From an uncultured Gammaproteobacteria bacterium (GTDB lineage Bacteria > Patescibacteriota > Microgenomatia > Levybacterales > GWA1-39-11): a stretch of DNA of 64,000 nucleotides. The stretch covers positions 4,367-68,366 of the forward strand of contig CAZMSF010000002.1 of NCBI GenBank assembly GCA_964568885.1, written 5' to 3'. The translations under genes were made by a program, and so were the position numbers. Below, piece by piece: positions 1 through 64,000 of this stretch (within the stretch, counting starts at the first letter, position 1; each line of letters begins with the position of its first letter). The notes under the pieces are model-generated. The model had not been told where the DNA came from. It did not search any database and worked only from the letters and a program-made list of their open reading frames with translations.

Positions 1-673
1 ATTTGTGGGTTGTTGTCATTATGATATGAGCGTATGGTGCGGGAGATGGATGGGAGCCTCCAACGACAAGTCCTGAAATGTGTGATATATCGGCTAGAAG
101 ATACGCGTTTACCTTATCCGCAATTTCCCCAAAACGCTGAAAATCGATAATCCGCGGATATGCAGTAAAACCGCACACAATAATTTTTGGCTTTTCCTTT
201 GTGGCAAGCTTTTCAATTTCATCGTAATCAAGCAACCCCTCTTTTGTGACAGGAAAGCTGACAGTCTTAAAATATTTCCCCGAAAAACTGACGGGTGAAC
301 CATGTGTCAAATGACCGCCGGAAGAAAGAGCAAGGCCCATTATTTTGTCTTTGAGGGGCTCAAGGAGTGCAAAATACACTGCGGTATTTGCGGGACTCCC
401 GGAATATGGTTGGACGTTGACATGCGCAACTTTAAACAATTTTTTTGCCCTTTCTATTGCGGTCAATTCCACGTCATCAACATTTGCGTTTCCCTGATAG
501 TATCGTTTCTTTGAATACCCTTCCGAATATTTATTAGTGAAAACGGAGGAGAGGGTCGCGCGGACTTCAAGGGATGCATAATTTTCCGAGGGGATAAGTG
601 TTATCGTGTCACGTTGCCTCTTATCTTCTTTCTGAAGGAGTGAGTAGATATGTGGATCTTTTTGTGACAACAT
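1..673 (-). CDS. glyA: serine hydroxymethyltransferase, N-terminal ~224 aa; gene continues beyond window start
   Basis: Manual minus-strand translation from the ATG at 671-673 gives MLSQKDPHIYSLLQKEDKRQRDTITLIPSENYAS...YSEGY...SGGHLTHG...ADISHISGLVVGG...TTTHK. These are SHMT hallmarks, ending at the PLP-lysine motif at the window edge. It is absent from the ORF track because it has no stop inside the window. The listed 109..303 ORF is an out-of-frame overlap. Confidence 0.85.
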   Translation of the reverse strand, partial: MLSQKDPHIYSLLQKEDKRQRDTITLIPSENYASLEVRATLSSVFTNKYSEGYSKKRYYQGNANVDDVELTAIERAKKLFKVAHVNVQPYSGSPANTAVYFALLEPLKDKIMGLALSSGGHLTHGSPVSFSGKYFKTVSFPVTKEGLLDYDEIEKLATKEKPKIIVCGFTAYPRIIDFQRFGEIADKVNAYLLADISHISGLVVGGSHPSPAPYAHIIMTTTHK

Positions 674-767
674 CGTAATTACGAAAAAGAATATATGAGA
701 ATGAGTCAATTGTCAACAATATTGTTATGAGTTGTTTGTTTGTACTTTCGTTCCGGCGAAAATATGT

Positions 768-2144
768 TTATTGAAAACAGCTAAAGGGGTACTTTGTGGA
801 TTTTTTGAAAATTCCTCCCCACTCAACCATTGTAAATCCTTGTCTTGCCGTATTTGTGATTGTGGGAGCCGTAACGCTTATGGGAGCATCAAGCGGTTCG
901 AAATAAAGGGTAACGCGGATTGAAGTTTGTGGTTTTGGTGTAATTGTTAGGGGCGAGATAGCATCAAGATTTGCAGTAGGAACAACTCCCACAAAATAAT
1001 ACGGTGCATCCGGTAAAACCCCCGTCCAGTATTCAGCAAATTGGCCCTCTTCTTTGTTGTTCAATCCCAGTTTTGGAAGAATTTTGGAAAGCAACGTTTT
1101 AATTTCATCTTTTTTAACCACGAATCCTTTGGTCGGTTTTTCTATTTTTTCGTCAGGAATTTCTGCCTCGTAGTAGAGATAATCAAAGTTTGTACTCCCT
1201 GAAAGTATTGTTCCATCGGGATGGGCAATTACATTCCACCCCCCGTTAGGATATGGAGGAATAGTAAGTTTTACCGGGCCGACGGGATTTACTGTTACGT
1301 TAACCGGAGTTGTTGTTGTTGGATACAAATAGATGGCGGGTTTGCAAAATGGTGAAAGCCAAGGGACGAGGAGATTATCTTGTTGGATTTGAAATGTCTT
1401 GAGCTGCAGATTGTCTTTGGCGCCTGCCTGTAAAGTGGGGGTCACGATATGTTGCTGTCCGCCGGTCGTGCTACCGGTCGGTAGTGCAGAGGTGTCGCAA
1501 TTTTTTATAAAGTCCGGAACGCCGGGGGAGTTAACATCTGAAAGTTTGAAGTATGCATCATACTGAGAGTCTTGGTCTCCGTAGCACGTAACCTCAGGCC
1601 CCCACATACCGCTGCACGTTGCCGGATGACAATTTTTCTTGCAGACATAAATGATTTCGTCATTTGGAATTGAGACGCAGTAAGGAACCGATTGGGGGCT
1701 TCCGATTTGGATAGGGGGAGGGGGAACGCTTTTCAGATATTTGTCTTTAGGCTCCGTTCTGCAATAGGGGGTTGCGTACTGGGCCGGAATGATATGGGTA
1801 TCTGAAGAATTGAGTACAATTGGCTGGCCGTTGTATTGTTGCCCTGAATCTTTTAAGTGCACATTTCCTTCCATGAGAATTGTATTTGTACGAAGGAGCC
1901 CGTATTCAGCGCCATTGAAAGTGAGTTTTTGTCCGTCTCCAGTTTGGGGTTTGCAATCGTTTCCGCTACCAGTATCGCAACATGAAAGAACCGCTCCGTT
2001 ACCATTGGGTCCCGTAGGGGCGGATTTATTGACCAGGGTGTTACTGACCAAAAAAATAGCAAGAAAAAGTAGCGCAAGAAGCATGAGAGGAGTAATAATG
2101 CCTCCATGAGAATAGCGGATAAAACGTCTTCTTTTCTTCGCCAT
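768..2144 (-). CDS. signal-anchored secreted Cys-rich protein, paralog 1 of a family sharing a ~200-aa C-terminal domain (KPAIYLYP...GGW...PDGT...YLYYE...PKPxT...GFTxVEWGG)
   Basis: ORF 768..2222. The likely start is the internal MAKKRRRF at 2142-2144, followed by a hydrophobic helix. The C-terminal ~200 aa align with ORFs 2943..3929, 4017..5039 and 42012..44249. Confidence 0.7.
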   Translation of the reverse strand: MAKKRRRFIRYSHGGIITPLMLLALLFLAIFLVSNTLVNKSAPTGPNGNGAVLSCCDTGSGNDCKPQTGDGQKLTFNGAEYGLLRTNTILMEGNVHLKDSGQQYNGQPIVLNSSDTHIIPAQYATPYCRTEPKDKYLKSVPPPPIQIGSPQSVPYCVSIPNDEIIYVCKKNCHPATCSGMWGPEVTCYGDQDSQYDAYFKLSDVNSPGVPDFIKNCDTSALPTGSTTGGQQHIVTPTLQAGAKDNLQLKTFQIQQDNLLVPWLSPFCKPAIYLYPTTTTPVNVTVNPVGPVKLTIPPYPNGGWNVIAHPDGTILSGSTNFDYLYYEAEIPDEKIEKPTKGFVVKKDEIKTLLSKILPKLGLNNKEEGQFAEYWTGVLPDAPYYFVGVVPTANLDAISPLTITPKPQTSIRVTLYFEPLDAPISVTAPTITNTARQGFTMVEWGGIFKKSTKYPFSCFQ

Positions 2145-2220
2145 ACATTTATTAAAGCACTTCGAAAATTGAAATACAAAATTGGTTGACTTATTTTGCA
2201 ATTTTTGAAACGATAGAGCC

Positions 2221-2841
2221 ATGGAGGAGATTATTGACAGGCTTGGATGGAAAAAAGCTGCGATAATTCTTGTGGGATTATCAATTCTTGGAATTCTCTT
2301 TGCGCTCCTCTCCTTTTCAAATTCGGAAAAACAAATTCAAGATGTAGGGGTTAAGGCAGGACAAAAGCAGCAAGGTGAATCTAGTACTTCAACAACGAGC
2401 AGTAACAATAACCTGCCCAATAGTGGGGGAACGGCACCTGCGCAGAACCTAAAAACATACACGACCACGTATTTCCAGATTTCATATCCCGAAAAATATA
2501 ATGGCGTTCCCTATACTGCGTCAAAAGGGGTCCTTGCAAATCTTAAATTAGAAAATCCCGATTCGACAAAGAAAATCGAAATTGTTGTTTTTGATTCGTC
2601 AATGAGTTTTACCAAGCTCTCACAACCATTTGAGGTATTTAAATATGCAAAAAGTTCTATAGGACTCAACGCACTGACCGGCACAATGTACAAGGGGAGT
2701 GTTGCGGGAACAGGAATTCGTGAGGTAGTTGTATTGGTTCCCAAAAACAGCACGACAATCCGGATAATGGCAACGTATCAGGGGAAAGAGGACGTGAATT
2801 TCGAAAACGAATTTAACAGTATTGTAAACAGCTTGAATTAA
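2221..2841 (+). CDS. hypothetical signal-anchored secreted protein
   Basis: 206-aa ORF with an N-terminal hydrophobic helix (AAIILVGLSILGILFALL) followed by a Ser/Thr/Asn-rich linker. It is divergent from the 768..2144 gene. Confidence 0.55.
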   Translation: MEEIIDRLGWKKAAIILVGLSILGILFALLSFSNSEKQIQDVGVKAGQKQQGESSTSTTSSNNNLPNSGGTAPAQNLKTYTTTYFQISYPEKYNGVPYTASKGVLANLKLENPDSTKKIEIVVFDSSMSFTKLSQPFEVFKYAKSSIGLNALTGTMYKGSVAGTGIREVVVLVPKNSTTIRIMATYQGKEDVNFENEFNSIVNSLN

Positions 2842-2942
2842 ACGACCCCTGAAAAAACCAGCTCTTCTTATTTCCCGATGACTCCTCCGCCCCAAGGGCA
2901 CTTGCCATATTATGGTGGCGCCCAAAAAGATGAGGGTCGTCG

Positions 2943-3929
2943 TTATCTTCCGATAACTCCTCCCCATTCGACAGCAGTAAAACCGGTTCTTTTTGGAGCC
3001 TCCGGCAAGATAAGCGAAGTCACTGTTTCATTATCCGCAAGAGGAGCAAAGTAAGCGATAAATTCAATCATGGTATCGGGCTTTGGCGAAATACTAACTT
3101 TATCAACACGCTCCTTTTCATCACGGTCCAATACCGAAACAAATATTCTATCGGTTTTTATGCTTTGGAGGCGTGGTATCCACCAATCCAAAAATTCTTG
3201 TTGCTCGTCAGTTCTTGTCAGTCCAAGTTTTGCGATAAATGCTAAAAGTTCTGTTTTTAGGTTTTGTTTATTCATTGCTATCCCTGCTTTCGGCCGATTC
3301 AAAGCTTGAGACTGCGTCTCGTAAAAAAGTTCACGGTATTGCTTGTTTTGATATTCCAAAGTGCCATCGGGATTTGCCAAAACATTTTTCCAGCCGCCCG
3401 TTGGGTAGAGGGGGTCGCTTATGAAAATATTGCCGGCGGTTTCAACCGAAACGTTAACACTTGTTGGTTTTTCGGGATACAAATAGATAACAGGCTTGCC
3501 AATGCAGTACCATCCATCTCCATCCTGCCCAAAAATTTGACACCAATTTGATTGATCAACTTGCGTGCACGACATGCCGGACGGGATGCCGGATTTTGAA
3601 TAGTCAATATCTTTACAAGAACCGCCCTCGCATTTGATAAGCCAGGCCACACACTGGCATTTGTCAGGATCCGCTTTTTTTGACATGTCGTGATTGCATG
3701 AGTCGGTTGCAGGGGTGGGTTTTGGTTGGAATGAGACATTCTTCAGTTGAATATTTTGTTTGCCGCCTCCTCCTTCGGTTTGGGCTTGTCCATATTCCTC
3801 TTTCGAGTCTGTTGCACTTTTGTTGTAAAGGGTTCCGCTTGTGAGGAGCACCCCAAAAGCAACGACGATAAAAAGAATTGGAACGATAACATTACCCTTC
3901 ATGAATTTTGAATTATATTTATGATTCAT
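2943..3929 (-). CDS. signal-anchored secreted Cys-rich protein, paralog 2 of the shared C-terminal domain family
   Basis: 328-aa ORF with an N-terminal TM helix, then a Cys-rich segment, then the C-terminal domain KPVIYLYPEKP...GGWKNVLANPDGTL...YRELFYE...LGLTRTDEQQEFLDWW...SISPKPDT...GFTAVEWGG. It is roughly 75-80% identical to the 4017..5039 product over this domain. Confidence 0.7.
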   Translation of the reverse strand: MNHKYNSKFMKGNVIVPILFIVVAFGVLLTSGTLYNKSATDSKEEYGQAQTEGGGGKQNIQLKNVSFQPKPTPATDSCNHDMSKKADPDKCQCVAWLIKCEGGSCKDIDYSKSGIPSGMSCTQVDQSNWCQIFGQDGDGWYCIGKPVIYLYPEKPTSVNVSVETAGNIFISDPLYPTGGWKNVLANPDGTLEYQNKQYRELFYETQSQALNRPKAGIAMNKQNLKTELLAFIAKLGLTRTDEQQEFLDWWIPRLQSIKTDRIFVSVLDRDEKERVDKVSISPKPDTMIEFIAYFAPLADNETVTSLILPEAPKRTGFTAVEWGGVIGR

Positions 3930-4016
3930 TTGCCAATGACGCCTCCCTCCTCCAGAGGACTAGGTATTTCCCTCCGAGAGGATTAGCTATTTTATAGCGG
4001 CACATACCGTCGCATT

Positions 4017-5039
4017 CTAATTTGTTGGGTCGGTGTCTACGACACCTCCCCATTCAATAGCGGTAAAACCTACTCGTTTCGGCGCCTCAGGTAAAACAAG
4101 AGGTTTGACAGTTTCATTGTCCAAGAGTGGAGCAAAGTACACAATAAATTGAATAAATGTATCCGGTTTTGGAGAAATGGAAACATTATCGACCCGGGCT
4201 TTTTCATCTTTTTCAAGAACTGAGACAAATATTCTGTCGGTTTTTAATGTTTGAAGTTTTGGTGTCCACCAATCCAAAAATTCCTGTTGCTCGTCCTTTC
4301 GCGTTAAGCCGAGTTTTTCGATAAAATCAAGAAGCTCTGTTTTTAGGTTTTGTTTATCAATAATCACTCCTGTCTTCGGCCGATTTATCGTTTGAGTGTT
4401 AGATTCGTAAAATAACTCTCTGTACTGCTTGTTTTGATATACGAGTGTGCCGTTGGGATGTGCCAATACATTCTTCCAGCCGCCGGTTGGATAGTGCGGG
4501 TCGCTTACGAAAATATTTTCTTCGGGTGTGACTTTTACATCAACAAGTATCGGTTGTTCCGGATAGAGATAAATAACAGGTTTTCCGATACAAAAAGTTC
4601 CATTCATGCCACCCGGGCATATAGAGCACCACCCGTTTTGGTCTACTTGTGCACAGGTGTACGTTTTAAAAGCGGAACCTGATTTGTCCAGATCAACCTT
4701 TACGCATTTCCCGTTTTCACAAGTCAAATGAAGGTCAGGACACGTACATTCGTCTCCAACGGGCTGACAGCTATCTGCAAAACACCCTGCTGAGGGAACG
4801 GGAGTCGGAGTCGGAGGTACAGGTGTAGGGGTTGAGAAATTTACTTTTGTCATTTGCAACCCTTTGGTATTTGAGGACTGCTGGTCGGCAACGGTATAGC
4901 TGACATTTTCTTCACCGGTAGATGACTTTGGGCCTTGGAAGAAACCGGTCGAGCCCATAAGCACAATAACCGCAAGTCCGGCAATAAAAATTCCAAGTGC
5001 GGAAAATCCTCTTTGGGAATTTAGGGTGCAAAACTTCAT
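4017..5039 (-). CDS. signal-anchored secreted Cys-rich protein, paralog 3 of the shared C-terminal domain family
   Basis: 340-aa ORF with an N-terminal TM helix, a Pro/Thr linker (PTPVPPTPTPVP), a Cys-rich module and the same C-terminal domain as 2943..3929. It is a tandem duplicate. Confidence 0.7.
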   Translation of the reverse strand: MKFCTLNSQRGFSALGIFIAGLAVIVLMGSTGFFQGPKSSTGEENVSYTVADQQSSNTKGLQMTKVNFSTPTPVPPTPTPVPSAGCFADSCQPVGDECTCPDLHLTCENGKCVKVDLDKSGSAFKTYTCAQVDQNGWCSICPGGMNGTFCIGKPVIYLYPEQPILVDVKVTPEENIFVSDPHYPTGGWKNVLAHPNGTLVYQNKQYRELFYESNTQTINRPKTGVIIDKQNLKTELLDFIEKLGLTRKDEQQEFLDWWTPKLQTLKTDRIFVSVLEKDEKARVDNVSISPKPDTFIQFIVYFAPLLDNETVKPLVLPEAPKRVGFTAIEWGGVVDTDPTN

Positions 5040-5081
5040 ATTGTTATTGTATTGTGTTTTTCAAAAACAGTCAAAGAAGAA

Positions 5082-5801
5082 CTATTTTTGGATAGCAGAA
5101 GTTGGGGAGAGGTGTTTGAGTCCGGGAGGAAGAGTGATAACGACCTGATTTTTGGTAAGGTTTGTGTGTTCGCCTTGTTTTGCGTAAAGAAAGCCCGTTA
5201 ATTGAGTTAGCTCAAGGGTCGTTGAGAGAACGGCAACTTTTAAGGGCTTTACCGTAAAGTTGATTTCGGCAATTTTTCCCGAACCTGCCAGTTCCTGCAT
5301 GCCGTCAGGAAGCTTGAGGGTTATTGTTTTTTCTCCAGGGGTTGGGTCATTGATATCGGGATTTATGAGTTTTAATGAATAACCGAGCGCCGAAGTATTG
5401 TCCTGGTAAGGCGTAATGGTTACGTTGTCAAGTAAATTCGGATTGTATTTTACAGAAATAACGACTCCGGAAATTTTCCGGGCGTCGGTGTTTATGATGA
5501 CATCAATTGTTGTTTTCTTGCCAGGCGTGCCAATGATGTTAACGGGTGTCAAGAGTAAGCTTCCATACAGTTCTTGTTTTGGCCCTTCGTCTTTCGCTGT
5601 TTTTGATAATTTCAGTTTTTGAGAATACAAAACTCCAAAGAGTATGCTTGCAAGAACAAGAAAAAGCATCCCGAAAAGTGCGATGGCAACTTTCTTGTTC
5701 TTGCGAATAGTGGAGGTTAATGATTTGAGAGTCAAGGGCTCACGCGATGGAGTTTCTTTTGTTTCAACTGGTTGATTTTGCACTTCGTTTTCCATATCCA
5801 T
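5082..5801 (-). CDS. hypothetical signal-anchored protein
   Basis: 239-aa ORF with a TM helix at about residues 40-60 (VAIALFGMLFLVLASILFGVLY). It lies 10 bp downstream of the 5812..8406 gene on the same strand, so the two are probably an operon. Confidence 0.55.
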   Translation of the reverse strand: MDMENEVQNQPVETKETPSREPLTLKSLTSTIRKNKKVAIALFGMLFLVLASILFGVLYSQKLKLSKTAKDEGPKQELYGSLLLTPVNIIGTPGKKTTIDVIINTDARKISGVVISVKYNPNLLDNVTITPYQDNTSALGYSLKLINPDINDPTPGEKTITLKLPDGMQELAGSGKIAEINFTVKPLKVAVLSTTLELTQLTGFLYAKQGEHTNLTKNQVVITLPPGLKHLSPTSAIQK

Positions 5802-5811
5802 TTATCGTACC

Positions 5812-8406
5812 TTATGGCGTACAGACATAGCAATTTGTTTGTGTGCCCGAGCCCAAGTCACAACCATTTCCTTCGCCTTTCCATCCCCAATATCCTGTTC
5901 CGCCTGGGTAGAAGCATTGCATGTTGGCCTCTGATGCGCTTCCGCACATTGAGTTTGCAGGATGTCCTACACAGCTTGAAGGAGGAGTATACGATGATGT
6001 TGGAGCCGGGGCCGTCGTAGTAGATGGTACGGGAGCAGTTGTTCCGCCACCGGGAGCAGGAGTAGTGGTAGTTGTGCTACCTCCCGGCCTCTTTGTGCAG
6101 CAGACATTCGGCCGTCCGTTTGTCTCGCTGCAAACTCTGTCTCCATTTGTTCCTCCGGGGCCTATTGGCGCATGGTCGTAACCTGCAAGACATTGTGTCC
6201 CATCCTGACACTCATTGTTGGTGAGTCCACCTGCAGCGTTGTAATAAGGACAGTCCGCTTGATAACCGCTTCCTCCGCCGCTACTGCCGGTAGGCGAAGG
6301 TGAGACATATGGGGTTGCACTCATGCATGCTGCGGTATTTTGTACATCAGTTTGAGACTGAGCGCACCAGCGGCCCGTTGCACAAAATTGTCCATTAGGA
6401 TTATCGGGAGGAAATACCTTACCTGAAGCTTCTTTATAGCATCCAAGCGTTCCACCGCATCCGCCTCCTGTAGGACATGCACACCCTACACCCCAATTGC
6501 CGAAATTTGCCGCAGAACAATTGTTTGAGGCACCCGGAGTTGGAGTGAAGGCCACCCCTCCTTTATATTGGCAGGTGTAACTGTTGGGATACAAGGGGTT
6601 GGGATTTGTGCACTCAAGGTTTTTATTCGGTTCACAACAATAGATTTTATTAGAATAGTCATTGGGATGACAAGTCTGCCCTTGATAGGCGGTACAATTT
6701 GCATCGGGTCCTACAGTTGGCGAAGGAGTAGTAGTGCCTCCTGTTGCCGGACACCAAGGGGGAGAAGAGCAGGTATTTCCTCCGCTTGGGACATAATCGA
6801 CATATCGTTGACTTGTTGACGGGTCGATATTTTGGCAGATGTATTTGTCTTTGTAGACACCGCCGCAGAATTCGCGCGCTGCTGCCTTTGTCGCGTCAAA
6901 AAGCTTTTCGTTACATGTGCCATTAACATATGACAAAACTCCGCCTTTTACTCCGGCGCATGGACCCGATGCTGGGCCGGGTGTTCCTCCGCCAGGAGAT
7001 GTTGTTCCTCCGCCTGGAGCCGGGGTGGAGGAGCTACCTCCAATGCTCGAGCCATAATACTGAGCATATTTGTCCGGGTCATAGCAGCATATTCCCCCGT
7101 TGCATTTGTCATTGCCATAATTATCGTGGCCTGATGCTTTGTAATCAACGGTATGTTTGTCTCCGTTCACGCCACAAGATGATAAGCATGCAAACGTGCC
7201 ATTGATATTGCCAACAGCGGTGCAACTGTTAGGATCCGAAGAAGGTGGGGGAGTACTTGCGGGTGGAGGTGTGGCACCAGCGGCAGCGTCACACCTCAGG
7301 GAGGAAGTATTGCATTTTTGTGAAGCACAAACAACATTTACAGGCAAACCTTGAGAAGCATAGTCCTCACAAAGAGCATTAGTACCCCCTTGCGAAGTGG
7401 AGACACAAGAACTGCTCCCTTTTTGACCTTTTACATTGCTAATGCAGAATTGATTTGCAGGACAGTCAGAGTGAGTTTTGCAGCTTTCACCTGAGGCTAA
7501 CGGTGCCTCGCATTTCAGTGTATAGGCATTGCATTTTTGTGAAGCGCAAACAATATTTACCGGTAGTCCCTGGGAAGCATAGTCCTCACAAAGAGCATTT
7601 TCCCCACCCACCCTAGATCCAACACAAGAGCTACTTCCTTTTTGACCTTTTACATTGCTAATGCAGAATTGATTTGCAGGACAGTCAGAGTGAGTTCTGC
7701 AGCTTTCATTTGAAGTAGGAGGTGTAGCAGGCGGGTTTTCGCATACATCAAGCGACTTATTACAGTAGCTCGAAGCACAGTGTTCGTTTTCAAAACAGGG
7801 TTCTCCCAATCCCTGCTGGTACTTACCACAGTATCCTATCATTCCAGCATCAGGTCCAGCTGTTTTTGCTCCGGGGATACAATACTGACCTGGGCTTGAG
7901 TAACAAGCGCCGGTGTAGCAAGTTTGTCCAACATCTTGTTTCGTTTGACATCGTTGAGCATCTCCTTTGCCGCCTCGATAGACAAAGCACTCATCTAAAT
8001 GGTCTTTGCATTGATTTATAGATAGTGAGCCACAATCTACCGGTTTACGGACACAATATCCACACCTTCCATAGCCTATATCTTGGATAACACATTGATT
8101 ATCAAAGCAGTTGTGTAGATTGGCCTGACCATAAGAAAGATAATTTCCATTTCTGGTCGATGTGCAAGTATTTAAATCGGACCCACAATATTCGTATTCA
8201 ATATAGCCTCCCAACTGAGAATTGTAAGAACCGATTTGTGCTCCCAAAACACCTTTTTGTTTAATGCCGGAATAACTATTATTTGCAGCATAAGCTACTC
8301 CCTTTGTGGAGTTTAGAAATGAGAGGAGTCCGTAGATAATTCCTATAGCCAATAAAAGGATGAATAGAGGTAAATATAATGCTTTCAGTTTAACGAATAA
8401 GTTCAT
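5812..8406 (-). CDS. large secreted Cys/Gly-rich low-complexity protein with internal 73-aa tandem repeat
   Basis: 864-aa ORF with an N-terminal TM/signal (LPLFILLLAIGIIYGLLSF). It is extremely Cys-, Gly-, Thr- and Pro-rich. Two near-identical 73-aa units (SC[RK]THSDCPANQFCISNVKGQKGSSSC...CEDYASQGLPVN[IV]VCASQKCN) are encoded at 7267-7704. Confidence 0.7.
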   Translation of the reverse strand: MNLFVKLKALYLPLFILLLAIGIIYGLLSFLNSTKGVAYAANNSYSGIKQKGVLGAQIGSYNSQLGGYIEYEYCGSDLNTCTSTRNGNYLSYGQANLHNCFDNQCVIQDIGYGRCGYCVRKPVDCGSLSINQCKDHLDECFVYRGGKGDAQRCQTKQDVGQTCYTGACYSSPGQYCIPGAKTAGPDAGMIGYCGKYQQGLGEPCFENEHCASSYCNKSLDVCENPPATPPTSNESCRTHSDCPANQFCISNVKGQKGSSSCVGSRVGGENALCEDYASQGLPVNIVCASQKCNAYTLKCEAPLASGESCKTHSDCPANQFCISNVKGQKGSSSCVSTSQGGTNALCEDYASQGLPVNVVCASQKCNTSSLRCDAAAGATPPPASTPPPSSDPNSCTAVGNINGTFACLSSCGVNGDKHTVDYKASGHDNYGNDKCNGGICCYDPDKYAQYYGSSIGGSSSTPAPGGGTTSPGGGTPGPASGPCAGVKGGVLSYVNGTCNEKLFDATKAAAREFCGGVYKDKYICQNIDPSTSQRYVDYVPSGGNTCSSPPWCPATGGTTTPSPTVGPDANCTAYQGQTCHPNDYSNKIYCCEPNKNLECTNPNPLYPNSYTCQYKGGVAFTPTPGASNNCSAANFGNWGVGCACPTGGGCGGTLGCYKEASGKVFPPDNPNGQFCATGRWCAQSQTDVQNTAACMSATPYVSPSPTGSSGGGSGYQADCPYYNAAGGLTNNECQDGTQCLAGYDHAPIGPGGTNGDRVCSETNGRPNVCCTKRPGGSTTTTTPAPGGGTTAPVPSTTTAPAPTSSYTPPSSCVGHPANSMCGSASEANMQCFYPGGTGYWGWKGEGNGCDLGSGTQTNCYVCTP
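7267..7704 (-). repeat. two tandem copies of a 219-bp coding repeat inside the 864-aa Cys-rich protein gene
   Basis: The DNA at about 7486-7704 and 7267-7485 is near-identical, for example the recurring gcatttttgtgaagc[ag]caaaca and gacagtcagagtgagtt[ct]tgcagctttca. It encodes two 73-aa protein repeats. Confidence 0.7.
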
Positions 8407-8451
8407 AAACCGGCTAATATAATCTCAGAATACGATGTTTTAAACTCAAAG

Positions 8452-8973
8452 TCAACAGCCCGTCGCAGCACCGTTGTAGGTTTTGTTAATTATGGCACCC
8501 GATGAGACGGTTATCTTCCAAGCTGCGTTTCCGAACCCGTCGTCGTTACTTAAAGTCAACGGATACGTTTGGGATGGTGGAACAAAAGGCTGAGAACCGA
8601 TGGTTTTTGTTGCGCTGGATAGTTCTACCGTTGCTCCTGTCGTACCTTCGACCTTTACGCTCCCCGTCATGTAGGGTGCTTTTCCTTGTTTGCATCCATC
8701 AAAAGTGACGATTACGCTCCATTCTGATGGAGGGCCTGAGGGAGTGGTGGTGCCTGTCGTGCCGGGGGTTCCGGATGTGCCACCCGGTGTGGGAGTGTCT
8801 ATGACGGAAGATGGCTCATTGCCGGAAAAAAGACTGCCGCCGCCACCTGCAAGCATGATGGCAAAAACAACAACGATTATGAAAAGAATAATATAGGAAG
8901 ATGATTGACCACGTTGGGAGACTAATGATTTATGGTTAATAGTTAATAGTTGATGGAAAAATTTAATAGGCAT
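8452..8973 (-). CDS. small signal-anchored Thr/Gly/Pro-rich secreted protein
   Basis: 173-aa ORF with the hydrophobic segment YIILFIIVVVFAIMLAGGGG followed by a TPTPGGTSGTPGTTGTTTPSGPP linker. Confidence 0.5.
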   Translation of the reverse strand: MPIKFFHQLLTINHKSLVSQRGQSSSYIILFIIVVVFAIMLAGGGGSLFSGNEPSSVIDTPTPGGTSGTPGTTGTTTPSGPPSEWSVIVTFDGCKQGKAPYMTGSVKVEGTTGATVELSSATKTIGSQPFVPPSQTYPLTLSNDDGFGNAAWKITVSSGAIINKTYNGAATGC

Positions 8974-8983
8974 ACATAATTAA

Positions 8984-9046
8984 GTATTAAGTATCACGGT
9001 TCGTATTGCAATTTGCAAAGTGAACTGAGCGATGTATTAAGTATCA
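8984..9046. promoter_or_regulatory. candidate operator: 13-bp direct repeat GTATTAAGTATCA (8984-8996 and 9034-9046) flanking a palindromic TTGCAATTTGCAA (about 9006-9019)
   Basis: Direct reading of the intergenic region upstream (minus sense) of the 8452..8973 gene. Confidence 0.3.
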
Positions 9047-9054
9047 AGTGGGTA

Positions 9055-9348
9055 TCAGTTCTGTGATGCTTCGAGGGTGGTGATTCTTTTTTCGTGGGCG
9101 GAAATTACTTTATCATTTCGTTCAAAGTGAAGTGTTGAAGCTACATTTTCTTCACGAATATCTACTAATTCTTTCAAAATCCTATCTTGGGTTGTTTGTA
9201 TTGTATCCAGCTTGTCATAAATTTGGTTTGATACGTCTTGAACTACTTGCTTCAGGTCGTCCTTTGTCGCAAAATTTGCTAGTTTTTGATCGAGGTAGGA
9301 TTTTGTTACAGGTTTGTCTTTTTTTTCTGCGGTTGTCACTTTTTTCAT
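9055..9348 (-). CDS. hypothetical small charged, possibly coiled-coil protein
   Basis: 97-aa ORF rich in K, E, D and Q with no TM segment. It is co-oriented with the surface-protein island. Confidence 0.4.
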   Translation of the reverse strand: MKKVTTAEKKDKPVTKSYLDQKLANFATKDDLKQVVQDVSNQIYDKLDTIQTTQDRILKELVDIREENVASTLHFERNDKVISAHEKRITTLEASQN

Positions 9349-9413
9349 AGAGATATCTAGAATATCACTTTGTGGTTAATCTTCAATAAGACAAACTACA
9401 ACAGTTCGTGAGG

Positions 9414-10343
9414 CTATTGCCCTGCATCATTGCAGATTTTTTGAGAGATATCTTTATATATTTGCTTGAGCTGAGTGGGGTCGGGAATTTCATAATATGT
9501 TGAAAGAGTAGGCTCTGTTGCGATTTTCCCCATCATAGTTCTCATGTCTGGTAAAAAGTATTCGTCTTGAGGGTCCCCAGGGACATAGAGTGCAATCGTA
9601 TATATTTTTATCCCCTTGTCTTTTATTTCTTTTGAAACGTCAGGGCTTTGGGTTGGGTCCTGGGAATTGGCAAAACATCTCAAGTTGGTAGGTGTTTGGT
9701 ATTGTCTGCCGCTTGCACAATCACGCGGGTTTGTTTCGGGAATGCCATCAGACAGGAAAATGAGCGCAAATTTCTGATTGGGAAATGTGGTTTGCGCTGC
9801 AAGGATTTTATCCCTCTCAAACAGGAACGCGGAACGCGTATTGGTTGCACCGGCCGCACGAAGGTTTTGAATCGCTTCCGGCATAGAACTTTTGGCATCT
9901 TTATATCGTGAGAATGGGACGTCTTCCTGAACAACAACAGCACCGTCGTCATTACTGCTGAAAGATGAGAGACCAATGACCGATTGGTCTGAAAGACTTT
10001 GGGTAAAGGTGGTAAGGGCGGATTTTAAGTTGTCAATTTTTGCACCCCTCATGGAACCCGAGCGGTCAACCAAAAGTCCAACTGCAACTTTGCTTGCACA
10101 TTCACGGAATTTGATGGTCTTGAGTTGCAAGTTGTTGCGGTTGATGCCGGGGGTTTCTTTTACTATTTCCAAGTCTCCAGTTTCTCCCGGGTCGGAAAGA
10201 GTCGAGCGCGGAGTAACACCGCGAGAAAGTAAGACCCCCATGCCAACTGCAAGGCCAATAAAAGCAAGGGTAAAAATTGTCCCCGGTCCCGTGAGATTAA
10301 TGCCAAATCCGCCTCCGCCTCGTCTTCTGTTATTGTTAGCCAT
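9414..10343 (-). CDS. von Willebrand factor A domain protein with conserved N-terminal Arg/Gly-rich signal-anchor module
   Basis: The N-terminus is MANNNRRRGGGGFGINLTGPGTIFTLAFIGLAVGMGVLLSRGVTPRSTLS. The vWA MIDAS motif is LLVDRSGSM (DxSxS), with a downstream T/D. Confidence 0.75.
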   Translation of the reverse strand: MANNNRRRGGGGFGINLTGPGTIFTLAFIGLAVGMGVLLSRGVTPRSTLSDPGETGDLEIVKETPGINRNNLQLKTIKFRECASKVAVGLLVDRSGSMRGAKIDNLKSALTTFTQSLSDQSVIGLSSFSSNDDGAVVVQEDVPFSRYKDAKSSMPEAIQNLRAAGATNTRSAFLFERDKILAAQTTFPNQKFALIFLSDGIPETNPRDCASGRQYQTPTNLRCFANSQDPTQSPDVSKEIKDKGIKIYTIALYVPGDPQDEYFLPDMRTMMGKIATEPTLSTYYEIPDPTQLKQIYKDISQKICNDAGQ

Positions 10344-10345
10344 AA

Positions 10346-11239
10346 TTATAATTGTATAGTAGTGCAGCCTTCACTGATATCTCCAACTTGATCTCCGTCG
10401 TGAAGGATGAACTGTGCGCGGTATGCATGTCCTGTCTCAAGGCCCAAACTGTCTACCTTCCAAATGATTTCCGCGCCAAAAAATGGTTCTTGGCGCCTTG
10501 CCGAATTTGCAAATTTCACATTGGAATTAGGGGGGTAAGGGTCTGCGCCGGGTCCCAAATCCAAATCATTTGGGTTTGGCATTACGGCTGCTGCGCCCAA
10601 AGGTTTCCATGCCCCATACACCTCGTCGGGTTTGTGCGGGGTGCCGCCGTTTTGAGCATCTCCCGATTTATTATTTGGGTCCGAGGTAATATCGCTTAAG
10701 AAAAGGGCAGGGTACCAAGGGAAATTATTCGCATCTTTTTGAGTTTCATCGCCAACATTGGGATTTACCACGTGGTCTTTTGAGCTCGTTGAAGGAGAGA
10801 CGTTCCCAGCGCCAAGAGTTATTGGCCACTCATCTTGGTAAAAAACTTTAATAGCTCCGCCTTTTACAACCGGTGTTCCGGGGTCGGGGTTGATTGCCCA
10901 AAGGATATATGGCTCGGGACTTCCCTTTATTGCATCATCTCCGCAATCAAACGTCGGGGGAATAACTACTTTCATTTTGAGGGTTCGAAGCTGCAAATTA
11001 GATTTTTGAGGCTCAGTTTGGTTGGTGTCTATCTGGTATGTGTTTTTGTCGTTGAGTCCTGAGAGTGTCGAGCGGGGAGTTACACCCCGGGACATGAGTA
11101 TTCCCATGCCAAGAGCAATTCCGATGAAAGCAATGGTAAAAACAGTCCCGGGACCTGTAAGGTTGATGCCAAAGCCCATTCCTCCCGCGCTTCGTTTTTT
11201 TTCCTTTGCCATACCTATAAGTTTAGAATTACATTTCAA
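10346..11239 (-). CDS. hypothetical secreted protein sharing the N-terminal signal-anchor module of the adjacent vWA protein
   Basis: The N-terminus MAKEKKRSAGGMGFGINLTGPGTVFTIAFIGIALGMGILMSRGVTPRSTLS is nearly identical to that of 9414..10343 over about 45 aa. The remainder is unrelated. There is a 2-bp gap to the vWA gene. Confidence 0.65.
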   Translation of the reverse strand: MKCNSKLIGMAKEKKRSAGGMGFGINLTGPGTVFTIAFIGIALGMGILMSRGVTPRSTLSGLNDKNTYQIDTNQTEPQKSNLQLRTLKMKVVIPPTFDCGDDAIKGSPEPYILWAINPDPGTPVVKGGAIKVFYQDEWPITLGAGNVSPSTSSKDHVVNPNVGDETQKDANNFPWYPALFLSDITSDPNNKSGDAQNGGTPHKPDEVYGAWKPLGAAAVMPNPNDLDLGPGADPYPPNSNVKFANSARRQEPFFGAEIIWKVDSLGLETGHAYRAQFILHDGDQVGDISEGCTTIQL

Positions 11240-11255
11240 CCATTGTCAACGTATC

Positions 11256-11284
11256 TTGTTTTTGAATTCAACTTTTGGTATACT
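11256..11284 (+). promoter_or_regulatory. putative sigma70-type promoter for rpsB (-35 TTGTTT, 17-bp spacer, -10 TATACT)
   Basis: Hexamers read directly. The leader is about 70 nt, with an AGGAAAAAAGGA Shine-Dalgarno before the ATG at 11361. Confidence 0.4.
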
Positions 11285-11360
11285 ACCTTTCATTACATCA
11301 TGTTCTTGATTACATCCTGGCTGAAAACGCCGCAAGAACAGAGGAAAAAAGGATTATAAT

Positions 11361-12137
11361 ATGCGACAAATTACACTGGAAGAATTATTGGAAGCAGGAT
11401 GCCATTTCGGGCATCAGGTCAACAGGCGTAATCCTAAAGCTAACCGCTACATTTTCGAGGCGCGGCAAGGGGTTAACATCATCAATCTTGAGGCAACTCA
11501 GGAGGGACTCATTGCTGCTGCAGAGTATGTAAAAGAGCTTGCTTCACGAGGAGGAAGTCTTGTTGTGGTTGGGACAAAAAGACAGGCACAGCAGGTTGTT
11601 AAAGAGGAAGTAGAGAGAGCACGGGAAATTACCCCAACAACCATTCATTACATAACGTCCCGTTGGATTGGCGGAATCTTCACAAACTTTGAAGAGGTCA
11701 AGAAGAATTTCAAAAAGCTTGTCGACCTTGAAAAGATTGTAGGTTCTGAAGACCGCGGAGGATACACAAAAAGAGAGGTTGGACTTTTTGAAAAAGAACT
11801 CATCAAGTTGAAAGATATTTACGGTGGACTATTTACTATAAAAGAAGCACCCGACGCAGTTTTTATCATTGATACTCATGCCGAGAATACTGCGGTCAGA
11901 GAAGCGGCTCGAGTCGGACTCACAACAATTGGGATTACCGACACCAATGCAGATCCTGCAGAAGTGACTTACTCAATCCCGGCAAATGACGACGCTGTTG
12001 GTTCCATAAAACTTATCACTACCTATCTTATAGACGCATGGATTGAGGGTTCAAAAGAAAAAGTAAAGTCAGACAACAAAGCAGCAGAAGCGGCAGCAAA
12101 AGAAGCGGCAAAAAAAGCAAAGCCGGCAGATAAATAG
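11361..12137 (+). CDS. rpsB: 30S ribosomal protein S2
   Basis: MRQITLEELLEAGCHFGHQVNRRNPKANRYIF... is the canonical S2 N-terminus, with a lysine-rich C-terminal tail. Confidence 0.95.
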   Translation: MRQITLEELLEAGCHFGHQVNRRNPKANRYIFEARQGVNIINLEATQEGLIAAAEYVKELASRGGSLVVVGTKRQAQQVVKEEVERAREITPTTIHYITSRWIGGIFTNFEEVKKNFKKLVDLEKIVGSEDRGGYTKREVGLFEKELIKLKDIYGGLFTIKEAPDAVFIIDTHAENTAVREAARVGLTTIGITDTNADPAEVTYSIPANDDAVGSIKLITTYLIDAWIEGSKEKVKSDNKAAEAAAKEAAKKAKPADK

Positions 12138-12174
12138 AGCGTTTAGTTAGATAGCGTTTAGGGTTTAGTTAATT

Positions 12175-12627
12175 ATGAAAATAACAGCAGATCAAATCAA
12201 GCAACTTCGAGAAAAAACCCAGGCAGGATTTTCAGACTGCAAAATGGCGCTTGAAGAGGCAAAGGGAGATATGAAAAAGGCTGAGGATATCCTTAAGAAA
12301 AAAGGATTTGAGAAAGCTGCAAAAAAGTCTGATAGAGAAACAGGTCAAGGGTTAGTTGAATCATATGTTCACCAAACAGGAAAAGTAGGAGTTCTTGTTT
12401 CACTTCTTTGCGAAACCGACTTTGTTGCACGTACCGATGAATTTAAAACCCTCGCTCACGAGATAGCGATGCAGGTTGCTGCGATGAATCCGAAAGATAT
12501 GGATATGCTTTTGAAGCAGGAATACATCAGGGATGGTTCGAAAACAATCGACGACCTCATTAAAGAGACTATCGCAAAGCTTGGAGAGAACATCAAGCTC
12601 TCAGATTTCAAACGCTCCGAAATCTAA
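12175..12627 (+). CDS. tsf: elongation factor Ts, unusually short 150-aa form
   Basis: KQLREKTQAGFSDCKMALEEAKGDMKKAEDILKKKG is the EF-Ts N-terminal UBA-like segment. The gene lies immediately downstream of rpsB. Confidence 0.85.
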   Translation: MKITADQIKQLREKTQAGFSDCKMALEEAKGDMKKAEDILKKKGFEKAAKKSDRETGQGLVESYVHQTGKVGVLVSLLCETDFVARTDEFKTLAHEIAMQVAAMNPKDMDMLLKQEYIRDGSKTIDDLIKETIAKLGENIKLSDFKRSEI

Positions 12628-12705
12628 GTTTTTCTTCCTCTTGCTTGCGTTATTTACCATGTTCTTTTCATAGTTTTTTAAGTTTAGTTATAGTAAAATG
12701 ATTGA

Positions 12706-13806
12706 ATGCTCGTAACAGTTATCGCCTTCATACTTATTCTTTCCGTTCTTGTTCTTATTCATGAATTGGGGCATTTTTTGGTGGCAAAGAAATTGGGGAT
12801 TAAAGTTGAGGAATTTGGAATCGGCTTTCCTCCAAGAGCATGGGGTAAAAAAATAGGGGAGACTACCTATTCAATAAATTGGCTGCCTGTTGGCGGATTT
12901 GTAAAACTTTTTGGTGAAGATGATGCCGGAGGAGGAAAGGTCGGTAAGAGTGTTGTGATGTCCTCAGGTGATGTCGAGCGTGCATATTACGCGCGGCCAC
13001 TTTGGCAGAGAATGAGTGTGGTGACGGCCGGTGTTGTCATGAATTTCGTTCTTGCAGTTGTTGTCATTTCTTTCCTCTTTGCAACTCAAGGAGTACCTCT
13101 TCCAACAGAACACGTGAAAGTGACCGAAGTATCGCATCAATCGCCTGCGGAAATTGCGGGGCTAAGACCCGGCGACCAAGTCATTTCAATGAACGGGGTT
13201 GTACTCAAGGACTCCAATAAATTTATCAGCGAGACACAAAAACATAAGGGCAAAGAAGTAACACTTATCGTTGTTAGAGACGGTCAGGAATTTGCTACCA
13301 AAATAACTCCCCGTGCAAATCCTCCGAAGGGGCAAGGGGCGATGGGTGTTGCCATTACAAATATTGAAGTCAAAAAATACTCTTGGTTTGAGGCGCCATT
13401 TTACGGGACCATGGAAGCTGCGAAATTTTCACTTGTGATTTTGCAAGGACTGGTAAGTATGATAGGGGATTTTGTCTTACATGGGGTAAAACCGCAAGGT
13501 GTTGCGGGACCAATTGGTGTTGCACAGTTGACCGGGGAAGCGGTCAGGGCAGGCTGGTTTGCAGTGCTGTGGTTCCTCTCCCTTTTATCCCTTAACTTGG
13601 CAGTGCTTAATATTCTGCCGATTCCTGCACTTGACGGAGGAAGGTTCTTTTTTATGATAATTGAAATGGTAACCGGTAAAAAAGTGAGCCCGAAGTACGA
13701 AGCAATCGCGCATGGTGCCGGACTGGTTGCGCTTCTTGCTCTTATGGCTCTTATTACCGTTTTTGATGTTGCCAGGCTCATTCAGGGGAAGAGCATCTTG
13801 CCTTAA
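12706..13806 (+). CDS. rseP: RseP-type site-2 zinc metalloprotease (M50) with PDZ domain
   Basis: HEXXH motif LIHELGHFLVA, a PDZ segment, and the C-terminal NILPIPALDGGR motif. A TAAAAT -10 box at 12694-12699 sits 7 nt before the ATG. Confidence 0.9.
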   Translation: MLVTVIAFILILSVLVLIHELGHFLVAKKLGIKVEEFGIGFPPRAWGKKIGETTYSINWLPVGGFVKLFGEDDAGGGKVGKSVVMSSGDVERAYYARPLWQRMSVVTAGVVMNFVLAVVVISFLFATQGVPLPTEHVKVTEVSHQSPAEIAGLRPGDQVISMNGVVLKDSNKFISETQKHKGKEVTLIVVRDGQEFATKITPRANPPKGQGAMGVAITNIEVKKYSWFEAPFYGTMEAAKFSLVILQGLVSMIGDFVLHGVKPQGVAGPIGVAQLTGEAVRAGWFAVLWFLSLLSLNLAVLNILPIPALDGGRFFFMIIEMVTGKKVSPKYEAIAHGAGLVALLALMALITVFDVARLIQGKSILP

Positions 13807-13860
13807 CAAGATTTTTTTGATTGAAAAATTCCTCTTGGTCTGCTAATCTAAAGTACATTT

Positions 13861-14424
13861 ATGGACAGCCAAATAACGAACTCCACAAAAACACGAATGG
13901 AGAAAGCCTTTTCGGTTTTGAGGGAAGATTTTGGGACGGTTAAGACCGGCAAAGCAAACCCGCAGCTTGTTGAGAACGTCGTAATAAATGCATACGGAGG
14001 AACGACAAGGCTAAAGGTGATGGAGCTTGCGACTATTCACGTTGTTGACCACGAAACATTGACAATTACACCCTTTGACCGAACAGTTCTTGGGGATTTG
14101 GAGCGTGGCATTTCGGATAGTCAAATGGGGCTTGGCCTTGCGACAGACGGCAATCTCATCAGAGTGACTATCCCTCCATTGTCTCAAGAGCGGCGAGAGG
14201 AATTTGTAAAGCTTATTCATAAAAAGGCAGAAAATGGGAAAATTATGATACGGCAGGCAAGGCAAGAGTCAAACGATGAGATAGCAAAATTGAAAAAAGA
14301 CGGAGAAATAACCGAGGACGACGAAAAAAGATTGGAAAAGGAAGTTCAGAAATTGACTGACGAATATGTGGAAAAAATCGACGAAGCACGAGATATGAAA
14401 GAGAAAGAACTAATGACGGTCTAA
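13861..14424 (+). CDS. frr: ribosome recycling factor
   Basis: The 187-aa product has the typical RRF length and sequence (…GTVKTGKANPQLVENVVINAYGG…IRVTIPPLSQERREEFVKLI…). Confidence 0.95.
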   Translation: MDSQITNSTKTRMEKAFSVLREDFGTVKTGKANPQLVENVVINAYGGTTRLKVMELATIHVVDHETLTITPFDRTVLGDLERGISDSQMGLGLATDGNLIRVTIPPLSQERREEFVKLIHKKAENGKIMIRQARQESNDEIAKLKKDGEITEDDEKRLEKEVQKLTDEYVEKIDEARDMKEKELMTV

Positions 14425-14438
14425 AGACCCCTTCTTCC

Positions 14439-15044
14439 ATGCGGATTCCAAAAGCTTTAGAGAGAGTTATTGAAAATTTTGAACGGCTCCCGGGCATCGG
14501 TCCAAAAAGTGCCCAAAGGCTGGGGTTTTATCTTTTGCATGTTCCCCAAAGTGATTTAGACGCATTTGCGCAAAACCTAACCCTTCTTAAAACGAACACG
14601 AAGATGTGTTCTGTTTGCTTTAATATTGGAACTACCGAAATTTGTGACGTCTGTTCGGACAGTGAACGTGACAAAACAATTATTTGTATTGTTGAGGATG
14701 CGTTGGACGTTTTGGCATTTGAAAAGTCGGACAAATTCAATGGGGTATACCACGTATTGCATGGTGTTATTGACCCTCTTAATTCAATAGGTCCGGATGA
14801 CATTTATATTCCACAGCTAATGAAGCGTCTGGCTACGGACAGTGACGTTGCCGAGCTTATTGTCGCCACAAATCCTACAATGGAAGGCGAGGCAACTGCA
14901 ATGTACATCGTAAAACAAATAAAACAGCACCATCCCGAACTTACTATTTCGCGAATTGGCCGCGGACTGCCGGTTGGGGCAGATATAGAATATGCGGACG
15001 AAGTGACTTTATCCCGCGCTTTGGAAGGACGTTCTCAATACTAG
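14439..15044 (+). CDS. recR: recombination protein RecR
   Basis: A helix-hairpin-helix (LPGIGPKSAQRLGFYLL), a C4 zinc finger (CSVCFNIGTTEICDVC) and a Toprim region. Confidence 0.95.
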   Translation: MRIPKALERVIENFERLPGIGPKSAQRLGFYLLHVPQSDLDAFAQNLTLLKTNTKMCSVCFNIGTTEICDVCSDSERDKTIICIVEDALDVLAFEKSDKFNGVYHVLHGVIDPLNSIGPDDIYIPQLMKRLATDSDVAELIVATNPTMEGEATAMYIVKQIKQHHPELTISRIGRGLPVGADIEYADEVTLSRALEGRSQY

Positions 15045-15057
15045 AAATTCTTAATGC

Positions 15058-16788
15058 TTAGGAGGTTGCCAGAGGGGGAGGTGTTCCACTCCCTGTTGGC
15101 GTTTCGGTTGTCCCGGTTGATGTACCTGCGCCTGCTAAGGCCGGCTCAGTAGGAGAAGCAGCTTCTGATGTTGTTGCCGTACCAAGACTTGAAGCACCTG
15201 CTGCATCCGCGACTGCAGCTGCGGATTCAAGCACATTTCCACCCATTGAAACTCCACTTTCCATAGCGGGTGCAGAGACTCCAGATGTGGGGAGTGCGCC
15301 ACCGTCCGTTTCGGCCGATGCTGCTACCTGACTTGCTTGTCCCAAGATATCCATAGGGGGAGGCTCCGGAGCTACGGTTGTAGAGGCAGAACCCAAAGCG
15401 GGTTCAGCTGGCGCCTCCGGAACAGTGGGCGAAGGAACGTCGGCTTCAGATGGGGCGGTTACGGGTGCTGCTGCTTCTCCCATGGAGGGGGGCATCCCTG
15501 TTCCAAATGGCGGCGGCGGTTCGGTAGGAGCTCCTGCAAGAGGTGTTGGAGTCGACTCGAGTTTTAGAGCGTTTGGATCTGATGGAATCGCTGCGGGTGC
15601 CTCAGGGGCAGGGGACACACCACCAACGACGGGCGCGTCGGGATGCGCCGCTGAAGCGTCAATTGACCAACTTGCAGGGGTGGTGGGTGCGGCAGCTTCA
15701 CCGGCAGGTGCCATGTCGGTTGTCGGTTTGTACTCCGGCACGGCTGGTGCGGCGGGTGGTTCTACTACTGCTGAAGGGCCTGATGTGGTTGGCTCTGAGG
15801 CAGGAGCGGATGGCCATGCCGACGCTGTTTCTGTTGAGGAAGCCGTCGTATCTGATGTGCTGTCCGGAGTCAAACCGGGAGTTGCGTCGGTTGCGCTTGA
15901 TGATGCGCTAGCTTCTGTTTGAACACCATAGCTTGGAAAGGCTTCTGAAGGTGATGGTGTGGTTCCCGCAGATGATGTGTCGTCTGCCTTAGCATCAGGT
16001 GATGTTGCAGTACCCATCGCAGCGGTTGCCGTTTTATCAATCTCATCCAAAGCCGCATTTGTCCCGGCTGCATTTTTGACTATAGAATCGGCCTCTGTTA
16101 CTGCGCTTGCAGCCGTCGGGTCTGTTGTTTCCGGGGTTTCTGCGACCGTGTCAGCTGCCGGTGTTGTCGCTTCCGGAGTTGATGTTGGGGACTCGGCTGC
16201 AAGTGCTGCTGGTGTCTCAGTACCCATCGGGGAAAGTCCATCTTGGGCCGCAGCTTCCGGAATTGAAGGCATCACCGGTTCTTGATTGACAGCGGCTGCT
16301 GCTTCAGGGGTAACATTTGGTACTGGAGGAGTAACCCCGTCTTTGAGGTGATCGGGCATGGCATTTGCGGGTTGTCCGACTGTTTCGGTTTTTATACCAC
16401 CTCTCAGACCAATAAATCCAAGAAGTCTATTCCCCAGTCCCGGCTTTGGTGGAGCGGCTTGTGCAGCTGCTTTTTCGGCAACCATTGTATTATGGGTTGC
16501 TTGAAGAGATGCCACATCAGGGGTTCCAAGTGGTGCCATAGGATTAAGCGTTGCCGAGGCTTCTGAAGTCGCTACCGATGAAGCGCCGAGCTCCGGCATA
16601 GCAGGAGTGACAGGTGTTGCTGCCGTTGCTGCTTCGACTGGTGTCGGCATTGCGTTTACTTCTGGAGCTGACGCGCCGGGCGTAGGAAGTAAGCCGTTAC
16701 CGGCTTCGGTTGCAACAGGTGCTGCTGCTTGTGGTGCTTCTAAAGTTGCGACACCACCGGATTGATTTTCGCCGTTGTTTGGTCCCAT
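15058..16788 (-). CDS. Ala/Thr/Pro/Ser-rich intrinsically disordered protein (576 aa), no signal peptide or TM segment evident
   Basis: Long ORF in a locally GC-enriched stretch; the enrichment is driven by GCN, CCN and ACN codons. It has low-complexity APT repeats throughout. Plus-strand ORFs in this span are antisense artifacts. Confidence 0.5.
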   Translation of the reverse strand: MGPNNGENQSGGVATLEAPQAAAPVATEAGNGLLPTPGASAPEVNAMPTPVEAATAATPVTPAMPELGASSVATSEASATLNPMAPLGTPDVASLQATHNTMVAEKAAAQAAPPKPGLGNRLLGFIGLRGGIKTETVGQPANAMPDHLKDGVTPPVPNVTPEAAAAVNQEPVMPSIPEAAAQDGLSPMGTETPAALAAESPTSTPEATTPAADTVAETPETTDPTAASAVTEADSIVKNAAGTNAALDEIDKTATAAMGTATSPDAKADDTSSAGTTPSPSEAFPSYGVQTEASASSSATDATPGLTPDSTSDTTASSTETASAWPSAPASEPTTSGPSAVVEPPAAPAVPEYKPTTDMAPAGEAAAPTTPASWSIDASAAHPDAPVVGGVSPAPEAPAAIPSDPNALKLESTPTPLAGAPTEPPPPFGTGMPPSMGEAAAPVTAPSEADVPSPTVPEAPAEPALGSASTTVAPEPPPMDILGQASQVAASAETDGGALPTSGVSAPAMESGVSMGGNVLESAAAVADAAGASSLGTATTSEAASPTEPALAGAGTSTGTTETPTGSGTPPPLATS

Positions 16789-16834
16789 TACAATAAGTTA
16801 CAAGAAGAGGGAATAGTTTGTCAAGAGTTGTCGA

Positions 16835-17590
16835 CTACTTTTGTCCTTTTTGCCAGGGGGCACGCTTTAAAATCGGAGCATACACATCGTCATCAAGATT
16901 TATTCTTAAAGTTCGGATTTCTTCCTCTGTCAGGTCGCGGTTCGTAAACTCGATATTTGAAAGCTCGGAAATCACAGCAAGGGGGGTTTGTTCTTGTCCC
17001 TCTCCCATACATGCAACCGCTCCTGCAGCAAGTCCGTCTGCGACATTTGCTTTTGTGACACGCATTACCCGCTCAAAGAGATCGGGTTTTCCCATATAAT
17101 CATTGAGAGCGTTAAACCCGGAGTGAGCTATCGAAACTCCCGTTGTTCCCCAGCGAAGAGGAGTGGTTTTGCTGTCGGTTATAATGACTCCCACATTTTG
17201 CACACCGAATTTTTCTTCAAGATGCTTCCTGATTTTATTTGCCGTATCATACGGATTTTCGGGCCACAAAATATAATAACCATTCCCATTTGATTCGTCG
17301 ATGCCCGCAGTTGGGATGAGTAAGTTCTGAGTAATGGTGAGATAAAATCCGTATTGGTTCTCATTCTTATCCAAAAACATTTCAGATTCTTCTTTGACTA
17401 GTTTTTCTTTATCCGTGGCCTCGGTTGTGTGATTTATTTTTTGTATTCTGCCTTCCGTTATTGAAACGATTTTTGAAGTGACTACAAGAATGGAGTTTTC
17501 CTCCATCTTATTTATATAGGTGTCGATAATATTGAAAAGGTTGGTGTCTTTTTCGGTTATCTTGTGAGTTTTTACCGGGGTAATTATCAT
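16835..17590 (-). CDS. CofE-like protein (F420-0:gamma-glutamyl ligase family fold)
   Basis: ILVVTSKIVSITEGRIQKI and LLIPTAGIDESNG match CofE/FbiB N-domain motifs. The function in this organism is unknown. Confidence 0.65.
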   Translation of the reverse strand: MIITPVKTHKITEKDTNLFNIIDTYINKMEENSILVVTSKIVSITEGRIQKINHTTEATDKEKLVKEESEMFLDKNENQYGFYLTITQNLLIPTAGIDESNGNGYYILWPENPYDTANKIRKHLEEKFGVQNVGVIITDSKTTPLRWGTTGVSIAHSGFNALNDYMGKPDLFERVMRVTKANVADGLAAGAVACMGEGQEQTPLAVISELSNIEFTNRDLTEEEIRTLRINLDDDVYAPILKRAPWQKGQK

Positions 17591-17619
17591 AGAGGCAATT
17601 GTACACTAATTTAGCCTCA

Positions 17620-17647
17620 TTGACAAAAACAAAACAGAAATTATAAT
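17620..17647 (+). promoter_or_regulatory. consensus promoter TTGACA-16-TATAAT for purB; -10 ends 6 nt before the ATG (leaderless transcript predicted)
   Basis: TTGACA at 17620-17625, TATAAT at 17642-17647, ATG at 17654. There is no Shine-Dalgarno. Confidence 0.55.
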
Positions 17648-17653
17648 CGGATT

Positions 17654-19096
17654 ATGGCAGCAGAAAACGCAACTACCCCGGAACAGCTTGTAGCAGCCGC
17701 ACCATATCCTGAAGAACAATTGATGGCTTTAACTACCCTTGATGGCCGATATAAAAAAGATGTTGAAGACTTAAGGCCTTACGGCAGCGAATTCGGTTTG
17801 ATTGGGGCACGAGCAGAGGTAGAGGGAAGACATCTCGTTTTGCTATCCGATTTTGGAGTCATTAGAACTTTGGCTCCAGGAGAGAGACAATTCCTGTTAG
17901 AATTTGGAACCAACCTGACAGTTCCACAAGCACAACGCGTGAAAGCTTTGGAGGCTGTTAGCGATCATGATGTTCAGGCTGTTGAAAAGATGATGAGAGA
18001 GCAGCTTGGCGGTACGAGCATGGCCGATTTGACTCCATACACTCATCTATTCATGACTTCTGAAAATGATAATAACCTGGCATATCGTGTCATGTTGAAA
18101 AGAGGGACAGAAAGAATTTTAGTCCCGACTGCAGACGCCGGAATAGATGCACTGATGGATATTGCTGCCCACGAAAAAGAAACAAGGATGCCGGCAAGAA
18201 CACATGGGCAAAAGGGTGTCACAACAACTGTAGGGAAAGAAATTGCTTTATTTGCGGTAAGGCTCAATGCACAACTGAGAAAACTTCGAAATATGCAACT
18301 AACAGGCTCTTTTAATGGGGCGGTTGGAAACTTTAACGCGCACGAATACGTTCGGCCCGATATCAATTGGCAGGAATATGCAAAGCAAATGGTTGAAGGA
18401 TTTGGATTTGAGTACAATCCCTTCACAACACAAATTAATCCTTATGAGGATATGGTTGAAGCGTTTCAAACATACCATCGGTTAAATAGCGTGCTTTTGG
18501 ATTGCGATCAGGACATGTGGAGGTATATAAGCGACGATTGGTTTGCACAACAAGCAGTTTTGGGAGAGACTGGGTCTTCGACAATGGCGCAGAAAATCAA
18601 TCCGATTAAGTTTGAGAATAGCGAAGGGAATTTAGCAATGGCCAACGGAATATTTGAAGTGCTTGCAAGAAAACTGCCGGTTTCAAGATTGCAGCGAGAT
18701 TTATCCGACAGTACTGTCATACGAAACGCACCCACAGCAGTTGGATACACCCTGTTATCTTTTAGAAATACATTAAAAGGTCTTGGGAGAATTTATCCAA
18801 ACCACCCGGTTCTTGAAAGGGCAGTTGAAAGCGATTGGAGTGTCCTTACAGAAGCGGTTCAGTCCCAAATGAGAATGGACGGCGATGCCGATGCCTATGA
18901 CAAAGTAAAAAATGCATCAAGGGGAAAGAGAATAGATGGTGACAACTGGGAGAAATGGTTGGATGAGGTTCCCGATATTTTGGATGAAAGTAAGGAAAAA
19001 TTACGAACCTTAACACCGGGTGAGTATATTGGGATTGCTCCTGACCTTGTCGACCAAATTGCAGATGTAATCAAAAACACGCGGCAAGGAAAATAA
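17654..19096 (+). CDS. purB: adenylosuccinate lyase
   Basis: The fumarate-lyase signature [26 protein letters not shown] matches E. coli-type PurB ([20 protein letters not shown]). Confidence 0.9.
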   Translation: [480 protein letters not shown]

Positions 19097-19109
19097 ATCT
19101 TCAGCTTCT

Positions 19110-20222
19110 CTATCTTTGGAATTTTGGTGTTAGGACATTTTCGGTATTAAGCAGGCCATATTTTGACAGGAGTGAGGACAAGATAGGAGAGCGCGTTGCG
19201 TACAAAAGTTTCTTTGGGAATTTTTCAGCGACCAAATTCTCTACCTCATGAAATCCTAAAAGATACGAAGCATCCTTTGGGAAGCCACCGGGCGCAGAGG
19301 TGTCGGAGAGTCCGCGTTTGACTCTATATGTCATGACAAATGCACGCTGTGGGGTAAGAGTTTCTGAGAGTGAATCAAAAATCTCACGAAAACTTTTATG
19401 CAAAAGCCTGACTGCTTTTATCCGCGAGAAGTACATTTCAAATGCACTCGGCGTTATTTTTCGCGTCATCACTTCGTTGTAGACGGCAAGACCTTCGCCG
19501 TACAGATGCTGGTTACCATATTTGGAAAGCTCCGAAAGAATCGAAGACCCGCGCCGGGCATTCTCTGCTTGAAGTACGTGGCTTTCAATTTCATGAATAA
19601 CCAGTCTGTCAACATTGCACTCAAAACGCTTTATATCACACCCAATATTTACCGATTGCCTTCCGACATTTATGATATGTGGCGAAAAAGCATCAATATT
19701 GACGTCGAATCCATTAATACTATATTTGTTCAACACCATTTCAAAGCGCTCTTTTATCTTTCCCGCATTCTGCATCCGGTGCGTAATATGCATCGTAAAT
19801 TCAACTTTGGGAGTATTGGTGAGCAGAAGGTCGAGTCTGTCGGTTCCCCAATCAAATAGCTTATGAGCATTATCTGAAAATTTATCCGTACCTATTGAGC
19901 TTTTCGTCAAAAAGAGATTTTTCTGATCATCAAGAAATTCCAGAAAGTACTCTTTCAATTCGTCCGGCAACAAAAGCGTATCTATCTCCGATTTAAATCC
20001 GTCGATTATTTTGGGGATATCTTTAAACTCCCTTTTTTTATAAATATATTGGGGATTATATGTGCTTGAATTAAAAAATTTTTCCAGCTCCTCTTTGTAG
20101 TTGAGCGGAGTCAATGATTCGGTACCTATATGAAGAGACTTTTTTATTTCTAAAAATTTCTTTGCAATTTCTTCGAGCTGTTGTTTTACCTTTTCCTGGA
20201 TTACACTTTCTTCTTTTGCCAT
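19110..20222 (-). CDS. DUF1704-family putative zinc metallopeptidase (QEGLA-motif / MATCAP-like)
   Basis: HExxH motif VIHEIESHVLQ and a GEGLAVY motif resembling the QEGLA signature. No TM segment. Confidence 0.5.
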   Translation of the reverse strand: MAKEESVIQEKVKQQLEEIAKKFLEIKKSLHIGTESLTPLNYKEELEKFFNSSTYNPQYIYKKREFKDIPKIIDGFKSEIDTLLLPDELKEYFLEFLDDQKNLFLTKSSIGTDKFSDNAHKLFDWGTDRLDLLLTNTPKVEFTMHITHRMQNAGKIKERFEMVLNKYSINGFDVNIDAFSPHIINVGRQSVNIGCDIKRFECNVDRLVIHEIESHVLQAENARRGSSILSELSKYGNQHLYGEGLAVYNEVMTRKITPSAFEMYFSRIKAVRLLHKSFREIFDSLSETLTPQRAFVMTYRVKRGLSDTSAPGGFPKDASYLLGFHEVENLVAEKFPKKLLYATRSPILSSLLSKYGLLNTENVLTPKFQR

Positions 20223-20535
20223 CGGGGTAATTATAGTATCACTACGTTGCTTCTTTGTCGAATTACCGCAAGAATTTTAGAAGTAGAATCCAGGTATTAG
20301 GGTATAATTTTTAGGGTTTAGCTTTTGAATAAATAAATAAACCAAAAAAAGTTTAAAAGATATGAATGTAAGCCTAATAATGTTTGCAGTTTAGATAAAA
20401 AAATATACTAAAAAGGGTAAAAAGGAAGAAATATGTTTTGTGGAAAAAAAGTCCCAAATGCGGGGATAGATGGAATTTTTCAAGACAAAAAAAGACTGTG
20501 TCATACTGCATCACGATTTTTTGGCCCTCAAAGCA

Positions 20536-20564
20536 TTGATAAGTGAGAGCGCAAAGCATACAAT
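20536..20564 (+). promoter_or_regulatory. promoter TTGATA-17-TACAAT; predicted TSS coincides with ATG 20571 (leaderless)
   Basis: Hexamers at 20536-20541 and 20559-20564. There is no SD before the ATG. Confidence 0.5.
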
Positions 20565-20570
20565 ATCTTC

Positions 20571-22127
20571 ATGCAACTTAATAAATACTCGGAAAGCCTT
20601 ATCCAACTTTTCGAGAAGGCCAAAGAAAAGCCAATCGAAACTGCTAATGTTGTAAATCCTCTCGTTTCGGAACTTGCTTCATGGTACGAAAAATTCCGTA
20701 ATTCAATTGAGTATAGGGATGAAGAGGTGATATTGAGAGCATCAATTGAGCGGATTTTAAAAAGACGCTTGGCACTTGGAGGGACCGGTGCAACTGCCGC
20801 AAAGCCTCTCCTTAAAGAATTGGTATGGGCACGGTATTTTCCGGAAAGTCTTTATACGGAAGAGACCATTTCAAGAATTGAAAGAGTAATTAATTTTTAT
20901 CTCCAACTAAAAAGCGAGGCGGTAAAAAGAGGGTTGAAAGAAGGAAACATGCGGGAGCTGATGTTCCAACTCATGTCTTCGGATGTTGAGCAGTCGCTGC
21001 ATCCTAATAAGGTAGAAGAAGCTGTCGGGAATTACATCTTTCATGTTCTGCAGAAAAGTATTGCAGTTGAAGAAACGATGGAAGAAGAGAGAGACGTGCA
21101 GCTTTTTATTGCAATCCGCAGAGCGTATTCAAAAGACGATATTGCATTTTTGAGATTTAAATTATTCACACAATATTTCGGAAAAATGAGCAACCAGGAA
21201 GTAGCGGAAGTGGCCGATAAATTTAAAGATGCGAACGAACAGATAGAGAAACAATTGACGCATCCTGCTCGGTTTAAGATATTGTCATATGTCAAAAGAC
21301 AAATTCCCGCATTCCTTATCATGGAGGATATTTTTGCAACACAGGACAGCATAAAAGATTTGGTGCAGAATGAAGAAGAGTTGGATGCGGTTATTTTGGC
21401 CGCATGCAAGAGGAAATACAAAACGATTTCGGAGAAAGTAAGACGTGCCATTATACGAAGTGTTATTTTTATTCTTCTTTCGAAAACAGTAATTGCATTT
21501 GGTGTTGAGGGGACATATGAGCGAATATTTTTGGGACACGTTCAGTGGCTAACTTTAGCGCTGAATGTTGCCATCCCAACGCTTTTTATGATCGTCGTTG
21601 GATTTTCTATCCGCACTCCGGGAGACAAAAATTCACGTTTAATTCTGTCCAGAATACATGCATTGCTTTTTGACGAGGAACCTAAAATTGGCCGCGCGAT
21701 TGATTTTCCGGTTCCGGATAAAAAGCCGAGAAGCGCCATGGATTGGGTCTTTTGGGTATTGTGGGTGACTGCATTTTTACTAAGTTTTGGTGCGGTGTCT
21801 TTGGGTCTTTCATTATTGCATTTCAGCATGGTATCTCAGGGCATATTCATTTTCTTCTTGGCAATCGTGTCATTTCTTGCGTACCGCATCAATATCACCG
21901 CGCATGAATATAGCGTTGAGAACAGGCAGGGGCTTTTGACACCGATTATCGATTTTTTCTTTATGCCGATAGCAAGAGTTGGACAGTATCTGACGGCAGG
22001 AATTTCTCAGATAAATATTTTTCTTTTTATTCTGGACTTTATTATAGAAGCACCATACAAAGCTATTGTCGGATTTTTTGACCAGTGGTTTTTCTTCTTG
22101 CACTCAAAGCGTGAGGAAATCGGCTAG
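20571..22127 (+). CDS. hypothetical membrane protein (large cytoplasmic N-domain plus C-terminal multi-TM region)
   Basis: 518-aa ORF with about 330 soluble residues followed by at least 5 hydrophobic helices. It is divergent from the DUF1704 gene. Confidence 0.55.
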   Translation: MQLNKYSESLIQLFEKAKEKPIETANVVNPLVSELASWYEKFRNSIEYRDEEVILRASIERILKRRLALGGTGATAAKPLLKELVWARYFPESLYTEETISRIERVINFYLQLKSEAVKRGLKEGNMRELMFQLMSSDVEQSLHPNKVEEAVGNYIFHVLQKSIAVEETMEEERDVQLFIAIRRAYSKDDIAFLRFKLFTQYFGKMSNQEVAEVADKFKDANEQIEKQLTHPARFKILSYVKRQIPAFLIMEDIFATQDSIKDLVQNEEELDAVILAACKRKYKTISEKVRRAIIRSVIFILLSKTVIAFGVEGTYERIFLGHVQWLTLALNVAIPTLFMIVVGFSIRTPGDKNSRLILSRIHALLFDEEPKIGRAIDFPVPDKKPRSAMDWVFWVLWVTAFLLSFGAVSLGLSLLHFSMVSQGIFIFFLAIVSFLAYRINITAHEYSVENRQGLLTPIIDFFFMPIARVGQYLTAGISQINIFLFILDFIIEAPYKAIVGFFDQWFFFLHSKREEIG

Positions 22128-22258
22128 ATACTGATGGGTCCTGTCACTTCTCGCCCCAATTTGCGCTGCTTTTCGCCCGCTCTACTTGTTTGGAATTTTT
22201 ATGTTCGCTTGCAAAAAGTTCTCAATTGGGGTCCCCAGTCGTGCCACCCATTCGAAGG

Positions 22259-22597
22259 CTATTTGATATCCAGAAGTTCTACCTCGAAGATGAGGTCGGC
22301 TAGGGGAGGGATAACGTCTCCGGCGCCTTCCTCACCATACCCCATGGTGTAGGGGATAAAGAGTTTTCTTTTTCCTCCGACTTTCATTCCGGGAACTCCT
22401 TCGTCCCAACCTTTTATCACATGCCCGACGCCAATAAGTGTTTCAAATGGAATGCCACGGTCTACTGAAGAATCGAATTTTTCCCCGTCATCGAAGGTCC
22501 CTGTGTAATGCATTACAACACGGTCTCCGGATTTTGCTTCGCGTCCTTTTCCGACAACAATATCTTCAATAACAAGTTTTGAAATAGGAGTTTTCAT
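22259..22597 (-). CDS. FKBP-type peptidyl-prolyl cis-trans isomerase
   Basis: GDRVVMHYTGTFDDGEKFDSSVDRGIPFETLIGVGHVIKGWDEGVPGMKVGGKRKLFIP is a textbook FKBP domain. Confidence 0.9.
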   Translation of the reverse strand: MKTPISKLVIEDIVVGKGREAKSGDRVVMHYTGTFDDGEKFDSSVDRGIPFETLIGVGHVIKGWDEGVPGMKVGGKRKLFIPYTMGYGEEGAGDVIPPLADLIFEVELLDIK

Positions 22598-22601
22598 ACA
22601 T

Positions 22602-22892
22602 TCATTTTACACCAACAAAATCAATTCGTGGAAGGAATGCTCTGATTTGGTCCCAGAATTTATCTGCAAGTCCTGAGGAGTATTTCGAGAACTGGCCGCT
22701 ATTTTGGTGAGCGGTCAATTTCATTTCGTATTCGCGGATTATATCAACTACTTTTTTACCTTTTTCATTGAATTCATTTTTATATTCTTCCTCATTTTGG
22801 AGGAATTTGTCATGGATATCCTTAAAATCCAGCATCAAGTCCCGGTGCTGTTCCATCATCTCTAAGAATAATTGGCGGTATTTGGCTGACAT
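22602..22892 (-). CDS. hypothetical protein
   Basis: 96-aa ORF lying 4 bp upstream of the FKBP gene on the same strand. Confidence 0.4.
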   Translation of the reverse strand: MSAKYRQLFLEMMEQHRDLMLDFKDIHDKFLQNEEEYKNEFNEKGKKVVDIIREYEMKLTAHQNSGQFSKYSSGLADKFWDQIRAFLPRIDFVGVK

Positions 22893-22939
22893 GGTTTAAG
22901 TATATTAAAGAGTATAAGCTTTCGAGTCAAGAGGCCTTT

Positions 22940-22948
22940 TGATATAAT
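22940..22948 (+). promoter_or_regulatory. extended -10 element TGATATAAT upstream of trhO
   Basis: Perfect TGnTATAAT at 22940-22948. Confidence 0.35.
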
Positions 22949-23020
22949 TGTAAGCTATGAATAACTATCAAATTTTGTTATTTTACCCCGAGCGAAGCGA
23001 GTGGGCAAAATAAAATTCAT

Positions 23021-23929
23021 ATGAATAATTTTCAAGTTCTTTTATTTTATAAATATATTCCAATTGAAAATCCTGTGCACGAAATGCGCGAGCAGAAGAG
23101 GCTTTGTGAGCGGTTAGGGTTGAGGGGACGGATAATTATTGCCACGGAAGGAATTAATGGAACGGTTGAGGGAACTGTTGAGAATACGGAGGAATACATG
23201 CAAATTATAATGCAAGACCCTCGATTTTCTGATATTAATTGGAAAAAATCGGAGGGAACGGGAAATGCATTCCCAAAGCTAAAAGTGAAAGTGAGAGAGG
23301 AAATTGTAAGCCTTCATCTTCACGACAAAGACATAAAGCCATGGAAAGTTACAGGAAAATACTTGGAAGCGGAGGAATTACATAGATGGTTTGAGGAAGG
23401 AAGAGAGTTCTACATTGTTGACATGAGGAATGATTATGAGCATAAAAGCGGGTATTTTGAAGGTTCGATACTGCCTCCCTTCAGTAATTTTAGAGATCTC
23501 TCAGAATTGTTACCGCATCTTGAAAGTTTGAAAAACAAGACTGTAGTGACCGTATGCACCGGTGGAGTCAGGTGCGAAAAAGCATCCGGTTTTTTGATAA
23601 AAAATGGATTTGCGGATGTGTACCAATTGAAGAATGGCATCGTAACGTATATGGAAAAATATCCTAACGAACATTTTAAAGGAAAATTATATGTTTTTGA
23701 CGGGCGGATATTAATGGGTTTTAACACCGGTTCTGAGAGGCACGAGGTTGTCGGAAAGTGCGAGAGGTGTTCGGAAACATCGGAACATTACATCAACTGT
23801 GACACCGTAGGATGCCATAGACATTTTATCTTGTGTGAGAAATGTATCGGTGAGTCAGGCAAAGTTTGTCCTGCTGGCTGCAAATATTTAAGAAGAAAGC
23901 AGCGCGAAAATCCCATACACCCCGCATAA
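23021..23929 (+). CDS. trhO: tRNA uridine(34) hydroxylase TrhO/YceA (rhodanese-domain protein)
   Basis: The N-terminal LLFYKYIPIENP…GRIIIATEGINGTVEG and the active-site loop CTGGVRCEKASGFL match E. coli YceA. Confidence 0.8.
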   Translation: MNNFQVLLFYKYIPIENPVHEMREQKRLCERLGLRGRIIIATEGINGTVEGTVENTEEYMQIIMQDPRFSDINWKKSEGTGNAFPKLKVKVREEIVSLHLHDKDIKPWKVTGKYLEAEELHRWFEEGREFYIVDMRNDYEHKSGYFEGSILPPFSNFRDLSELLPHLESLKNKTVVTVCTGGVRCEKASGFLIKNGFADVYQLKNGIVTYMEKYPNEHFKGKLYVFDGRILMGFNTGSERHEVVGKCERCSETSEHYINCDTVGCHRHFILCEKCIGESGKVCPAGCKYLRRKQRENPIHPA

Positions 23930-23930
23930 G

Positions 23931-24026
23931 TTCTTAAACGCAGTCAAGAACTCTCAAAGTTCTTATACGAAGTAAAGAAAACTTCAGCTTTTCTTAAACG
24001 CAGTCAAGAACTCTCAAAGTTCTTAC
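23931..24026 (+). repeat. two copies of a 36-bp direct repeat TTCTTAAACGCAGTCAAGAACTCTCAAAGTTCTTA (23931-23966, 23991-24026), each with a 7-bp-stem hairpin AAGAACT/AGTTCTT
   Basis: Direct reading of the sequence. The copies are spaced 60 bp apart, between trhO and the MFS gene. Confidence 0.7.
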
Positions 24027-24047
24027 TTTCTTTTCACGCCTTTTTTG
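24006..24047 (+). terminator. putative intrinsic terminator (hairpin of second repeat copy followed by T-rich tract)
   Basis: The stem aagaact/agttctt is followed by actttcttttcacgccttttttt. Confidence 0.4.
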
Positions 24048-24227
24048 ATTTAGTGCTATATATTGTGAGCATGGAAGTAGTAGTGAAGAGGTCGGTTTTT
24101 GCCGCTCTCGCAACCATTATATTACTAAGCGCCTACATCGTATCATTGCGATAAAAAAAAGAAGTAGTTGTTGCCATCTTTTTTTCATTGTAAAATGTAA
24201 CCCCCCACATATCATTGCGGGTTTGTC

Positions 24228-25526
24228 ATGGAAAAAAATCAAAATAAATTACTGGCGCTTTTCCCAGCGATGGGGGTGAGAAATTACCAGTATTATTTTG
24301 TGGGGCAGCTCATTTCTCAGGTAGGAACCTGGCTTCAGATAGTATCTGAGGGGTGGTTGGTTTTACAGCTCACCAATTCTGCTTTCCTTATTGGTGTCGT
24401 TGCAGCGTGTGCTACCGTACCGTCTCTCCTTTTTTCTCTTTTTGGCGGTGTAATTGTCGATAGGTTTAACAGAAAATATTTGATAATTGCGACACAAGCA
24501 AGTTCAATGGTCCTGGCGCTTTCTCTTGGATTTTTGACTCTTTTTCATCTTATTAATGTTTGGGAAATTGCATTATTCGCATTTCTACTGGGTGTAGTTA
24601 ATTCCGTTGATATGCCGGCCAGGCAAGCATTTGTATACGAGATGGTTGGTAAAGAAAAAATGGCATCCGCCATCGCTCTTAATGCGGGGATATTCAACTC
24701 TGCCCGGGTAATCGGCCCTTCGGTCGCAGGGATATTGATAGCTATTGTAGGTCCGGCCGGTGCGTATCTTCTGAATGGATTTTCTTATATCGCTGCTATT
24801 ATCGTACAATTCCTGATTGTTCCTATCGCAACACGAAAACATGAGGACCATTCTCATCCGATTCAGGCTATCAAAGATGGAGTATCATATACGGTTGCAC
24901 ATCCTGTAATCAGGTCGCTAATTTTGCTTACCGCAATTATCAGTATATTTGGATGGTCATATACTACAATCATGCCTTTTATCGCAAAAAACACATTTCA
25001 TCAGGGGGCTGCAGGTCTTGGATATCTTTATGCTGCGGCAGGAGTTGGCGCTCTTGTTGCCACCGTCATGGTCAGTTCTATCGGCAATAAAATAAGCCCT
25101 TATATATTCATTCTTGGCGGAAATCTATTGTTTGCGGTATCGATGATAGGTTTTTCTTCCGTCACACATATATTGCCTGCTTACTTTTTCTTGTGTCTTG
25201 GAGGGTTTGGATTGCTTTCGGCATTTGCCGTCATCAATGCCCGCATTCAGCATCTGGTTGAGGGACAATACCGCGGTCGGGTGCTGAGTCTTTATCTTTT
25301 GATGTTTGTCGGCCTTTTTCCTATCGGAAATTTCCAAATAGGTTTTATGTCCGAGCATTTTGGTTCTCAATTTGCGATACGATTTGGAGCATTCGTCGTT
25401 TTAATAGCAGTAGTTGCCGGCTTTTTCGCGAGGGAAAAAATAGCAAAACAACATGAAGAATATGAATCCAAAAAGGAACTGGAAAGCGGAGCGCGAGAAG
25501 TTGTGGTTGACAGTATCAGATCATAG
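24228..25526 (+). CDS. MFS transporter (EntS/macrolide-efflux-like)
   Basis: 12 predicted TM helices with the MFS motif GGVIVDRFNRK. Confidence 0.85.
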   Translation: MEKNQNKLLALFPAMGVRNYQYYFVGQLISQVGTWLQIVSEGWLVLQLTNSAFLIGVVAACATVPSLLFSLFGGVIVDRFNRKYLIIATQASSMVLALSLGFLTLFHLINVWEIALFAFLLGVVNSVDMPARQAFVYEMVGKEKMASAIALNAGIFNSARVIGPSVAGILIAIVGPAGAYLLNGFSYIAAIIVQFLIVPIATRKHEDHSHPIQAIKDGVSYTVAHPVIRSLILLTAIISIFGWSYTTIMPFIAKNTFHQGAAGLGYLYAAAGVGALVATVMVSSIGNKISPYIFILGGNLLFAVSMIGFSSVTHILPAYFFLCLGGFGLLSAFAVINARIQHLVEGQYRGRVLSLYLLMFVGLFPIGNFQIGFMSEHFGSQFAIRFGAFVVLIAVVAGFFAREKIAKQHEEYESKKELESGAREVVVDSIRS

Positions 25527-25602
25527 CCCCCAACACCTTCAGCATTATTGTAAATGCCTTCCATTTATTAGATAGTAATAATAAGAAAGGGGGTGATGTT
25601 TT

Positions 25603-25773
25603 GTGAACGCGAAAATGAAATCATGTTTTACGCCTCATGTTTTGACGCATAGTCTCTTCGGACTTGGGCTTGGAGTTTTGCTGGCATCAGTTATTCCGTC
25701 ACTTGCAATGTGGTGGCTCGGAGTAGTTATTATTGTTGTTGCTTTTGCTTTGGATGCAATGAGAAAGAACTAG
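25603..25773 (+). CDS. putative small membrane protein (~56 aa)
   Basis: A GTG at 25603 (or ATG at 25615) follows an AAGGGGG Shine-Dalgarno. It encodes MKSCFTPHVLTHSLFGLGLGVLLASVIPSLAMWWLGVVIIVVAFALDAMRKN, with two hydrophobic helices. It is below the ORF-track length cutoff. Confidence 0.3.
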   Translation: MNAKMKSCFTPHVLTHSLFGLGLGVLLASVIPSLAMWWLGVVIIVVAFALDAMRKN

Positions 25774-25805
25774 AAATAGTTTTGTTCCACAAGACCTTTT
25801 AGGAT

Positions 25806-25814
25806 TGATATAAT
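25806..25814 (+). promoter_or_regulatory. extended -10 TGATATAAT; ATG of next gene 8 nt downstream (leaderless)
   Basis: TGATATAAT at 25806-25814 and ATG at 25822. Confidence 0.4.
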
Positions 25815-25821
25815 CTTTGCT

Positions 25822-26310
25822 ATGCATGCATATCGAACGGGCCTTGTTATCGGGAGATTTCAGCCATTTCATAATGGACACAAGTTCCTCATCGAAAAAG
25901 CGTTAAAATTGTGTGACAAAATTTATATTGGAATTGGAAGTTCAAATAAATCCGACGATAAAAATCCATATTCTGCAAGTGAGCGACTCTCTCACATAAA
26001 AAAATTTCTGAAGAACGAAAAAATTGAAGACAGAGTCATCAAGATACTAAAACTTAATGACAATCCCGATGATGATGTGTGGTTTGAGAACCTTTACAAA
26101 ATGACGGGACCATTTGATGTGACTATTGGGAACAACCCTTGGAATAACGGCATCATCGAAAGGCATGGAATTCCTGCAGTGTATATAGGATTTCATAAGA
26201 GGCACGTTCTTGAGGGAATAAAAATCAGAAAACTCATGCAGGAAAATAAGAAGTGGGAGGAACGGGTGCCACAGTATCTAGTGGGTCTTATTAAACCTCA
26301 GGGGGAGTAG
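25822..26310 (+). CDS. nicotinamide-nucleotide adenylyltransferase, archaeal NadM-like cytidylyltransferase
   Basis: The GLVIGRFQPFHNGH HxGH nucleotidyltransferase motif and overall similarity to archaeal NMNAT. Confidence 0.7.
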   Translation: MHAYRTGLVIGRFQPFHNGHKFLIEKALKLCDKIYIGIGSSNKSDDKNPYSASERLSHIKKFLKNEKIEDRVIKILKLNDNPDDDVWFENLYKMTGPFDVTIGNNPWNNGIIERHGIPAVYIGFHKRHVLEGIKIRKLMQENKKWEERVPQYLVGLIKPQGE

Positions 26311-26317
26311 GGCGCTC

Positions 26318-26346
26318 TTTACCCTTGCCACGCAATTCTCTATAAT
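26318..26346 (+). promoter_or_regulatory. promoter TTTACC-17-TATAAT; ATG 26355 lies 9 nt after -10 (leaderless or 2-nt leader)
   Basis: Hexamers at 26318-26323 and 26341-26346. There is no SD. Confidence 0.45.
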
Positions 26347-26354
26347 GAATAGCA

Positions 26355-28994
26355 ATGCCCCAAAATGACGTTTCCGGTTTGACCTCTCAAGAAGTTGTTC
26401 TTCTACGCCAGGAATTTGGTAGAAACGTTCTTTCAGAGAAGAAAAAATCCTCAATAGTCCGCATCTTCCAAAATCAGCTAAAGAATAATTTTGTTGTATA
26501 TCTTCTCGTTGCCGCTATCATCATTTCATTTTTTGTCGGGAAATATATTACTGCTATTGCTATTTTTGGAGTAATCTCGCTGGTTGTTGGGGCCGGATTT
26601 TTTCAAGAATACAAGGCCGAAAAAGCGGTTGAGGCACTTAAGAATCTTTTAACGCTAAAGACGAGGGTGAGAAGGGAGGGACAAGAAAAACTGGTTGAAT
26701 CAACAGAGCTTGTCCCGAACGATATTGTTTTATTGGGCGCAGGGGACAAGGTACCTGCCGATGCGATAATTCTTTCGGGAGAGGAGGTTACGGTTGATGA
26801 ATCGATACTTACTGGCGAGGCTCAGGAAGTTGTAAAAAAACCGTATTCGCCCGATGGAAAAGAAGATAAGTCTTCGATGGTCTTTATGGGAACATTTATT
26901 ACGAGCGGTAATTGTGTTGTGAAGGTCACCCAGACGGGTATGAAAACCGAGTTTGGAAAGATTGCAGAGCTCGTTGAGGAAACTCAAAAAACGCTTCCAC
27001 TCCAAAGCAAAGTCAACAGAATTACTAAATATATGGTGGTTTTTGCTATTTCGGTGTCGGTATTAACCGGAGTCGTGTATGTGTTGCAGTCCGGGAATAT
27101 CACCCTTCCCCTTATCGAAAGTACGCTTATTCTTGTTATTGCTTTGTCTGTTTCTGCCTTCCCGGAGGGTTTTCCCGTAGTGCTCACTACTACTCTTGCG
27201 GTGGGCGTTATGAGGATGGCAAAAAGGAATGCGATAGTCAACCGCATGAGTGTTATTGAATCTTTAGGGGAGACGACTGTTATTGCTACCGATAAAACAG
27301 GGACCGTAACCAGAGGTGAGATGACTGTAAAAAAAATAATTCTTGATAATAAAACCCTTCATGTTACGGGTATTGGATACGAAACTAATGGAGAGTTACT
27401 CCACGATGGAAAGAAATATTCTGTAGAAAATGATGAGCAGCTCACCTTGATACTTCTGTCATCCGTTCTTTGCAACAATGCTTCTTTTGTTCAGGATGAG
27501 AATGAGGAGAGAAAACTGACGGGGAGCGCCACGGATACTGCCCTTTTGGTTTTGGGCGAGAAAGCAGGATTTCATAAAGATAACCCTTCATATATTGTAG
27601 TTGAGGAGTTTCCTTTTACTTCTGAAAGGAAAATGATGAGCGTTGAGACTAAGAGGGGGGATGAGTCGTTCATTTTCTCCAAAGGGGCACCCGAAATGCT
27701 GATAAAGCATTGTAAGCATTTTCTGGAACGCGACAAGGTTCTGCCATTGACTGAGGAAAAAATAAAGGAATTGCTCGGACAAAATTCCGAGCTGACAACG
27801 AAAGCACTTCGTACGATTGCGTTTGCGTATAAAAAAAATGGCGGAGGGGCACATGATGAGGAAGAGGACCTTACCTTTCTCGGAATTGCAGCTCTTGAGG
27901 ATTCGCCGCGTGAGGAGGTAGTGGAATCAATCGAGATGGGTAAAAAAGCGGGGATAGCAGTAAAACTTATTACCGGTGACCACAAAGAAACAGCACAAGC
28001 CGTTGCAAGACAAATTGGTATTCTGGATACCGTTATTACAGGTGAGGAGTTGGAAAAGATGACGGACGAACAGCTCCGGAAAGAAGTTATGGGTATAGGT
28101 ATATTTGCAAGAGTCATGCCCGAGCAAAAACTCCGCATCGTAAGAGCGCTTAAAGAAACTGGTGAAATAGTTGCAATGACGGGGGATGGAGTGAACGATG
28201 CTCCTGCTTTGGAGGAGGCTCATGTCGGAATTGCGATGGGAAAAAGAGGAACGGATGTCGCACGGTCTGCATCTGACTTGATATTGAAGGACGACAATTT
28301 TTCGACAATTATGGCTGCAATAATTGAAGGGCGAACCATCTTCAATAACATCAGAAAATTCACCACATACCAGTTATCATGTAATTTTGCAGAACTAATG
28401 GTGCTTTTTATCGCAACAATGTTAGCTCCCTTCCTTTCATGGAGTGTTCCGCTGCTGGTTGCGATACAGATTCTCTTTATGAATTTGGTCACCGATAATT
28501 TGCCGGCCATTATGCTCGGATTTAATCCTTCTTCAAAGGACATTATGCACGGGAAATTCAAAAAGAATATGGACATTCTTGATAGAAAGTTAATTGCTAT
28601 CGTTTTTATGACCGGTATACTTATGGGAAGTTTTGTCCTTTTATCATACTACATATCATTTAATGTCTTAGGGCACGATGCTGGAAGTTCCCGAACAGTA
28701 GCGCTTGTCGCACTTATAGTAATTGAAATCTGTGCCGCATTTGTCTTTAGATCATTCAGGAAAGGGGTTCTGACGCGTTCTCCATTTTCAAATAAATACT
28801 TGTTGTTTGCATCTATTATTTCCTTGCTTGCAACCCTTACGGTAATCTACACACCGCTTTCATATGTATTCGAAACTGTTCAGATATCGTTCTATGAATG
28901 GGGATTTTCGTTGGCTTTCGGTTTTTTGTTGCTGATAATTTTTGATGTACTTAAATTTATTAATCCAAAAACTAACATTTTTCCCGCTCATTAA
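26355..28994 (+). CDS. P-type cation-transporting ATPase (P2-type, Ca2+/Mg2+-like)
   Basis: The phosphorylation motif ATDKTGTVT, the hinge MTGDGVNDAPAL and TGES, with 8-10 TM helices. Confidence 0.9.
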   Translation: MPQNDVSGLTSQEVVLLRQEFGRNVLSEKKKSSIVRIFQNQLKNNFVVYLLVAAIIISFFVGKYITAIAIFGVISLVVGAGFFQEYKAEKAVEALKNLLTLKTRVRREGQEKLVESTELVPNDIVLLGAGDKVPADAIILSGEEVTVDESILTGEAQEVVKKPYSPDGKEDKSSMVFMGTFITSGNCVVKVTQTGMKTEFGKIAELVEETQKTLPLQSKVNRITKYMVVFAISVSVLTGVVYVLQSGNITLPLIESTLILVIALSVSAFPEGFPVVLTTTLAVGVMRMAKRNAIVNRMSVIESLGETTVIATDKTGTVTRGEMTVKKIILDNKTLHVTGIGYETNGELLHDGKKYSVENDEQLTLILLSSVLCNNASFVQDENEERKLTGSATDTALLVLGEKAGFHKDNPSYIVVEEFPFTSERKMMSVETKRGDESFIFSKGAPEMLIKHCKHFLERDKVLPLTEEKIKELLGQNSELTTKALRTIAFAYKKNGGGAHDEEEDLTFLGIAALEDSPREEVVESIEMGKKAGIAVKLITGDHKETAQAVARQIGILDTVITGEELEKMTDEQLRKEVMGIGIFARVMPEQKLRIVRALKETGEIVAMTGDGVNDAPALEEAHVGIAMGKRGTDVARSASDLILKDDNFSTIMAAIIEGRTIFNNIRKFTTYQLSCNFAELMVLFIATMLAPFLSWSVPLLVAIQILFMNLVTDNLPAIMLGFNPSSKDIMHGKFKKNMDILDRKLIAIVFMTGILMGSFVLLSYYISFNVLGHDAGSSRTVALVALIVIEICAAFVFRSFRKGVLTRSPFSNKYLLFASIISLLATLTVIYTPLSYVFETVQISFYEWGFSLAFGFLLLIIFDVLKFINPKTNIFPAH

Positions 28995-29125
28995 ATTTTC
29001 ATGCCATAGTTGTTTGTAGTAGCGACTATAAAGACATCTTAAGACCCAATTGATTTAACTTTCCTTCGGGTTTAGTCTAAATAAGACTATGTATTTGGCA
29101 GAAATTATAGTGTGATGTGTTTTAT

Positions 29126-29153
29126 AAAACCGGTCATTATGCCGGTTTTTTTT
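29126..29153 (+). terminator. putative intrinsic terminator (AAAACCGG-loop-CCGGTTTTTTTT)
   Basis: An 8-bp stem including CCGG/CCGG and an 8-nt T-run, between the ATPase and the 29184 gene. It is symmetric and so could act on either strand. Confidence 0.45.
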
Positions 29154-29183
29154 CTGTCAAAAAAGGGAGGAGGTGAAAAAAAT

Positions 29184-30806
29184 ATGAATAGTTCGACTTT
29201 CAATAGAAAGGTGAAAAAAATTTTAGTTTCAACTATTGCAACAGGTTTGGTTTTTGCTGCAACTGCGCTGCCTACATTTGCAGATACTGTTTCGCCCATA
29301 GATTTCGAGAGTCCTTATACAATTGGGAATATCAACGGACAGCAGGGGTGGATTAAAGCCGGAGCGTATGATGCGGCCGTAGCGGCAGTTTCTGGATTCT
29401 CAAATGCCTCAGGGTTTGGTTTTGGAACTCAGGCGTTAAGACTTTCAAACGCCGTTACTAGTGGCTCCTTCGGCGACCAGACGTTTTCCCCAGGACTATC
29501 AAGTCCTGCCGGTGAGGCGGTTTCGAATACTCATTTTGAGGCGAGTTTTGATATCGGATCCACACAATCTACTCAACAAGTAGGCCTATTTACATCGGTA
29601 AGCCCTGATGATGGCAATGGTGGTAGGATGAGTTACGTTGGATTTGAGGACCAAGCAGACGGAATTCATGTCATTTTTTATGATGTAACAGATCCGGGTC
29701 CGCTTCCTACAGTTGCAAGCTTTAATCCTTCTGACGTCGCGACTATAGATAGGACGAGTAAACATACAATAAAGTTTGCTATTGATTTTCTGTCGGGTCC
29801 TGCTAACGATATCGTCAAACTCTATGTTGATGGAGTTCTAAAGAAAACAGGAACGAGTTGGGAAGACTATTACCGATATGATCCCGAACAGAACGGAAAT
29901 GGACATGTAATTCCTACCACGAGTAAACTTTTGTTCCGTGAAGGAGGTACAGCTGCGCCTGGAAATAACGGCAATGGGTATTTAGTTGACAATGTTACTT
30001 TGTCCTCGACTGCACCTGTTCCGCCGTCGGTTCCGACTATTATTGTTCCTGCCGATGGAGCTCATGTTACATCGGCGGCTCTTGTAAAGGTTGATTGGAC
30101 GGATTCGACAGGTACAAATTCGCCATTTCAATACCAGTACGAAGCCTACTCAGATAGTGGGTATTCGAGTCTTATTTACTCTAGTGGATGGCTTAGTGCT
30201 TCCGAAATCCCAACACCGGGAACTCCGGTTGGAGATTACTGGGTAAGGGTCAGAGCAAAGGATGCAACCAGTACATTTAGTGGCTGGAGTAATGGAAGTG
30301 GTAGTCCATACCACTTTACCGTAGTCCCACTCGTCGGGCCGCCGACTTTGGTAAGCCAATGCAAAAATAATGGGTGGCAGACATTTAACAATCCATCATT
30401 TGCCAACCAAGGTGCATGCGTATCCTACGTGAGAGCACATTCCCACAGTGTTCTAGGCAACGTAAAGTATACGGCGTATGGCCTCTTGCGAAGTGCGCAA
30501 TTTGCGGCCGACACAGCCGATGGCGGAGGAGCCTTCCAATACTCCGATGCCAATCATGCTTGGTATAGGGTGCTTATCACCTCACTAAAGGTTGACGGGC
30601 ATAGCGCCTGGTTTGCCGGACGTGTCTGGCAAGCAAGCAATCCGTCTTGGGTTGGCAACTGGCTTTTTGCGAAGGTAAATGACAGTAGTCCTAAGCGTAT
30701 TTGGGGAAGTTTTACGACCCAATTAGCTGCTGAAAGTGGCGTATCCTCTATGGGAACGCCTGCTGATGGACCATTTAATACTATTGGTGCATTGGTTGTG
30801 CATTAG
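29184..30806 (+). CDS. hypothetical secreted protein
   Basis: An ATG at 29184 lies 8 nt after a strong AAGGGAGGAGGTG Shine-Dalgarno. The product starts MNSSTFNRKVKKILVSTIATGLVFAATALPTFA, a signal peptide. The ORF track starts earlier at 29112. Confidence 0.6.
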   Translation: MNSSTFNRKVKKILVSTIATGLVFAATALPTFADTVSPIDFESPYTIGNINGQQGWIKAGAYDAAVAAVSGFSNASGFGFGTQALRLSNAVTSGSFGDQTFSPGLSSPAGEAVSNTHFEASFDIGSTQSTQQVGLFTSVSPDDGNGGRMSYVGFEDQADGIHVIFYDVTDPGPLPTVASFNPSDVATIDRTSKHTIKFAIDFLSGPANDIVKLYVDGVLKKTGTSWEDYYRYDPEQNGNGHVIPTTSKLLFREGGTAAPGNNGNGYLVDNVTLSSTAPVPPSVPTIIVPADGAHVTSAALVKVDWTDSTGTNSPFQYQYEAYSDSGYSSLIYSSGWLSASEIPTPGTPVGDYWVRVRAKDATSTFSGWSNGSGSPYHFTVVPLVGPPTLVSQCKNNGWQTFNNPSFANQGACVSYVRAHSHSVLGNVKYTAYGLLRSAQFAADTADGGGAFQYSDANHAWYRVLITSLKVDGHSAWFAGRVWQASNPSWVGNWLFAKVNDSSPKRIWGSFTTQLAAESGVSSMGTPADGPFNTIGALVVH

Positions 30807-30823
30807 CGTATTTTACAAAAATG

Positions 30824-30850
30824 ACCCACTCTTGCCCGTGGGTTATTTTT
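30824..30850 (+). terminator. putative intrinsic terminator ACCCAC-loop-GTGGGT followed by TATTTTT
   Basis: Hairpin at 30824-30843 and a T-tract at 30844-30850, just after the 29184..30806 stop. Confidence 0.45.
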
Positions 30851-30887
30851 GTTTGAATTGAAGCTATTTGAGGAGTAAAATTTACGC

Positions 30888-31451
30888 ATGAGTAATGAGC
30901 ATGACTTGCCTATGGGAGGAGACTGGATTCCCGATGTTCTTCCCGGTAGTCTTTGGGAAAAAGAGGATGAGTTGCATTTCGGGGATGCACGGCAAATGGC
31001 TATGCTTCGCATTGCCGAGGTTGAGGTTGGACTTACGTGGCAAGATTTGATGAGACGGTATTTATTTTTGGGACTCGGTATACATGCGGGAGGAGAAAAC
31101 GGAGAATTCCAATTCGTAAGAAGAGTAGGTGAAGATGAGAAGCCGTTATCTTTAGAGGAAGAAGTAAGTCTTGAAGGAACAGAATGGGACGAGAGAGCGA
31201 ACAGGTCGGATAATGAACAAGAAATTGTTTTTAATACGATAGGCAGAACTTCAAGTGCGCTTTCGGCCGTTGCTACATCTCACAACCAAACAGTAAGGCA
31301 GATGCTTGAAAGGATAACTTCGATTGGGCTTCGGATGAGTTACGAATTGCGTCATCATGAAGACAGCATAGCTTATTATTTAAAGACAAGTAATGGGGGG
31401 ACGGTACGCATAAATGAATTGAAGCTTGGTGGGTTGTCAGCTCGAGGTTAA
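30888..31451 (+). CDS. hypothetical protein
   Basis: 187-aa ORF with no recognisable motifs. Confidence 0.45.
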   Translation: MSNEHDLPMGGDWIPDVLPGSLWEKEDELHFGDARQMAMLRIAEVEVGLTWQDLMRRYLFLGLGIHAGGENGEFQFVRRVGEDEKPLSLEEEVSLEGTEWDERANRSDNEQEIVFNTIGRTSSALSAVATSHNQTVRQMLERITSIGLRMSYELRHHEDSIAYYLKTSNGGTVRINELKLGGLSARG

Positions 31452-31496
31452 TATAGGCTTGACGTATACTAAAAAGAGTCTTAAAATTTCACACCT

Positions 31497-31871
31497 ATGG
31501 CAATTGAAGCAGAATATTATAGATGGGGAAGGCATATTTGTGAATGGGTATACCGTGGTGTTGAAGAGGATGCCGTGAATCAGTACTTCGCACCGGCAAC
31601 GCTTGAGATGACGACCGATGAAGATAGTGCCGGTCAACTGGCAAATATAATAGTGAAAAATGATAGACATGGTAGAATCCGGGCTACGTTATGGAGGGAA
31701 GGCATTGGGGAAGAGATGAGCACTGCTTTTCCTATCTTGCTTGTTCCCGGAGAGGTATTGAGTCTAAGTACGTATAACCGTCTCATGGATTTGAGTTTTG
31801 CAAATGAGCCAATCTTTCCGAGAATTGAGCAATCACATCAAGGAGTTTCACTGCATCAAATCCAAGATTAG
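31497..31871 (+). CDS. hypothetical protein
   Basis: 124-aa ORF with no recognisable motifs. Confidence 0.4.
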   Translation: MAIEAEYYRWGRHICEWVYRGVEEDAVNQYFAPATLEMTTDEDSAGQLANIIVKNDRHGRIRATLWREGIGEEMSTAFPILLVPGEVLSLSTYNRLMDLSFANEPIFPRIEQSHQGVSLHQIQD

Positions 31872-31942
31872 AGTTGACCAACCGAAGTTTTGTCTCCTGT
31901 ATCCCTCACCGGTTTCCGGATTATCGCTCAATCCAGAGACGA

Positions 31943-33205
31943 TTACTGTTCAAGTAAATCCAAAATTAAAGTGCTCCAGCCAAAGTTAGTTCTTCTGTAA
32001 CCCGTTCCATCTTCAGGATTGTAGTACTCGCGAAAACCGTGAGCCTCAATCATCTTTTCCATTTTTGAAATTACCTCTTTTGCAACGTCATTATATCCGT
32101 GTTTTTGCAGTCCTTTAACAACAAACCAATTCGTCGCAATCCATGTGGGCCCACGCCACAGTAGTTTTACTTGATGAAGTGGTGTATCGTGCGGCACATA
32201 ATATTTTTCGTCTTTTGAAACCGACGGGAAGGGGTAGGGTGTATAAAATTCATTCGTATTTAGCAGATGGTTTTCAACAAGTGCTTTTAGTTTTTCACCT
32301 TTTAGTCCGTCCAAGAAGAGTGGAATAAGTGAAGCGACTGTTTTGACCCGGGCGAACTTCTCGTCTTTTTTATAAAGCGAATAAAATATTTTGTCCGTCT
32401 CGTCCCAGCATTTTGAAAGCAGCGCTTGTTCACTTTTATCAGCAACCTGCTTAAAGAACACCGACTCATTTTTGTCTTCGATTTCTAAAAAGAGTCTTGA
32501 GAGACTTCTCGCGCTTTCTATAAAAACCGTATTGAAAAGTAATTCCTCAACATTAAAATAATCTTTTTCAAGAATTTTCTTGTTGTTAAAGCGGTACCGG
32601 TGGTTGAGAAAATCCCCTTTCCGGTACGTGTAATGCATACGGGTTGTTTCAAGCCCGGTGTATCCCGCAGCATATTGAAATACAGGAAGCTCGTCCATTC
32701 CCGACTCGTTGGGAGAAATTATTGAAATAAGATAATCATTGTCGATATCGCGGTTTTCTAGAAGCCATTTGTGATGCGAAGCAAGCTTCGGCAAGACCTC
32801 TCGAAGGAAATCTTTGTCGTTATCCTTTTTGTAAATATATTCAATGGAAATCGGAAATACAGGGGGTTGAGTGATTGAAGTTGTTCTGGGTCGAATGGAA
32901 AGGGCACTTTCGATATATGCCCAGTGGGGGAGTCTTTTTTTCTTTCCCCAAAAAATGATGTGTGGTAAAAATCCGTTATCCCACTGTCCGATAAGAAAAT
33001 TCCGTATTTCGTTTTTTGCCCACTCGGTATTGAAGTGAGAAAGAACGATTGCATGAAACCCGGTGTCCCACAGCCATTGATAAACATACTCTTTGTTAGC
33101 AGGGGCGATGAATTTATAGTTGGTCTTTTTCCATGAGGAGAATCCTTGAAAAGTATTCCCTTCAAAGATGTCTTTTGCACGCGAAATGATATCGGTTTTT
33201 TTCAT
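31943..33205 (-). CDS. six-hairpin glycoside hydrolase, GH63-like (glucosidase / glycosylglycerate-hydrolase-like)
   Basis: WLWDTGFHAIVL and other aromatic-rich motifs are typical of the (alpha/alpha)6 GH63/GH37 fold. The family assignment is tentative. Confidence 0.5.
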   Translation of the reverse strand: MKKTDIISRAKDIFEGNTFQGFSSWKKTNYKFIAPANKEYVYQWLWDTGFHAIVLSHFNTEWAKNEIRNFLIGQWDNGFLPHIIFWGKKKRLPHWAYIESALSIRPRTTSITQPPVFPISIEYIYKKDNDKDFLREVLPKLASHHKWLLENRDIDNDYLISIISPNESGMDELPVFQYAAGYTGLETTRMHYTYRKGDFLNHRYRFNNKKILEKDYFNVEELLFNTVFIESARSLSRLFLEIEDKNESVFFKQVADKSEQALLSKCWDETDKIFYSLYKKDEKFARVKTVASLIPLFLDGLKGEKLKALVENHLLNTNEFYTPYPFPSVSKDEKYYVPHDTPLHQVKLLWRGPTWIATNWFVVKGLQKHGYNDVAKEVISKMEKMIEAHGFREYYNPEDGTGYRRTNFGWSTLILDLLEQ

Positions 33206-33231
33206 CGTAAATTAATAATAACACCCGAAAG

Positions 33232-33768
33232 CTATTCGTTGGGGTCTGGGGGGAGGAATTCTTCGCCGCCGTGGTCTTCATTCTTTACATATTCTCCCGG
33301 CTTGAGCCATTCAACATACGGGCAACCCGTAGCTTTTCTGGCTTTACTGTCCCAGCCTGCTGTTGAGCACTTCTTCATTTTCTTTCCTTTTGCGGTTGTG
33401 TAAAGCACAAGCTTGTTGCCACATGTTGGACATTCTTCGTCCAACTCCTCAGTTGTTCCATTTATCCATTCGACAAAATCGCATCCGTCTGCAGTTTTTG
33501 TATCGGGGTTCCAAACATTTGTTGAGCATTTTTTCATCTTCTTTCCAAAGCGGGTGTAAGCAATAACCAGGGGGGAGCCGCATTTGGGGCATTTTTCGTC
33601 AATTGTCTCAGGTGGGGTCTCAAGCCATTTTACGAAGTCACATCCGATGTTCTTTTTTGTTTCCTTATCCCAATGCCCTTGAGAGCACCGTTGTAAACGT
33701 CTCCCTGTTGGGGTTGTTGTGGGGGCCTCAAGTTCACCCCCGCATTTTGGACACCTTTCTTGTGACAT
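33232..33768 (-). CDS. protein made of three tandem topoisomerase-I-type C4 zinc-ribbon domains, no catalytic domain
   Basis: Three repeats of CPKCG..L…G..(KM)KKCS…W….GC.FVEW. Confidence 0.6.
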   Translation of the reverse strand: MSQERCPKCGGELEAPTTTPTGRRLQRCSQGHWDKETKKNIGCDFVKWLETPPETIDEKCPKCGSPLVIAYTRFGKKMKKCSTNVWNPDTKTADGCDFVEWINGTTEELDEECPTCGNKLVLYTTAKGKKMKKCSTAGWDSKARKATGCPYVEWLKPGEYVKNEDHGGEEFLPPDPNE

Positions 33769-33795
33769 AAGAGTTTATGTTACGGAGTTTTGAAA

Positions 33796-33830
33796 AAGAA
33801 GTCAAGGTCTAGAATCCGAGAACTTCTTTT
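33796..33830. terminator. hairpin AAGAAGT-(19-nt loop containing TCTAGA)-ACTTCTT flanked by A-run and T-run (bidirectional terminator candidate)
   Basis: Read directly. It sits between two minus-strand genes, at the 3' end of the 33809..34426 gene. Confidence 0.35.
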
Positions 33831-34426
33831 ACGAGGATGACAGTGGTTCTTGCTGTGTCCTTTTCCGAGTTCATGATAAGTATTCTTCGTGGATTACTGC
33901 CGTGAGTTGTGTTGTATGCCTTATTAATCCTTTCCGATTCGCGAGGAAGAGAATAGGTATAAATCCTTTCAAAACCTTCGTTAATGTCTTTTACGATTTT
34001 GTGCGTTCCGGCAACAAATACAACATTAGTTGCCCCATACGCGTATCCTGGAATTTGGCTTCCGGAGCCGGAAGCCATCATAATTTTTCCGTCCTCGGTC
34101 ACCGCATGGAAGCTCCCGATTGCCCAGTCCGAAACGGAACGAATTTCCTTTATCTTCCATCCCTCATTTTCCCTATCCATTGTGAGGGTTTTTTTGTGCA
34201 CCGAATCATAGTTTCCTGAACTATCGATTATTTCCGTTACTCCGATTTGATCAAGAGTTGTAGAGGTGTTCTTCATGACATTTGCGCCTTGTGGAAGAAT
34301 TTTCAATAATGCTTCTTTTGCTTCTTGTCTATTGTTCACAACAATAACAAAAAAGCCGTTTTTTTCTAGTGACTCTTTTGTCCTTTCGATTGTTGCGTCG
34401 TTGGCAAGTTGACTAAAATCTTTCAT
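33809..34426 (-). CDS. LUD-domain (DUF162, lactate-utilization LutC-like) protein
   Basis: The product from MKDFSQLAND has LUD-type topology. The ORF track extends to 34462. The internal ATG at 34424-34426 is preferred because a -10 box lies 7 nt upstream. Confidence 0.55.
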   Translation of the reverse strand: MKDFSQLANDATIERTKESLEKNGFFVIVVNNRQEAKEALLKILPQGANVMKNTSTTLDQIGVTEIIDSSGNYDSVHKKTLTMDRENEGWKIKEIRSVSDWAIGSFHAVTEDGKIMMASGSGSQIPGYAYGATNVVFVAGTHKIVKDINEGFERIYTYSLPRESERINKAYNTTHGSNPRRILIMNSEKDTARTTVILVKEVLGF

Positions 34427-34433
34427 ACGGTAT

Positions 34434-34462
34434 AATTTACAAAATAAGTGTCTCTTGGGCAA
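34434..34462 (-). promoter_or_regulatory. promoter (minus strand) TTGCCC-17-TAAATT, -10 ending 7 nt before the LUD-gene ATG (leaderless)
   Basis: The reverse complement of 34434-34462 reads TTGCCCaagagacacttattttgTAAATT. Confidence 0.35.
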
Positions 34463-34540
34463 GTACCGACAAAAAAGTAGGGTACATACAAAAAGGATAC
34501 TAGATAACTATTCAGCTAATATTAAGAATCGGTGTGTAAT

Positions 34541-34879
34541 ATGAAACAAGATATGCCAACAAAGCTTAATTTGGGATGTTCATCTGTCAAAACAACATTA
34601 GAGGTTATCGGGGGAAAATGGAAACCTCTTATCATGTTTTTGCTCGTTGAGCGCACAATGAGATTTTCGGAACTTCAAAAAAGTATCATGGGCATTACCC
34701 AGAAAATGCTGACCCAGCAATTAAGAGAGCTCGAAAGCGACGGATTGGTGTCCCGAAAAGTGTATCCACAAGTTCCCCCACGGGTTGAGTATTCGATAAC
34801 CTCTCATGGAAAAACACTTCTTCCGGTTTTAGACACTATGCATAAATGGGGAGAGAGCCACAAAAGAACAGCTATTTAA
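34541..34879 (+). CDS. HxlR-family transcriptional regulator
   Basis: CSSVKTTLEVIGGKWKPLIMFLL…RFSELQKSI…ITQKMLTQQLRELESDGLVSRKVYPQVPPRVEYSIT closely matches the HxlR winged helix. A GTG at 34532 is an alternative start. Confidence 0.85.
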   Translation: MKQDMPTKLNLGCSSVKTTLEVIGGKWKPLIMFLLVERTMRFSELQKSIMGITQKMLTQQLRELESDGLVSRKVYPQVPPRVEYSITSHGKTLLPVLDTMHKWGESHKRTAI

Positions 34880-34882
34880 CCA

Positions 34883-35044
34883 CTACTTCATCTTCACTTT
34901 GATTTGCTGAAAGGGAATTGTTATTTGCGGATTTTGGGGAATGTTATATCTGGCCGGTTTTGGGTGGTAGGTTATGAGTACCACATAAGAGATGAAAAGA
35001 ATAATCCCAATGCAAAAAATTAGCTGAATAAGCGAAAATTTCAT
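34883..35044 (-). CDS. putative small membrane protein (53 aa)
   Basis: The minus-strand ORF encodes MKFSLIQLIFCIGIILFISYVVLITYHPKPARYNIPQNPQITIPFQQIKVKMK. A -10-like TAAACT lies 6 nt upstream. The ORF is below the track cutoff. Confidence 0.25.
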   Translation of the reverse strand: MKFSLIQLIFCIGIILFISYVVLITYHPKPARYNIPQNPQITIPFQQIKVKMK

Positions 35045-35093
35045 ACAGATAGTTTATCATGTTCTTTTATTCCAAGCATGGTTTTGAGAGTAT

Positions 35094-35101
35094 TGTATAC
35101 T
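35094..35101 (+). promoter_or_regulatory. extended -10 TGTATACT; CDF gene ATG (35108) 7 nt downstream (leaderless)
   Basis: Read directly. Confidence 0.4.
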
Positions 35102-35107
35102 TAATAA

Positions 35108-36034
35108 ATGGAAGTGAAGGAGAAGAAAATATCGGCCAAAACGGTAATAGTCGCGTCATTTCTTGTGGACGTCCTTGACATCGTTCTCTCCGTTTTTGTA
35201 TCGGTTGTGACAGGGAGCGTTATCATGTTGACCGAAGCACTCGAAGGGGTATCCGACCTCACCTCTTCCGGGTTACTATTGATTGGACTTAAACGTTCTA
35301 CTCAAAAAGCTGACAGGTCACATCCATTTGGGTACGGAAGGGAAATTTATTTTTGGACTCTCTTGGCGGCGCTTGTAATGTTTGGGGTGACCTCAACGGT
35401 TTCAATTTATTTTGGCTGGCAGCGGATAGTGAATCCTCACCCCGTTGAAAACCTGTATCTTGCTCAAATAGTCCTTCTCATCGCGTTTTTTTCAAATGGG
35501 TACGCATTTTTCCTGAGTTACAAAAGGCTACTTAAGAAAAGGAGTTTTAATCAAATTGTAAAAATATTCTATAAGTCATCCCTTGTTGAGACAAAGACCA
35601 CCTTCATTCTGGATCTTATGGGAACGATAGCTTCATTTTTAGGTATGGTAGCTCTTGTGATTTACAGACTTACCGGGGATGTGCGCTTCGATGGAATAGG
35701 CGCTGTAGTTATTGGAGTTGCGCTTTCTTTTCTTGCGCTTCTATTGGTGATGGGAATTCGCGACCTGTTGGTTGGCAGAAGTGCTTCTCGAGAAACCGAG
35801 GAAAAAATAAAAAAGGCGGCACTTATGGTTGAGGAGGTAAATGATGTGCTCGATTTGAAAACGCTGCATGTCGGGTCCGAAAAATTGTTGGTCAATCTTG
35901 AGGTGCATATGAAAAACAATTTGGATACCGATGAAATAGAAAAATTGATGGATGAAATAAAGGAAAGAATACAACGCGAAGTACCCTCGGTAAAATATAT
36001 CCAGGTGGAGCTGGAAACCCCCGATAAGAAGTAG
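35108..36034 (+). CDS. cation diffusion facilitator (CDF) family metal efflux transporter
   Basis: Six TM helices plus a C-terminal cytoplasmic domain, with CDF-typical HD/D sites. Confidence 0.85.
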   Translation: MEVKEKKISAKTVIVASFLVDVLDIVLSVFVSVVTGSVIMLTEALEGVSDLTSSGLLLIGLKRSTQKADRSHPFGYGREIYFWTLLAALVMFGVTSTVSIYFGWQRIVNPHPVENLYLAQIVLLIAFFSNGYAFFLSYKRLLKKRSFNQIVKIFYKSSLVETKTTFILDLMGTIASFLGMVALVIYRLTGDVRFDGIGAVVIGVALSFLALLLVMGIRDLLVGRSASRETEEKIKKAALMVEEVNDVLDLKTLHVGSEKLLVNLEVHMKNNLDTDEIEKLMDEIKERIQREVPSVKYIQVELETPDKK

Positions 36035-36193
36035 CTCTTTGAGGCTAAATCCTGTATTTTTGTCAACGCTCCAACCCCTTCCAAAAGTTGCCTAGATGTG
36101 CTATACTACAAAGTTGTTTTTAAGCCCATAGTCTGAGCTTTTAAGTTCATACTGAATTTGTTTTGTTTGGCTTTTTGCCGAACATAATTTTGA

Positions 36194-36221
36194 AATACTC
36201 CCTCGCATGAGTATTTTTTTT
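36194..36221 (+). terminator. putative intrinsic terminator AATACTC-loop-GAGTATT followed by T8
   Basis: Hairpin at 36194-36215 and a T-run to 36221, in the 440-bp non-coding spacer downstream of the CDF gene. Confidence 0.4.
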
Positions 36222-36497
36222 GCGGCCAAAAAAACAGTTTTTGTGCTTTTTAAGCCTTGAAAAATTGCTATTCAAGTAGCTTTTGAAGCATGACGCACAT
36301 TGAAAATTGGTTTTCGTATAACATATTTTTTTCACCATTTGATTGTGGGATAATGGGAGGAAATTAAGTATAAAGGGATAAGTATAGAGTATAAAGAAAT
36401 TGCTTAATACTTCATTCATAATACTTTTTTCTTCCTGGTGTCCCACAATCAAGAGTAACTAAACTTTTGTCTTGATGTGGGAGAAAGGAGTCCGTCT

Positions 36498-36641
36498 ATG
36501 ACGGATAAAGACACGGGTCCTATCAGGCCCGCACACGGTGGCATCCCAAGGGAGGTCACAGTTGCTGATGTTGAGGCCGCGAAGGCTGCCCGCATGAAAA
36601 CGGCAACCGTCAAGGTTCAACCGCCCGTCAAGCCGGCGTAA
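36498..36641 (+). CDS. 47-aa ORF at the 5' edge of the high-GC segment (MTDKDTGPIRPAHGGIPREVTVADVEAAKAARMKTATVKVQPPVKPA)
   Basis: An ATG sits 7 nt after GAGAAAGGAG, which lies exactly at the AT-to-GC transition. In GC-rich DNA, where every frame is open, this could be a chance ORF. Confidence 0.25.
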   Translation: MTDKDTGPIRPAHGGIPREVTVADVEAAKAARMKTATVKVQPPVKPA

Positions 36642-36688
36642 GCCGTCGACAACCCAACCCCGCAAACAAGACACATGAGGTACAAGCA

Positions 36689-39223
36689 TTGACCGCTAAC
36701 CCCGAATCCACCACGAAGGTGGGTACAACTGAAGGAGAGGTTGACCTCGCCGAACGGAATGTCGTTTGGCTCCGCGAGATCGGAGTCGAGCACATCTCAA
36801 TCGCCGGCGGTAAAGGTGCCAACCTCGGCGAGATGATGCGCACCGGAGCACCCGTGCCGAACGCTTGGGTTGCAACGGCTCACGCACACGCAGCCTTCGT
36901 CAGGAGTCTGCCGCAGGCTGTCATCGACAAGATGGTGGCCCTCAACGACGCAGACCGCAAGAACGTCACCGCCTTCGCAGTCCTCGTAGAGGAGATCAAG
37001 ACCGGTATCGAAGAACACGAGCTTCCGCTCGAGCTTCGGACGCTCTTCCTCCGTTCCTACGAGATGATGAGGCGGGAGGACGGCAGCCCGGAAGTGGTTG
37101 CCGTTCGGAGTGCAGCCCGTCCTGAGGACGGTGCTGACGCATCCTTCGCGGGTCAGCAGGGAACCTTCACGGACATCCGTGGAGGCGAGAATGTCCTGCA
37201 CGCAATCGTTGCGTGCTGGGGCACATGCTACGAACTCCGCTCGGTAATCTACCGGGCAGAGCTTCGGGAGCAGACCCTCGAAAGCGCAGCCGCAGAACCC
37301 GATGAAGTCCGCAAGCGCGAGCTTCTCGAGTTCGCCGACTGCCTCCGCCACGAGAACTTCGCGATGGCAGTCGTCGTCCAGAAGATGGTCCAGTCCTACG
37401 TGTCTGGCGTCATGCTGATGGTCGACGCTGCGACAAGCGATCCCGCGTTCATCACCGTCCAGGCCGCGTTTGGCCTCGGGCAGGGTGTGGTCGACGGGAC
37501 GATGGAAGCGGAGACGTTCAAGTTCCGCAAGGACGACGAACTGACGCTCGTTGAGGGGCCCATCCGCGTCGCACAGCCTGAGATGTATGTCCGGAACCCG
37601 GACAGCACCGGTTCTATCGAGGACGCCACCATCAAGGTGGCGACACCTCCGTACCTCATCAACGCACCCAAGCTCACGAGGGGCCAAGCACGAGCCATTG
37701 CCCGGTACGGCATGGACATCGAACGGCATTACGGAGCCCCGCAGGATATCGAGTGGGCCGCGGTCCAGGAAAAGACCGACTGGCTCGACTTCTTCATCCT
37801 GCAGACCCGACCCATCACCGTGAAGCCCATCCTCCTCAGTGGAACCCCCGCTCCGACAGAGTCGACCCTCCTTGGGACCGGCGCTGCCGCGAGTCCGGGA
37901 GTCGGCGTGGGGCGGATCCGTATCGTGACCGGCGACCCCGGCAAGGACGCCTCTATCCTGGAGATGGTTCAGCCCGGCGACGTTCTCGTCACCGAGATGA
38001 CCACTCCGGACTGGGTTCCTGCCATGAAGCGGGCGGCAGCCATCATTACCCATCAGGGTAGTGTGACGTGCCACGCCGCTATCGTCAGCAGGGAGAAAGG
38101 GATCCCCTGCATCGTCGCGGTACACAACGCGCTCGAACTCCCCGATGGGGAACTCGTGACGGTCAACGCAGCGACCGGCCAGATCTGGCTCGGCGAATGC
38201 CAAGACACCATCGCATGGTGGGCGGCAGAAGTCGAGTACATGAAGAAGATGGCCCAGAACGTCGAAACCGTCACTCACGTCTGCATCAACGGCGCATCGC
38301 CGCTCGATGTGCAGAAGGCCCTTTCCGAGGGCAAGCGGCCGCGCGGCAACACGCTCGCGCGGGCGGAGTTCTTCTACCTTGACGTCTTCAACCAGCACCC
38401 ACGGGCGCTTCTTGACGACGGCAGGCGGGAGGAAGCCGTTCAGACCATGGTCGACGGCTTCAGCGAACACGCGAACCTTATGTGGCCCGAAACGGCCACA
38501 GTTCGCACCAACGACCTCAAGCCTCACGAGCTTGGCAAGCTCGGTAACGGGCGGGGTTGGGACTACGAGAAGCCCAACATGTCCGAGAACCCGCAAGACG
38601 GGTATCGCGGCGTGGCACGCTACCTCGACCCCAACAATCCCGGCGAGCAGGAAGCTTTCCGCATGGAGGTCGAGGCAATCGCCAAGACGTTCCTTGCTGG
38701 CTGGACCAACATCCAGCTGATGCTGCCGTACGTCCGGGCGGTCGAAGAGTTGACGGAGTGCCTTGCGCTCATCGACTCCATCCTCGAGCCTCTCGGCGTC
38801 AAGCGTGGCGGCGAGGACGGACTCCGGGTCATCATGATGGTTGAGCTGCCTGAAAACGCACTCAACCTCGATGCCTACATCGACGAGGGCATTGATGGCG
38901 TTTCCCTGGGCTCCAACGACATGGGGTCCAAGGTGCACGGCCTTGACCGCGACTGGAAGGGTCGCGCCAAGTACGCCGCCATCGAAGTCGGACCGTCGAT
39001 GCTCAAGCTCTACCAGATGGTAGGCGAGGTTGCCCATCGGCGCGGCCTCAAGTACATCGGGTTCTGTGGGCAGGGCGTTGCGCTCTTCCCCGAACTCGCC
39101 GGCAAGCTCGTCGGCTGGCACTACACGCACATCGGTTGCTCGCCCGACTCGTTCGAGGCGACACTGATCAATACGTACAACGCCGAGTTGCGGCTTGGCA
39201 TCAGGGCCCACAAGGCCGCTTAG
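36689..39223 (+). CDS. ppsA: phosphoenolpyruvate synthase-like enzyme (pyruvate, water dikinase family)
   Basis: N-terminal PPDK_N/ATP-grasp segment ISIAGGKGANLGEMM…VPNAWVATAHA. Central phosphohistidine swivel motif HQGSVTCHAAIVSREKGIPCIVAV (compare E. coli PpsA GGRTCHAAIIARELGIP). C-terminal PEP-utilising TIM barrel VIMMVELPENALNLDAYIDEGIDGVSLGSNDMGS…DRD. The start is TTG 36689 or GTG 36716. The 832-aa minus-strand ORF 36797..39295 is a GC artifact. Confidence 0.8.
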   Translation: MTANPESTTKVGTTEGEVDLAERNVVWLREIGVEHISIAGGKGANLGEMMRTGAPVPNAWVATAHAHAAFVRSLPQAVIDKMVALNDADRKNVTAFAVLVEEIKTGIEEHELPLELRTLFLRSYEMMRREDGSPEVVAVRSAARPEDGADASFAGQQGTFTDIRGGENVLHAIVACWGTCYELRSVIYRAELREQTLESAAAEPDEVRKRELLEFADCLRHENFAMAVVVQKMVQSYVSGVMLMVDAATSDPAFITVQAAFGLGQGVVDGTMEAETFKFRKDDELTLVEGPIRVAQPEMYVRNPDSTGSIEDATIKVATPPYLINAPKLTRGQARAIARYGMDIERHYGAPQDIEWAAVQEKTDWLDFFILQTRPITVKPILLSGTPAPTESTLLGTGAAASPGVGVGRIRIVTGDPGKDASILEMVQPGDVLVTEMTTPDWVPAMKRAAAIITHQGSVTCHAAIVSREKGIPCIVAVHNALELPDGELVTVNAATGQIWLGECQDTIAWWAAEVEYMKKMAQNVETVTHVCINGASPLDVQKALSEGKRPRGNTLARAEFFYLDVFNQHPRALLDDGRREEAVQTMVDGFSEHANLMWPETATVRTNDLKPHELGKLGNGRGWDYEKPNMSENPQDGYRGVARYLDPNNPGEQEAFRMEVEAIAKTFLAGWTNIQLMLPYVRAVEELTECLALIDSILEPLGVKRGGEDGLRVIMMVELPENALNLDAYIDEGIDGVSLGSNDMGSKVHGLDRDWKGRAKYAAIEVGPSMLKLYQMVGEVAHRRGLKYIGFCGQGVALFPELAGKLVGWHYTHIGCSPDSFEATLINTYNAELRLGIRAHKAA

Positions 39224-39524
39224 ACCGGAGCTCACCGTGAAGCGCGAGTTCCGGATCTTCCATACGAAAACCAGGCCGACCGCGAGGTCGGACACCGGGG
39301 ATGGTCCATACGGTCCATCCTCGCCCCTCCGCCGGTATGAGCGGGCAGACCCACAAGTGGTCTCCCTGCCATTCGGCGGGGGGACCTACATAAACAACTC
39401 AAAACCCCTAACTTAAAACTCAAATCTTATTTTCCAATATCCTCAAGTTTTTCTTACCCTTCTTTGTTTCAATACCAAGACTACCAATATATGATGTATC
39501 AACCTTTGGTGAAAGGAGGTATAA

Positions 39525-39713
39525 ATGGCAAAATACGGAAAAAAAGCACAGGAAAAAATATCCGATGTCATGCATGAATATGGGAAAGGAAAATTGAAAT
39601 CCGGCAGAAGCGGAAAGAAGGTGACGAGTCAAAAGCAAGCGGTAGCGATAGGAATTTCTGAAGCCAGAAAAGAGGGAGATAAAGTGCCAACGCCGAAAAA
39701 GCATTACGCTTAG
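39525..39713 (+). CDS. small basic conserved protein (DUF6496-like, ~62 aa)
   Basis: A strong AAAGGAGGT Shine-Dalgarno lies 7 nt before the ATG. The product is MAKYGKKAQEKISDVMHEYGKGKLKSGRSGKKVTSQKQAVAIGISEARKEG. Confidence 0.55.
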   Translation: MAKYGKKAQEKISDVMHEYGKGKLKSGRSGKKVTSQKQAVAIGISEARKEGDKVPTPKKHYA

Positions 39714-39902
39714 ATGTATGAGGGGTCCTGTCTGCGCTCTTCCCCCGTCCGACAATCCTCATCGCTCACTTCGCTCGGATTGCGGGTGCTCGACGGGGGT
39801 CCCCCTTCGCTTGCCACCCCAGATGAAATTAGTTTAGTCTTTTTGAAACAGAAAAGAAAGAGGAAAGGAGAGGAAAATTAACCTCTAAAGGATAAAGGAT
39901 TT

Positions 39903-40184
39903 ATGAGAAAGGTTAATACTGAGAAAATTGAACCGAATTTAGCGCTTTGGGAGCTTGAGATAGAGCAGTTGGAAGGTCGCTCGCTTGAGAAAAAAGGAAG
40001 AGAAGAGATAAACGAAATGTTATCTGAGGGATGGCTTTTATTGTCTGTCTATACTTTGCGTTTTAAAGACGGGGAAGATACTTGGCTTGAGCGACCGATG
40101 GCGATTTTGGGACTTCCAAAACATCCTGTAAAAATAAAGAGAAAGAAAGAGAAAAAGGCATATCCCGAGTCGGTAGTTTTGTAA
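39903..40184 (+). CDS. hypothetical protein
   Basis: 93-aa ORF with an AAAGGATAAAGGA Shine-Dalgarno. Confidence 0.4.
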   Translation: MRKVNTEKIEPNLALWELEIEQLEGRSLEKKGREEINEMLSEGWLLLSVYTLRFKDGEDTWLERPMAILGLPKHPVKIKRKKEKKAYPESVVL

Positions 40185-40201
40185 AAACTTAAAGCCCCGG
40201 T

Positions 40202-40840
40202 TTATTTAGTTGTAAGAATAGTCGTTGAAAGTAGTGTTGCGTGCATGTATGCATCGTGCATTGAGGAGTACATCTTCTGATAATTCTTGTCGGCATAAGA
40301 GTCCAAAATCGCTTTTTCGTCTAATACGTGGCGGGCAAAATAATTTTGCGCATTCATGTACGAATCAACGTTTTTTCCTTGAGCAAGAAGCGATGAAAAA
40401 TCATCGGTGAATTTTTGGAGACTTTGAAGGGCAATTGTTTCTCTTGCATTGTCTTTTAGCTTTTTTGCATCTGCGTAATCAAGGAAAGCGTTAATGTGGT
40501 TTGTCCAAATAGTCAAAAATTTATTTTTTACGTCTACCCCATACAAACTTTCCATCTGCGAGGCAAGTTGTTGGGTGTTATCATCAACCGCCTGCTTTGA
40601 TGCTTGAAAGTCTGCCCTCCGTTCGTAGCGCGATATTAACATCTGCCCGCCGACAAGTGCATGCTCTCCCATAAGAGTATCCAGAGTTTGCTGTTTTTGT
40701 TCGGTAGAAAGTGGGGGTGTTGTTGGGGTGGTTTTTGGTTGTTGAGCAAAAACGTTTTGAAGAGCCGGTACTTGGAGGATAACAGGGGCAGCCAGCATAA
40801 CAAAAAGAAGTGAAAGTATAAAGAAAAGATTTTTTGACAT
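40202..40840 (-). CDS. hypothetical secreted protein
   Basis: Signal peptide MSKNLFFILSLLFVMLAAPVILQVPA. Confidence 0.5.
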   Translation of the reverse strand: MSKNLFFILSLLFVMLAAPVILQVPALQNVFAQQPKTTPTTPPLSTEQKQQTLDTLMGEHALVGGQMLISRYERRADFQASKQAVDDNTQQLASQMESLYGVDVKNKFLTIWTNHINAFLDYADAKKLKDNARETIALQSLQKFTDDFSSLLAQGKNVDSYMNAQNYFARHVLDEKAILDSYADKNYQKMYSSMHDAYMHATLLSTTILTTK

Positions 40841-40902
40841 ATGGCAAGTGTAAACGGTAGGAGCAAAAGGTGAGTTAATGAACGGTATGAATTTTACAAG
40901 AA

Positions 40903-42015
40903 CTATTCGAATTTGAAGAGGAAGAATTCGCAGGATTGCTGAGTGATTTGAGCGGGCCCGACAGTCGGTGTCGGGGTGGGGGTGTCTGTTGGGGTCGGAG
41001 GGACAAAGGTTTTCAGGTTAAGCTGAGGATTTCTTACCGGCTTGGGAGTCGCCGTAGGAGTCGAGTTTTGTTGTTCGGTGTCATTTCCCCCACCAAAAAG
41101 ATTTGCAAAGAAGGAGGCTACATTATCAAAAAATGATTTGTTGCTTGTTGATGCTCCGAGGATTACAGTGTTGCCGACGACCGGAACAAATGCGGTTTTT
41201 TTATCGCATGTCGGTACCGCCTGGACACGATAAACCTGTCCCTTTTCCATTGAGGAGGGAACATCAAGGTCCCACGTTGCTTTATACCGGGTTTTTTGGG
41301 CGGTAGTTTCGGCAACAATTGCAGCTATATTTTCTTTTTTGTCGATTGTCACAATTTTATCAGCTTCTTTGTAGAGAGTGAATGTGAAGGCGGAGATTTT
41401 GGCGTATTTCCCGTCATCACCTTCAACTTTACCAAAGGCAGTAATTGCAGTTTTTCCTCCGCGGATAATTGCACCTGCCTCAAGTCCATCGCATTTACAC
41501 ATATTTTGTGCAAAAGGTGTCGAGCATTTATTGTTGGTGCAGGCCGTGCACCCCGCGTCTTTTGCAGCACCCGTGCAGTCACCATCTTTTGTGCACGCTA
41601 CCCCACACGCAGGGGGAGTTTTGCAAACGCCACTAATACAAGCTGTACAGGAATCTTTTGCGCCAGTGCAGTCACCATCTTTTGTGCACGCTACCCCACA
41701 CGCAGGGGGAGTTTTGCATGCGCCGCTTATGCATGCGGTGCAGCCGTCTTTTGCTCCCTCGCAGTCTCCGTCTCTAGTGCATGCGACATTGCATGCAGGA
41801 GCCTTCTTGCACGTATATCCGTTGGTGCCTGAAACGCAGTCAGAGCAATCTTGTGGGCACGCGACTCCACCGGGGGTACATGTCTGGCCGCAGGCAGGAG
41901 GGGGTTGGGTCGGAAGACAGACATTATCAACTGCCCGTGCTTTTTGAGTAGTCAAGAATATAAATATTAGTGCAAAAAATCCTACCAATAATGTTTTAAA
42001 AGCTACAATTTTCAT
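40903..42015 (-). CDS. secreted protein with three 31-aa Cys-rich repeats (PACGVACTKDGDCTGAKDSCTACISGVCKTP)
   Basis: An N-terminal signal, with the repeats encoded at about 41521-41802. Its start overlaps the stop of the 42012..44249 gene (ATGA). Confidence 0.6.
   Translation of the reverse strand: MKIVAFKTLLVGFFALIFIFLTTQKARAVDNVCLPTQPPPACGQTCTPGGVACPQDCSDCVSGTNGYTCKKAPACNVACTRDGDCEGAKDGCTACISGACKTPPACGVACTKDGDCTGAKDSCTACISGVCKTPPACGVACTKDGDCTGAAKDAGCTACTNNKCSTPFAQNMCKCDGLEAGAIIRGGKTAITAFGKVEGDDGKYAKISAFTFTLYKEADKIVTIDKKENIAAIVAETTAQKTRYKATWDLDVPSSMEKGQVYRVQAVPTCDKKTAFVPVVGNTVILGASTSNKSFFDNVASFFANLFGGGNDTEQQNSTPTATPKPVRNPQLNLKTFVPPTPTDTPTPTPTVGPAQITQQSCEFFLFKFE
41521..41802 (-). repeat. three tandem ~93-bp coding repeats (Cys-rich 31-aa units)
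   Basis: Protein residues 72-165 of the 370-aa product. Confidence 0.6.
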
Positions 42016-44249
42016 AGTAATTCAAATGCTCCTAATTCTACTACGGTAAAACCATTTCTTTGAAGAGGGAGAATTTCAGGTCGAGAAACTGAATAGGGAG
42101 AATCAACTCGATGAATAACCAGGTGCACTCTATGCATCGTATCCGGTTTTGGTACAAGAGAGAGTGGGAGATTTCTCTCAACTTCTGCCTGATTTGCGAT
42201 TCCGATGAAATAATAACGGGCTTTAGTCTTTATGGTATTGACGACATCTTGAGAAAGTCGGTTTGTCTCATTCTCATTTAAGCCAAGTTCCGACGCGATT
42301 TTATTTACTTGGGTCGGGATTTCACTTCTCCCTACGATAAATCCTTTCGAGGGTAGCGAAAATTGAACCGTCCGTGGGTCATACTCATAATAAAGGTACT
42401 GTCTTTCCGTACCGTTTGCCCGGATTGTTCCATCATGAAGTACTAGAGTCCGGATAGTGTTGTTTTTGATTTCCGGGTCCGAGTAGGTCAGCTTTGCGCC
42501 GGTTGAGACAATTATTGACTCTGTTTGAATTGGATAGAGAAAGATTGCAGGAGAAAGACCAGTAATATAACAATGTGGGTCTCCCGATTGATATCCGGGT
42601 TGAACTCCATTCGTGTTCTGAAATACTTTTGGAAAGCGGGTTTTACACACTTGCATTTCTGCCGGTATGTTAAGGTCAGGGCAAAGACCTTTGGCTATGG
42701 CGTTTATCATGTCAGTCTTATTTGTCGAGCCTGTTGTGCTTATGAGGTAATAAGTATTTGGTGCTGTTGATACTTGTCCAAGCACAATTTTTCCGTATCC
42801 TGGAATGTCAAAAGTAACGACCTTTGCATAATCTGATTCTTTCGAGCACTCAGTCGGCGTAGGCGTAGGAGTACAGGCTCCGCCACTAGGAGATGGGTTT
42901 GGGGAAGTCGAGGGAGAAGGGGATGTTGTGGTGGAGGGTGACGGACTCGGTGAAGATGTTGTTCCTGGAACGTTGTTGCCGTGGTCCTGCGCATAGGCCT
43001 TTTTTACGAATGGATTTGTGAGAAACCCAATTTGTGGCTTTGAGGCCTTAACAGCTTGGATGAATTTAACGGTATATCCTGAATTGAGTGATGCAACACC
43101 TTTAATTATGTAATACGGTTCGTATGAATCCTGCGTGTCTTCAAGCGGTTTTTCAATGTAGCCCATTACCATATCGGTAATGGTAGCATCAGTACTTTCT
43201 GCTAAATTGTTAGGATACACTTTCTTTAGGTCAACCGTTCCGGTGCCTGCGGGCATCATAATGGTAAAGTCGGCTTGATTATTTCTCACTTTAGAAAGCG
43301 CTTCTTGGGGTCCGATTATTTTTTCAGTTGTAATTTTTTTATCTCTATCGAGCTGCCGCATTGTTGAGCTGATAGTGACAATGCTTCCGTCTTTTTGAAC
43401 TCCAATAACGACGCTATTGAAATCAACCGGTCGGGAAAGTCCGTCTTGGTTGTTGTTGGTGTTGATGACACTTTCATCCCGTGGTCCGTTGGGGTCTGCA
43501 TATCCCGGGCTTAAAGTCGACATGAATTTTGTTTCGGGAAGGTTAAGAATGCCGGGAGGGTTAAGAAGCGGTGCGCCTAAGAGATTCCAATTTCTATGAC
43601 ACTCAACATACGTGACGTCTTTGGCATCCGACTTTTGGAAAGTTACCGGACACGTCACCGTTGCATCAAGCATCCCCAAAGTTCTGAGTATTGTTTCGGC
43701 AACGGATTGAGGATTTTGTGAGCCGGCGATTTTTAATCCGGTGGCATTATAGAAATCGAAAGTTCCCACTTTAGGGTTTACCAAAAGAAAAGAACTTTTT
43801 TCACCACCGTCTAATGTATATAAGTCATAATCATCCGAGCTTTTTTTAAGTTTTGCATTCGCAAGATTGAGTTTTTCCTTTAAGCTTCGTACCTCTTCGG
43901 AAGATACATTATTTTTTAAAGGGTATACTTTGACCGCAGAATTGGTAAGCGGTGAATTTTTTACTTTGCCAAGTGCGCTTCTGTCCTCGTATTTTGTTGA
44001 AGTAAATTTTGGAATTTGAGTGGAAGGAATTGTCTCTTGGGATGTTCTTGAGTTTGGCGATGTGTTTGGCTGTTTTGAAAATATAAGTATTAAAACCAAA
44101 ATTAAACCGACCGCTGCAATAAGTCCCACCAAAAGAAGTGTTTTCACAGGAAGCATTCGTGGTCCCTTTTTAAGGGATTCTTGGGTATCCGGCAAAGAGG
44201 GGGAGGCGGGCTGTTCCATAACATTTACTTCGGAATTTTTATTTTCCAT
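42012..44249 (-). CDS. large signal-anchored surface protein (745 aa) carrying the same C-terminal domain as the 768-5039 paralogs
   Basis: An N-terminal TM (LLLVGLIAAVGLILVLILIF), a Ser/Pro/Thr linker (SPSPSPSTTTSPSPSTSPNPSPSG), and the C-terminal PAIFLYP…YLYYEY…LGLNENE…PKPDTM…NGFTVVELG, which matches the family domain. Confidence 0.7.
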   Translation of the reverse strand: MENKNSEVNVMEQPASPSLPDTQESLKKGPRMLPVKTLLLVGLIAAVGLILVLILIFSKQPNTSPNSRTSQETIPSTQIPKFTSTKYEDRSALGKVKNSPLTNSAVKVYPLKNNVSSEEVRSLKEKLNLANAKLKKSSDDYDLYTLDGGEKSSFLLVNPKVGTFDFYNATGLKIAGSQNPQSVAETILRTLGMLDATVTCPVTFQKSDAKDVTYVECHRNWNLLGAPLLNPPGILNLPETKFMSTLSPGYADPNGPRDESVINTNNNQDGLSRPVDFNSVVIGVQKDGSIVTISSTMRQLDRDKKITTEKIIGPQEALSKVRNNQADFTIMMPAGTGTVDLKKVYPNNLAESTDATITDMVMGYIEKPLEDTQDSYEPYYIIKGVASLNSGYTVKFIQAVKASKPQIGFLTNPFVKKAYAQDHGNNVPGTTSSPSPSPSTTTSPSPSTSPNPSPSGGACTPTPTPTECSKESDYAKVVTFDIPGYGKIVLGQVSTAPNTYYLISTTGSTNKTDMINAIAKGLCPDLNIPAEMQVCKTRFPKVFQNTNGVQPGYQSGDPHCYITGLSPAIFLYPIQTESIIVSTGAKLTYSDPEIKNNTIRTLVLHDGTIRANGTERQYLYYEYDPRTVQFSLPSKGFIVGRSEIPTQVNKIASELGLNENETNRLSQDVVNTIKTKARYYFIGIANQAEVERNLPLSLVPKPDTMHRVHLVIHRVDSPYSVSRPEILPLQRNGFTVVELGAFELL

Positions 44250-44341
44250 ACCTATTTTATATTAGGAATAAATGTTTAAAAGTTCAAGCAACAAAAAATC
44301 CTACTTTTCAAATTGATGTTCACCGTTTAATATATTTCAAA

Positions 44342-44758
44342 ATGCCAAGAAGAGAACACGAGGGAAGAGCAATCAGAGGGTCTGAGGATCTGGCGCTTAT
44401 TAAAAGCAGTGACGACGTGCCGAAAATAGATAATCCTGCGGAGCGGGAGTTTGCCCGGCTGCTCCTTGATAAGACCTCCCTTGAAATTACACACGAGCCA
44501 ACGTTGTTTTATTATCACGACGACGAAGGGATATTGAGGGGAACACTCCCCGATTTTAGAGTGGTCAATCCCGATACCGGAGCTGCGACCTATATTGAAA
44601 TTACGACTTCAAGTAATGGAAAAGGCAGACAGCAGTCAATTATGCAGCGATTAGCACCCGATGTGCACTATGTCGTTTTCAAAAGAGAAAAATTGGAAGC
44701 AATTCAGAATAAATTCCCCGAATATCATTTTTTTAACGGAAACGGTCCGGCAAAATGA
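44342..44758 (+). CDS. hypothetical protein, possibly restriction-endonuclease-like (PD-(D/E)xK) fold
   Basis: LPDFRVV…YIEITTSSNGK is loosely PD…E.K-like. A TAATAT -10 box lies about 7 nt before the ATG. The call is very tentative. Confidence 0.4.
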   Translation: MPRREHEGRAIRGSEDLALIKSSDDVPKIDNPAEREFARLLLDKTSLEITHEPTLFYYHDDEGILRGTLPDFRVVNPDTGAATYIEITTSSNGKGRQQSIMQRLAPDVHYVVFKREKLEAIQNKFPEYHFFNGNGPAK

Positions 44759-45549
44759 TATTGCAATTTGAAAAGCGTTTGTTAACATGTACTATTCCTT
44801 GCCCGATAGAAATGCTGAATATTGAGCGAAACGCTTTTTTGGTATCCGGCGGTGGTTCTACCATGCTCGAGATGGTAAAAGCCTCAATGGGGGGAGAAAC
44901 TCCCGGATTTCAACCTGCAGTAGTCATAGCAAGCAATCCATATGCCGGTGCCATAGAGAAAGCCCAGTCAGTGGGTTTGTCTGTTGAAATAGTAGATCCT
45001 AATACTTTCCGCGGAGATGATGGAAAGGTTGACCAGTACAGTTATTACCAGGGTCTTCGGAAAGCAACAGATAAATATGGTGCAACAGTTTTTACTCAAA
45101 ACGGACATTTGCCTCTTACTCCCGTAGACTACATTCTCTATATGTCAAGATTTGGGCAGGGAGGTTTTAATCAGCATCCCGGAAGAGTTCCTGATTTTGG
45201 GGGAAAGGGAATGTTTGGACGACGGGTTCATGCTGCAACATTGATATTCAAAAGAGATGTGAGGAGTGACAAAATGATGACGACTCCAATCGTTCAGAGA
45301 GTTCATCTAGAATTTGATAAAGGAGCAGTAGTTGGATTTAGGGATGTTCTAATAGCGCCAAACGATACAGTGGATGAATTACAGCAAAGAGTGTTGCCTG
45401 TTGAGCATGAAATAAACGTCCAGTTGGCCAAAGATATAGGCTCTGGAAGAATACAAGAATATGAATTTGTATCAGAGATAAAACCTGGCGAAGAGATAAA
45501 TCTCAGAAATGCGAAACGGATTGCACGATTACTATATCCCAACGGTTAA
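44755..45549 (+). CDS. purN: formyltransferase-family protein, PurN-like phosphoribosylglycinamide formyltransferase (divergent)
   Basis: The formyl_trans_N motifs FNQHPGRVPDFGGKG and VHLEFDKGAVV, and the position directly upstream of purD. Confidence 0.55.
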   Translation: MILQFEKRLLTCTIPCPIEMLNIERNAFLVSGGGSTMLEMVKASMGGETPGFQPAVVIASNPYAGAIEKAQSVGLSVEIVDPNTFRGDDGKVDQYSYYQGLRKATDKYGATVFTQNGHLPLTPVDYILYMSRFGQGGFNQHPGRVPDFGGKGMFGRRVHAATLIFKRDVRSDKMMTTPIVQRVHLEFDKGAVVGFRDVLIAPNDTVDELQQRVLPVEHEINVQLAKDIGSGRIQEYEFVSEIKPGEEINLRNAKRIARLLYPNG

Positions 45550-45552
45550 TAT

Positions 45553-46893
45553 ATGTCTGTAATTGCGGAAAGAAACATAGTCGGAATTGTTGACAGCGGT
45601 GGACGTGGGGCCGCTTTGGCTCGCGCGTATGAGAGAAGTCCGCATGTTGATGGAATAGTTGTTATTCCCGGAAATGACCTTACTGCAGAAATGGCAACCA
45701 AGCCAACTTTCGTTTTTCCAAATATCAGCAATTCAAGTGCCGATGCGATTGCAGACAAATTTTCAGAATTGGGGGTAACACTTGCCGATGTTGCTCAAGA
45801 TAATGCCATTGAGGCGGGAGTTACAGATAGGCTTAGGGAACAGGGAATTGCAACTATAGGACCTTCGAGAGATGCCGGACAAATCGAATGGAGCAAAGCA
45901 TACGCGCGGGGGCTTGGGAAAAACGCAGGCTTGCAACAACCGCGTTTTGAAACATTTACCAGAATTGAGCCTGCAGATTGGTACATAGACCATAGCGGAG
46001 AGGAAAACTTTGTCGTAAAAGCCAACGGGCTTGCCGAAGGGAAAGGTGTGAAGCTTGCGCACAGCTCGGAGGAGGCAAAAAGAATGGTTCGACTGCTTCA
46101 TGAGCAGCATGCAAAAGCATCGGAAATTTTTCTCATTGAGGAAATGGTTGCGGGTGAAGAATTCTCGACTTTTTTTGCCTCAGACGGTGAGCACATAAAA
46201 CTACTCGGACATGCTCAAGACCACAAGAGAGAGGGAAATTACGACACGGGGGAAAATACAGGAGGAATGGGCGCAAGTACACCCCCAAGACTCATGACAC
46301 GCACTGTCGAGCTTGTGGTTGAGCAAGAAGTGAAGAAAATGATGACAGCGCTTTCTGAGGAAGGCAGACCATATGAGGGAATTGGATATTATGGAGGGAT
46401 GCTTAATGAGGTTTTGAAACGGGTAAACAACATTGAGTGGAATGCAAGATGGGGGGACCCGGAGGTTGAGATAGTTGCTCCCGGAATAACGTCGGATATC
46501 TTCGAACTTGCCGTTGCTATCGTTAAAAAAAGTTTGGATAAGTACACTTTAACAACAGACAACCTCGCGCGGGTGGTTGTTGCAGGGGCATCGAGAGGTT
46601 ATCCAAGAGACTATAGTATGGTCAAGGGTAAAGAAGTTTTTGGCCTTGACTATGTCATGCATATGGAAGGTGTCGAGTTATATGGCGCAGGAGTAAAAGT
46701 GGATGAGGATGGGCGGCATTGGGCGAATGGAGGGAGACTCTTTTATATTGTAGGACAAGGAGAAAATGTAATTGAAGCACGGGAGAAGGCGTACGGAGCA
46801 ATGGCACGGGTGCATGTGGACGGAAATAACCTAATGTACCGGAACGACATCGGATGGAAAGACGTTCAAAGGCTGAGGGATGAGGGATATTAA
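45553..46893 (+). CDS. purD: phosphoribosylamine--glycine ligase
   Basis: The N-terminus IVGIVDSGGRGAALARAY…IVVIPGND and the ATP-grasp core. Confidence 0.9.
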   Translation: MSVIAERNIVGIVDSGGRGAALARAYERSPHVDGIVVIPGNDLTAEMATKPTFVFPNISNSSADAIADKFSELGVTLADVAQDNAIEAGVTDRLREQGIATIGPSRDAGQIEWSKAYARGLGKNAGLQQPRFETFTRIEPADWYIDHSGEENFVVKANGLAEGKGVKLAHSSEEAKRMVRLLHEQHAKASEIFLIEEMVAGEEFSTFFASDGEHIKLLGHAQDHKREGNYDTGENTGGMGASTPPRLMTRTVELVVEQEVKKMMTALSEEGRPYEGIGYYGGMLNEVLKRVNNIEWNARWGDPEVEIVAPGITSDIFELAVAIVKKSLDKYTLTTDNLARVVVAGASRGYPRDYSMVKGKEVFGLDYVMHMEGVELYGAGVKVDEDGRHWANGGRLFYIVGQGENVIEAREKAYGAMARVHVDGNNLMYRNDIGWKDVQRLRDEGY

Positions 46894-46895
46894 CT

Positions 46896-49781
46896 ATGAC
46901 AATTAACGAAGTACATGTTGCGAGAAACCAGGATCTCCCCGACCCAATAGGGGATGAGGTTTCGAAAGAAGCAGAAAGAGTTTTTGGAATAAAAACTTCT
47001 GTGAGGACTACTGCAAATTACAGGCTTGAAGGTGTTTCTGATGAAGACGCTCTGACGCTCACAACTGCAGTTCTTGTCGACCCGATTGTCGAAACGGGGG
47101 AAATCGGATCTTTGTCTCACACGGCTGTTGCTTTTGTTGATGGTGACTACGTTTTTATTGATAGGGAAGGCAAAAAAAGCATCGAAGTTTCATTGCGACC
47201 CGAGATGACAGATCCGGTTGCCGGTACCATTGAGGAATCGGCAAGAGATTTAGAGATACCGCTTGATGCTGCCAGGATTTCAAGAACATACACATTCGGC
47301 CCAAAGACCACCCCAAAAGAAGCAGTTCAAATTACACGAAGATTATTGGTAAATGACAAAGTCGAAACGGTTATAAATACCCCTCCTGAAACTCTTGCTA
47401 TCAAAGGAGAGGTGCCTCAGGTTGAAATTGTTTCGCTTCAGGATGCATCGGACGAACGGCTCACAGAGATTTCCGACCAGAGGCGGCTGAGTCTCAATTT
47501 GACAGAGATGAAAGTTATCCAAAAGGAGGCAAGAAGGAGGGAAAAAGATTTTACCGACGTTGAGCTTGAGATTCTAGCGGCACGGTGGAGCGAGCACTGT
47601 GTCCACAAGACATTTAATGCAAAAGTAATAACTCCCGAGGGCGAAAAGCCATCACTTTTCTCCCGAATCAAAAATATGTCAAGAAAGCACTTTGGAAATT
47701 TGGTTGCGACCGCTTTTGACGACAATTCAGGGGGAATTCATTTTTATGATGATACGGTCGTTCTCGTCAAATGGGAAACCCACAACAGCCCGTCGGCAAT
47801 TGACCCGGTTGGAGGTGCTGCAACAGGAAGCGGAGGAGTTTTTCGGGATATTATGGGAACAGGTCAGGGGGCAAAGGTTATTCTGTCAACCGACGCTTTT
47901 GCAGTAGCCCCGCCCGAGATGAAGCAAGAAGATCTTCCCCCTAAAACCATTCCCCCGGACAATCTACTGCGCGGACTCGTTAAAGGCGTAAGTGGATATG
48001 GAAATCCGATGGGGGTTCCAACGCCAAATGGTTCTGTTCATTTTCATCCTGATTTTGCCGCAAAGCCAACAGTTCTCGTTGGTGCTTATGGCATTACGCC
48101 TGAAAAATATGCATATAAAACGGACCCAGAAGTAGGAGATAGAGTTGTTGTAATCGGCGGCCGGACAGGTAGAGATGGAATTCATGGAGCAACGGTAAGC
48201 TCCGGTGAGAGGACAGAGAAAACCGCAACGATTGATGCGACACATGTTCAGATGGGAAATCCCATCGAAGAAAGAAAAATGGCTGATGCCATTTTGGAAG
48301 CAAGAGATAAGGGATTGGTTAGAACGCTTACCGACTGTGGAGCAGCCGGGTTTTCATCGGCAATTGGGGAACTTGCTGAAAATGTAGGAGTGACGGTTGA
48401 TATCTCAAAAGCTCCACTAAAGTACGAAGGCCTTGCTCCATGGGAGATTTGGTTGTCGGAGTCACAAGAACGGATGGCCTTAGCAATAGACCCTCAGAAG
48501 ATGGAGGAGTTTTTGGAAGTATGCAGAAGATATGAGGTTGAAGCAACCGATTTAGGGGTGTTTGATGGGAGTAACACTCTTACTGTCATGCACGGGGATA
48601 AGATAGTGGCGGATTTGGACTATGAATTCTTAAAAAACGGATTGCCTCAGCGCGAAATGGAAGCAGAATATTTCCATGAATTATTCCCGGAGCCTGAAGT
48701 CGAATTGCCCACGGATTGGGTTGGCACGTTGAAAAACGTTTTGTCTCACGGAAATGTGTGTTCAAAACAGCCAATTGTCAGGCAATACGACACAACAGTA
48801 CAGGGGACAAATGCATTGCCACCATTTGGAGGGGTAAATTTGGATGCGCCCAACGACGCGACAATTATTACTCCAATTCTTGACAAACCATATGGACTTA
48901 TAGTGAGTCATGGTCTCAACCCAATCCTTAATAGAATTGATCCAGAACGTGGTGCGAAATGGGCGGTTATTGAGGCTGTATCAAATGCGGTAGCCGTCGG
49001 AGCCGACATCGAGGAAATGGGAATATGCGGAAACTATATTTGGCCGACTCCCGACAGGCACTTTATGGGAGCGCTTGATGTTGCTGTTGACAGTGTGAAT
49101 GCTACGCAAGATGCTTTGGGACTGCCAACCATTAGCGGAAAAGATAGCCTTTCGGCAACATATGAATGGCCTGATAAGAAAACAAAAACTCACGTTCCAC
49201 CGGTTGTCAGCATTTCAACGATAGCAAAAATTCCCGATGTGGCAAAAACCGTTTCAGCCGATATAAAAAGAACAGGCTCGACACTTGTTGTAGTAGGAAA
49301 GCGGCATGAAGGTATGGGAGGGTCTGCGTATTTTGATACATTGGGACATTTAGGGAATGAAATTCCGGACATTGATGTTCTATCTGCGAAAGCAACCGCA
49401 AAATCTCTCCATGCTGCTATCTTGGAAGGGGAAGTTTCTTCTTGTCACGACGTTTCCGAGGGCGGTCTTATTGCGGCTGCAGCCGAGATGGCTTTTGGTG
49501 GCGACTGTGGAATTGTTCTTGATATTGACACAAAAGAGCGGCCGGACTTTTTCTTATTTAATGAAACAACCGGGACATTCATTGTCGAAGTTGATGACCC
49601 TGAACGAATAAAAGATTTTTTTGGAAACGTACCGTATATAGTTATCGGAAAAACAACCGAAGAAAAACAAATAAGAGTAAATCATAATGAAAGCGAATTG
49701 TTCAGCGCCGAATTGGAGGACTTAAAAGAAGCATGGCAGCGGCCGATGCAGGAACTTTTCCATGTAGCAGCGAGCGCATAA
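46896..49781 (+). CDS. purL: phosphoribosylformylglycinamidine synthase subunit PurL with two fused N-terminal PurS-like domains (961 aa)
   Basis: The PurL signature ARWSEHCVHKTFNA and the AIR-synthase-related domains. The ~200-aa N-terminal extension contains two PurS-like units (…LVDPIVETGEI… and …RRLLVNDKVETV…). Confidence 0.9.
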   Translation: MTINEVHVARNQDLPDPIGDEVSKEAERVFGIKTSVRTTANYRLEGVSDEDALTLTTAVLVDPIVETGEIGSLSHTAVAFVDGDYVFIDREGKKSIEVSLRPEMTDPVAGTIEESARDLEIPLDAARISRTYTFGPKTTPKEAVQITRRLLVNDKVETVINTPPETLAIKGEVPQVEIVSLQDASDERLTEISDQRRLSLNLTEMKVIQKEARRREKDFTDVELEILAARWSEHCVHKTFNAKVITPEGEKPSLFSRIKNMSRKHFGNLVATAFDDNSGGIHFYDDTVVLVKWETHNSPSAIDPVGGAATGSGGVFRDIMGTGQGAKVILSTDAFAVAPPEMKQEDLPPKTIPPDNLLRGLVKGVSGYGNPMGVPTPNGSVHFHPDFAAKPTVLVGAYGITPEKYAYKTDPEVGDRVVVIGGRTGRDGIHGATVSSGERTEKTATIDATHVQMGNPIEERKMADAILEARDKGLVRTLTDCGAAGFSSAIGELAENVGVTVDISKAPLKYEGLAPWEIWLSESQERMALAIDPQKMEEFLEVCRRYEVEATDLGVFDGSNTLTVMHGDKIVADLDYEFLKNGLPQREMEAEYFHELFPEPEVELPTDWVGTLKNVLSHGNVCSKQPIVRQYDTTVQGTNALPPFGGVNLDAPNDATIITPILDKPYGLIVSHGLNPILNRIDPERGAKWAVIEAVSNAVAVGADIEEMGICGNYIWPTPDRHFMGALDVAVDSVNATQDALGLPTISGKDSLSATYEWPDKKTKTHVPPVVSISTIAKIPDVAKTVSADIKRTGSTLVVVGKRHEGMGGSAYFDTLGHLGNEIPDIDVLSAKATAKSLHAAILEGEVSSCHDVSEGGLIAAAAEMAFGGDCGIVLDIDTKERPDFFLFNETTGTFIVEVDDPERIKDFFGNVPYIVIGKTTEEKQIRVNHNESELFSAELEDLKEAWQRPMQELFHVAASA

Positions 49782-49784
49782 ATT

Positions 49785-50588
49785 ATGGCATTAACAGAAT
49801 TACAACCAAGAATTGCAATTGTAAAATACCCCGGCACGAACTGTGAGGGAGAAACAGCCTATGGAATAACTCTTGCAGGGGGTATTCCCGATATTGTTCT
49901 TAATTATGATTTGGAGAGGGGTGATGTCCAACTGCCCGATTATCAAGGAGTCATATTTGCCGGAGGATTTTCCTATGGCGATGATTTGGGTTCCGGAAGG
50001 GTTGCGGCTTTGAAATTAGACAGTAAGTACGGCAACCAAGTTGAACGTTTTAAAGAAAAAGGAGGGATTAGTCTTGGCATTTGTAACGGAAATCAAATAA
50101 TGGCGCAGTCCGAGCAGTTTTTTACAGATGAAGCGGGTCGAGAGTTAACGCTTGATAGAAATGACAGGGCACACTTCAACAGCGACAGGGTGAAACTTTT
50201 GTACGAACCAAACAATAGGTGTGTTTGGTTGAAAGATTTGCAGGAATATGGGCCTGTAGAATTTCAGGTCGCCCATGGTGAGGGAAAGTACGTGTTTGTA
50301 AAACCCGAAAAGCTTGCCGAGCTTGAAGCAGAGGGGAGGGTGTTATTTAGATATGCCGGAAAAGATGGAAAACCAACGCTTGCCTATCCATTAAATCCAA
50401 ACGGTTCTGTTAACGGCATTGCAGGAGTAGTTGATAGAACAGGTCATCATGCTGCCCTCATGCCTCATCCGGAGCGGTCAATCAAAAGAGAGCAATATGC
50501 AAATTCGAGACGCCTTCCTCAAGATTTTATTCCCGAAGGGCTAACGCTGTTGAAGCACTATGTGGGGCATGCGCGGCAATCGGCCTAA
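49785..50588 (+). CDS. purQ: phosphoribosylformylglycinamidine synthase glutaminase subunit
   Basis: The class-I GATase nucleophile elbow LGICNGNQIM and the catalytic HPER pair. Confidence 0.9.
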   Translation: MALTELQPRIAIVKYPGTNCEGETAYGITLAGGIPDIVLNYDLERGDVQLPDYQGVIFAGGFSYGDDLGSGRVAALKLDSKYGNQVERFKEKGGISLGICNGNQIMAQSEQFFTDEAGRELTLDRNDRAHFNSDRVKLLYEPNNRCVWLKDLQEYGPVEFQVAHGEGKYVFVKPEKLAELEAEGRVLFRYAGKDGKPTLAYPLNPNGSVNGIAGVVDRTGHHAALMPHPERSIKREQYANSRRLPQDFIPEGLTLLKHYVGHARQSA

Positions 50589-51241
50589 ATTACCTCTTTC
50601 GTAAAAAGGGATGAGAGGATTTCAAAAGCCCTATTTATATTTTTATCTTCAAAAAATAGCGTAAATTCGCTTTTCGTAGGGGAGGCGCCTATGATGTTTA
50701 TTCCTTCCCATGCCAAAGATTTTAGGAAAAAATAATACACCCCGGCCGTGGTCATCGCCTCGGCAGGAACGTATACGGTGATTTGAGATATGTTTTGCAA
50801 ATTCGTAATGATTGAGTCTACATTGACACTCGCAAGCAGTTTTTCAAGGAGCACCATGCTTCCGGTAATTTGAATTTCGGTTGCGCCAACGGTTATTGCA
50901 CCAAATGTGCCCTTAACCCTATTTAAAAACAGTTTTGAGACAAGCTCTTCGGTTTCTTTAGTTCGGGCAATAACGACAAAAAAAAGCCCCGAGCGGATAA
51001 CCATTTCAGGAGGATGTTTGAAAATTTCCTCGCTTTTATATTTTGGTTTGAAATTTTTCTGTAAGCGTTTGAGTGCCATTATAATTGAACCCGAGCTCAC
51101 GTTTTTTATCAGCATCTGCTCCAATTCGGGTTGTATATAGCGGGCCAATGATGAGAGGTTGATGATGTCTTTTGCCAAAGCCTCGGAAAGGTACCGTGAG
51201 CGTTCGACTATTTTTTTTGTTGCTTCGGGAACAGTAATCAT
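50585..51241 (-). CDS. hypothetical protein with tandem ACT-like regulatory domains
   Basis: 218-aa ORF with two beta-alpha-beta-beta-alpha-beta-like segments. It resembles the aspartokinase regulatory region. Low certainty. Confidence 0.4.
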   Translation of the reverse strand: MITVPEATKKIVERSRYLSEALAKDIINLSSLARYIQPELEQMLIKNVSSGSIIMALKRLQKNFKPKYKSEEIFKHPPEMVIRSGLFFVVIARTKETEELVSKLFLNRVKGTFGAITVGATEIQITGSMVLLEKLLASVNVDSIITNLQNISQITVYVPAEAMTTAGVYYFFLKSLAWEGINIIGASPTKSEFTLFFEDKNINRAFEILSSLFTKEVI

Positions 51242-51355
51242 GAAGATGTTAATATCTTAACAAAATATACGGTTTTGTAAATTTTATTTCAAAAATTGAC
51301 CTCAATAGGAGTTTCATTTTACCATTCTTATGACAAAGAAAGGAGGTGTAAGCGC

Positions 51356-51535
51356 ATGGAAAGAATCAAAACAAAACCTGAAGGGGCCGATTTTCGGGCA
51401 ATAATCAACCAACCGCTACGCGATGAGATGGCTGAGCTCTCAAGGCAGCTTTCTGTTGCAGACAATGAAGGAATGTATGACAGACGAGATGGTGCTCCGG
51501 TTGAATTAAAGGCGGGGGTTGAGGGTAATGTTTAG
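51356..51535 (+). CDS. small hypothetical protein (59 aa)
   Basis: An ATG at 51356 lies 9 nt after AAAGGAGG. The product is MERIKTKPEGADFRAIINQPLRDEMAELSRQLSVADNEGMYDRRDGAPVELKAGVEGNV. Confidence 0.35.
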   Translation: MERIKTKPEGADFRAIINQPLRDEMAELSRQLSVADNEGMYDRRDGAPVELKAGVEGNV

Positions 51536-51552
51536 CTAATTGTATCTTCTGC

Positions 51553-51582
51553 TTGACTTAACTTTTCACGGGTGAGTACAAT
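51553..51582 (+). promoter_or_regulatory. promoter TTGACT-18-TACAAT upstream of the MgtE-N/CBS gene
   Basis: Hexamers at 51553-51558 and 51577-51582. Confidence 0.45.
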
Positions 51583-51626
51583 GAAGGAGGAAGCAAATCC
51601 CCATATATGTTTCATAAAAAACAGAT

Positions 51627-52844
51627 ATGTTCTACTTTTCCGAACTCATCAACAAGAAAGTGGTCAATGAGAATAATAGGACCATCGGTAAGCTAAAAGA
51701 CTTTTTGTTCCTGGCAGAAGAATCCCCAAAAATTACGAAGCTATTCGTTAGAAAAAGTAAATGGCGAAGTTATTCGATACCAATTCAAGACTTAAAAACA
51801 GTCAATGGCCGCATCGTCGTTTCCAAAGATTTTACTGAGAAAGAGGTATCCGATAAAGAATTTTCCTTGGCCCACAATTTGCTCAACCGACAAATAATTG
51901 ACGTCAAAGGGGGAAAAGTCGTTCGGGTTAATGATATCGCGATACAAGACAAGGAGGATAAGCAAGAGTACTATATTGCCGGCGTTGATGTTGGTTTTCG
52001 CGCGATACTCCGTTGGTTCAAATTGGAGAAAGCGTTTACGCCTATATATAAGGCGCTGAATTTGTATTCTCACCCGCACTTTTTATCATGGGGAGATATA
52101 GAGCCATTGGAGTTGGCAAATGGCACCGTACAGCTTAAGAAGGATATCGGAGAATTGGAGAGAATGAGACCGGAGGATTTGGCAGACTATTTGGAGAAGA
52201 CGAATATCAGAAATGTGAACAAAGTCATTACCGGACTTGGCGATGAATATGCGGCAGACGTTATCGAAGACTTGAATATCAACTATCAGACTGCGCTTTT
52301 CAAAAGATTTGCCCCCGAGAAAGCAACCAAAATCATAGACCTTCTGGAACCGGATGAGGCTGTTGATATTCTTCTGACGTTGCCTCGGGAAAAACGCATT
52401 GAAATACTTGAGGGTCTTGAAAAAACCAAAAATGAGGAGCTAAAAGAGCTGATGAAGTATTCAAAAACGTCGGTAGGAAAACTTATAAACCCGAACTTTA
52501 TCACTGTCGGTTCAGAGATAAACGCAGGAGATGCTTTATCAAAAGTAAAAGAGGCACTTGTCGAGCAGCCATTTGCAAAATATGTATATTGCGTAAATAG
52601 TGAAGAGCATTTGGTGGGGGTTTTTGAGCTTCCAAACCTTCTTATCCAGGCATCCGATACTCCTGTCTATAAATTCATGGAACAGGACGTTGTTGTTGCG
52701 CACCTGACTACCCCTCAGGAAATCGCCTTAAAAAGGATGCTTAAGTACAAATTGTATGCACTTCCCGTTATTTCAGACAACCAAAAAATGATTGGGGTCG
52801 TTACCTTTGATGACATGATTGAGGATATTGAAGAGAAGTTGTAA
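51627..52844 (+). CDS. soluble MgtE-type cytoplasmic regulatory module: PRC-barrel + MgtE_N domain + CBS pair, no transmembrane pore
   Basis: The MgtE_N-like segment is EDLADYLEKTNIRNVNKVITGLGDEYAADVIEDL…ILLTLPREKRIEILEGL. Two CBS motifs cover about residues 290-400. The ORF ends before any TM helix. Confidence 0.7.
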   Translation: MFYFSELINKKVVNENNRTIGKLKDFLFLAEESPKITKLFVRKSKWRSYSIPIQDLKTVNGRIVVSKDFTEKEVSDKEFSLAHNLLNRQIIDVKGGKVVRVNDIAIQDKEDKQEYYIAGVDVGFRAILRWFKLEKAFTPIYKALNLYSHPHFLSWGDIEPLELANGTVQLKKDIGELERMRPEDLADYLEKTNIRNVNKVITGLGDEYAADVIEDLNINYQTALFKRFAPEKATKIIDLLEPDEAVDILLTLPREKRIEILEGLEKTKNEELKELMKYSKTSVGKLINPNFITVGSEINAGDALSKVKEALVEQPFAKYVYCVNSEEHLVGVFELPNLLIQASDTPVYKFMEQDVVVAHLTTPQEIALKRMLKYKLYALPVISDNQKMIGVVTFDDMIEDIEEKL

Positions 52845-54088
52845 TGAAAAAAATAATTAAGAGACTACGGATTAAAATTTTTATTTTGTTAGCCGTTGTG
52901 GGGCCAGGGCTTATTACGGCGTTTGCCGACAACGACGCTGGAGGGGTCGCGACATATTCTGTTGCCGCATCGAAATTCGGCTACTCAATGTTGACAACTC
53001 TCATCCCCATTACCATTGTTCTTATGGTAACTCAAGAGATAGGCTCGCGTTTGGCTGTTGTTAGTGGAAAGGGATTGGGGGATTTGATACGTGAGAAATT
53101 TGGCATCAGAGTTTCCGTGCTGATCTTTGCGCTGCTATTTTTCGTCAATTTCGGAGTCATTATCCAAGATGTTGGAGGGCTAAAAGACGGACTTGCACTT
53201 TTCCACCTCAATTTGTGGATTTTTATGCCGGTTGTAATAGCATTTTTGTTCTTTTTCATAACAAAAGCTTCATATGCAAAAGTTGAGAAATTTTTCTTAT
53301 TTTTAATATTCTTTTACATTGCATATTTCGTAAGCGCCGTACTCGCAAAACCCGACTGGGGACTTGTGGGAAAATCACTGGTGATGCCGGTTGGCAAGGT
53401 CTCCTTTGACTATTTATATACTTCAATTGCAGTCCTTGGAACAACGGTTACTGCTTGGGGTCAATTCTTTATCAACAGTTATGTGAAGGATAAAAAATTG
53501 ACGGTCGATAGAATTGGATACAACAGGCTTGAAATATATTTCGGAGCATTCTTAACCGATATTGTGACACTTTTTATGATGGTGGCAGTTGCCGCTACGG
53601 TATTTACCCATAATGTACAAATACAAGGAGCTGCAGATGCTGCGCTTGCCATAAAGCCTTTCGCAGGGGATTTGGCAGGGGTGATGTTCGGAGCGGGACT
53701 TATCGTTGCGGGGTTTATTGGAGCTGCAATTGTCCCATTGGCAACCGCATATGCCTTCTCTGAATTTTTTGGATACGAAGGGAGTCTGGACGTAAATTTC
53801 TCAAAAAGCAGACTCTTCTATGGGTTTTTCATCGTCCAAGTGCTTCTCGGGGTTGCAGCAGTAAGTTTTCCCAATTTTGCCCTTTTCAAGTTCACACTTT
53901 ATGCAGATTTCATTAACGGTTTGTTTTTGCCGATTATATTTTTCTTCCTGTATAAATTTGCTAACGACCGCGAAATCATGGGGAAGTACAGAAATAACCA
54001 TATTCAAAATGTACTGCTCATCGGTTCCGGACTTGTTATCACAATAGCCTCCCTTGTTGGTGGGGTAGGAAAAGCTTTTGGAATGTAG
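52844..54088 (+). CDS. NRAMP-family transporter with non-canonical (NRMT-like) metal-binding site
   Basis: The TM1 region GPGLITAFADNDAGGVATY has D-A-G-G in place of the canonical D-P-G-N. The TM6 region GAAIVPLATAY lacks the canonical Met and His. The start overlaps the upstream stop (ATGA). Confidence 0.8.
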   Translation: MKKIIKRLRIKIFILLAVVGPGLITAFADNDAGGVATYSVAASKFGYSMLTTLIPITIVLMVTQEIGSRLAVVSGKGLGDLIREKFGIRVSVLIFALLFFVNFGVIIQDVGGLKDGLALFHLNLWIFMPVVIAFLFFFITKASYAKVEKFFLFLIFFYIAYFVSAVLAKPDWGLVGKSLVMPVGKVSFDYLYTSIAVLGTTVTAWGQFFINSYVKDKKLTVDRIGYNRLEIYFGAFLTDIVTLFMMVAVAATVFTHNVQIQGAADAALAIKPFAGDLAGVMFGAGLIVAGFIGAAIVPLATAYAFSEFFGYEGSLDVNFSKSRLFYGFFIVQVLLGVAAVSFPNFALFKFTLYADFINGLFLPIIFFFLYKFANDREIMGKYRNNHIQNVLLIGSGLVITIASLVGGVGKAFGM

Positions 54089-54091
54089 TCT

Positions 54092-55171
54092 ATGGCGCGT
54101 CTTACCTATCAACAACTTATAGATAAACATTTGGAGATTTTAAAAGGACTCCAATATGATAGCGGACTTTTTGCAGCTGCGGACAAAAGCGTCGGAACCG
54201 GTTACGAGAAAAGTTGGTTAAGGGATAATTTTTATGAAACCATTGCATTCGAAGTAATAGGAGACTGGAATACGGTTGAGAAGACATACAGAGCTATTCT
54301 TTCGATTCTTCTCAAACATGAAGAAAAAATCGACTGGGCAATAGAGAACAAGCCTACCGAGTCTTTTCAATTTATCCACGCGCGTTTTCACCCCGAGACT
54401 TTCGACGAATTTTGGGAGTCGTGGGGGAATAAGCAAAACGACGCGGTAGGGTGTATTTTGTTCCGCATTGGGGAACTTGAGCACCATCACAACCGGGCAA
54501 TTCTTACCGATGAGTCTCACGTAAGAATAATCAACAAATTAGTGAGATATTTGGAAGCTATCGAGTATTGGCAAAATGGCGACAGTGGTATGTGGGAAGA
54601 AGATGAAGAGCTGCATGCATCCTCCGTTGGAGCATGCGTTGCAGGACTCGAATCGATTAAGAGGTTGCCATCTATTCAGGTTCCGGAAGAGCTCATAGAA
54701 AGAGGAAGAAATGCGTTGGTAGAATTACTTCCCCGTGAATCAGAACGAAAATTCGTTGACTTGGCATTGCTATCGCTCATTTGGCCATACAATGTGGTAA
54801 CAGACGCTCAGCGAGATGAGATCTTGAAAAATGTTGAGTACCATTTGCTTCGGGAACGAGGAGTAATACGATATAAGGGGGATAGATATTACAATAAAAA
54901 TGCAGACAGTATAAGTGAGGAAGCTGAGTGGACTTTCGGTCTTGCGTGGCTCGCAATTATTTACGGAAAGCTGGGGCAAACGGAAAAAGCATTTTCTTAC
55001 ATAAAGGACTTGATAGCGGATGACACCCCGGAGGGTGTTCCGGAGTTATATTTCTCAAATTCGCCCGAATATAATGACAATACGCCGCTTGGGTGGTCCG
55101 AATCACTGTTTATTGTTGCATTATTTGAAATGCAAGAGCGGTGGGAAATGGAAGCAAAAGAAAAGGAGTAG
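54092..55171 (+). CDS. glycoside hydrolase family 15-like (glucoamylase-fold) protein
   Basis: SWLRDNFYE is a GH15-type motif and the repeat pattern is aromatic-rich and helical. It lies 3 bp after the Nramp-like gene. Confidence 0.5.
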   Translation: MARLTYQQLIDKHLEILKGLQYDSGLFAAADKSVGTGYEKSWLRDNFYETIAFEVIGDWNTVEKTYRAILSILLKHEEKIDWAIENKPTESFQFIHARFHPETFDEFWESWGNKQNDAVGCILFRIGELEHHHNRAILTDESHVRIINKLVRYLEAIEYWQNGDSGMWEEDEELHASSVGACVAGLESIKRLPSIQVPEELIERGRNALVELLPRESERKFVDLALLSLIWPYNVVTDAQRDEILKNVEYHLLRERGVIRYKGDRYYNKNADSISEEAEWTFGLAWLAIIYGKLGQTEKAFSYIKDLIADDTPEGVPELYFSNSPEYNDNTPLGWSESLFIVALFEMQERWEMEAKEKE

Positions 55172-55181
55172 GGAGAGAAAA

Positions 55182-55736
55182 CTATTTCTTAAAAAGTTTG
55201 CCTTTTTTCCAAGGGGTACCCAACATCGGAAGGAGATATCTGTCAACGCCTATCCATCCAGCAGTCCTCCACGCCAGAATAAGAAAGAGTTCGATGACAA
55301 ACAATACTGGGTTTGAACTTATGGTTCCGGCAAAAAGATAATTCATGTTCATGAACGCTCCAAAAAATGCAGAAATTCCGGTAAATATGCCCAATATAAG
55401 TCCAATGCCGACTAACAATTCTCCAAAGGCTACCATATAGGAGAATGTGGCGGCATTGGGAAGGGCTACATTCTGAATAAATGCTCCGTAAAATCCTGAA
55501 ACATCAGGATGCTGGCCTCCTGTTTTTTCAAGTGCGCCATTCAAAAATCCCGAAACTGCAACTCCTGCTTTAGGGCCGACCCACACCGGATTGTTAACCT
55601 TTGCCCATCCCGCAATAAGCCATTCATATCCGACGTAAACACGAAGGACAAGCCAGACCCAACCCATTCGAGTATTTGAGAAGATAAAGCGCGATAGCGC
55701 CGGCTCCGGAATTTCGTCTGAAAGATTTTTAGCCAT
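55182..55736 (-). CDS. DoxX-family membrane protein
   Basis: A four-helix hydrophobic topology and a conserved LRVYVGYEWLIAGWAKV segment. Confidence 0.65.
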   Translation of the reverse strand: MAKNLSDEIPEPALSRFIFSNTRMGWVWLVLRVYVGYEWLIAGWAKVNNPVWVGPKAGVAVSGFLNGALEKTGGQHPDVSGFYGAFIQNVALPNAATFSYMVAFGELLVGIGLILGIFTGISAFFGAFMNMNYLFAGTISSNPVLFVIELFLILAWRTAGWIGVDRYLLPMLGTPWKKGKLFKK

Positions 55737-55869
55737 ACTCTACGTTACCAGTGTTGATTCATGTGTGTCAAGTGATTTAAATCACATACAAACATTTTAT
55801 ATTCTGAGAGGCAGAACCCACTTGACGAACGTATAAATTTCCTTCATCATAAAAAAAGAGCGATATTTT

Positions 55870-57537
55870 TTGTTTTGTATGGATACAAATCTTCTTGCCC
55901 GGCTATCAAAAATTATTGAAGGAGACATAGCGACCGACTCCATGACTCTGACCGAATACAGTCATGATGCTTCTCTTTTTGAGATGAAGCCCGAGGCCGT
56001 GGTCTTCCCGAGGGGCGAAAAAGATGTTGCCGCTCTTGTCCGGTTTGTCGCTGAAAACAAAAAAGAGCATCCACATCTCTCATTAACAGCACGTTCCGCA
56101 GGAACAGACATGGGTGGTGGTTCCATCAACGATTCCATAATAGTAGCTTTTTCAAAGTACTTTAATGCGAAGCCAAAAATTGATGCCGATAAAAGAACAG
56201 CAATTGTTGAACCAGGCCTTTTCTATAGAGACTTTGAGAAAGAAACCATTCGCGAAGGGCTTCTTTTCCCTTCGTATCCTGCGAGCCGGGGTTTGTGTGC
56301 TATGGGAGGAATTATTAACAACAATTCGGGAGGGGAAAAATCTTTGCAATATGGAAAAACCGAACGGTATGTGAAAAGCGTTAAAGTTGTGCTTCGGGAC
56401 GGAAGTGTTTGTGAATTCAAGAAGCTCACGATGGCAAGCCTTGAAAAGAAAATGACTCAAAAAGATCTTGAAGGGGAGATATATAGAAAGATGTTCAAAC
56501 TCATCAGCGATAATTACGACGAGATAATGGCCGCAAAGCCGCAAGTGAGTAAAAATTCTGCGGGATACTTTCTATGGAATGTCTATGACAAAGAAGAGGG
56601 GACTTTTGATCTGACCAAGTTGTGGGTTGGAGCCCAAGGAACCCTTGGGTTACTTTTGGAGGCTGAGGTATCACTCGTTCCTATCCATATGCACCGGGAG
56701 ATGATGGTTGTTTTTCTTCATGACTTAAAGCATCTGGGCGAAATCATCAATGCCGCGCTGCCTCTTAAGCCAGAAAGCTTTGAGTCATACGATGACAATA
56801 CCCTTAAATTGGCTCTCAAATATTTCCCGGAATTTGCTAAGCAATTGGGAGCAAAAGGGTTTGTCGGGGCGGGGATAGCATTTATGCCCGAATTCCTGAT
56901 GGTGATGCGCGGTGGCCTTCCAAAGCTTGTTTTACAAATAGATTTCACCGGCAACGACCCTGAAGAATTGAAGCAAAAAATTGCTACGCTCAAGGCAAAG
57001 CTGGCGCCGCTTCATCCCCAAGCAAAAGTTGCGGTAGAGTCACAGGAAGAAAAATACTGGCTTATCAGAAGGGAAAGTTTTAATTTACTAAGGAAGAAAA
57101 TCAAAAACAAGCACACAGCCCCATTTATCGATGATTTTGTTATAAAACCTGAATATATCGCCGAGCTTATACCTCAAATAAATGCCATCATTCAAAAGCA
57201 CAAAGACTATATGTATACGGTTGCTGGGCACATCGGAGACGGGAATTTCCATATTATTCCCCTTGTTGATATCACGAAAAAATCAGTACGGGATGCAATT
57301 CCCGAAATTTCAAAACAGGTTTACGATTTGGTAATAAAATACGGAGGGTCAATAACGGGAGAGCATAATGACGGTCTCATCAGAACGCCGTATCTGAGAC
57401 AAATGTATGGAAGTAAAATTTACGAGCTTTTTGAGGAAACGAAGCGAATATTTGATCCGGAAAACATATTCAATCCACGAAAGAAAGTCGGAGCGACTAT
57501 GGAGTACGCAATGAAGCACCTTCGGATGCAGTGGTGA
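55870..57537 (+). CDS. FAD-linked oxidase (GlcD / D-lactate dehydrogenase-like)
   Basis: An N-terminal FAD_binding_4 segment (VVFPRGEKDVAALVRFV…ARSAGTDMGGGS) plus a C-terminal FAD-oxidase domain. Confidence 0.8.
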   Translation: MFCMDTNLLARLSKIIEGDIATDSMTLTEYSHDASLFEMKPEAVVFPRGEKDVAALVRFVAENKKEHPHLSLTARSAGTDMGGGSINDSIIVAFSKYFNAKPKIDADKRTAIVEPGLFYRDFEKETIREGLLFPSYPASRGLCAMGGIINNNSGGEKSLQYGKTERYVKSVKVVLRDGSVCEFKKLTMASLEKKMTQKDLEGEIYRKMFKLISDNYDEIMAAKPQVSKNSAGYFLWNVYDKEEGTFDLTKLWVGAQGTLGLLLEAEVSLVPIHMHREMMVVFLHDLKHLGEIINAALPLKPESFESYDDNTLKLALKYFPEFAKQLGAKGFVGAGIAFMPEFLMVMRGGLPKLVLQIDFTGNDPEELKQKIATLKAKLAPLHPQAKVAVESQEEKYWLIRRESFNLLRKKIKNKHTAPFIDDFVIKPEYIAELIPQINAIIQKHKDYMYTVAGHIGDGNFHIIPLVDITKKSVRDAIPEISKQVYDLVIKYGGSITGEHNDGLIRTPYLRQMYGSKIYELFEETKRIFDPENIFNPRKKVGATMEYAMKHLRMQW

Positions 57538-57547
57538 CACCCCCGTA

Positions 57548-58318
57548 TCAGGCTAAAATGAATTTCCCGATAACTTCGGCTACGCCGTCGCTATCAACAG
57601 TCGGGGCAATGAAGTCGGCGATTTCTTTCAAGTCGGGTACTGCGTTTCCCATCGCGACCTTAAGCCCCGATGCCATAAGAAGGGGAAAATCATTATATCC
57701 ATCGCCAACACCTATTATCTCTTCTCTTTTGAGGCTCAATTTTTCTGCAATGATTTCTATTCCATGAAGCTTTGTTGCATTTACATGTGTAATATTGAGT
57801 CCGTATTTTTCCGGATTTTTATGACGAGTTCTATAAATGTTAAGGTGGGGGAGTGAAAGCTCCTTCATGATGGTGTGGGTCTGGTCAAGTGTAAAATCTT
57901 CATAGGTATAAAACATTGAAACGTTGCCAGGATCGTCTCCTTTTTCAAATGGAGGAAAATTATCGTCATTTCGGGACAAACTTTCTCCATTCTTTATATA
58001 AAACGTAATGCTGTTCTTTTCAAAAACATCGATTGTGTGTTGCACGTCGGAAGATTCTATTGTTTGTTTGTGTATTACCTTTTCTGATGCAATATCAATA
58101 ACAAATGCTCCGGTGTCGATGACAATGTACCCATCGGTAAGGCCAAGCGGTTTTAAAATTTTTTTAGTCGAATAATATGACCGTCCCGTGACAAGGCAGA
58201 TATGGACTTTTTCCTTTGCTTTCGTTATCGCCTCCCTCACTTTTTTTGAAGGCATCGCATCGTATTGATAGGGAATAAGAGTCCCATCAACATCAAGCAT
58301 TATCGCTTTGTAATTCAT
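57548..58318 (-). CDS. HAD-IIB (Cof-type) hydrolase
   Basis: Motif I MLDVDGTL, motif IV GDGYND, and a cap domain. Confidence 0.85.
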   Translation of the reverse strand: MNYKAIMLDVDGTLIPYQYDAMPSKKVREAITKAKEKVHICLVTGRSYYSTKKILKPLGLTDGYIVIDTGAFVIDIASEKVIHKQTIESSDVQHTIDVFEKNSITFYIKNGESLSRNDDNFPPFEKGDDPGNVSMFYTYEDFTLDQTHTIMKELSLPHLNIYRTRHKNPEKYGLNITHVNATKLHGIEIIAEKLSLKREEIIGVGDGYNDFPLLMASGLKVAMGNAVPDLKEIADFIAPTVDSDGVAEVIGKFILA

Positions 58319-58376
58319 GTAAACAATTGTACCATTACAAAGTTGTTTTTGATGTTTTCTTTGGTATTATTTCAGA

Positions 58377-59162
58377 ATGGGGGAGAGACCTACAACAAGC
58401 CCAATGGAAGTCGTGACCGAAATGTCGCCGGGGACAACACGCATGTGTGTTGAAAATGGCGAGTGGTCTTTTGGGGCTCCAAATTATTATCTTGTCAGGG
58501 GGACAGACGGTGCGGTTGTTATAGATAGCGGGACGGGGACTGATGAAGAATTTGCGCTGTTTCGTAGCACTTGGTTATCGAAAGGAAAACCAAAAGTCGC
58601 TGCAGTTATTGTGACGCACGAGCATTTTGACCACGATGGGGGGAGTTTTGACTTTTCAGACCTCGTTGGCGCTCCCATAATAGGAGGACTTGGAGAAAGG
58701 GTTGAGGAACGGACGATGGATTTGGGAGAAAGGGTGGTCACAATTCTGCCGACTCCCGGACATACCGAGGATAGTTTGTGCGTTTTGGACAAAACATCAA
58801 ATAGCCTTTTTACGGGAGACACTATTATTGAGGACAAGTCGGTCGTAGTAGATGATATGGGAGAATACATACATTCTCTTGAGGAACTCAAAAGACTCAA
58901 CTCTGCCGCAATCCTTCCGGGTCACGGCAACCTAATTCCGGATGCAAGTCAAAAGATAGCCGATTATATTGCCCGTACTCATCGACGGGAAAGGATGATA
59001 CTGCGTTTTATTCACCACGGTTTGAATTCGGTTGACAGTCTGACAAAGCGCATGTATCCTCATAAGCCGCATGTAGGACAAAGGCAGGTACTGTCTCACA
59101 TTGAAAAGCTTATTAATGACGGTCTAATCACAGAGCAGGAAGGACAACTGACATTGATTTAA
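58377..59162 (+). CDS. MBL-fold metallo-hydrolase
   Basis: THEHFDHDGG is the metallo-beta-lactamase HxHxDH motif. The extended -10 TGGTATTAT at 58362-58370 ends 7 nt before the ATG. Confidence 0.8.
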   Translation: MGERPTTSPMEVVTEMSPGTTRMCVENGEWSFGAPNYYLVRGTDGAVVIDSGTGTDEEFALFRSTWLSKGKPKVAAVIVTHEHFDHDGGSFDFSDLVGAPIIGGLGERVEERTMDLGERVVTILPTPGHTEDSLCVLDKTSNSLFTGDTIIEDKSVVVDDMGEYIHSLEELKRLNSAAILPGHGNLIPDASQKIADYIARTHRRERMILRFIHHGLNSVDSLTKRMYPHKPHVGQRQVLSHIEKLINDGLITEQEGQLTLI

Positions 59163-59178
59163 ATCAATGTCAGTTTTA
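59146..59178 (+). terminator. perfect 15-bp inverted repeat AACTGACATTGATTT/AAATCAATGTCAGTT centred on the MBL stop codon, followed by TTTA
   Basis: Palindrome at 59146-59175. Confidence 0.4.
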
Positions 59179-59201
59179 TAGAGCTTGTTTACAATGCATG
59201 A

Positions 59202-59546
59202 ATGTTTGGTCCAGCCGATGTTCCCGAAATAACCGCTGAAGAAGTTTGGAAAGCTATTCAAAAGAAGAAAAAAGTAGTGCTTCTTGATGTGAGGACCCCA
59301 CATGAATATTCCCGGGGTAATATAGGAGGGAGCATGAATATCTCGGTTGAAAAAATACAGGATGAGGTACAAAAGCAATTTCCCGATAAAGATTCGACTA
59401 TCTACGTCTATTGTCTGAGCGGTTCACGGAGTGTTGTTGCGGTTGGTGCATTGGTGAAGATGGGCTATAAAAAGGTATATAGCATGACCAGTGGACTTCT
59501 TGCATGGAGGGCGATGGGGTATCCGCTTACACAGCCTGCGGGTTAA
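59202..59546 (+). CDS. single-domain rhodanese (sulfurtransferase)
   Basis: The active-site loop YVYCLSGSRS. TACAAT at 59190-59195 ends 7 nt before the ATG. Confidence 0.8.
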   Translation: MFGPADVPEITAEEVWKAIQKKKKVVLLDVRTPHEYSRGNIGGSMNISVEKIQDEVQKQFPDKDSTIYVYCLSGSRSVVAVGALVKMGYKKVYSMTSGLLAWRAMGYPLTQPAG

Positions 59547-59782
59547 CGCTATTTCTTACAATATTCTAATCGAACTAACGCATTTCTCTTCTACAATTCC
59601 TTCATGGAGGATGAGGAGTATCAGGAACAAAGTTTGAGCTCGAAAATTCTGCCGGCTCTTATATTCATTATTTTGACAGCCATTCTCATCGCAAGTCTTT
59701 ACTATCTTTTCTTTCGGTAGCAGAGTTGAAATTTCTCCCGACTTTACTTGATTTCAGGCTGAAAAGTGTTAGTATATGACAC

Positions 59783-60220
59783 ATGATTAAAGGAGAAGAT
59801 ATTTCGCCGATTTCAGAGGAGGTTCTTTCTGGTCCAACATATATTGATATTCTTGCAGACGCAACCGCAAGAACGGTCAACACCAGATTTAAGGCAGACA
59901 CATTGAGCTGGATGAATGCTGTTCGAAGTGGGCAGCTTGCTGCGCAAGCCGAACATCCGGGTTTTCTTTCCGACGTAAGCTTTGTGGAATTCCGCGAAGG
60001 GTATTTTTGGAGTGATGAAGTGCATACATTTCTCAATATTATGGGAAGAGCGGGAGCAATTGAGGTTCTGAGTCCAAGATATAGGGTCAGAGTTTTTGAG
60101 GCCGATGCCAAAGCCGACTTCTTAAATATCGTCGATCCTTTAGTTGAAGCACAAAAAGATGCTATTGTTCACATAACGCATGCACTTGATATGCAGGTAG
60201 GTCTTTCCCCGCTTCTATAA
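59783..60220 (+). CDS. hypothetical protein
   Basis: 145-aa ORF. TGTTAGTAT at 59767-59775 lies about 7 nt before the ATG. Confidence 0.4.
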   Translation: MIKGEDISPISEEVLSGPTYIDILADATARTVNTRFKADTLSWMNAVRSGQLAAQAEHPGFLSDVSFVEFREGYFWSDEVHTFLNIMGRAGAIEVLSPRYRVRVFEADAKADFLNIVDPLVEAQKDAIVHITHALDMQVGLSPLL

Positions 60221-60225
60221 GAAAG

Positions 60226-60861
60226 TTGAGTTTGTCAAAGAATCATAGTACGCTTATTATCTACTATCCCTTTTCCCATATGATGTTTCTTTACGATAAT
60301 TTAAACTGGATGCTTTTCAACTTGGGGCTGGCATTGATACCCCTTGTTCTTGTGCACTTGCTCAAGAGAAAGCTCAATTCGGCGCTTCGTATTGTTCTCC
60401 TTTTTTTGTGGTTCATTTTCCTGCCCAATACCATTTATCTTGTTACTGATTTGGAATATCTTCCGTATCAAATTTTTCGTACCGGGTATTTAGAGCAAGC
60501 TTTTCTTTTCACCGAATACGGAATCCTTACATTTTTCGGCGTCTTTTCCTATCTTTATTCACTCGAGCCTATGGAGTTTTTTATAAAAAAAATTAAAGGT
60601 GGGGGAGCGGGCAAAAACGCTTTCTATATCGCTCTTCACACGATTGTTGCTTTTGGAGTAGTAATGGGAAAAGTTCAAAGGACCCACTCATGGTATATCT
60701 TTACCAACCCTCAACGGGTTGTAACTGACGCCATAAAGACTCTATCGGCCAACGATCTTGTTTTCTGGATATTCTTTTGTGCCGTTGTCATCAATGGGTT
60801 CTTTTTCGTATTCAAAAAGTACTTTCCTGCGTTTGCAATTCGAAAGAAAAAATCAGCCTAG
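60226..60861 (+). CDS. hypothetical integral membrane protein (DUF1361-like)
   Basis: At least 5 TM helices and a FLPNTIYLVTDLEY-type motif. The family call is tentative. Confidence 0.45.
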   Translation: MSLSKNHSTLIIYYPFSHMMFLYDNLNWMLFNLGLALIPLVLVHLLKRKLNSALRIVLLFLWFIFLPNTIYLVTDLEYLPYQIFRTGYLEQAFLFTEYGILTFFGVFSYLYSLEPMEFFIKKIKGGGAGKNAFYIALHTIVAFGVVMGKVQRTHSWYIFTNPQRVVTDAIKTLSANDLVFWIFFCAVVINGFFFVFKKYFPAFAIRKKKSA

Positions 60862-60910
60862 TCTTAGGCGCTTGCATTCATGGAATTTGGGAGTATACTA
60901 ACCGTAAAGT

Positions 60911-61513
60911 ATGAATAAAAAGCTTTTGGTCGCAGCCCTCATAGTAATACTCCTTATCGCAGGCGTTGTCGGATATTTTGCAACCCAAAACAAAAAGGCG
61001 GCAACAACAACTACTACAGAAAATTCCCAGACGGCAACACAGCAAGCACCGTCCGAAGTTATGCCTGATTTTGTAAAGGCAATGCAAGGGTCGGGTTCCG
61101 TTAAGTGCACATATACCTATTCGGACGTAACAACGACTAGCTACATAAAGGACGGAAAGATACGGACAGAAATGACTGCAAAAGGAGTTACAAATAACTC
61201 AATCATGGCAAACAAAATTGTCTACTCATGGGCAACAGGACAAAAGACAGGAATAATGATGGATACGACTGCGCTCACCGCTTCAGTGACTCTGGGAGCA
61301 ACCGGTACTCAAAACTACAAAGATGCGGATTCGCTTAAGAGTGATTTGGAAAACTACAAACCTTCATGTAGTAACGAGGCAATTGCAGACTCGATGTTTG
61401 AAAAGCCAACAGGTGTTACTTTCACTGATTACAGCAAAATGATGCAGGACATAAAAAGCAAGATCCCTGCCAATGTCACTATCCCTGAGGGATACAAGGT
61501 TCCAACTCAGTAA
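60911..61513 (+). CDS. hypothetical signal-anchored secreted protein
   Basis: An N-terminal TM (LLVAALIVILLIAGVVGYFA) followed by a Thr-rich linker. Confidence 0.5.
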   Translation: MNKKLLVAALIVILLIAGVVGYFATQNKKAATTTTTENSQTATQQAPSEVMPDFVKAMQGSGSVKCTYTYSDVTTTSYIKDGKIRTEMTAKGVTNNSIMANKIVYSWATGQKTGIMMDTTALTASVTLGATGTQNYKDADSLKSDLENYKPSCSNEAIADSMFEKPTGVTFTDYSKMMQDIKSKIPANVTIPEGYKVPTQ

Positions 61514-61563
61514 TTCAGTTTTTCTCATTGACTTTGTGCTTTTCTCCACCGTACGATAAATAG

Positions 61564-64000
61564 GTGCAAGAAGAAAACCAGCAAGTTCAACAACCACCGC
61601 CTCCTCCAGCGCCTTCATTTCCAAAGAACGTTATTTTGAATTTATTCTCAAAGATTCCGAAACCGGTGTTTTTAGTGGTATTAATCGCCATTGGCATACC
61701 ACTTGTTCTATTTATACTGAAAGGGCCTCCAAGTACTTCTCCAACAAAACCAAAAAGTGAATTTTCGCTTGTCGAAAGTTCCCCTTCGGATCAACAAAAC
61801 GCAACACCCGTAATCGCTCAACCAACATTTGTTTTTTCAAAAAAAATAGGAATAAGCGAGAAGGAATTGGGAAAATATTTTACAATGACCCCAAAAACGG
61901 AAGGAAGTTGGCATATAGAGAAAAATGGACAGGTTGTGTATTTTGCCTCAAATAAGAAGGGGGGAAATAAATTTCCTCAGACGTTTGAATATCAGACGTC
62001 TTATTCTGTAACAATTGATAAAAGTTTTCATTCAGAAAATGGCAAACAATTAGGAGAAGAGGCGCATGTGACTTTTAAAACCCAACAGAACCCGGAATTT
62101 GGGCTCACCTCATACAAAAGTTTGCTGCCTGCTTTAGTGGGGGAATCAATTGATATCGAGGTTGGAGATTATAGTGGATATGAGGGTAAGTATGCTCAGT
62201 CAATCAAGCAGCAAATGACGGAACCGTACAAAGTCACACTTCAGAAAGCAACAAAGGAGGAATTGCTTTCTTATTTTAAATACAAAAAAAATTCTTATCT
62301 GGCAATAAATGAAGTGCCGGATGAGCTTGTCCACAGAGAGTCGGTTACGGCGACAGGTCAATATATGGCCCTAGGGCAAGGCGGATACACAAAAGCAATA
62401 CATGTATCAAGTCCTGTCTTTAAGACTCCCGGAATATATTTCGTTACTTTTTCGAATAAGTATGGACGTGACAGGCTTTTTGTTGTGGTTTCAAAACACG
62501 TTGCTCAAGTATTGCATGACAATAAGAAATCCTACGTTGTAACAACCGCCAGTGATACCAACAAGGCGATAGGGGGAATAAAGGTTGAGTATTACAATGC
62601 GCTTGAAAAAGTTAGCCTGCTTGACACGAAGTCAACCAACCCTGAGGGGATAGCGCAGCAGAACAAGTTTTCTGACGACACGGACTTTGTTGTGACCAGC
62701 CAAGGGGAGGATATTGCCATCACCTCTACTCGGGGATACCGAATGGGAATTGCCTCAGACGGGGAGAGTGAGGTCTTTTCGTATACCGACAGGCCAATTT
62801 ATCGTCCGGGAGACACTGTGCATTATAAGGCTGTTATTCGCGTCAGAGACGATAATGGAAATTACGCAATCAAGCAAAAAAAATATTATGTGAAGTATGT
62901 AGCCGGTTTTGATACAGCGAAGGGTGAATACAAAGAAGTGACAACCGATGAGAACGGAACATTGACTTTTGATACGAAAGTGCCGTATTCGGAGACGAAC
63001 CAGTACCCCAATATATATTTGGCATCAAAAAACGCCAAGGGAGAATACCAGTCGATGGATACATTGCCGATTTTGGTTGAGGCTTACAAAAAACCTGAAA
63101 TGGATATAAGCGTTAAGGCAAGCGAGAAGGAATACATAAGCGGAGATACATCGCACATGACCGTTATTGGTAAAACAAATTACGGCAAGCCTTTATCGGG
63201 CATAAAATTTACCTACCGGGTTATGCTTGTTGATTACACGGAATTGAAAGATAGGAATGATGAGCAGATAGAGGTAGATATTTATGCTAATTATTATGGG
63301 GGAGGAAAAGAATTAACAAGCGGTGCATCCGAATTTGACAAGAACGGAACGGCAAATATCGAGTTTTCGACAAAATTGCCGGAAAGTTTTGAACAAAGCC
63401 AAGTGGCACTCCTTGAAGTAACTCCTACAATCGGTGCCGTTCCTTCTTTTGGAAAAATTGTCCGTCTTATCCACCGGGGTGAGTTCGCCCTCTTTTTTGA
63501 TGGGATTGAAGGAAATACTACTACGGGTTTGAGTGGCTACACTCAAGCGCTTAATCACAATAATCCAAGACAAGCAGTCGGAAACATGAAGGGTAAGTTG
63601 ACTCTCACAAAAAAAGAATATTACTCGGAAAACGGACAGGTCATTGAGACGAGAGACATCGAACTCGATGGGAAAGGAAGGGTAGGTTTTACATTCAGAA
63701 ATCTGAAAGAAGGGAATTATGAGCTGAAATCGGAGTTTACCGACCAGCGGGGAAATAAAGTGACTGGCGTACAGATGACGTATATTGGGTCTCCTGTTCA
63801 GCTGACCGGGCCTGCGAGTGCAATGGCTGTTTCCTTCGACAAGCAAAAGTACAATGATGGGCAAACGGCTCGAGCAACAGTCATTTCCAACTTTCTTATA
63901 GATGACGTGTATATCGTAACAGCAGAGAATAAAGGCGGCATGACACGAATTGTGTCGGTTGAGCGACGAAAGGGAGAAGGGAGAACCAAGTCATTAACGA
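61564..64000 (+). CDS. alpha-2-macroglobulin family protein (bacterial A2M/YfhM-like), N-terminal ~810 aa; continues beyond window end
   Basis: A GTG at 61564 and an N-terminal TM (PVFLVVLIAIGIPLVLFIL). MG-domain signatures include TDRPIYRPGDTVHYKAVIRVRDDNG. It is not in the ORF track because no stop lies within the window. Confidence 0.75.
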   Translation, partial: MQEENQQVQQPPPPPAPSFPKNVILNLFSKIPKPVFLVVLIAIGIPLVLFILKGPPSTSPTKPKSEFSLVESSPSDQQNATPVIAQPTFVFSKKIGISEKELGKYFTMTPKTEGSWHIEKNGQVVYFASNKKGGNKFPQTFEYQTSYSVTIDKSFHSENGKQLGEEAHVTFKTQQNPEFGLTSYKSLLPALVGESIDIEVGDYSGYEGKYAQSIKQQMTEPYKVTLQKATKEELLSYFKYKKNSYLAINEVPDELVHRESVTATGQYMALGQGGYTKAIHVSSPVFKTPGIYFVTFSNKYGRDRLFVVVSKHVAQVLHDNKKSYVVTTASDTNKAIGGIKVEYYNALEKVSLLDTKSTNPEGIAQQNKFSDDTDFVVTSQGEDIAITSTRGYRMGIASDGESEVFSYTDRPIYRPGDTVHYKAVIRVRDDNGNYAIKQKKYYVKYVAGFDTAKGEYKEVTTDENGTLTFDTKVPYSETNQYPNIYLASKNAKGEYQSMDTLPILVEAYKKPEMDISVKASEKEYISGDTSHMTVIGKTNYGKPLSGIKFTYRVMLVDYTELKDRNDEQIEVDIYANYYGGGKELTSGASEFDKNGTANIEFSTKLPESFEQSQVALLEVTPTIGAVPSFGKIVRLIHRGEFALFFDGIEGNTTTGLSGYTQALNHNNPRQAVGNMKGKLTLTKKEYYSENGQVIETRDIELDGKGRVGFTFRNLKEGNYELKSEFTDQRGNKVTGVQMTYIGSPVQLTGPASAMAVSFDKQKYNDGQTARATVISNFLIDDVYIVTAENKGGMTRIVSVERRKGEGRTKSLT

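Follow-up and report, generated by a model that had tools for sequence, protein, structure and literature searches.

Most NrmT genes adjoin a gene for the cytoplasmic domain of MgtE, and feedback regulation of the transporter by this MgtE-like partner was proposed by Shin et al. in 2014 (PLoS Genet, PMC4072509), with a role as a metal chaperone offered as an alternative (PMC4072509). In other phyla, many partner genes are co-transcribed behind M-box Mg2+ riboswitches, which are frequent, not universal, at the 5' side of the NrmT/partner genes in the published set (Shin et al. 2014, PMC4072509). Co-expression of Acp2976 with Acp2977 from Acidobacterium capsulatum in B. subtilis, which is the only published test of the pair, did not improve Mg2+ rescue, and the A. 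capsulatum transporter was characterized as mainly a Mn2+ importer, with full rescue of Mn2+ deficiency and partial rescue of Mg2+ deficiency (PMC4072509). Transport without the partner was reported for the NRMT of C. acetobutylicum by complementation (PMC4072509) and for that of Eggerthella lenta (EleNRMT) in liposomes (PMC8806188).

Ramanadane et al. (2022, PMC8806188) defined the NRMT signature DxxG / TxxA-T; their work on EleNRMT neither studied nor mentioned the partner. Transport by EleNRMT is not H+-coupled and includes Mn2+; the Gly of DxxG makes the site wide enough for a hydrated ion, T224 is required for Mg2+ and much less for Mn2+, and Q379 (the α10 Gln) is essential for transport (PMC8806188). 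What the MgtE-like protein does for NRMTs has been a question since 2014 and lay outside the structural work of 2022.

Here, such a gene pair was analysed in a window of 64,000 nt, by which the whole stretch of DNA is meant. The operon is read, at a probability of roughly 0.5, as an NRMT-type uptake transporter for Mg2+ (probably Mn2+ too) together with an upstream partner that would act in trans as a Mg2+ brake.

Gene layout of the locus

The host of the gene pair is a tiny uncultured bacterium of the Patescibacteria (Levybacteria) lineage. Both ORFs of the pair were confirmed at 51627-52844 and 52844-54088, respectively, and the genes of the locus are as follows.

51627 to 52844, + strand, partner gene ("MgtE-like fragment", putative Mg2+ sensor), 405 aa, with PRC barrel, MgtE_N and CBS pair (Pfam, NCBIfam, PDB, Foldseek)
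52844 to 54088, + strand, NRMT-type Nramp-related transporter gene, 414 aa (Pfam Nramp; best PDB match 7qia)
54092 to 55171, + strand, GH15-like gene, a neighbour outside the system (Pfam Glyco_hydro_15, E 9.3e-13)

The junction of partner and transporter reads ...TTG TAATG AAA, in which the TAA stop and the ATG share one A. The overlap of stop and start given in the preliminary description was thus retained, as an overlap of 1 nt, and the ATGA given for it was replaced by TAATG. The GH15-like gene begins 3 nt past the transporter stop, as had been described, and is probably co-transcribed with the pair. GH15 was located downstream of the transporter in 7 of 80 genome loci, all from the closest relatives, and in one locus (L005) it was set 2.6 kb apart from the transporter. 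On these grounds GH15 was rejected as a component of the system, and its adjacency is local synteny only.

Domains and fold of the partner protein

The following domains were assigned to the partner protein.

51627 to 51824, + strand, PRC-barrel domain, residues 1-66 (Pfam PF05239, E 1.9e-13, 50.7 bits with a cut-off of 21.2)
51861 to 51989, + strand, second PRC-like beta segment, residues ~79-121, sub-threshold (PRC match E 0.0055, 17.1 bits with a cut-off of 21.2)
52164 to 52466, + strand, MgtE_N domain, residues 180-280, with D211, D243 and D247 (Pfam PF03448, E 1.1e-19)
52476 to 52829, + strand, CBS pair, residues ~284-401, with D396 and E399 (Pfam CBS at 348-401, E 1.3e-12; both CBS motifs covered by Foldseek and the PDB alignment)

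PRC-barrel-like segments had been described ahead of MgtE_N; the first of them was established by the Pfam match, and the second fell below the threshold. Of the 120 homologues closest to the partner, nearly all contained the PRC barrel, as did the partners from Eggerthellaceae, and the sub-threshold second stretch was found in the window protein and the Eggerthellaceae partners. Residues ~79-121 formed the block of highest conservation among the domains of the partner, and Q89, I91, D92, G95, K97, R100, N102, D103, G119, D121 and G123 were invariant in this second PRC-like region.

In the PDB, the partner matched the cytosolic domains of MgtE (E 1e-18 to 1e-19), and in its AF2 model (pLDDT 80.5) residues ~176-405 superposed on MgtE 2zy9/2yvy (Foldseek E 1.5e-19). 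The NCBIfam mgtE model TIGR00400 was aligned over profile positions 26-253 of 450 with a score of 114.8, below its cut-off of 232.75. No Pfam match to PF01769, the TM pore domain of MgtE, was obtained in the partner, and no hydrophobic segment was detected by a Kyte-Doolittle scan over its 405 aa; the chain stops where the MgtE plug helix would begin, and the C-terminal five-helix TM pore is absent. Since PF01769 is lacking, the TIGR00400 score is sub-cut-off and the ORF goes no further than the plug-helix position, the partner is not an MgtE channel. Its matches span only MgtE residues ~25-253, which together with the lack of a hydrophobic segment places it among the published "MgtE-like fragments". 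The claim that the first ORF encodes the soluble part of MgtE and stops before any membrane helix was borne out by the PRC, MgtE_N and CBS matches and the hydropathy scan, and what the ORF encodes is genuinely the cytoplasmic module of MgtE without a pore.

The one point in favour of a full-length mgtE pseudogene (broken, frameshifted or truncated) is the likeness of the ORF to the N-terminal half of MgtE, and the chance of this reading is close to nil. The transporter starts at the stop codon of the partner, which leaves no room for a pore domain, and no remnants coding for the MgtE TM domain were found downstream of the first ORF. Dozens of genomes retain a length of 400-414 aa, and among the 150 best cluster representatives 113 are stand-alone proteins (395-470 aa) in which no more than one hydrophobic segment is predicted. 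With the transporter gene following at once, an arrangement shared by 78 of 79 testable genomes, the first ORF does not run on into TM helices, and the frameshifted full-length MgtE was rejected for want of space for a pore and for the conserved stand-alone length, so that the pseudogene is effectively refuted.

Metal and nucleotide sites of the partner protein

Residues were compared with those of Thermus thermophilus MgtE (Tt) and counted over 72 partners. E59, D91 and D95 of Tt were aligned to D211, D243 and D247 of the partner, respectively, and Tt D247 to D396. The Mg4 acidic pair (Tt D91/D247) is kept as D243/D396, with D or E at the D243 position in all 72 partners (D in 67, E in 5) and D at the D396 position in 58/72; D247, the equivalent of Tt D95, is invariant. 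At the Mg5 site (Tt D226/D250), D226 is replaced by K375 (K, N or R among the partners) and D250 by E399, and the Mg7 position (Tt E59) is D211 in the window and acidic in just 45/72 relatives. Mg2 and Mg3, the sites of the plug helix, are missing, as the partner does not reach that far. The ATP-site residues Y170, R187, D188, N203 and F227 of Tt correspond to Y319, P336, N337, E352 and L376, respectively, and the position of the ATP-stacking F227 is aliphatic in 71 of the 72 partners. MgtE-like modulation by ATP was rejected on this residue conservation.

That just one of the cytoplasmic Mg2+ sites of MgtE is well conserved speaks for a partner which works with the transporter but not as a Mg2+-closed gate, namely as an activator, a stabiliser, an assembly factor, a metal chaperone or a sensor of another ligand (Mn2+ or a CBS-bound metabolite). 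CBS pairs bind many ligands, as seen in the Foldseek match list, the chaperone was offered by Shin et al., and the A. capsulatum pair handles Mn2+ (PMC4072509). This explanation is held to be rather improbable: the Mg4 acidic pair and the equivalent of Tt D95 are strongly conserved, the aliphatic residue at the F227 position argues against MgtE-like binding of ATP as the other ligand, and partner genes of other phyla often lie behind M-box Mg2+ riboswitches (PMC4072509).

Family and metal site of the transporter

The transporter, with about 10 hydrophobic segments, matched Pfam PF01566 (Nramp) with E 1.6e-75 over profile positions 1-356 of 357. Its best PDB match was 7qia, EleNRMT (E 4.6e-76, 260 bits, residues 9-403, 34% identity), whereas the best MntH match gave E 7.6e-18 and 68 bits, and all NCBIfam MntH and Nramp models scored far under their cut-offs. 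Two motifs of the metal site were located.

52934 to 52945, + strand, TM1 metal-site motif D31-A-G-G34 (DxxG, instead of DPGN), aligned to D55 and G58 of EleNRMT
53441 to 53458, + strand, TM6 metal-site motif T200-T-V-T203-A-W205 (TxxT), aligned to T224xxA227-P-W of EleNRMT

The D and G of TM1 were invariant in 72/72 relatives; in TM6, T200 and W205 were each found in 72/72 and T203 in 70/72. The canonical Met of TM6 (AxxM) and the first His of TM6b are absent, and W205 is aligned with the Trp that replaces this His in EleNRMT. The D-A-G-G of TM1 and the absence of the TM6 Met and His, as previously described, were read directly in the alignment to EleNRMT, with D31/G34 at the positions of D55/G58. 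The proposed NRMT-like rather than MntH-like nature agrees with the two E values (about 1e-17 for MntH) and with the DxxG / TxxT signature, and by sequence criteria the transporter is an NRMT.

At the position of the α10 Gln (EleNRMT Q379) the window protein has D355, and the 72 relatives carry D (50), N (17), S (3) or Q (2). Asp at this position is still an oxygen ligand and marks the clade as a variant, and the substrate preference is uncertain owing to the replacement of Gln by Asp or Asn. The α10 Gln is functionally important but not a clade-defining motif of NRMTs.

The transporter of the clade could be mainly an importer of Mn2+ or of another divalent metal, in an operon for trace-metal uptake. 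With TxxT rather than TxxA, Asp or Asn at the position essential in EleNRMT, Mn2+ carried by EleNRMT as well (PMC8806188), and full Mn2+ rescue compared with partial Mg2+ rescue by the A. capsulatum homologue (PMC4072509), several points are in line with this. It is nevertheless considered unlikely, as the soft-ligand Met is absent, T200 (the T224 of EleNRMT, needed for Mg2+) and G34 (which gives a hydrated ion more room in the site) are invariant, and the partner derives from the sensor of a Mg2+ channel.

Conservation of the gene pair

The partner gene was found directly upstream of the transporter in 78 of the 79 testable Patescibacteria loci, which belong to different genomes, and this adjacency persists down to 45-50% transporter identity. 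The gap between the two genes was 10 nt or less in 58/83 loci; stop and start overlapped (-1, -4, -8 or -14 nt) in 30/83, and ATGA was the commonest junction among the relatives (19/83). For Eggerthellaceae relatives of the crystallised EleNRMT (91% identity), a PRC+MgtE_N+CBS gene lies 4 nt upstream and codes for a protein of 450 aa whose C-terminal helix is hydrophobic. The co-occurrence in other genomes for which a search had been suggested was found in both groups. The search for homologues with EleNRMT as the query returned only Eggerthellaceae proteins (84-94% identity), and the contexts in other phyla, such as Clostridia and Acidobacteria, consequently rest on Shin et al. (PMC4072509).

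Recurring in 78/79 testable loci, the gene arrangement is not due to chance. A functional link of partner and transporter is strongly implied by the conserved adjacency and the stop and start codons that overlap or almost touch.

PRC barrels occur in RNA-metabolism proteins such as RimM, and the partner might use its PRC barrel to act elsewhere, perhaps regulating other targets in the cytosol in response to Mg2+, with the two genes adjoining and the two proteins never touching. Such an arrangement is very unlikely in view of the 78 adjacent loci, the recurrence in Actinobacteria and the frequent overlap of stop and start codons; the Eggerthellaceae partners, moreover, are placed at the membrane by the hydrophobic helix at their C-terminus.

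Upstream region

One candidate promoter was noted.

51553 to 51582, + strand, sigma-70-like promoter candidate TTGACT-18-TACAAT (10/12 consensus positions; consensus match only)

This candidate is the best + strand site of the region and lies ~45 nt 5' of the start codon of the partner gene; if real, it leaves a 5' leader too short for an M-box, in agreement with the Rfam results. Over the whole window, Rfam gave no hit at its gathering score; in 51150-51750 it gave no M-box or other riboswitch at E values up to 10, and no M-box was present in 13 related loci (11 other Patescibacteria and 2 Eggerthellaceae). An M-box or other riboswitch 5' of the pair was rejected with no match in the window or these 13 loci. 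The same absence adds to the points in favour of a mainly Mn2+-importing transporter.

Proposed mechanism

The soluble partner, with its PRC barrel and MgtE N/CBS domains, may be a trans-acting regulator of the NRMT transporter. At high cytosolic Mg2+, the ion would bridge the N and CBS domains at the Mg4-type pair D243/D396, the bridged partner would close and, sitting on the transporter from the cytoplasmic side, would slow or block the import; upon a drop of Mg2+, the partner would relax and the import would restart. The gene structure, the homologies, the metal-site signature, the conserved adjacency and the partial conservation of the Mg2+ sites are observed, and from them we infer the physical docking, the PRC region as the docking element, the responsiveness to Mg2+ and the direction of the regulation.

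A brake makes sense because NRMT transport, being uncoupled from protons, would otherwise follow the membrane potential, and because the lineage is without an M-box riboswitch acting at the RNA level. Consistent with it, the module is also fused to the MgtE pore in relatives of ~600 aa, being covalently tied there to a Mg2+ pore, and feedback regulation was proposed independently by Shin et al. 2014 (PMC4072509). The null result of the co-expression in B. subtilis, the activity of NRMTs without the partner, the non-conservation of several MgtE Mg2+ sites and of the ATP site, and the replacement of the α10 Gln by Asp or Asn in the clade were counted against it. Since the C. acetobutylicum and Eggerthella lenta NRMTs transport without the partner, the system is not obligately two-component, and the earlier wording of a possible two-component Mg2+ uptake system was overstated.

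More broadly, and at somewhat less than even odds, PRC+MgtE_N+CBS may be a portable Mg2+-gating module that lost its pore, docks in trans via the highly conserved PRC-like/linker region and closes a LeuT-fold, proton-uncoupled uniporter at sufficient cytosolic Mg2+. In that case, two Mg2+ permeation folds of unrelated origin would have exchanged a single sensor, and a protein-level brake would replace riboswitch control in the genome-reduced Patescibacteria. In a neighbour-joining tree of the module rooted on TtMgtE, which is crude and without support values, the ~600-aa PRC-MgtE channels lay near the root, a hint that the stand-alone partners were derived from such channels by loss of the pore.

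If the partner is a detachable Mg2+ gate, it would show how an uncoupled secondary-transporter fold gains channel-like feedback control, and it would clearly exemplify the reuse of one sensor module by membrane folds that are unrelated. Experiments could be guided by the Patescibacteria set, which offers 78 paired loci, soluble partners, no riboswitch layer (in the window and the 13 related loci searched), a metal-site motif without variation and, for mutation, a conserved pair of the Mg4 type.

Comparison with known systems

Recruitment of the MgtE sensor to another transporter fold had been put forward, but the pairing and the feedback proposal were already given by Shin et al. 2014 (PMC4072509), and the locus is a further example of the arrangement published then. 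The new details are the PRC barrel of the partner, the ~600-aa MgtE fusions, the conservation of the acidic Mg4 pair but not of the ATP-site residues or the plug-helix sites, the absence of an M-box and the local synteny of GH15. PRC barrel and MgtE were not found together in any one paper; a 2025 preprint on MgtE classification mentions neither PRC nor Nramp, and a 2022 review on Mg transporters does not mention Nramp.

In common with the NrmT operons (C. acetobutylicum Ca_c0685; A. capsulatum Acp2976/Acp2977), the locus has an MgtE-cytoplasmic homologue immediately upstream of an NRMT-outgroup transporter, and the same hypothesis of cytoplasmic feedback regulation applies (PMC4072509). It differs from them by the lack of an M-box, the Patescibacteria (Levybacteria) host, TxxT with Asp at the α10 Gln position, and the PRC-barrel N-terminus of the partner, which is not mentioned in Shin et al. 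2014 (PMC4072509).

With EleNRMT (7qia/7qic; PMC8806188) the transporter shares the fold, the DxxG / TxxA-T site and the replacement of the TM6b His by Trp, and uncoupled transport is presumed to be alike. A227, Q379 and E133 of EleNRMT are T203, D355 and D109 in the window transporter, respectively, and the partner of the EleNRMT relatives (450 aa) carries a hydrophobic helix at its C-terminus, in contrast to the fully soluble window partner.

With MgtE (T. thermophilus 2yvx/2zy9; TIGR00400), the N domain and the CBS pair are homologous and superposable, and the Mg4 acidic pair is kept. In contrast to MgtE, the window partner has no TM pore, no plug helix past the first turn and an extra N-terminal PRC barrel; Mg5 is lost, Mg7 is partly kept, Mg2 and Mg3 are missing, and the ATP-binding residues are not conserved. 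Finally, all 405 aa of the partner are aligned with the N-terminal 400 residues of the ~600-aa PRC-barrel MgtE channels (such as the cluster representatives P0409, P0461 and P0503; E ~1e-41 to 1e-48), which, unlike the window partner, run on into a PF01769 TM domain of 4-6 hydrophobic segments.

Gene arrangement and upstream region

The three ORFs named in the preliminary description were all present in the ORF table as described.

Features of the pair locus
51627-52844, + strand: 405-aa soluble partner (putative sensor) with PRC, MgtE_N and CBS domains (ORF table)
52844-54088, + strand: 414-aa NRMT-type transporter (ORF table; Pfam Nramp, E 1.6e-75)
54092-55171, + strand: 359-aa GH15-like protein (Pfam Glyco_hydro_15, E 9.3e-13)
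51553-51582: promoter-like site (the leader would be ~45 nt)

The junction between sensor and transporter reads TTG-TAATG-AAA, with the TAA stop and the ATG overlapping by 1 nt; the original observation was confirmed and its ATGA junction corrected to TAATG. The GH15-like gene does follow directly, starting 3 nt past the TAG of the transporter. No Rfam family was detected at gathering score across the whole 64-kb window (1-64000), and therefore the window contains no tRNA, rRNA or riboswitch. No M-box-like match was found in 51150-51750 even with E values up to 10, and the M-box was likewise absent from the 11 other Patescibacteria loci and 2 Eggerthellaceae loci examined.

Between the sensor gene and a divergent gene for a 218-aa protein (50585-51241, - strand) there is a 59-aa ORF (51356-51535, + strand; MERIKTKPEGADF...), which has a strong Shine-Dalgarno sequence (AAAGGAGGTG). 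Neither product has a Pfam match. The 59-aa ORF is called as a gene in metagenome assemblies and is kept in the relative L005 (76% amino-acid identity), and the 218-aa protein is also encoded upstream of the pair in the relatives L005, L012 and L013 (62-81% identity). Another metal-homeostasis gene, encoding a CDF cation-efflux transporter with a ZT_dimer domain (35108-36034, + strand), is located 16 kb from the pair. A GC-rich island (36689-39295; 56% versus ~43% elsewhere), which may have been horizontally acquired, encodes an 844-aa PEP-utilising enzyme (PPDK_N, PEP-utilizers and PEP-utilizers_C), whose gene is overlapped by an 832-aa antisense ORF without a family match.

Domains, fold and metal sites of the soluble partner

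Pfam searches placed a PRC barrel at sensor residues 1-66 (E 1.9e-13), MgtE_N at residues 180-280 (E 1.1e-19) and CBS at residues 348-401 (E 1.3e-12). The NCBIfam mgtE equivalog was covered at profile positions 26-253 of 450 only, with a score under the cut-off, and no membrane segment was found in the sensor by hydropathy scan. Its identification as the cytoplasmic module of MgtE, ending before any TM helix, was upheld. As to the PRC-barrel-like segments proposed ahead of MgtE_N, the first was recovered at residues 1-66, whereas the second (residues ~85-135) stayed below threshold. Conservation in the sensor was highest in these beta-rich residues ~85-135 and at the start of the N domain, not in the MgtE portion.

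PDB sequence matches were to MgtE cytosolic domains only (2oux, 8gpv, 2yvy and 8gps; E 1e-18 to 1e-19), over residues ~177-403. An AlphaFold2 model built with 47 homologues in the alignment had a mean pLDDT of 80.5, and its C-terminal 230 residues superposed on MgtE structures (2zy9, E 1.5e-19; rmsd 3.4-3.8 Å).

The numbering of T. thermophilus MgtE (TtMgtE) was transferred through the alignment, the offset being checked with E59, D91, D95, D226, D247 and D250, and conservation was counted across 72 partners.

TtMgtE metal-site positions in the sensor
D91 (Mg4): D243; 67 D and 5 E in 72 partners
D247 (Mg4): D396; D in 58/72
D95: D247; invariant in 72
D226 (Mg5): K375; mostly K, N or R in 72
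E59 (Mg7): D211; acidic in 45/72

Conservation of the Mg sites was partial, and the plug-helix residues of Mg2 and Mg3 are missing, since the chain stops at residue 405. Unlike in MgtE, the ATP-binding residues described by Tomita et al. 2017 are mostly lost, and the position of the stacking Phe is aliphatic in 71/72 partners.

NRMT-type site of the transporter

About 10 membrane segments were found in the transporter by hydropathy scan. By far its top match among solved structures was 7qia (E 4.6e-76, residues 9-403), the Eggerthella lenta Mg2+/Mn2+ transporter EleNRMT, whereas canonical MntH structures reached ~1e-17 at best; this PDB sequence comparison agrees with the earlier placement nearer the Mg2+-type NRMT than MntH. 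The NRMT signature is DxxG-TxxA/T in place of DxxN-AxxM (Ramanadane et al. 2022, PMC8806188). Alignment to EleNRMT gave this signature as D31-A-G-G34 and T200-T-V-T203, with W205 at the position of the EleNRMT Trp that stands in for the first TM6b His, so both the D-A-G-G in TM1 and the changed TM6 site were read correctly before. None of D31, G34, T200 and W205 varies among 72 relatives; T203 occurs in 70/72. Judged by sequence, the transporter belongs to the NRMT group; its substrate is inferred. Mutation of Q379 in α10 cripples EleNRMT (Ramanadane et al. 2022, PMC8806188); this residue is D355 in the window protein (D in 50/72 and N in 17/72 relatives) and E133 is D109, two replacements which, in the alignment, set the window clade apart from EleNRMT.

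Conservation of the pair

Close homologues bear names that assign the window to Candidatus Levybacteria / Levyibacteriota (Patescibacteria). GTDB species genomes were scanned with transporter-derived patterns, giving 80 loci from Levy-, Roizman-, Gottesman-, Woese- and Doudnabacteria and others. The PRC and MgtE parts of the partner were found directly upstream on the same strand in 78/80 of them, so the adjacency of sensor and Nramp-like genes noted earlier does recur. One of the two exceptions was untestable because its sequence extends no more than 128 nt upstream; the sole testable locus lacking the sensor gene is L062 (190-2017), in which the NRMT-type gene is preceded by that of a 184-aa hydrophobic membrane protein. 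The conserved adjacency is often translationally coupled, with overlapping stop and start codons at 30/83 loci and ATGA as the most frequent junction. The GH15 gene follows the transporter in the closest relatives only and is local synteny outside the system; it is displaced in L005, the closest distinct species, by an insert of ~2.6 kb (6239-8873) that splits it from the transporter. Many records (L005-L013 and many other loci) are titled 'uncultured Gammaproteobacteria bacterium', and since their genes are 75-92% identical to this Levybacteria locus, the titles look like mislabels.

In Eggerthellaceae, a PRC+MgtE_N+CBS gene lies 4 nt upstream of transporters 91% identical to EleNRMT. These partners are 450-455 aa long (L085, 2644-3996; L087, 2629-3996) and end C-terminally in a single hydrophobic helix (residues ~416-436); they would be a tail-anchored form of the sensor. 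A tRNA gene lies upstream, with no M-box.

Stand-alone and fused forms of the module

The sensor was searched exhaustively with HMMER against 1.84 billion cluster representatives, of which 307 matched at E ≤ 1e-30. Stand-alone proteins of 395-470 aa make up 114 of the best 150, and nearly all of them align end to end with the window sensor; a further 20 are proteins of 585-656 aa aligned over their first ~400 residues. In the latter, 4-6 hydrophobic segments follow (the scan found one in P0403), and PF01769, the MgtE TM domain, was found in 3/6 of those scanned; therefore the complete PRC+N+CBS module also occurs fused to the MgtE pore. In these ~20 proteins (P0403-P0508) an MgtE channel carries a PRC barrel at its N-terminus (PRC+MgtE_N+CBS+TM). 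When a crude NJ tree was rooted on TtMgtE, the fused forms lay close to the root together with the Eggerthellaceae partners, and the derived bulk consisted of the stand-alone forms; this order is no more than suggestive.

Comparison with known systems

The soluble protein is best interpreted as a regulator that responds to Mg2+ and acts in trans on an uncoupled Mg2+/Mn2+ uniporter. The partner would dock physically on the transporter, possibly through its PRC-like region, would close with Mg2+, and would then presumably inhibit rather than activate transport. The interpretation in the preliminary description is a reasonable functional hypothesis, and the genomic comparisons support it.

In essence this interpretation was published in 2014, and the locus is a further Patescibacteria example of an already known arrangement. 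Shin et al. 2014 (PMC4072509) found an MgtE-like fragment, corresponding to the cytoplasmic domain, encoded adjacent to the majority of NrmT genes, and speculated that it is a cytoplasmic feedback regulator or a metal chaperone. In their work the C. acetobutylicum transporters complemented without the partner, rescue of a Mn2+ transport defect by the A. capsulatum transporter Acp2977 was complete, and co-expressing Acp2977 with the partner Acp2976 gave no better Mg2+ rescue. The partner is not discussed in the EleNRMT structural paper (PMC8806188), and our literature search found no paper naming both the PRC barrel and MgtE. A 2025 preprint classifies MgtE into N-CBS-TM, CBS-TM, TM and mini-N types, with neither a PRC type (PRC+MgtE_N+CBS+TM is unmentioned) nor a stand-alone sensor. 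Added here are the PRC barrel, the fused PRC-MgtE relatives, the conservation pattern of the Mg sites and the TxxT / α10-Asp variant. The proposed trans-acting partner would be analogous to the N/CBS gate that acts in cis in MgtE.
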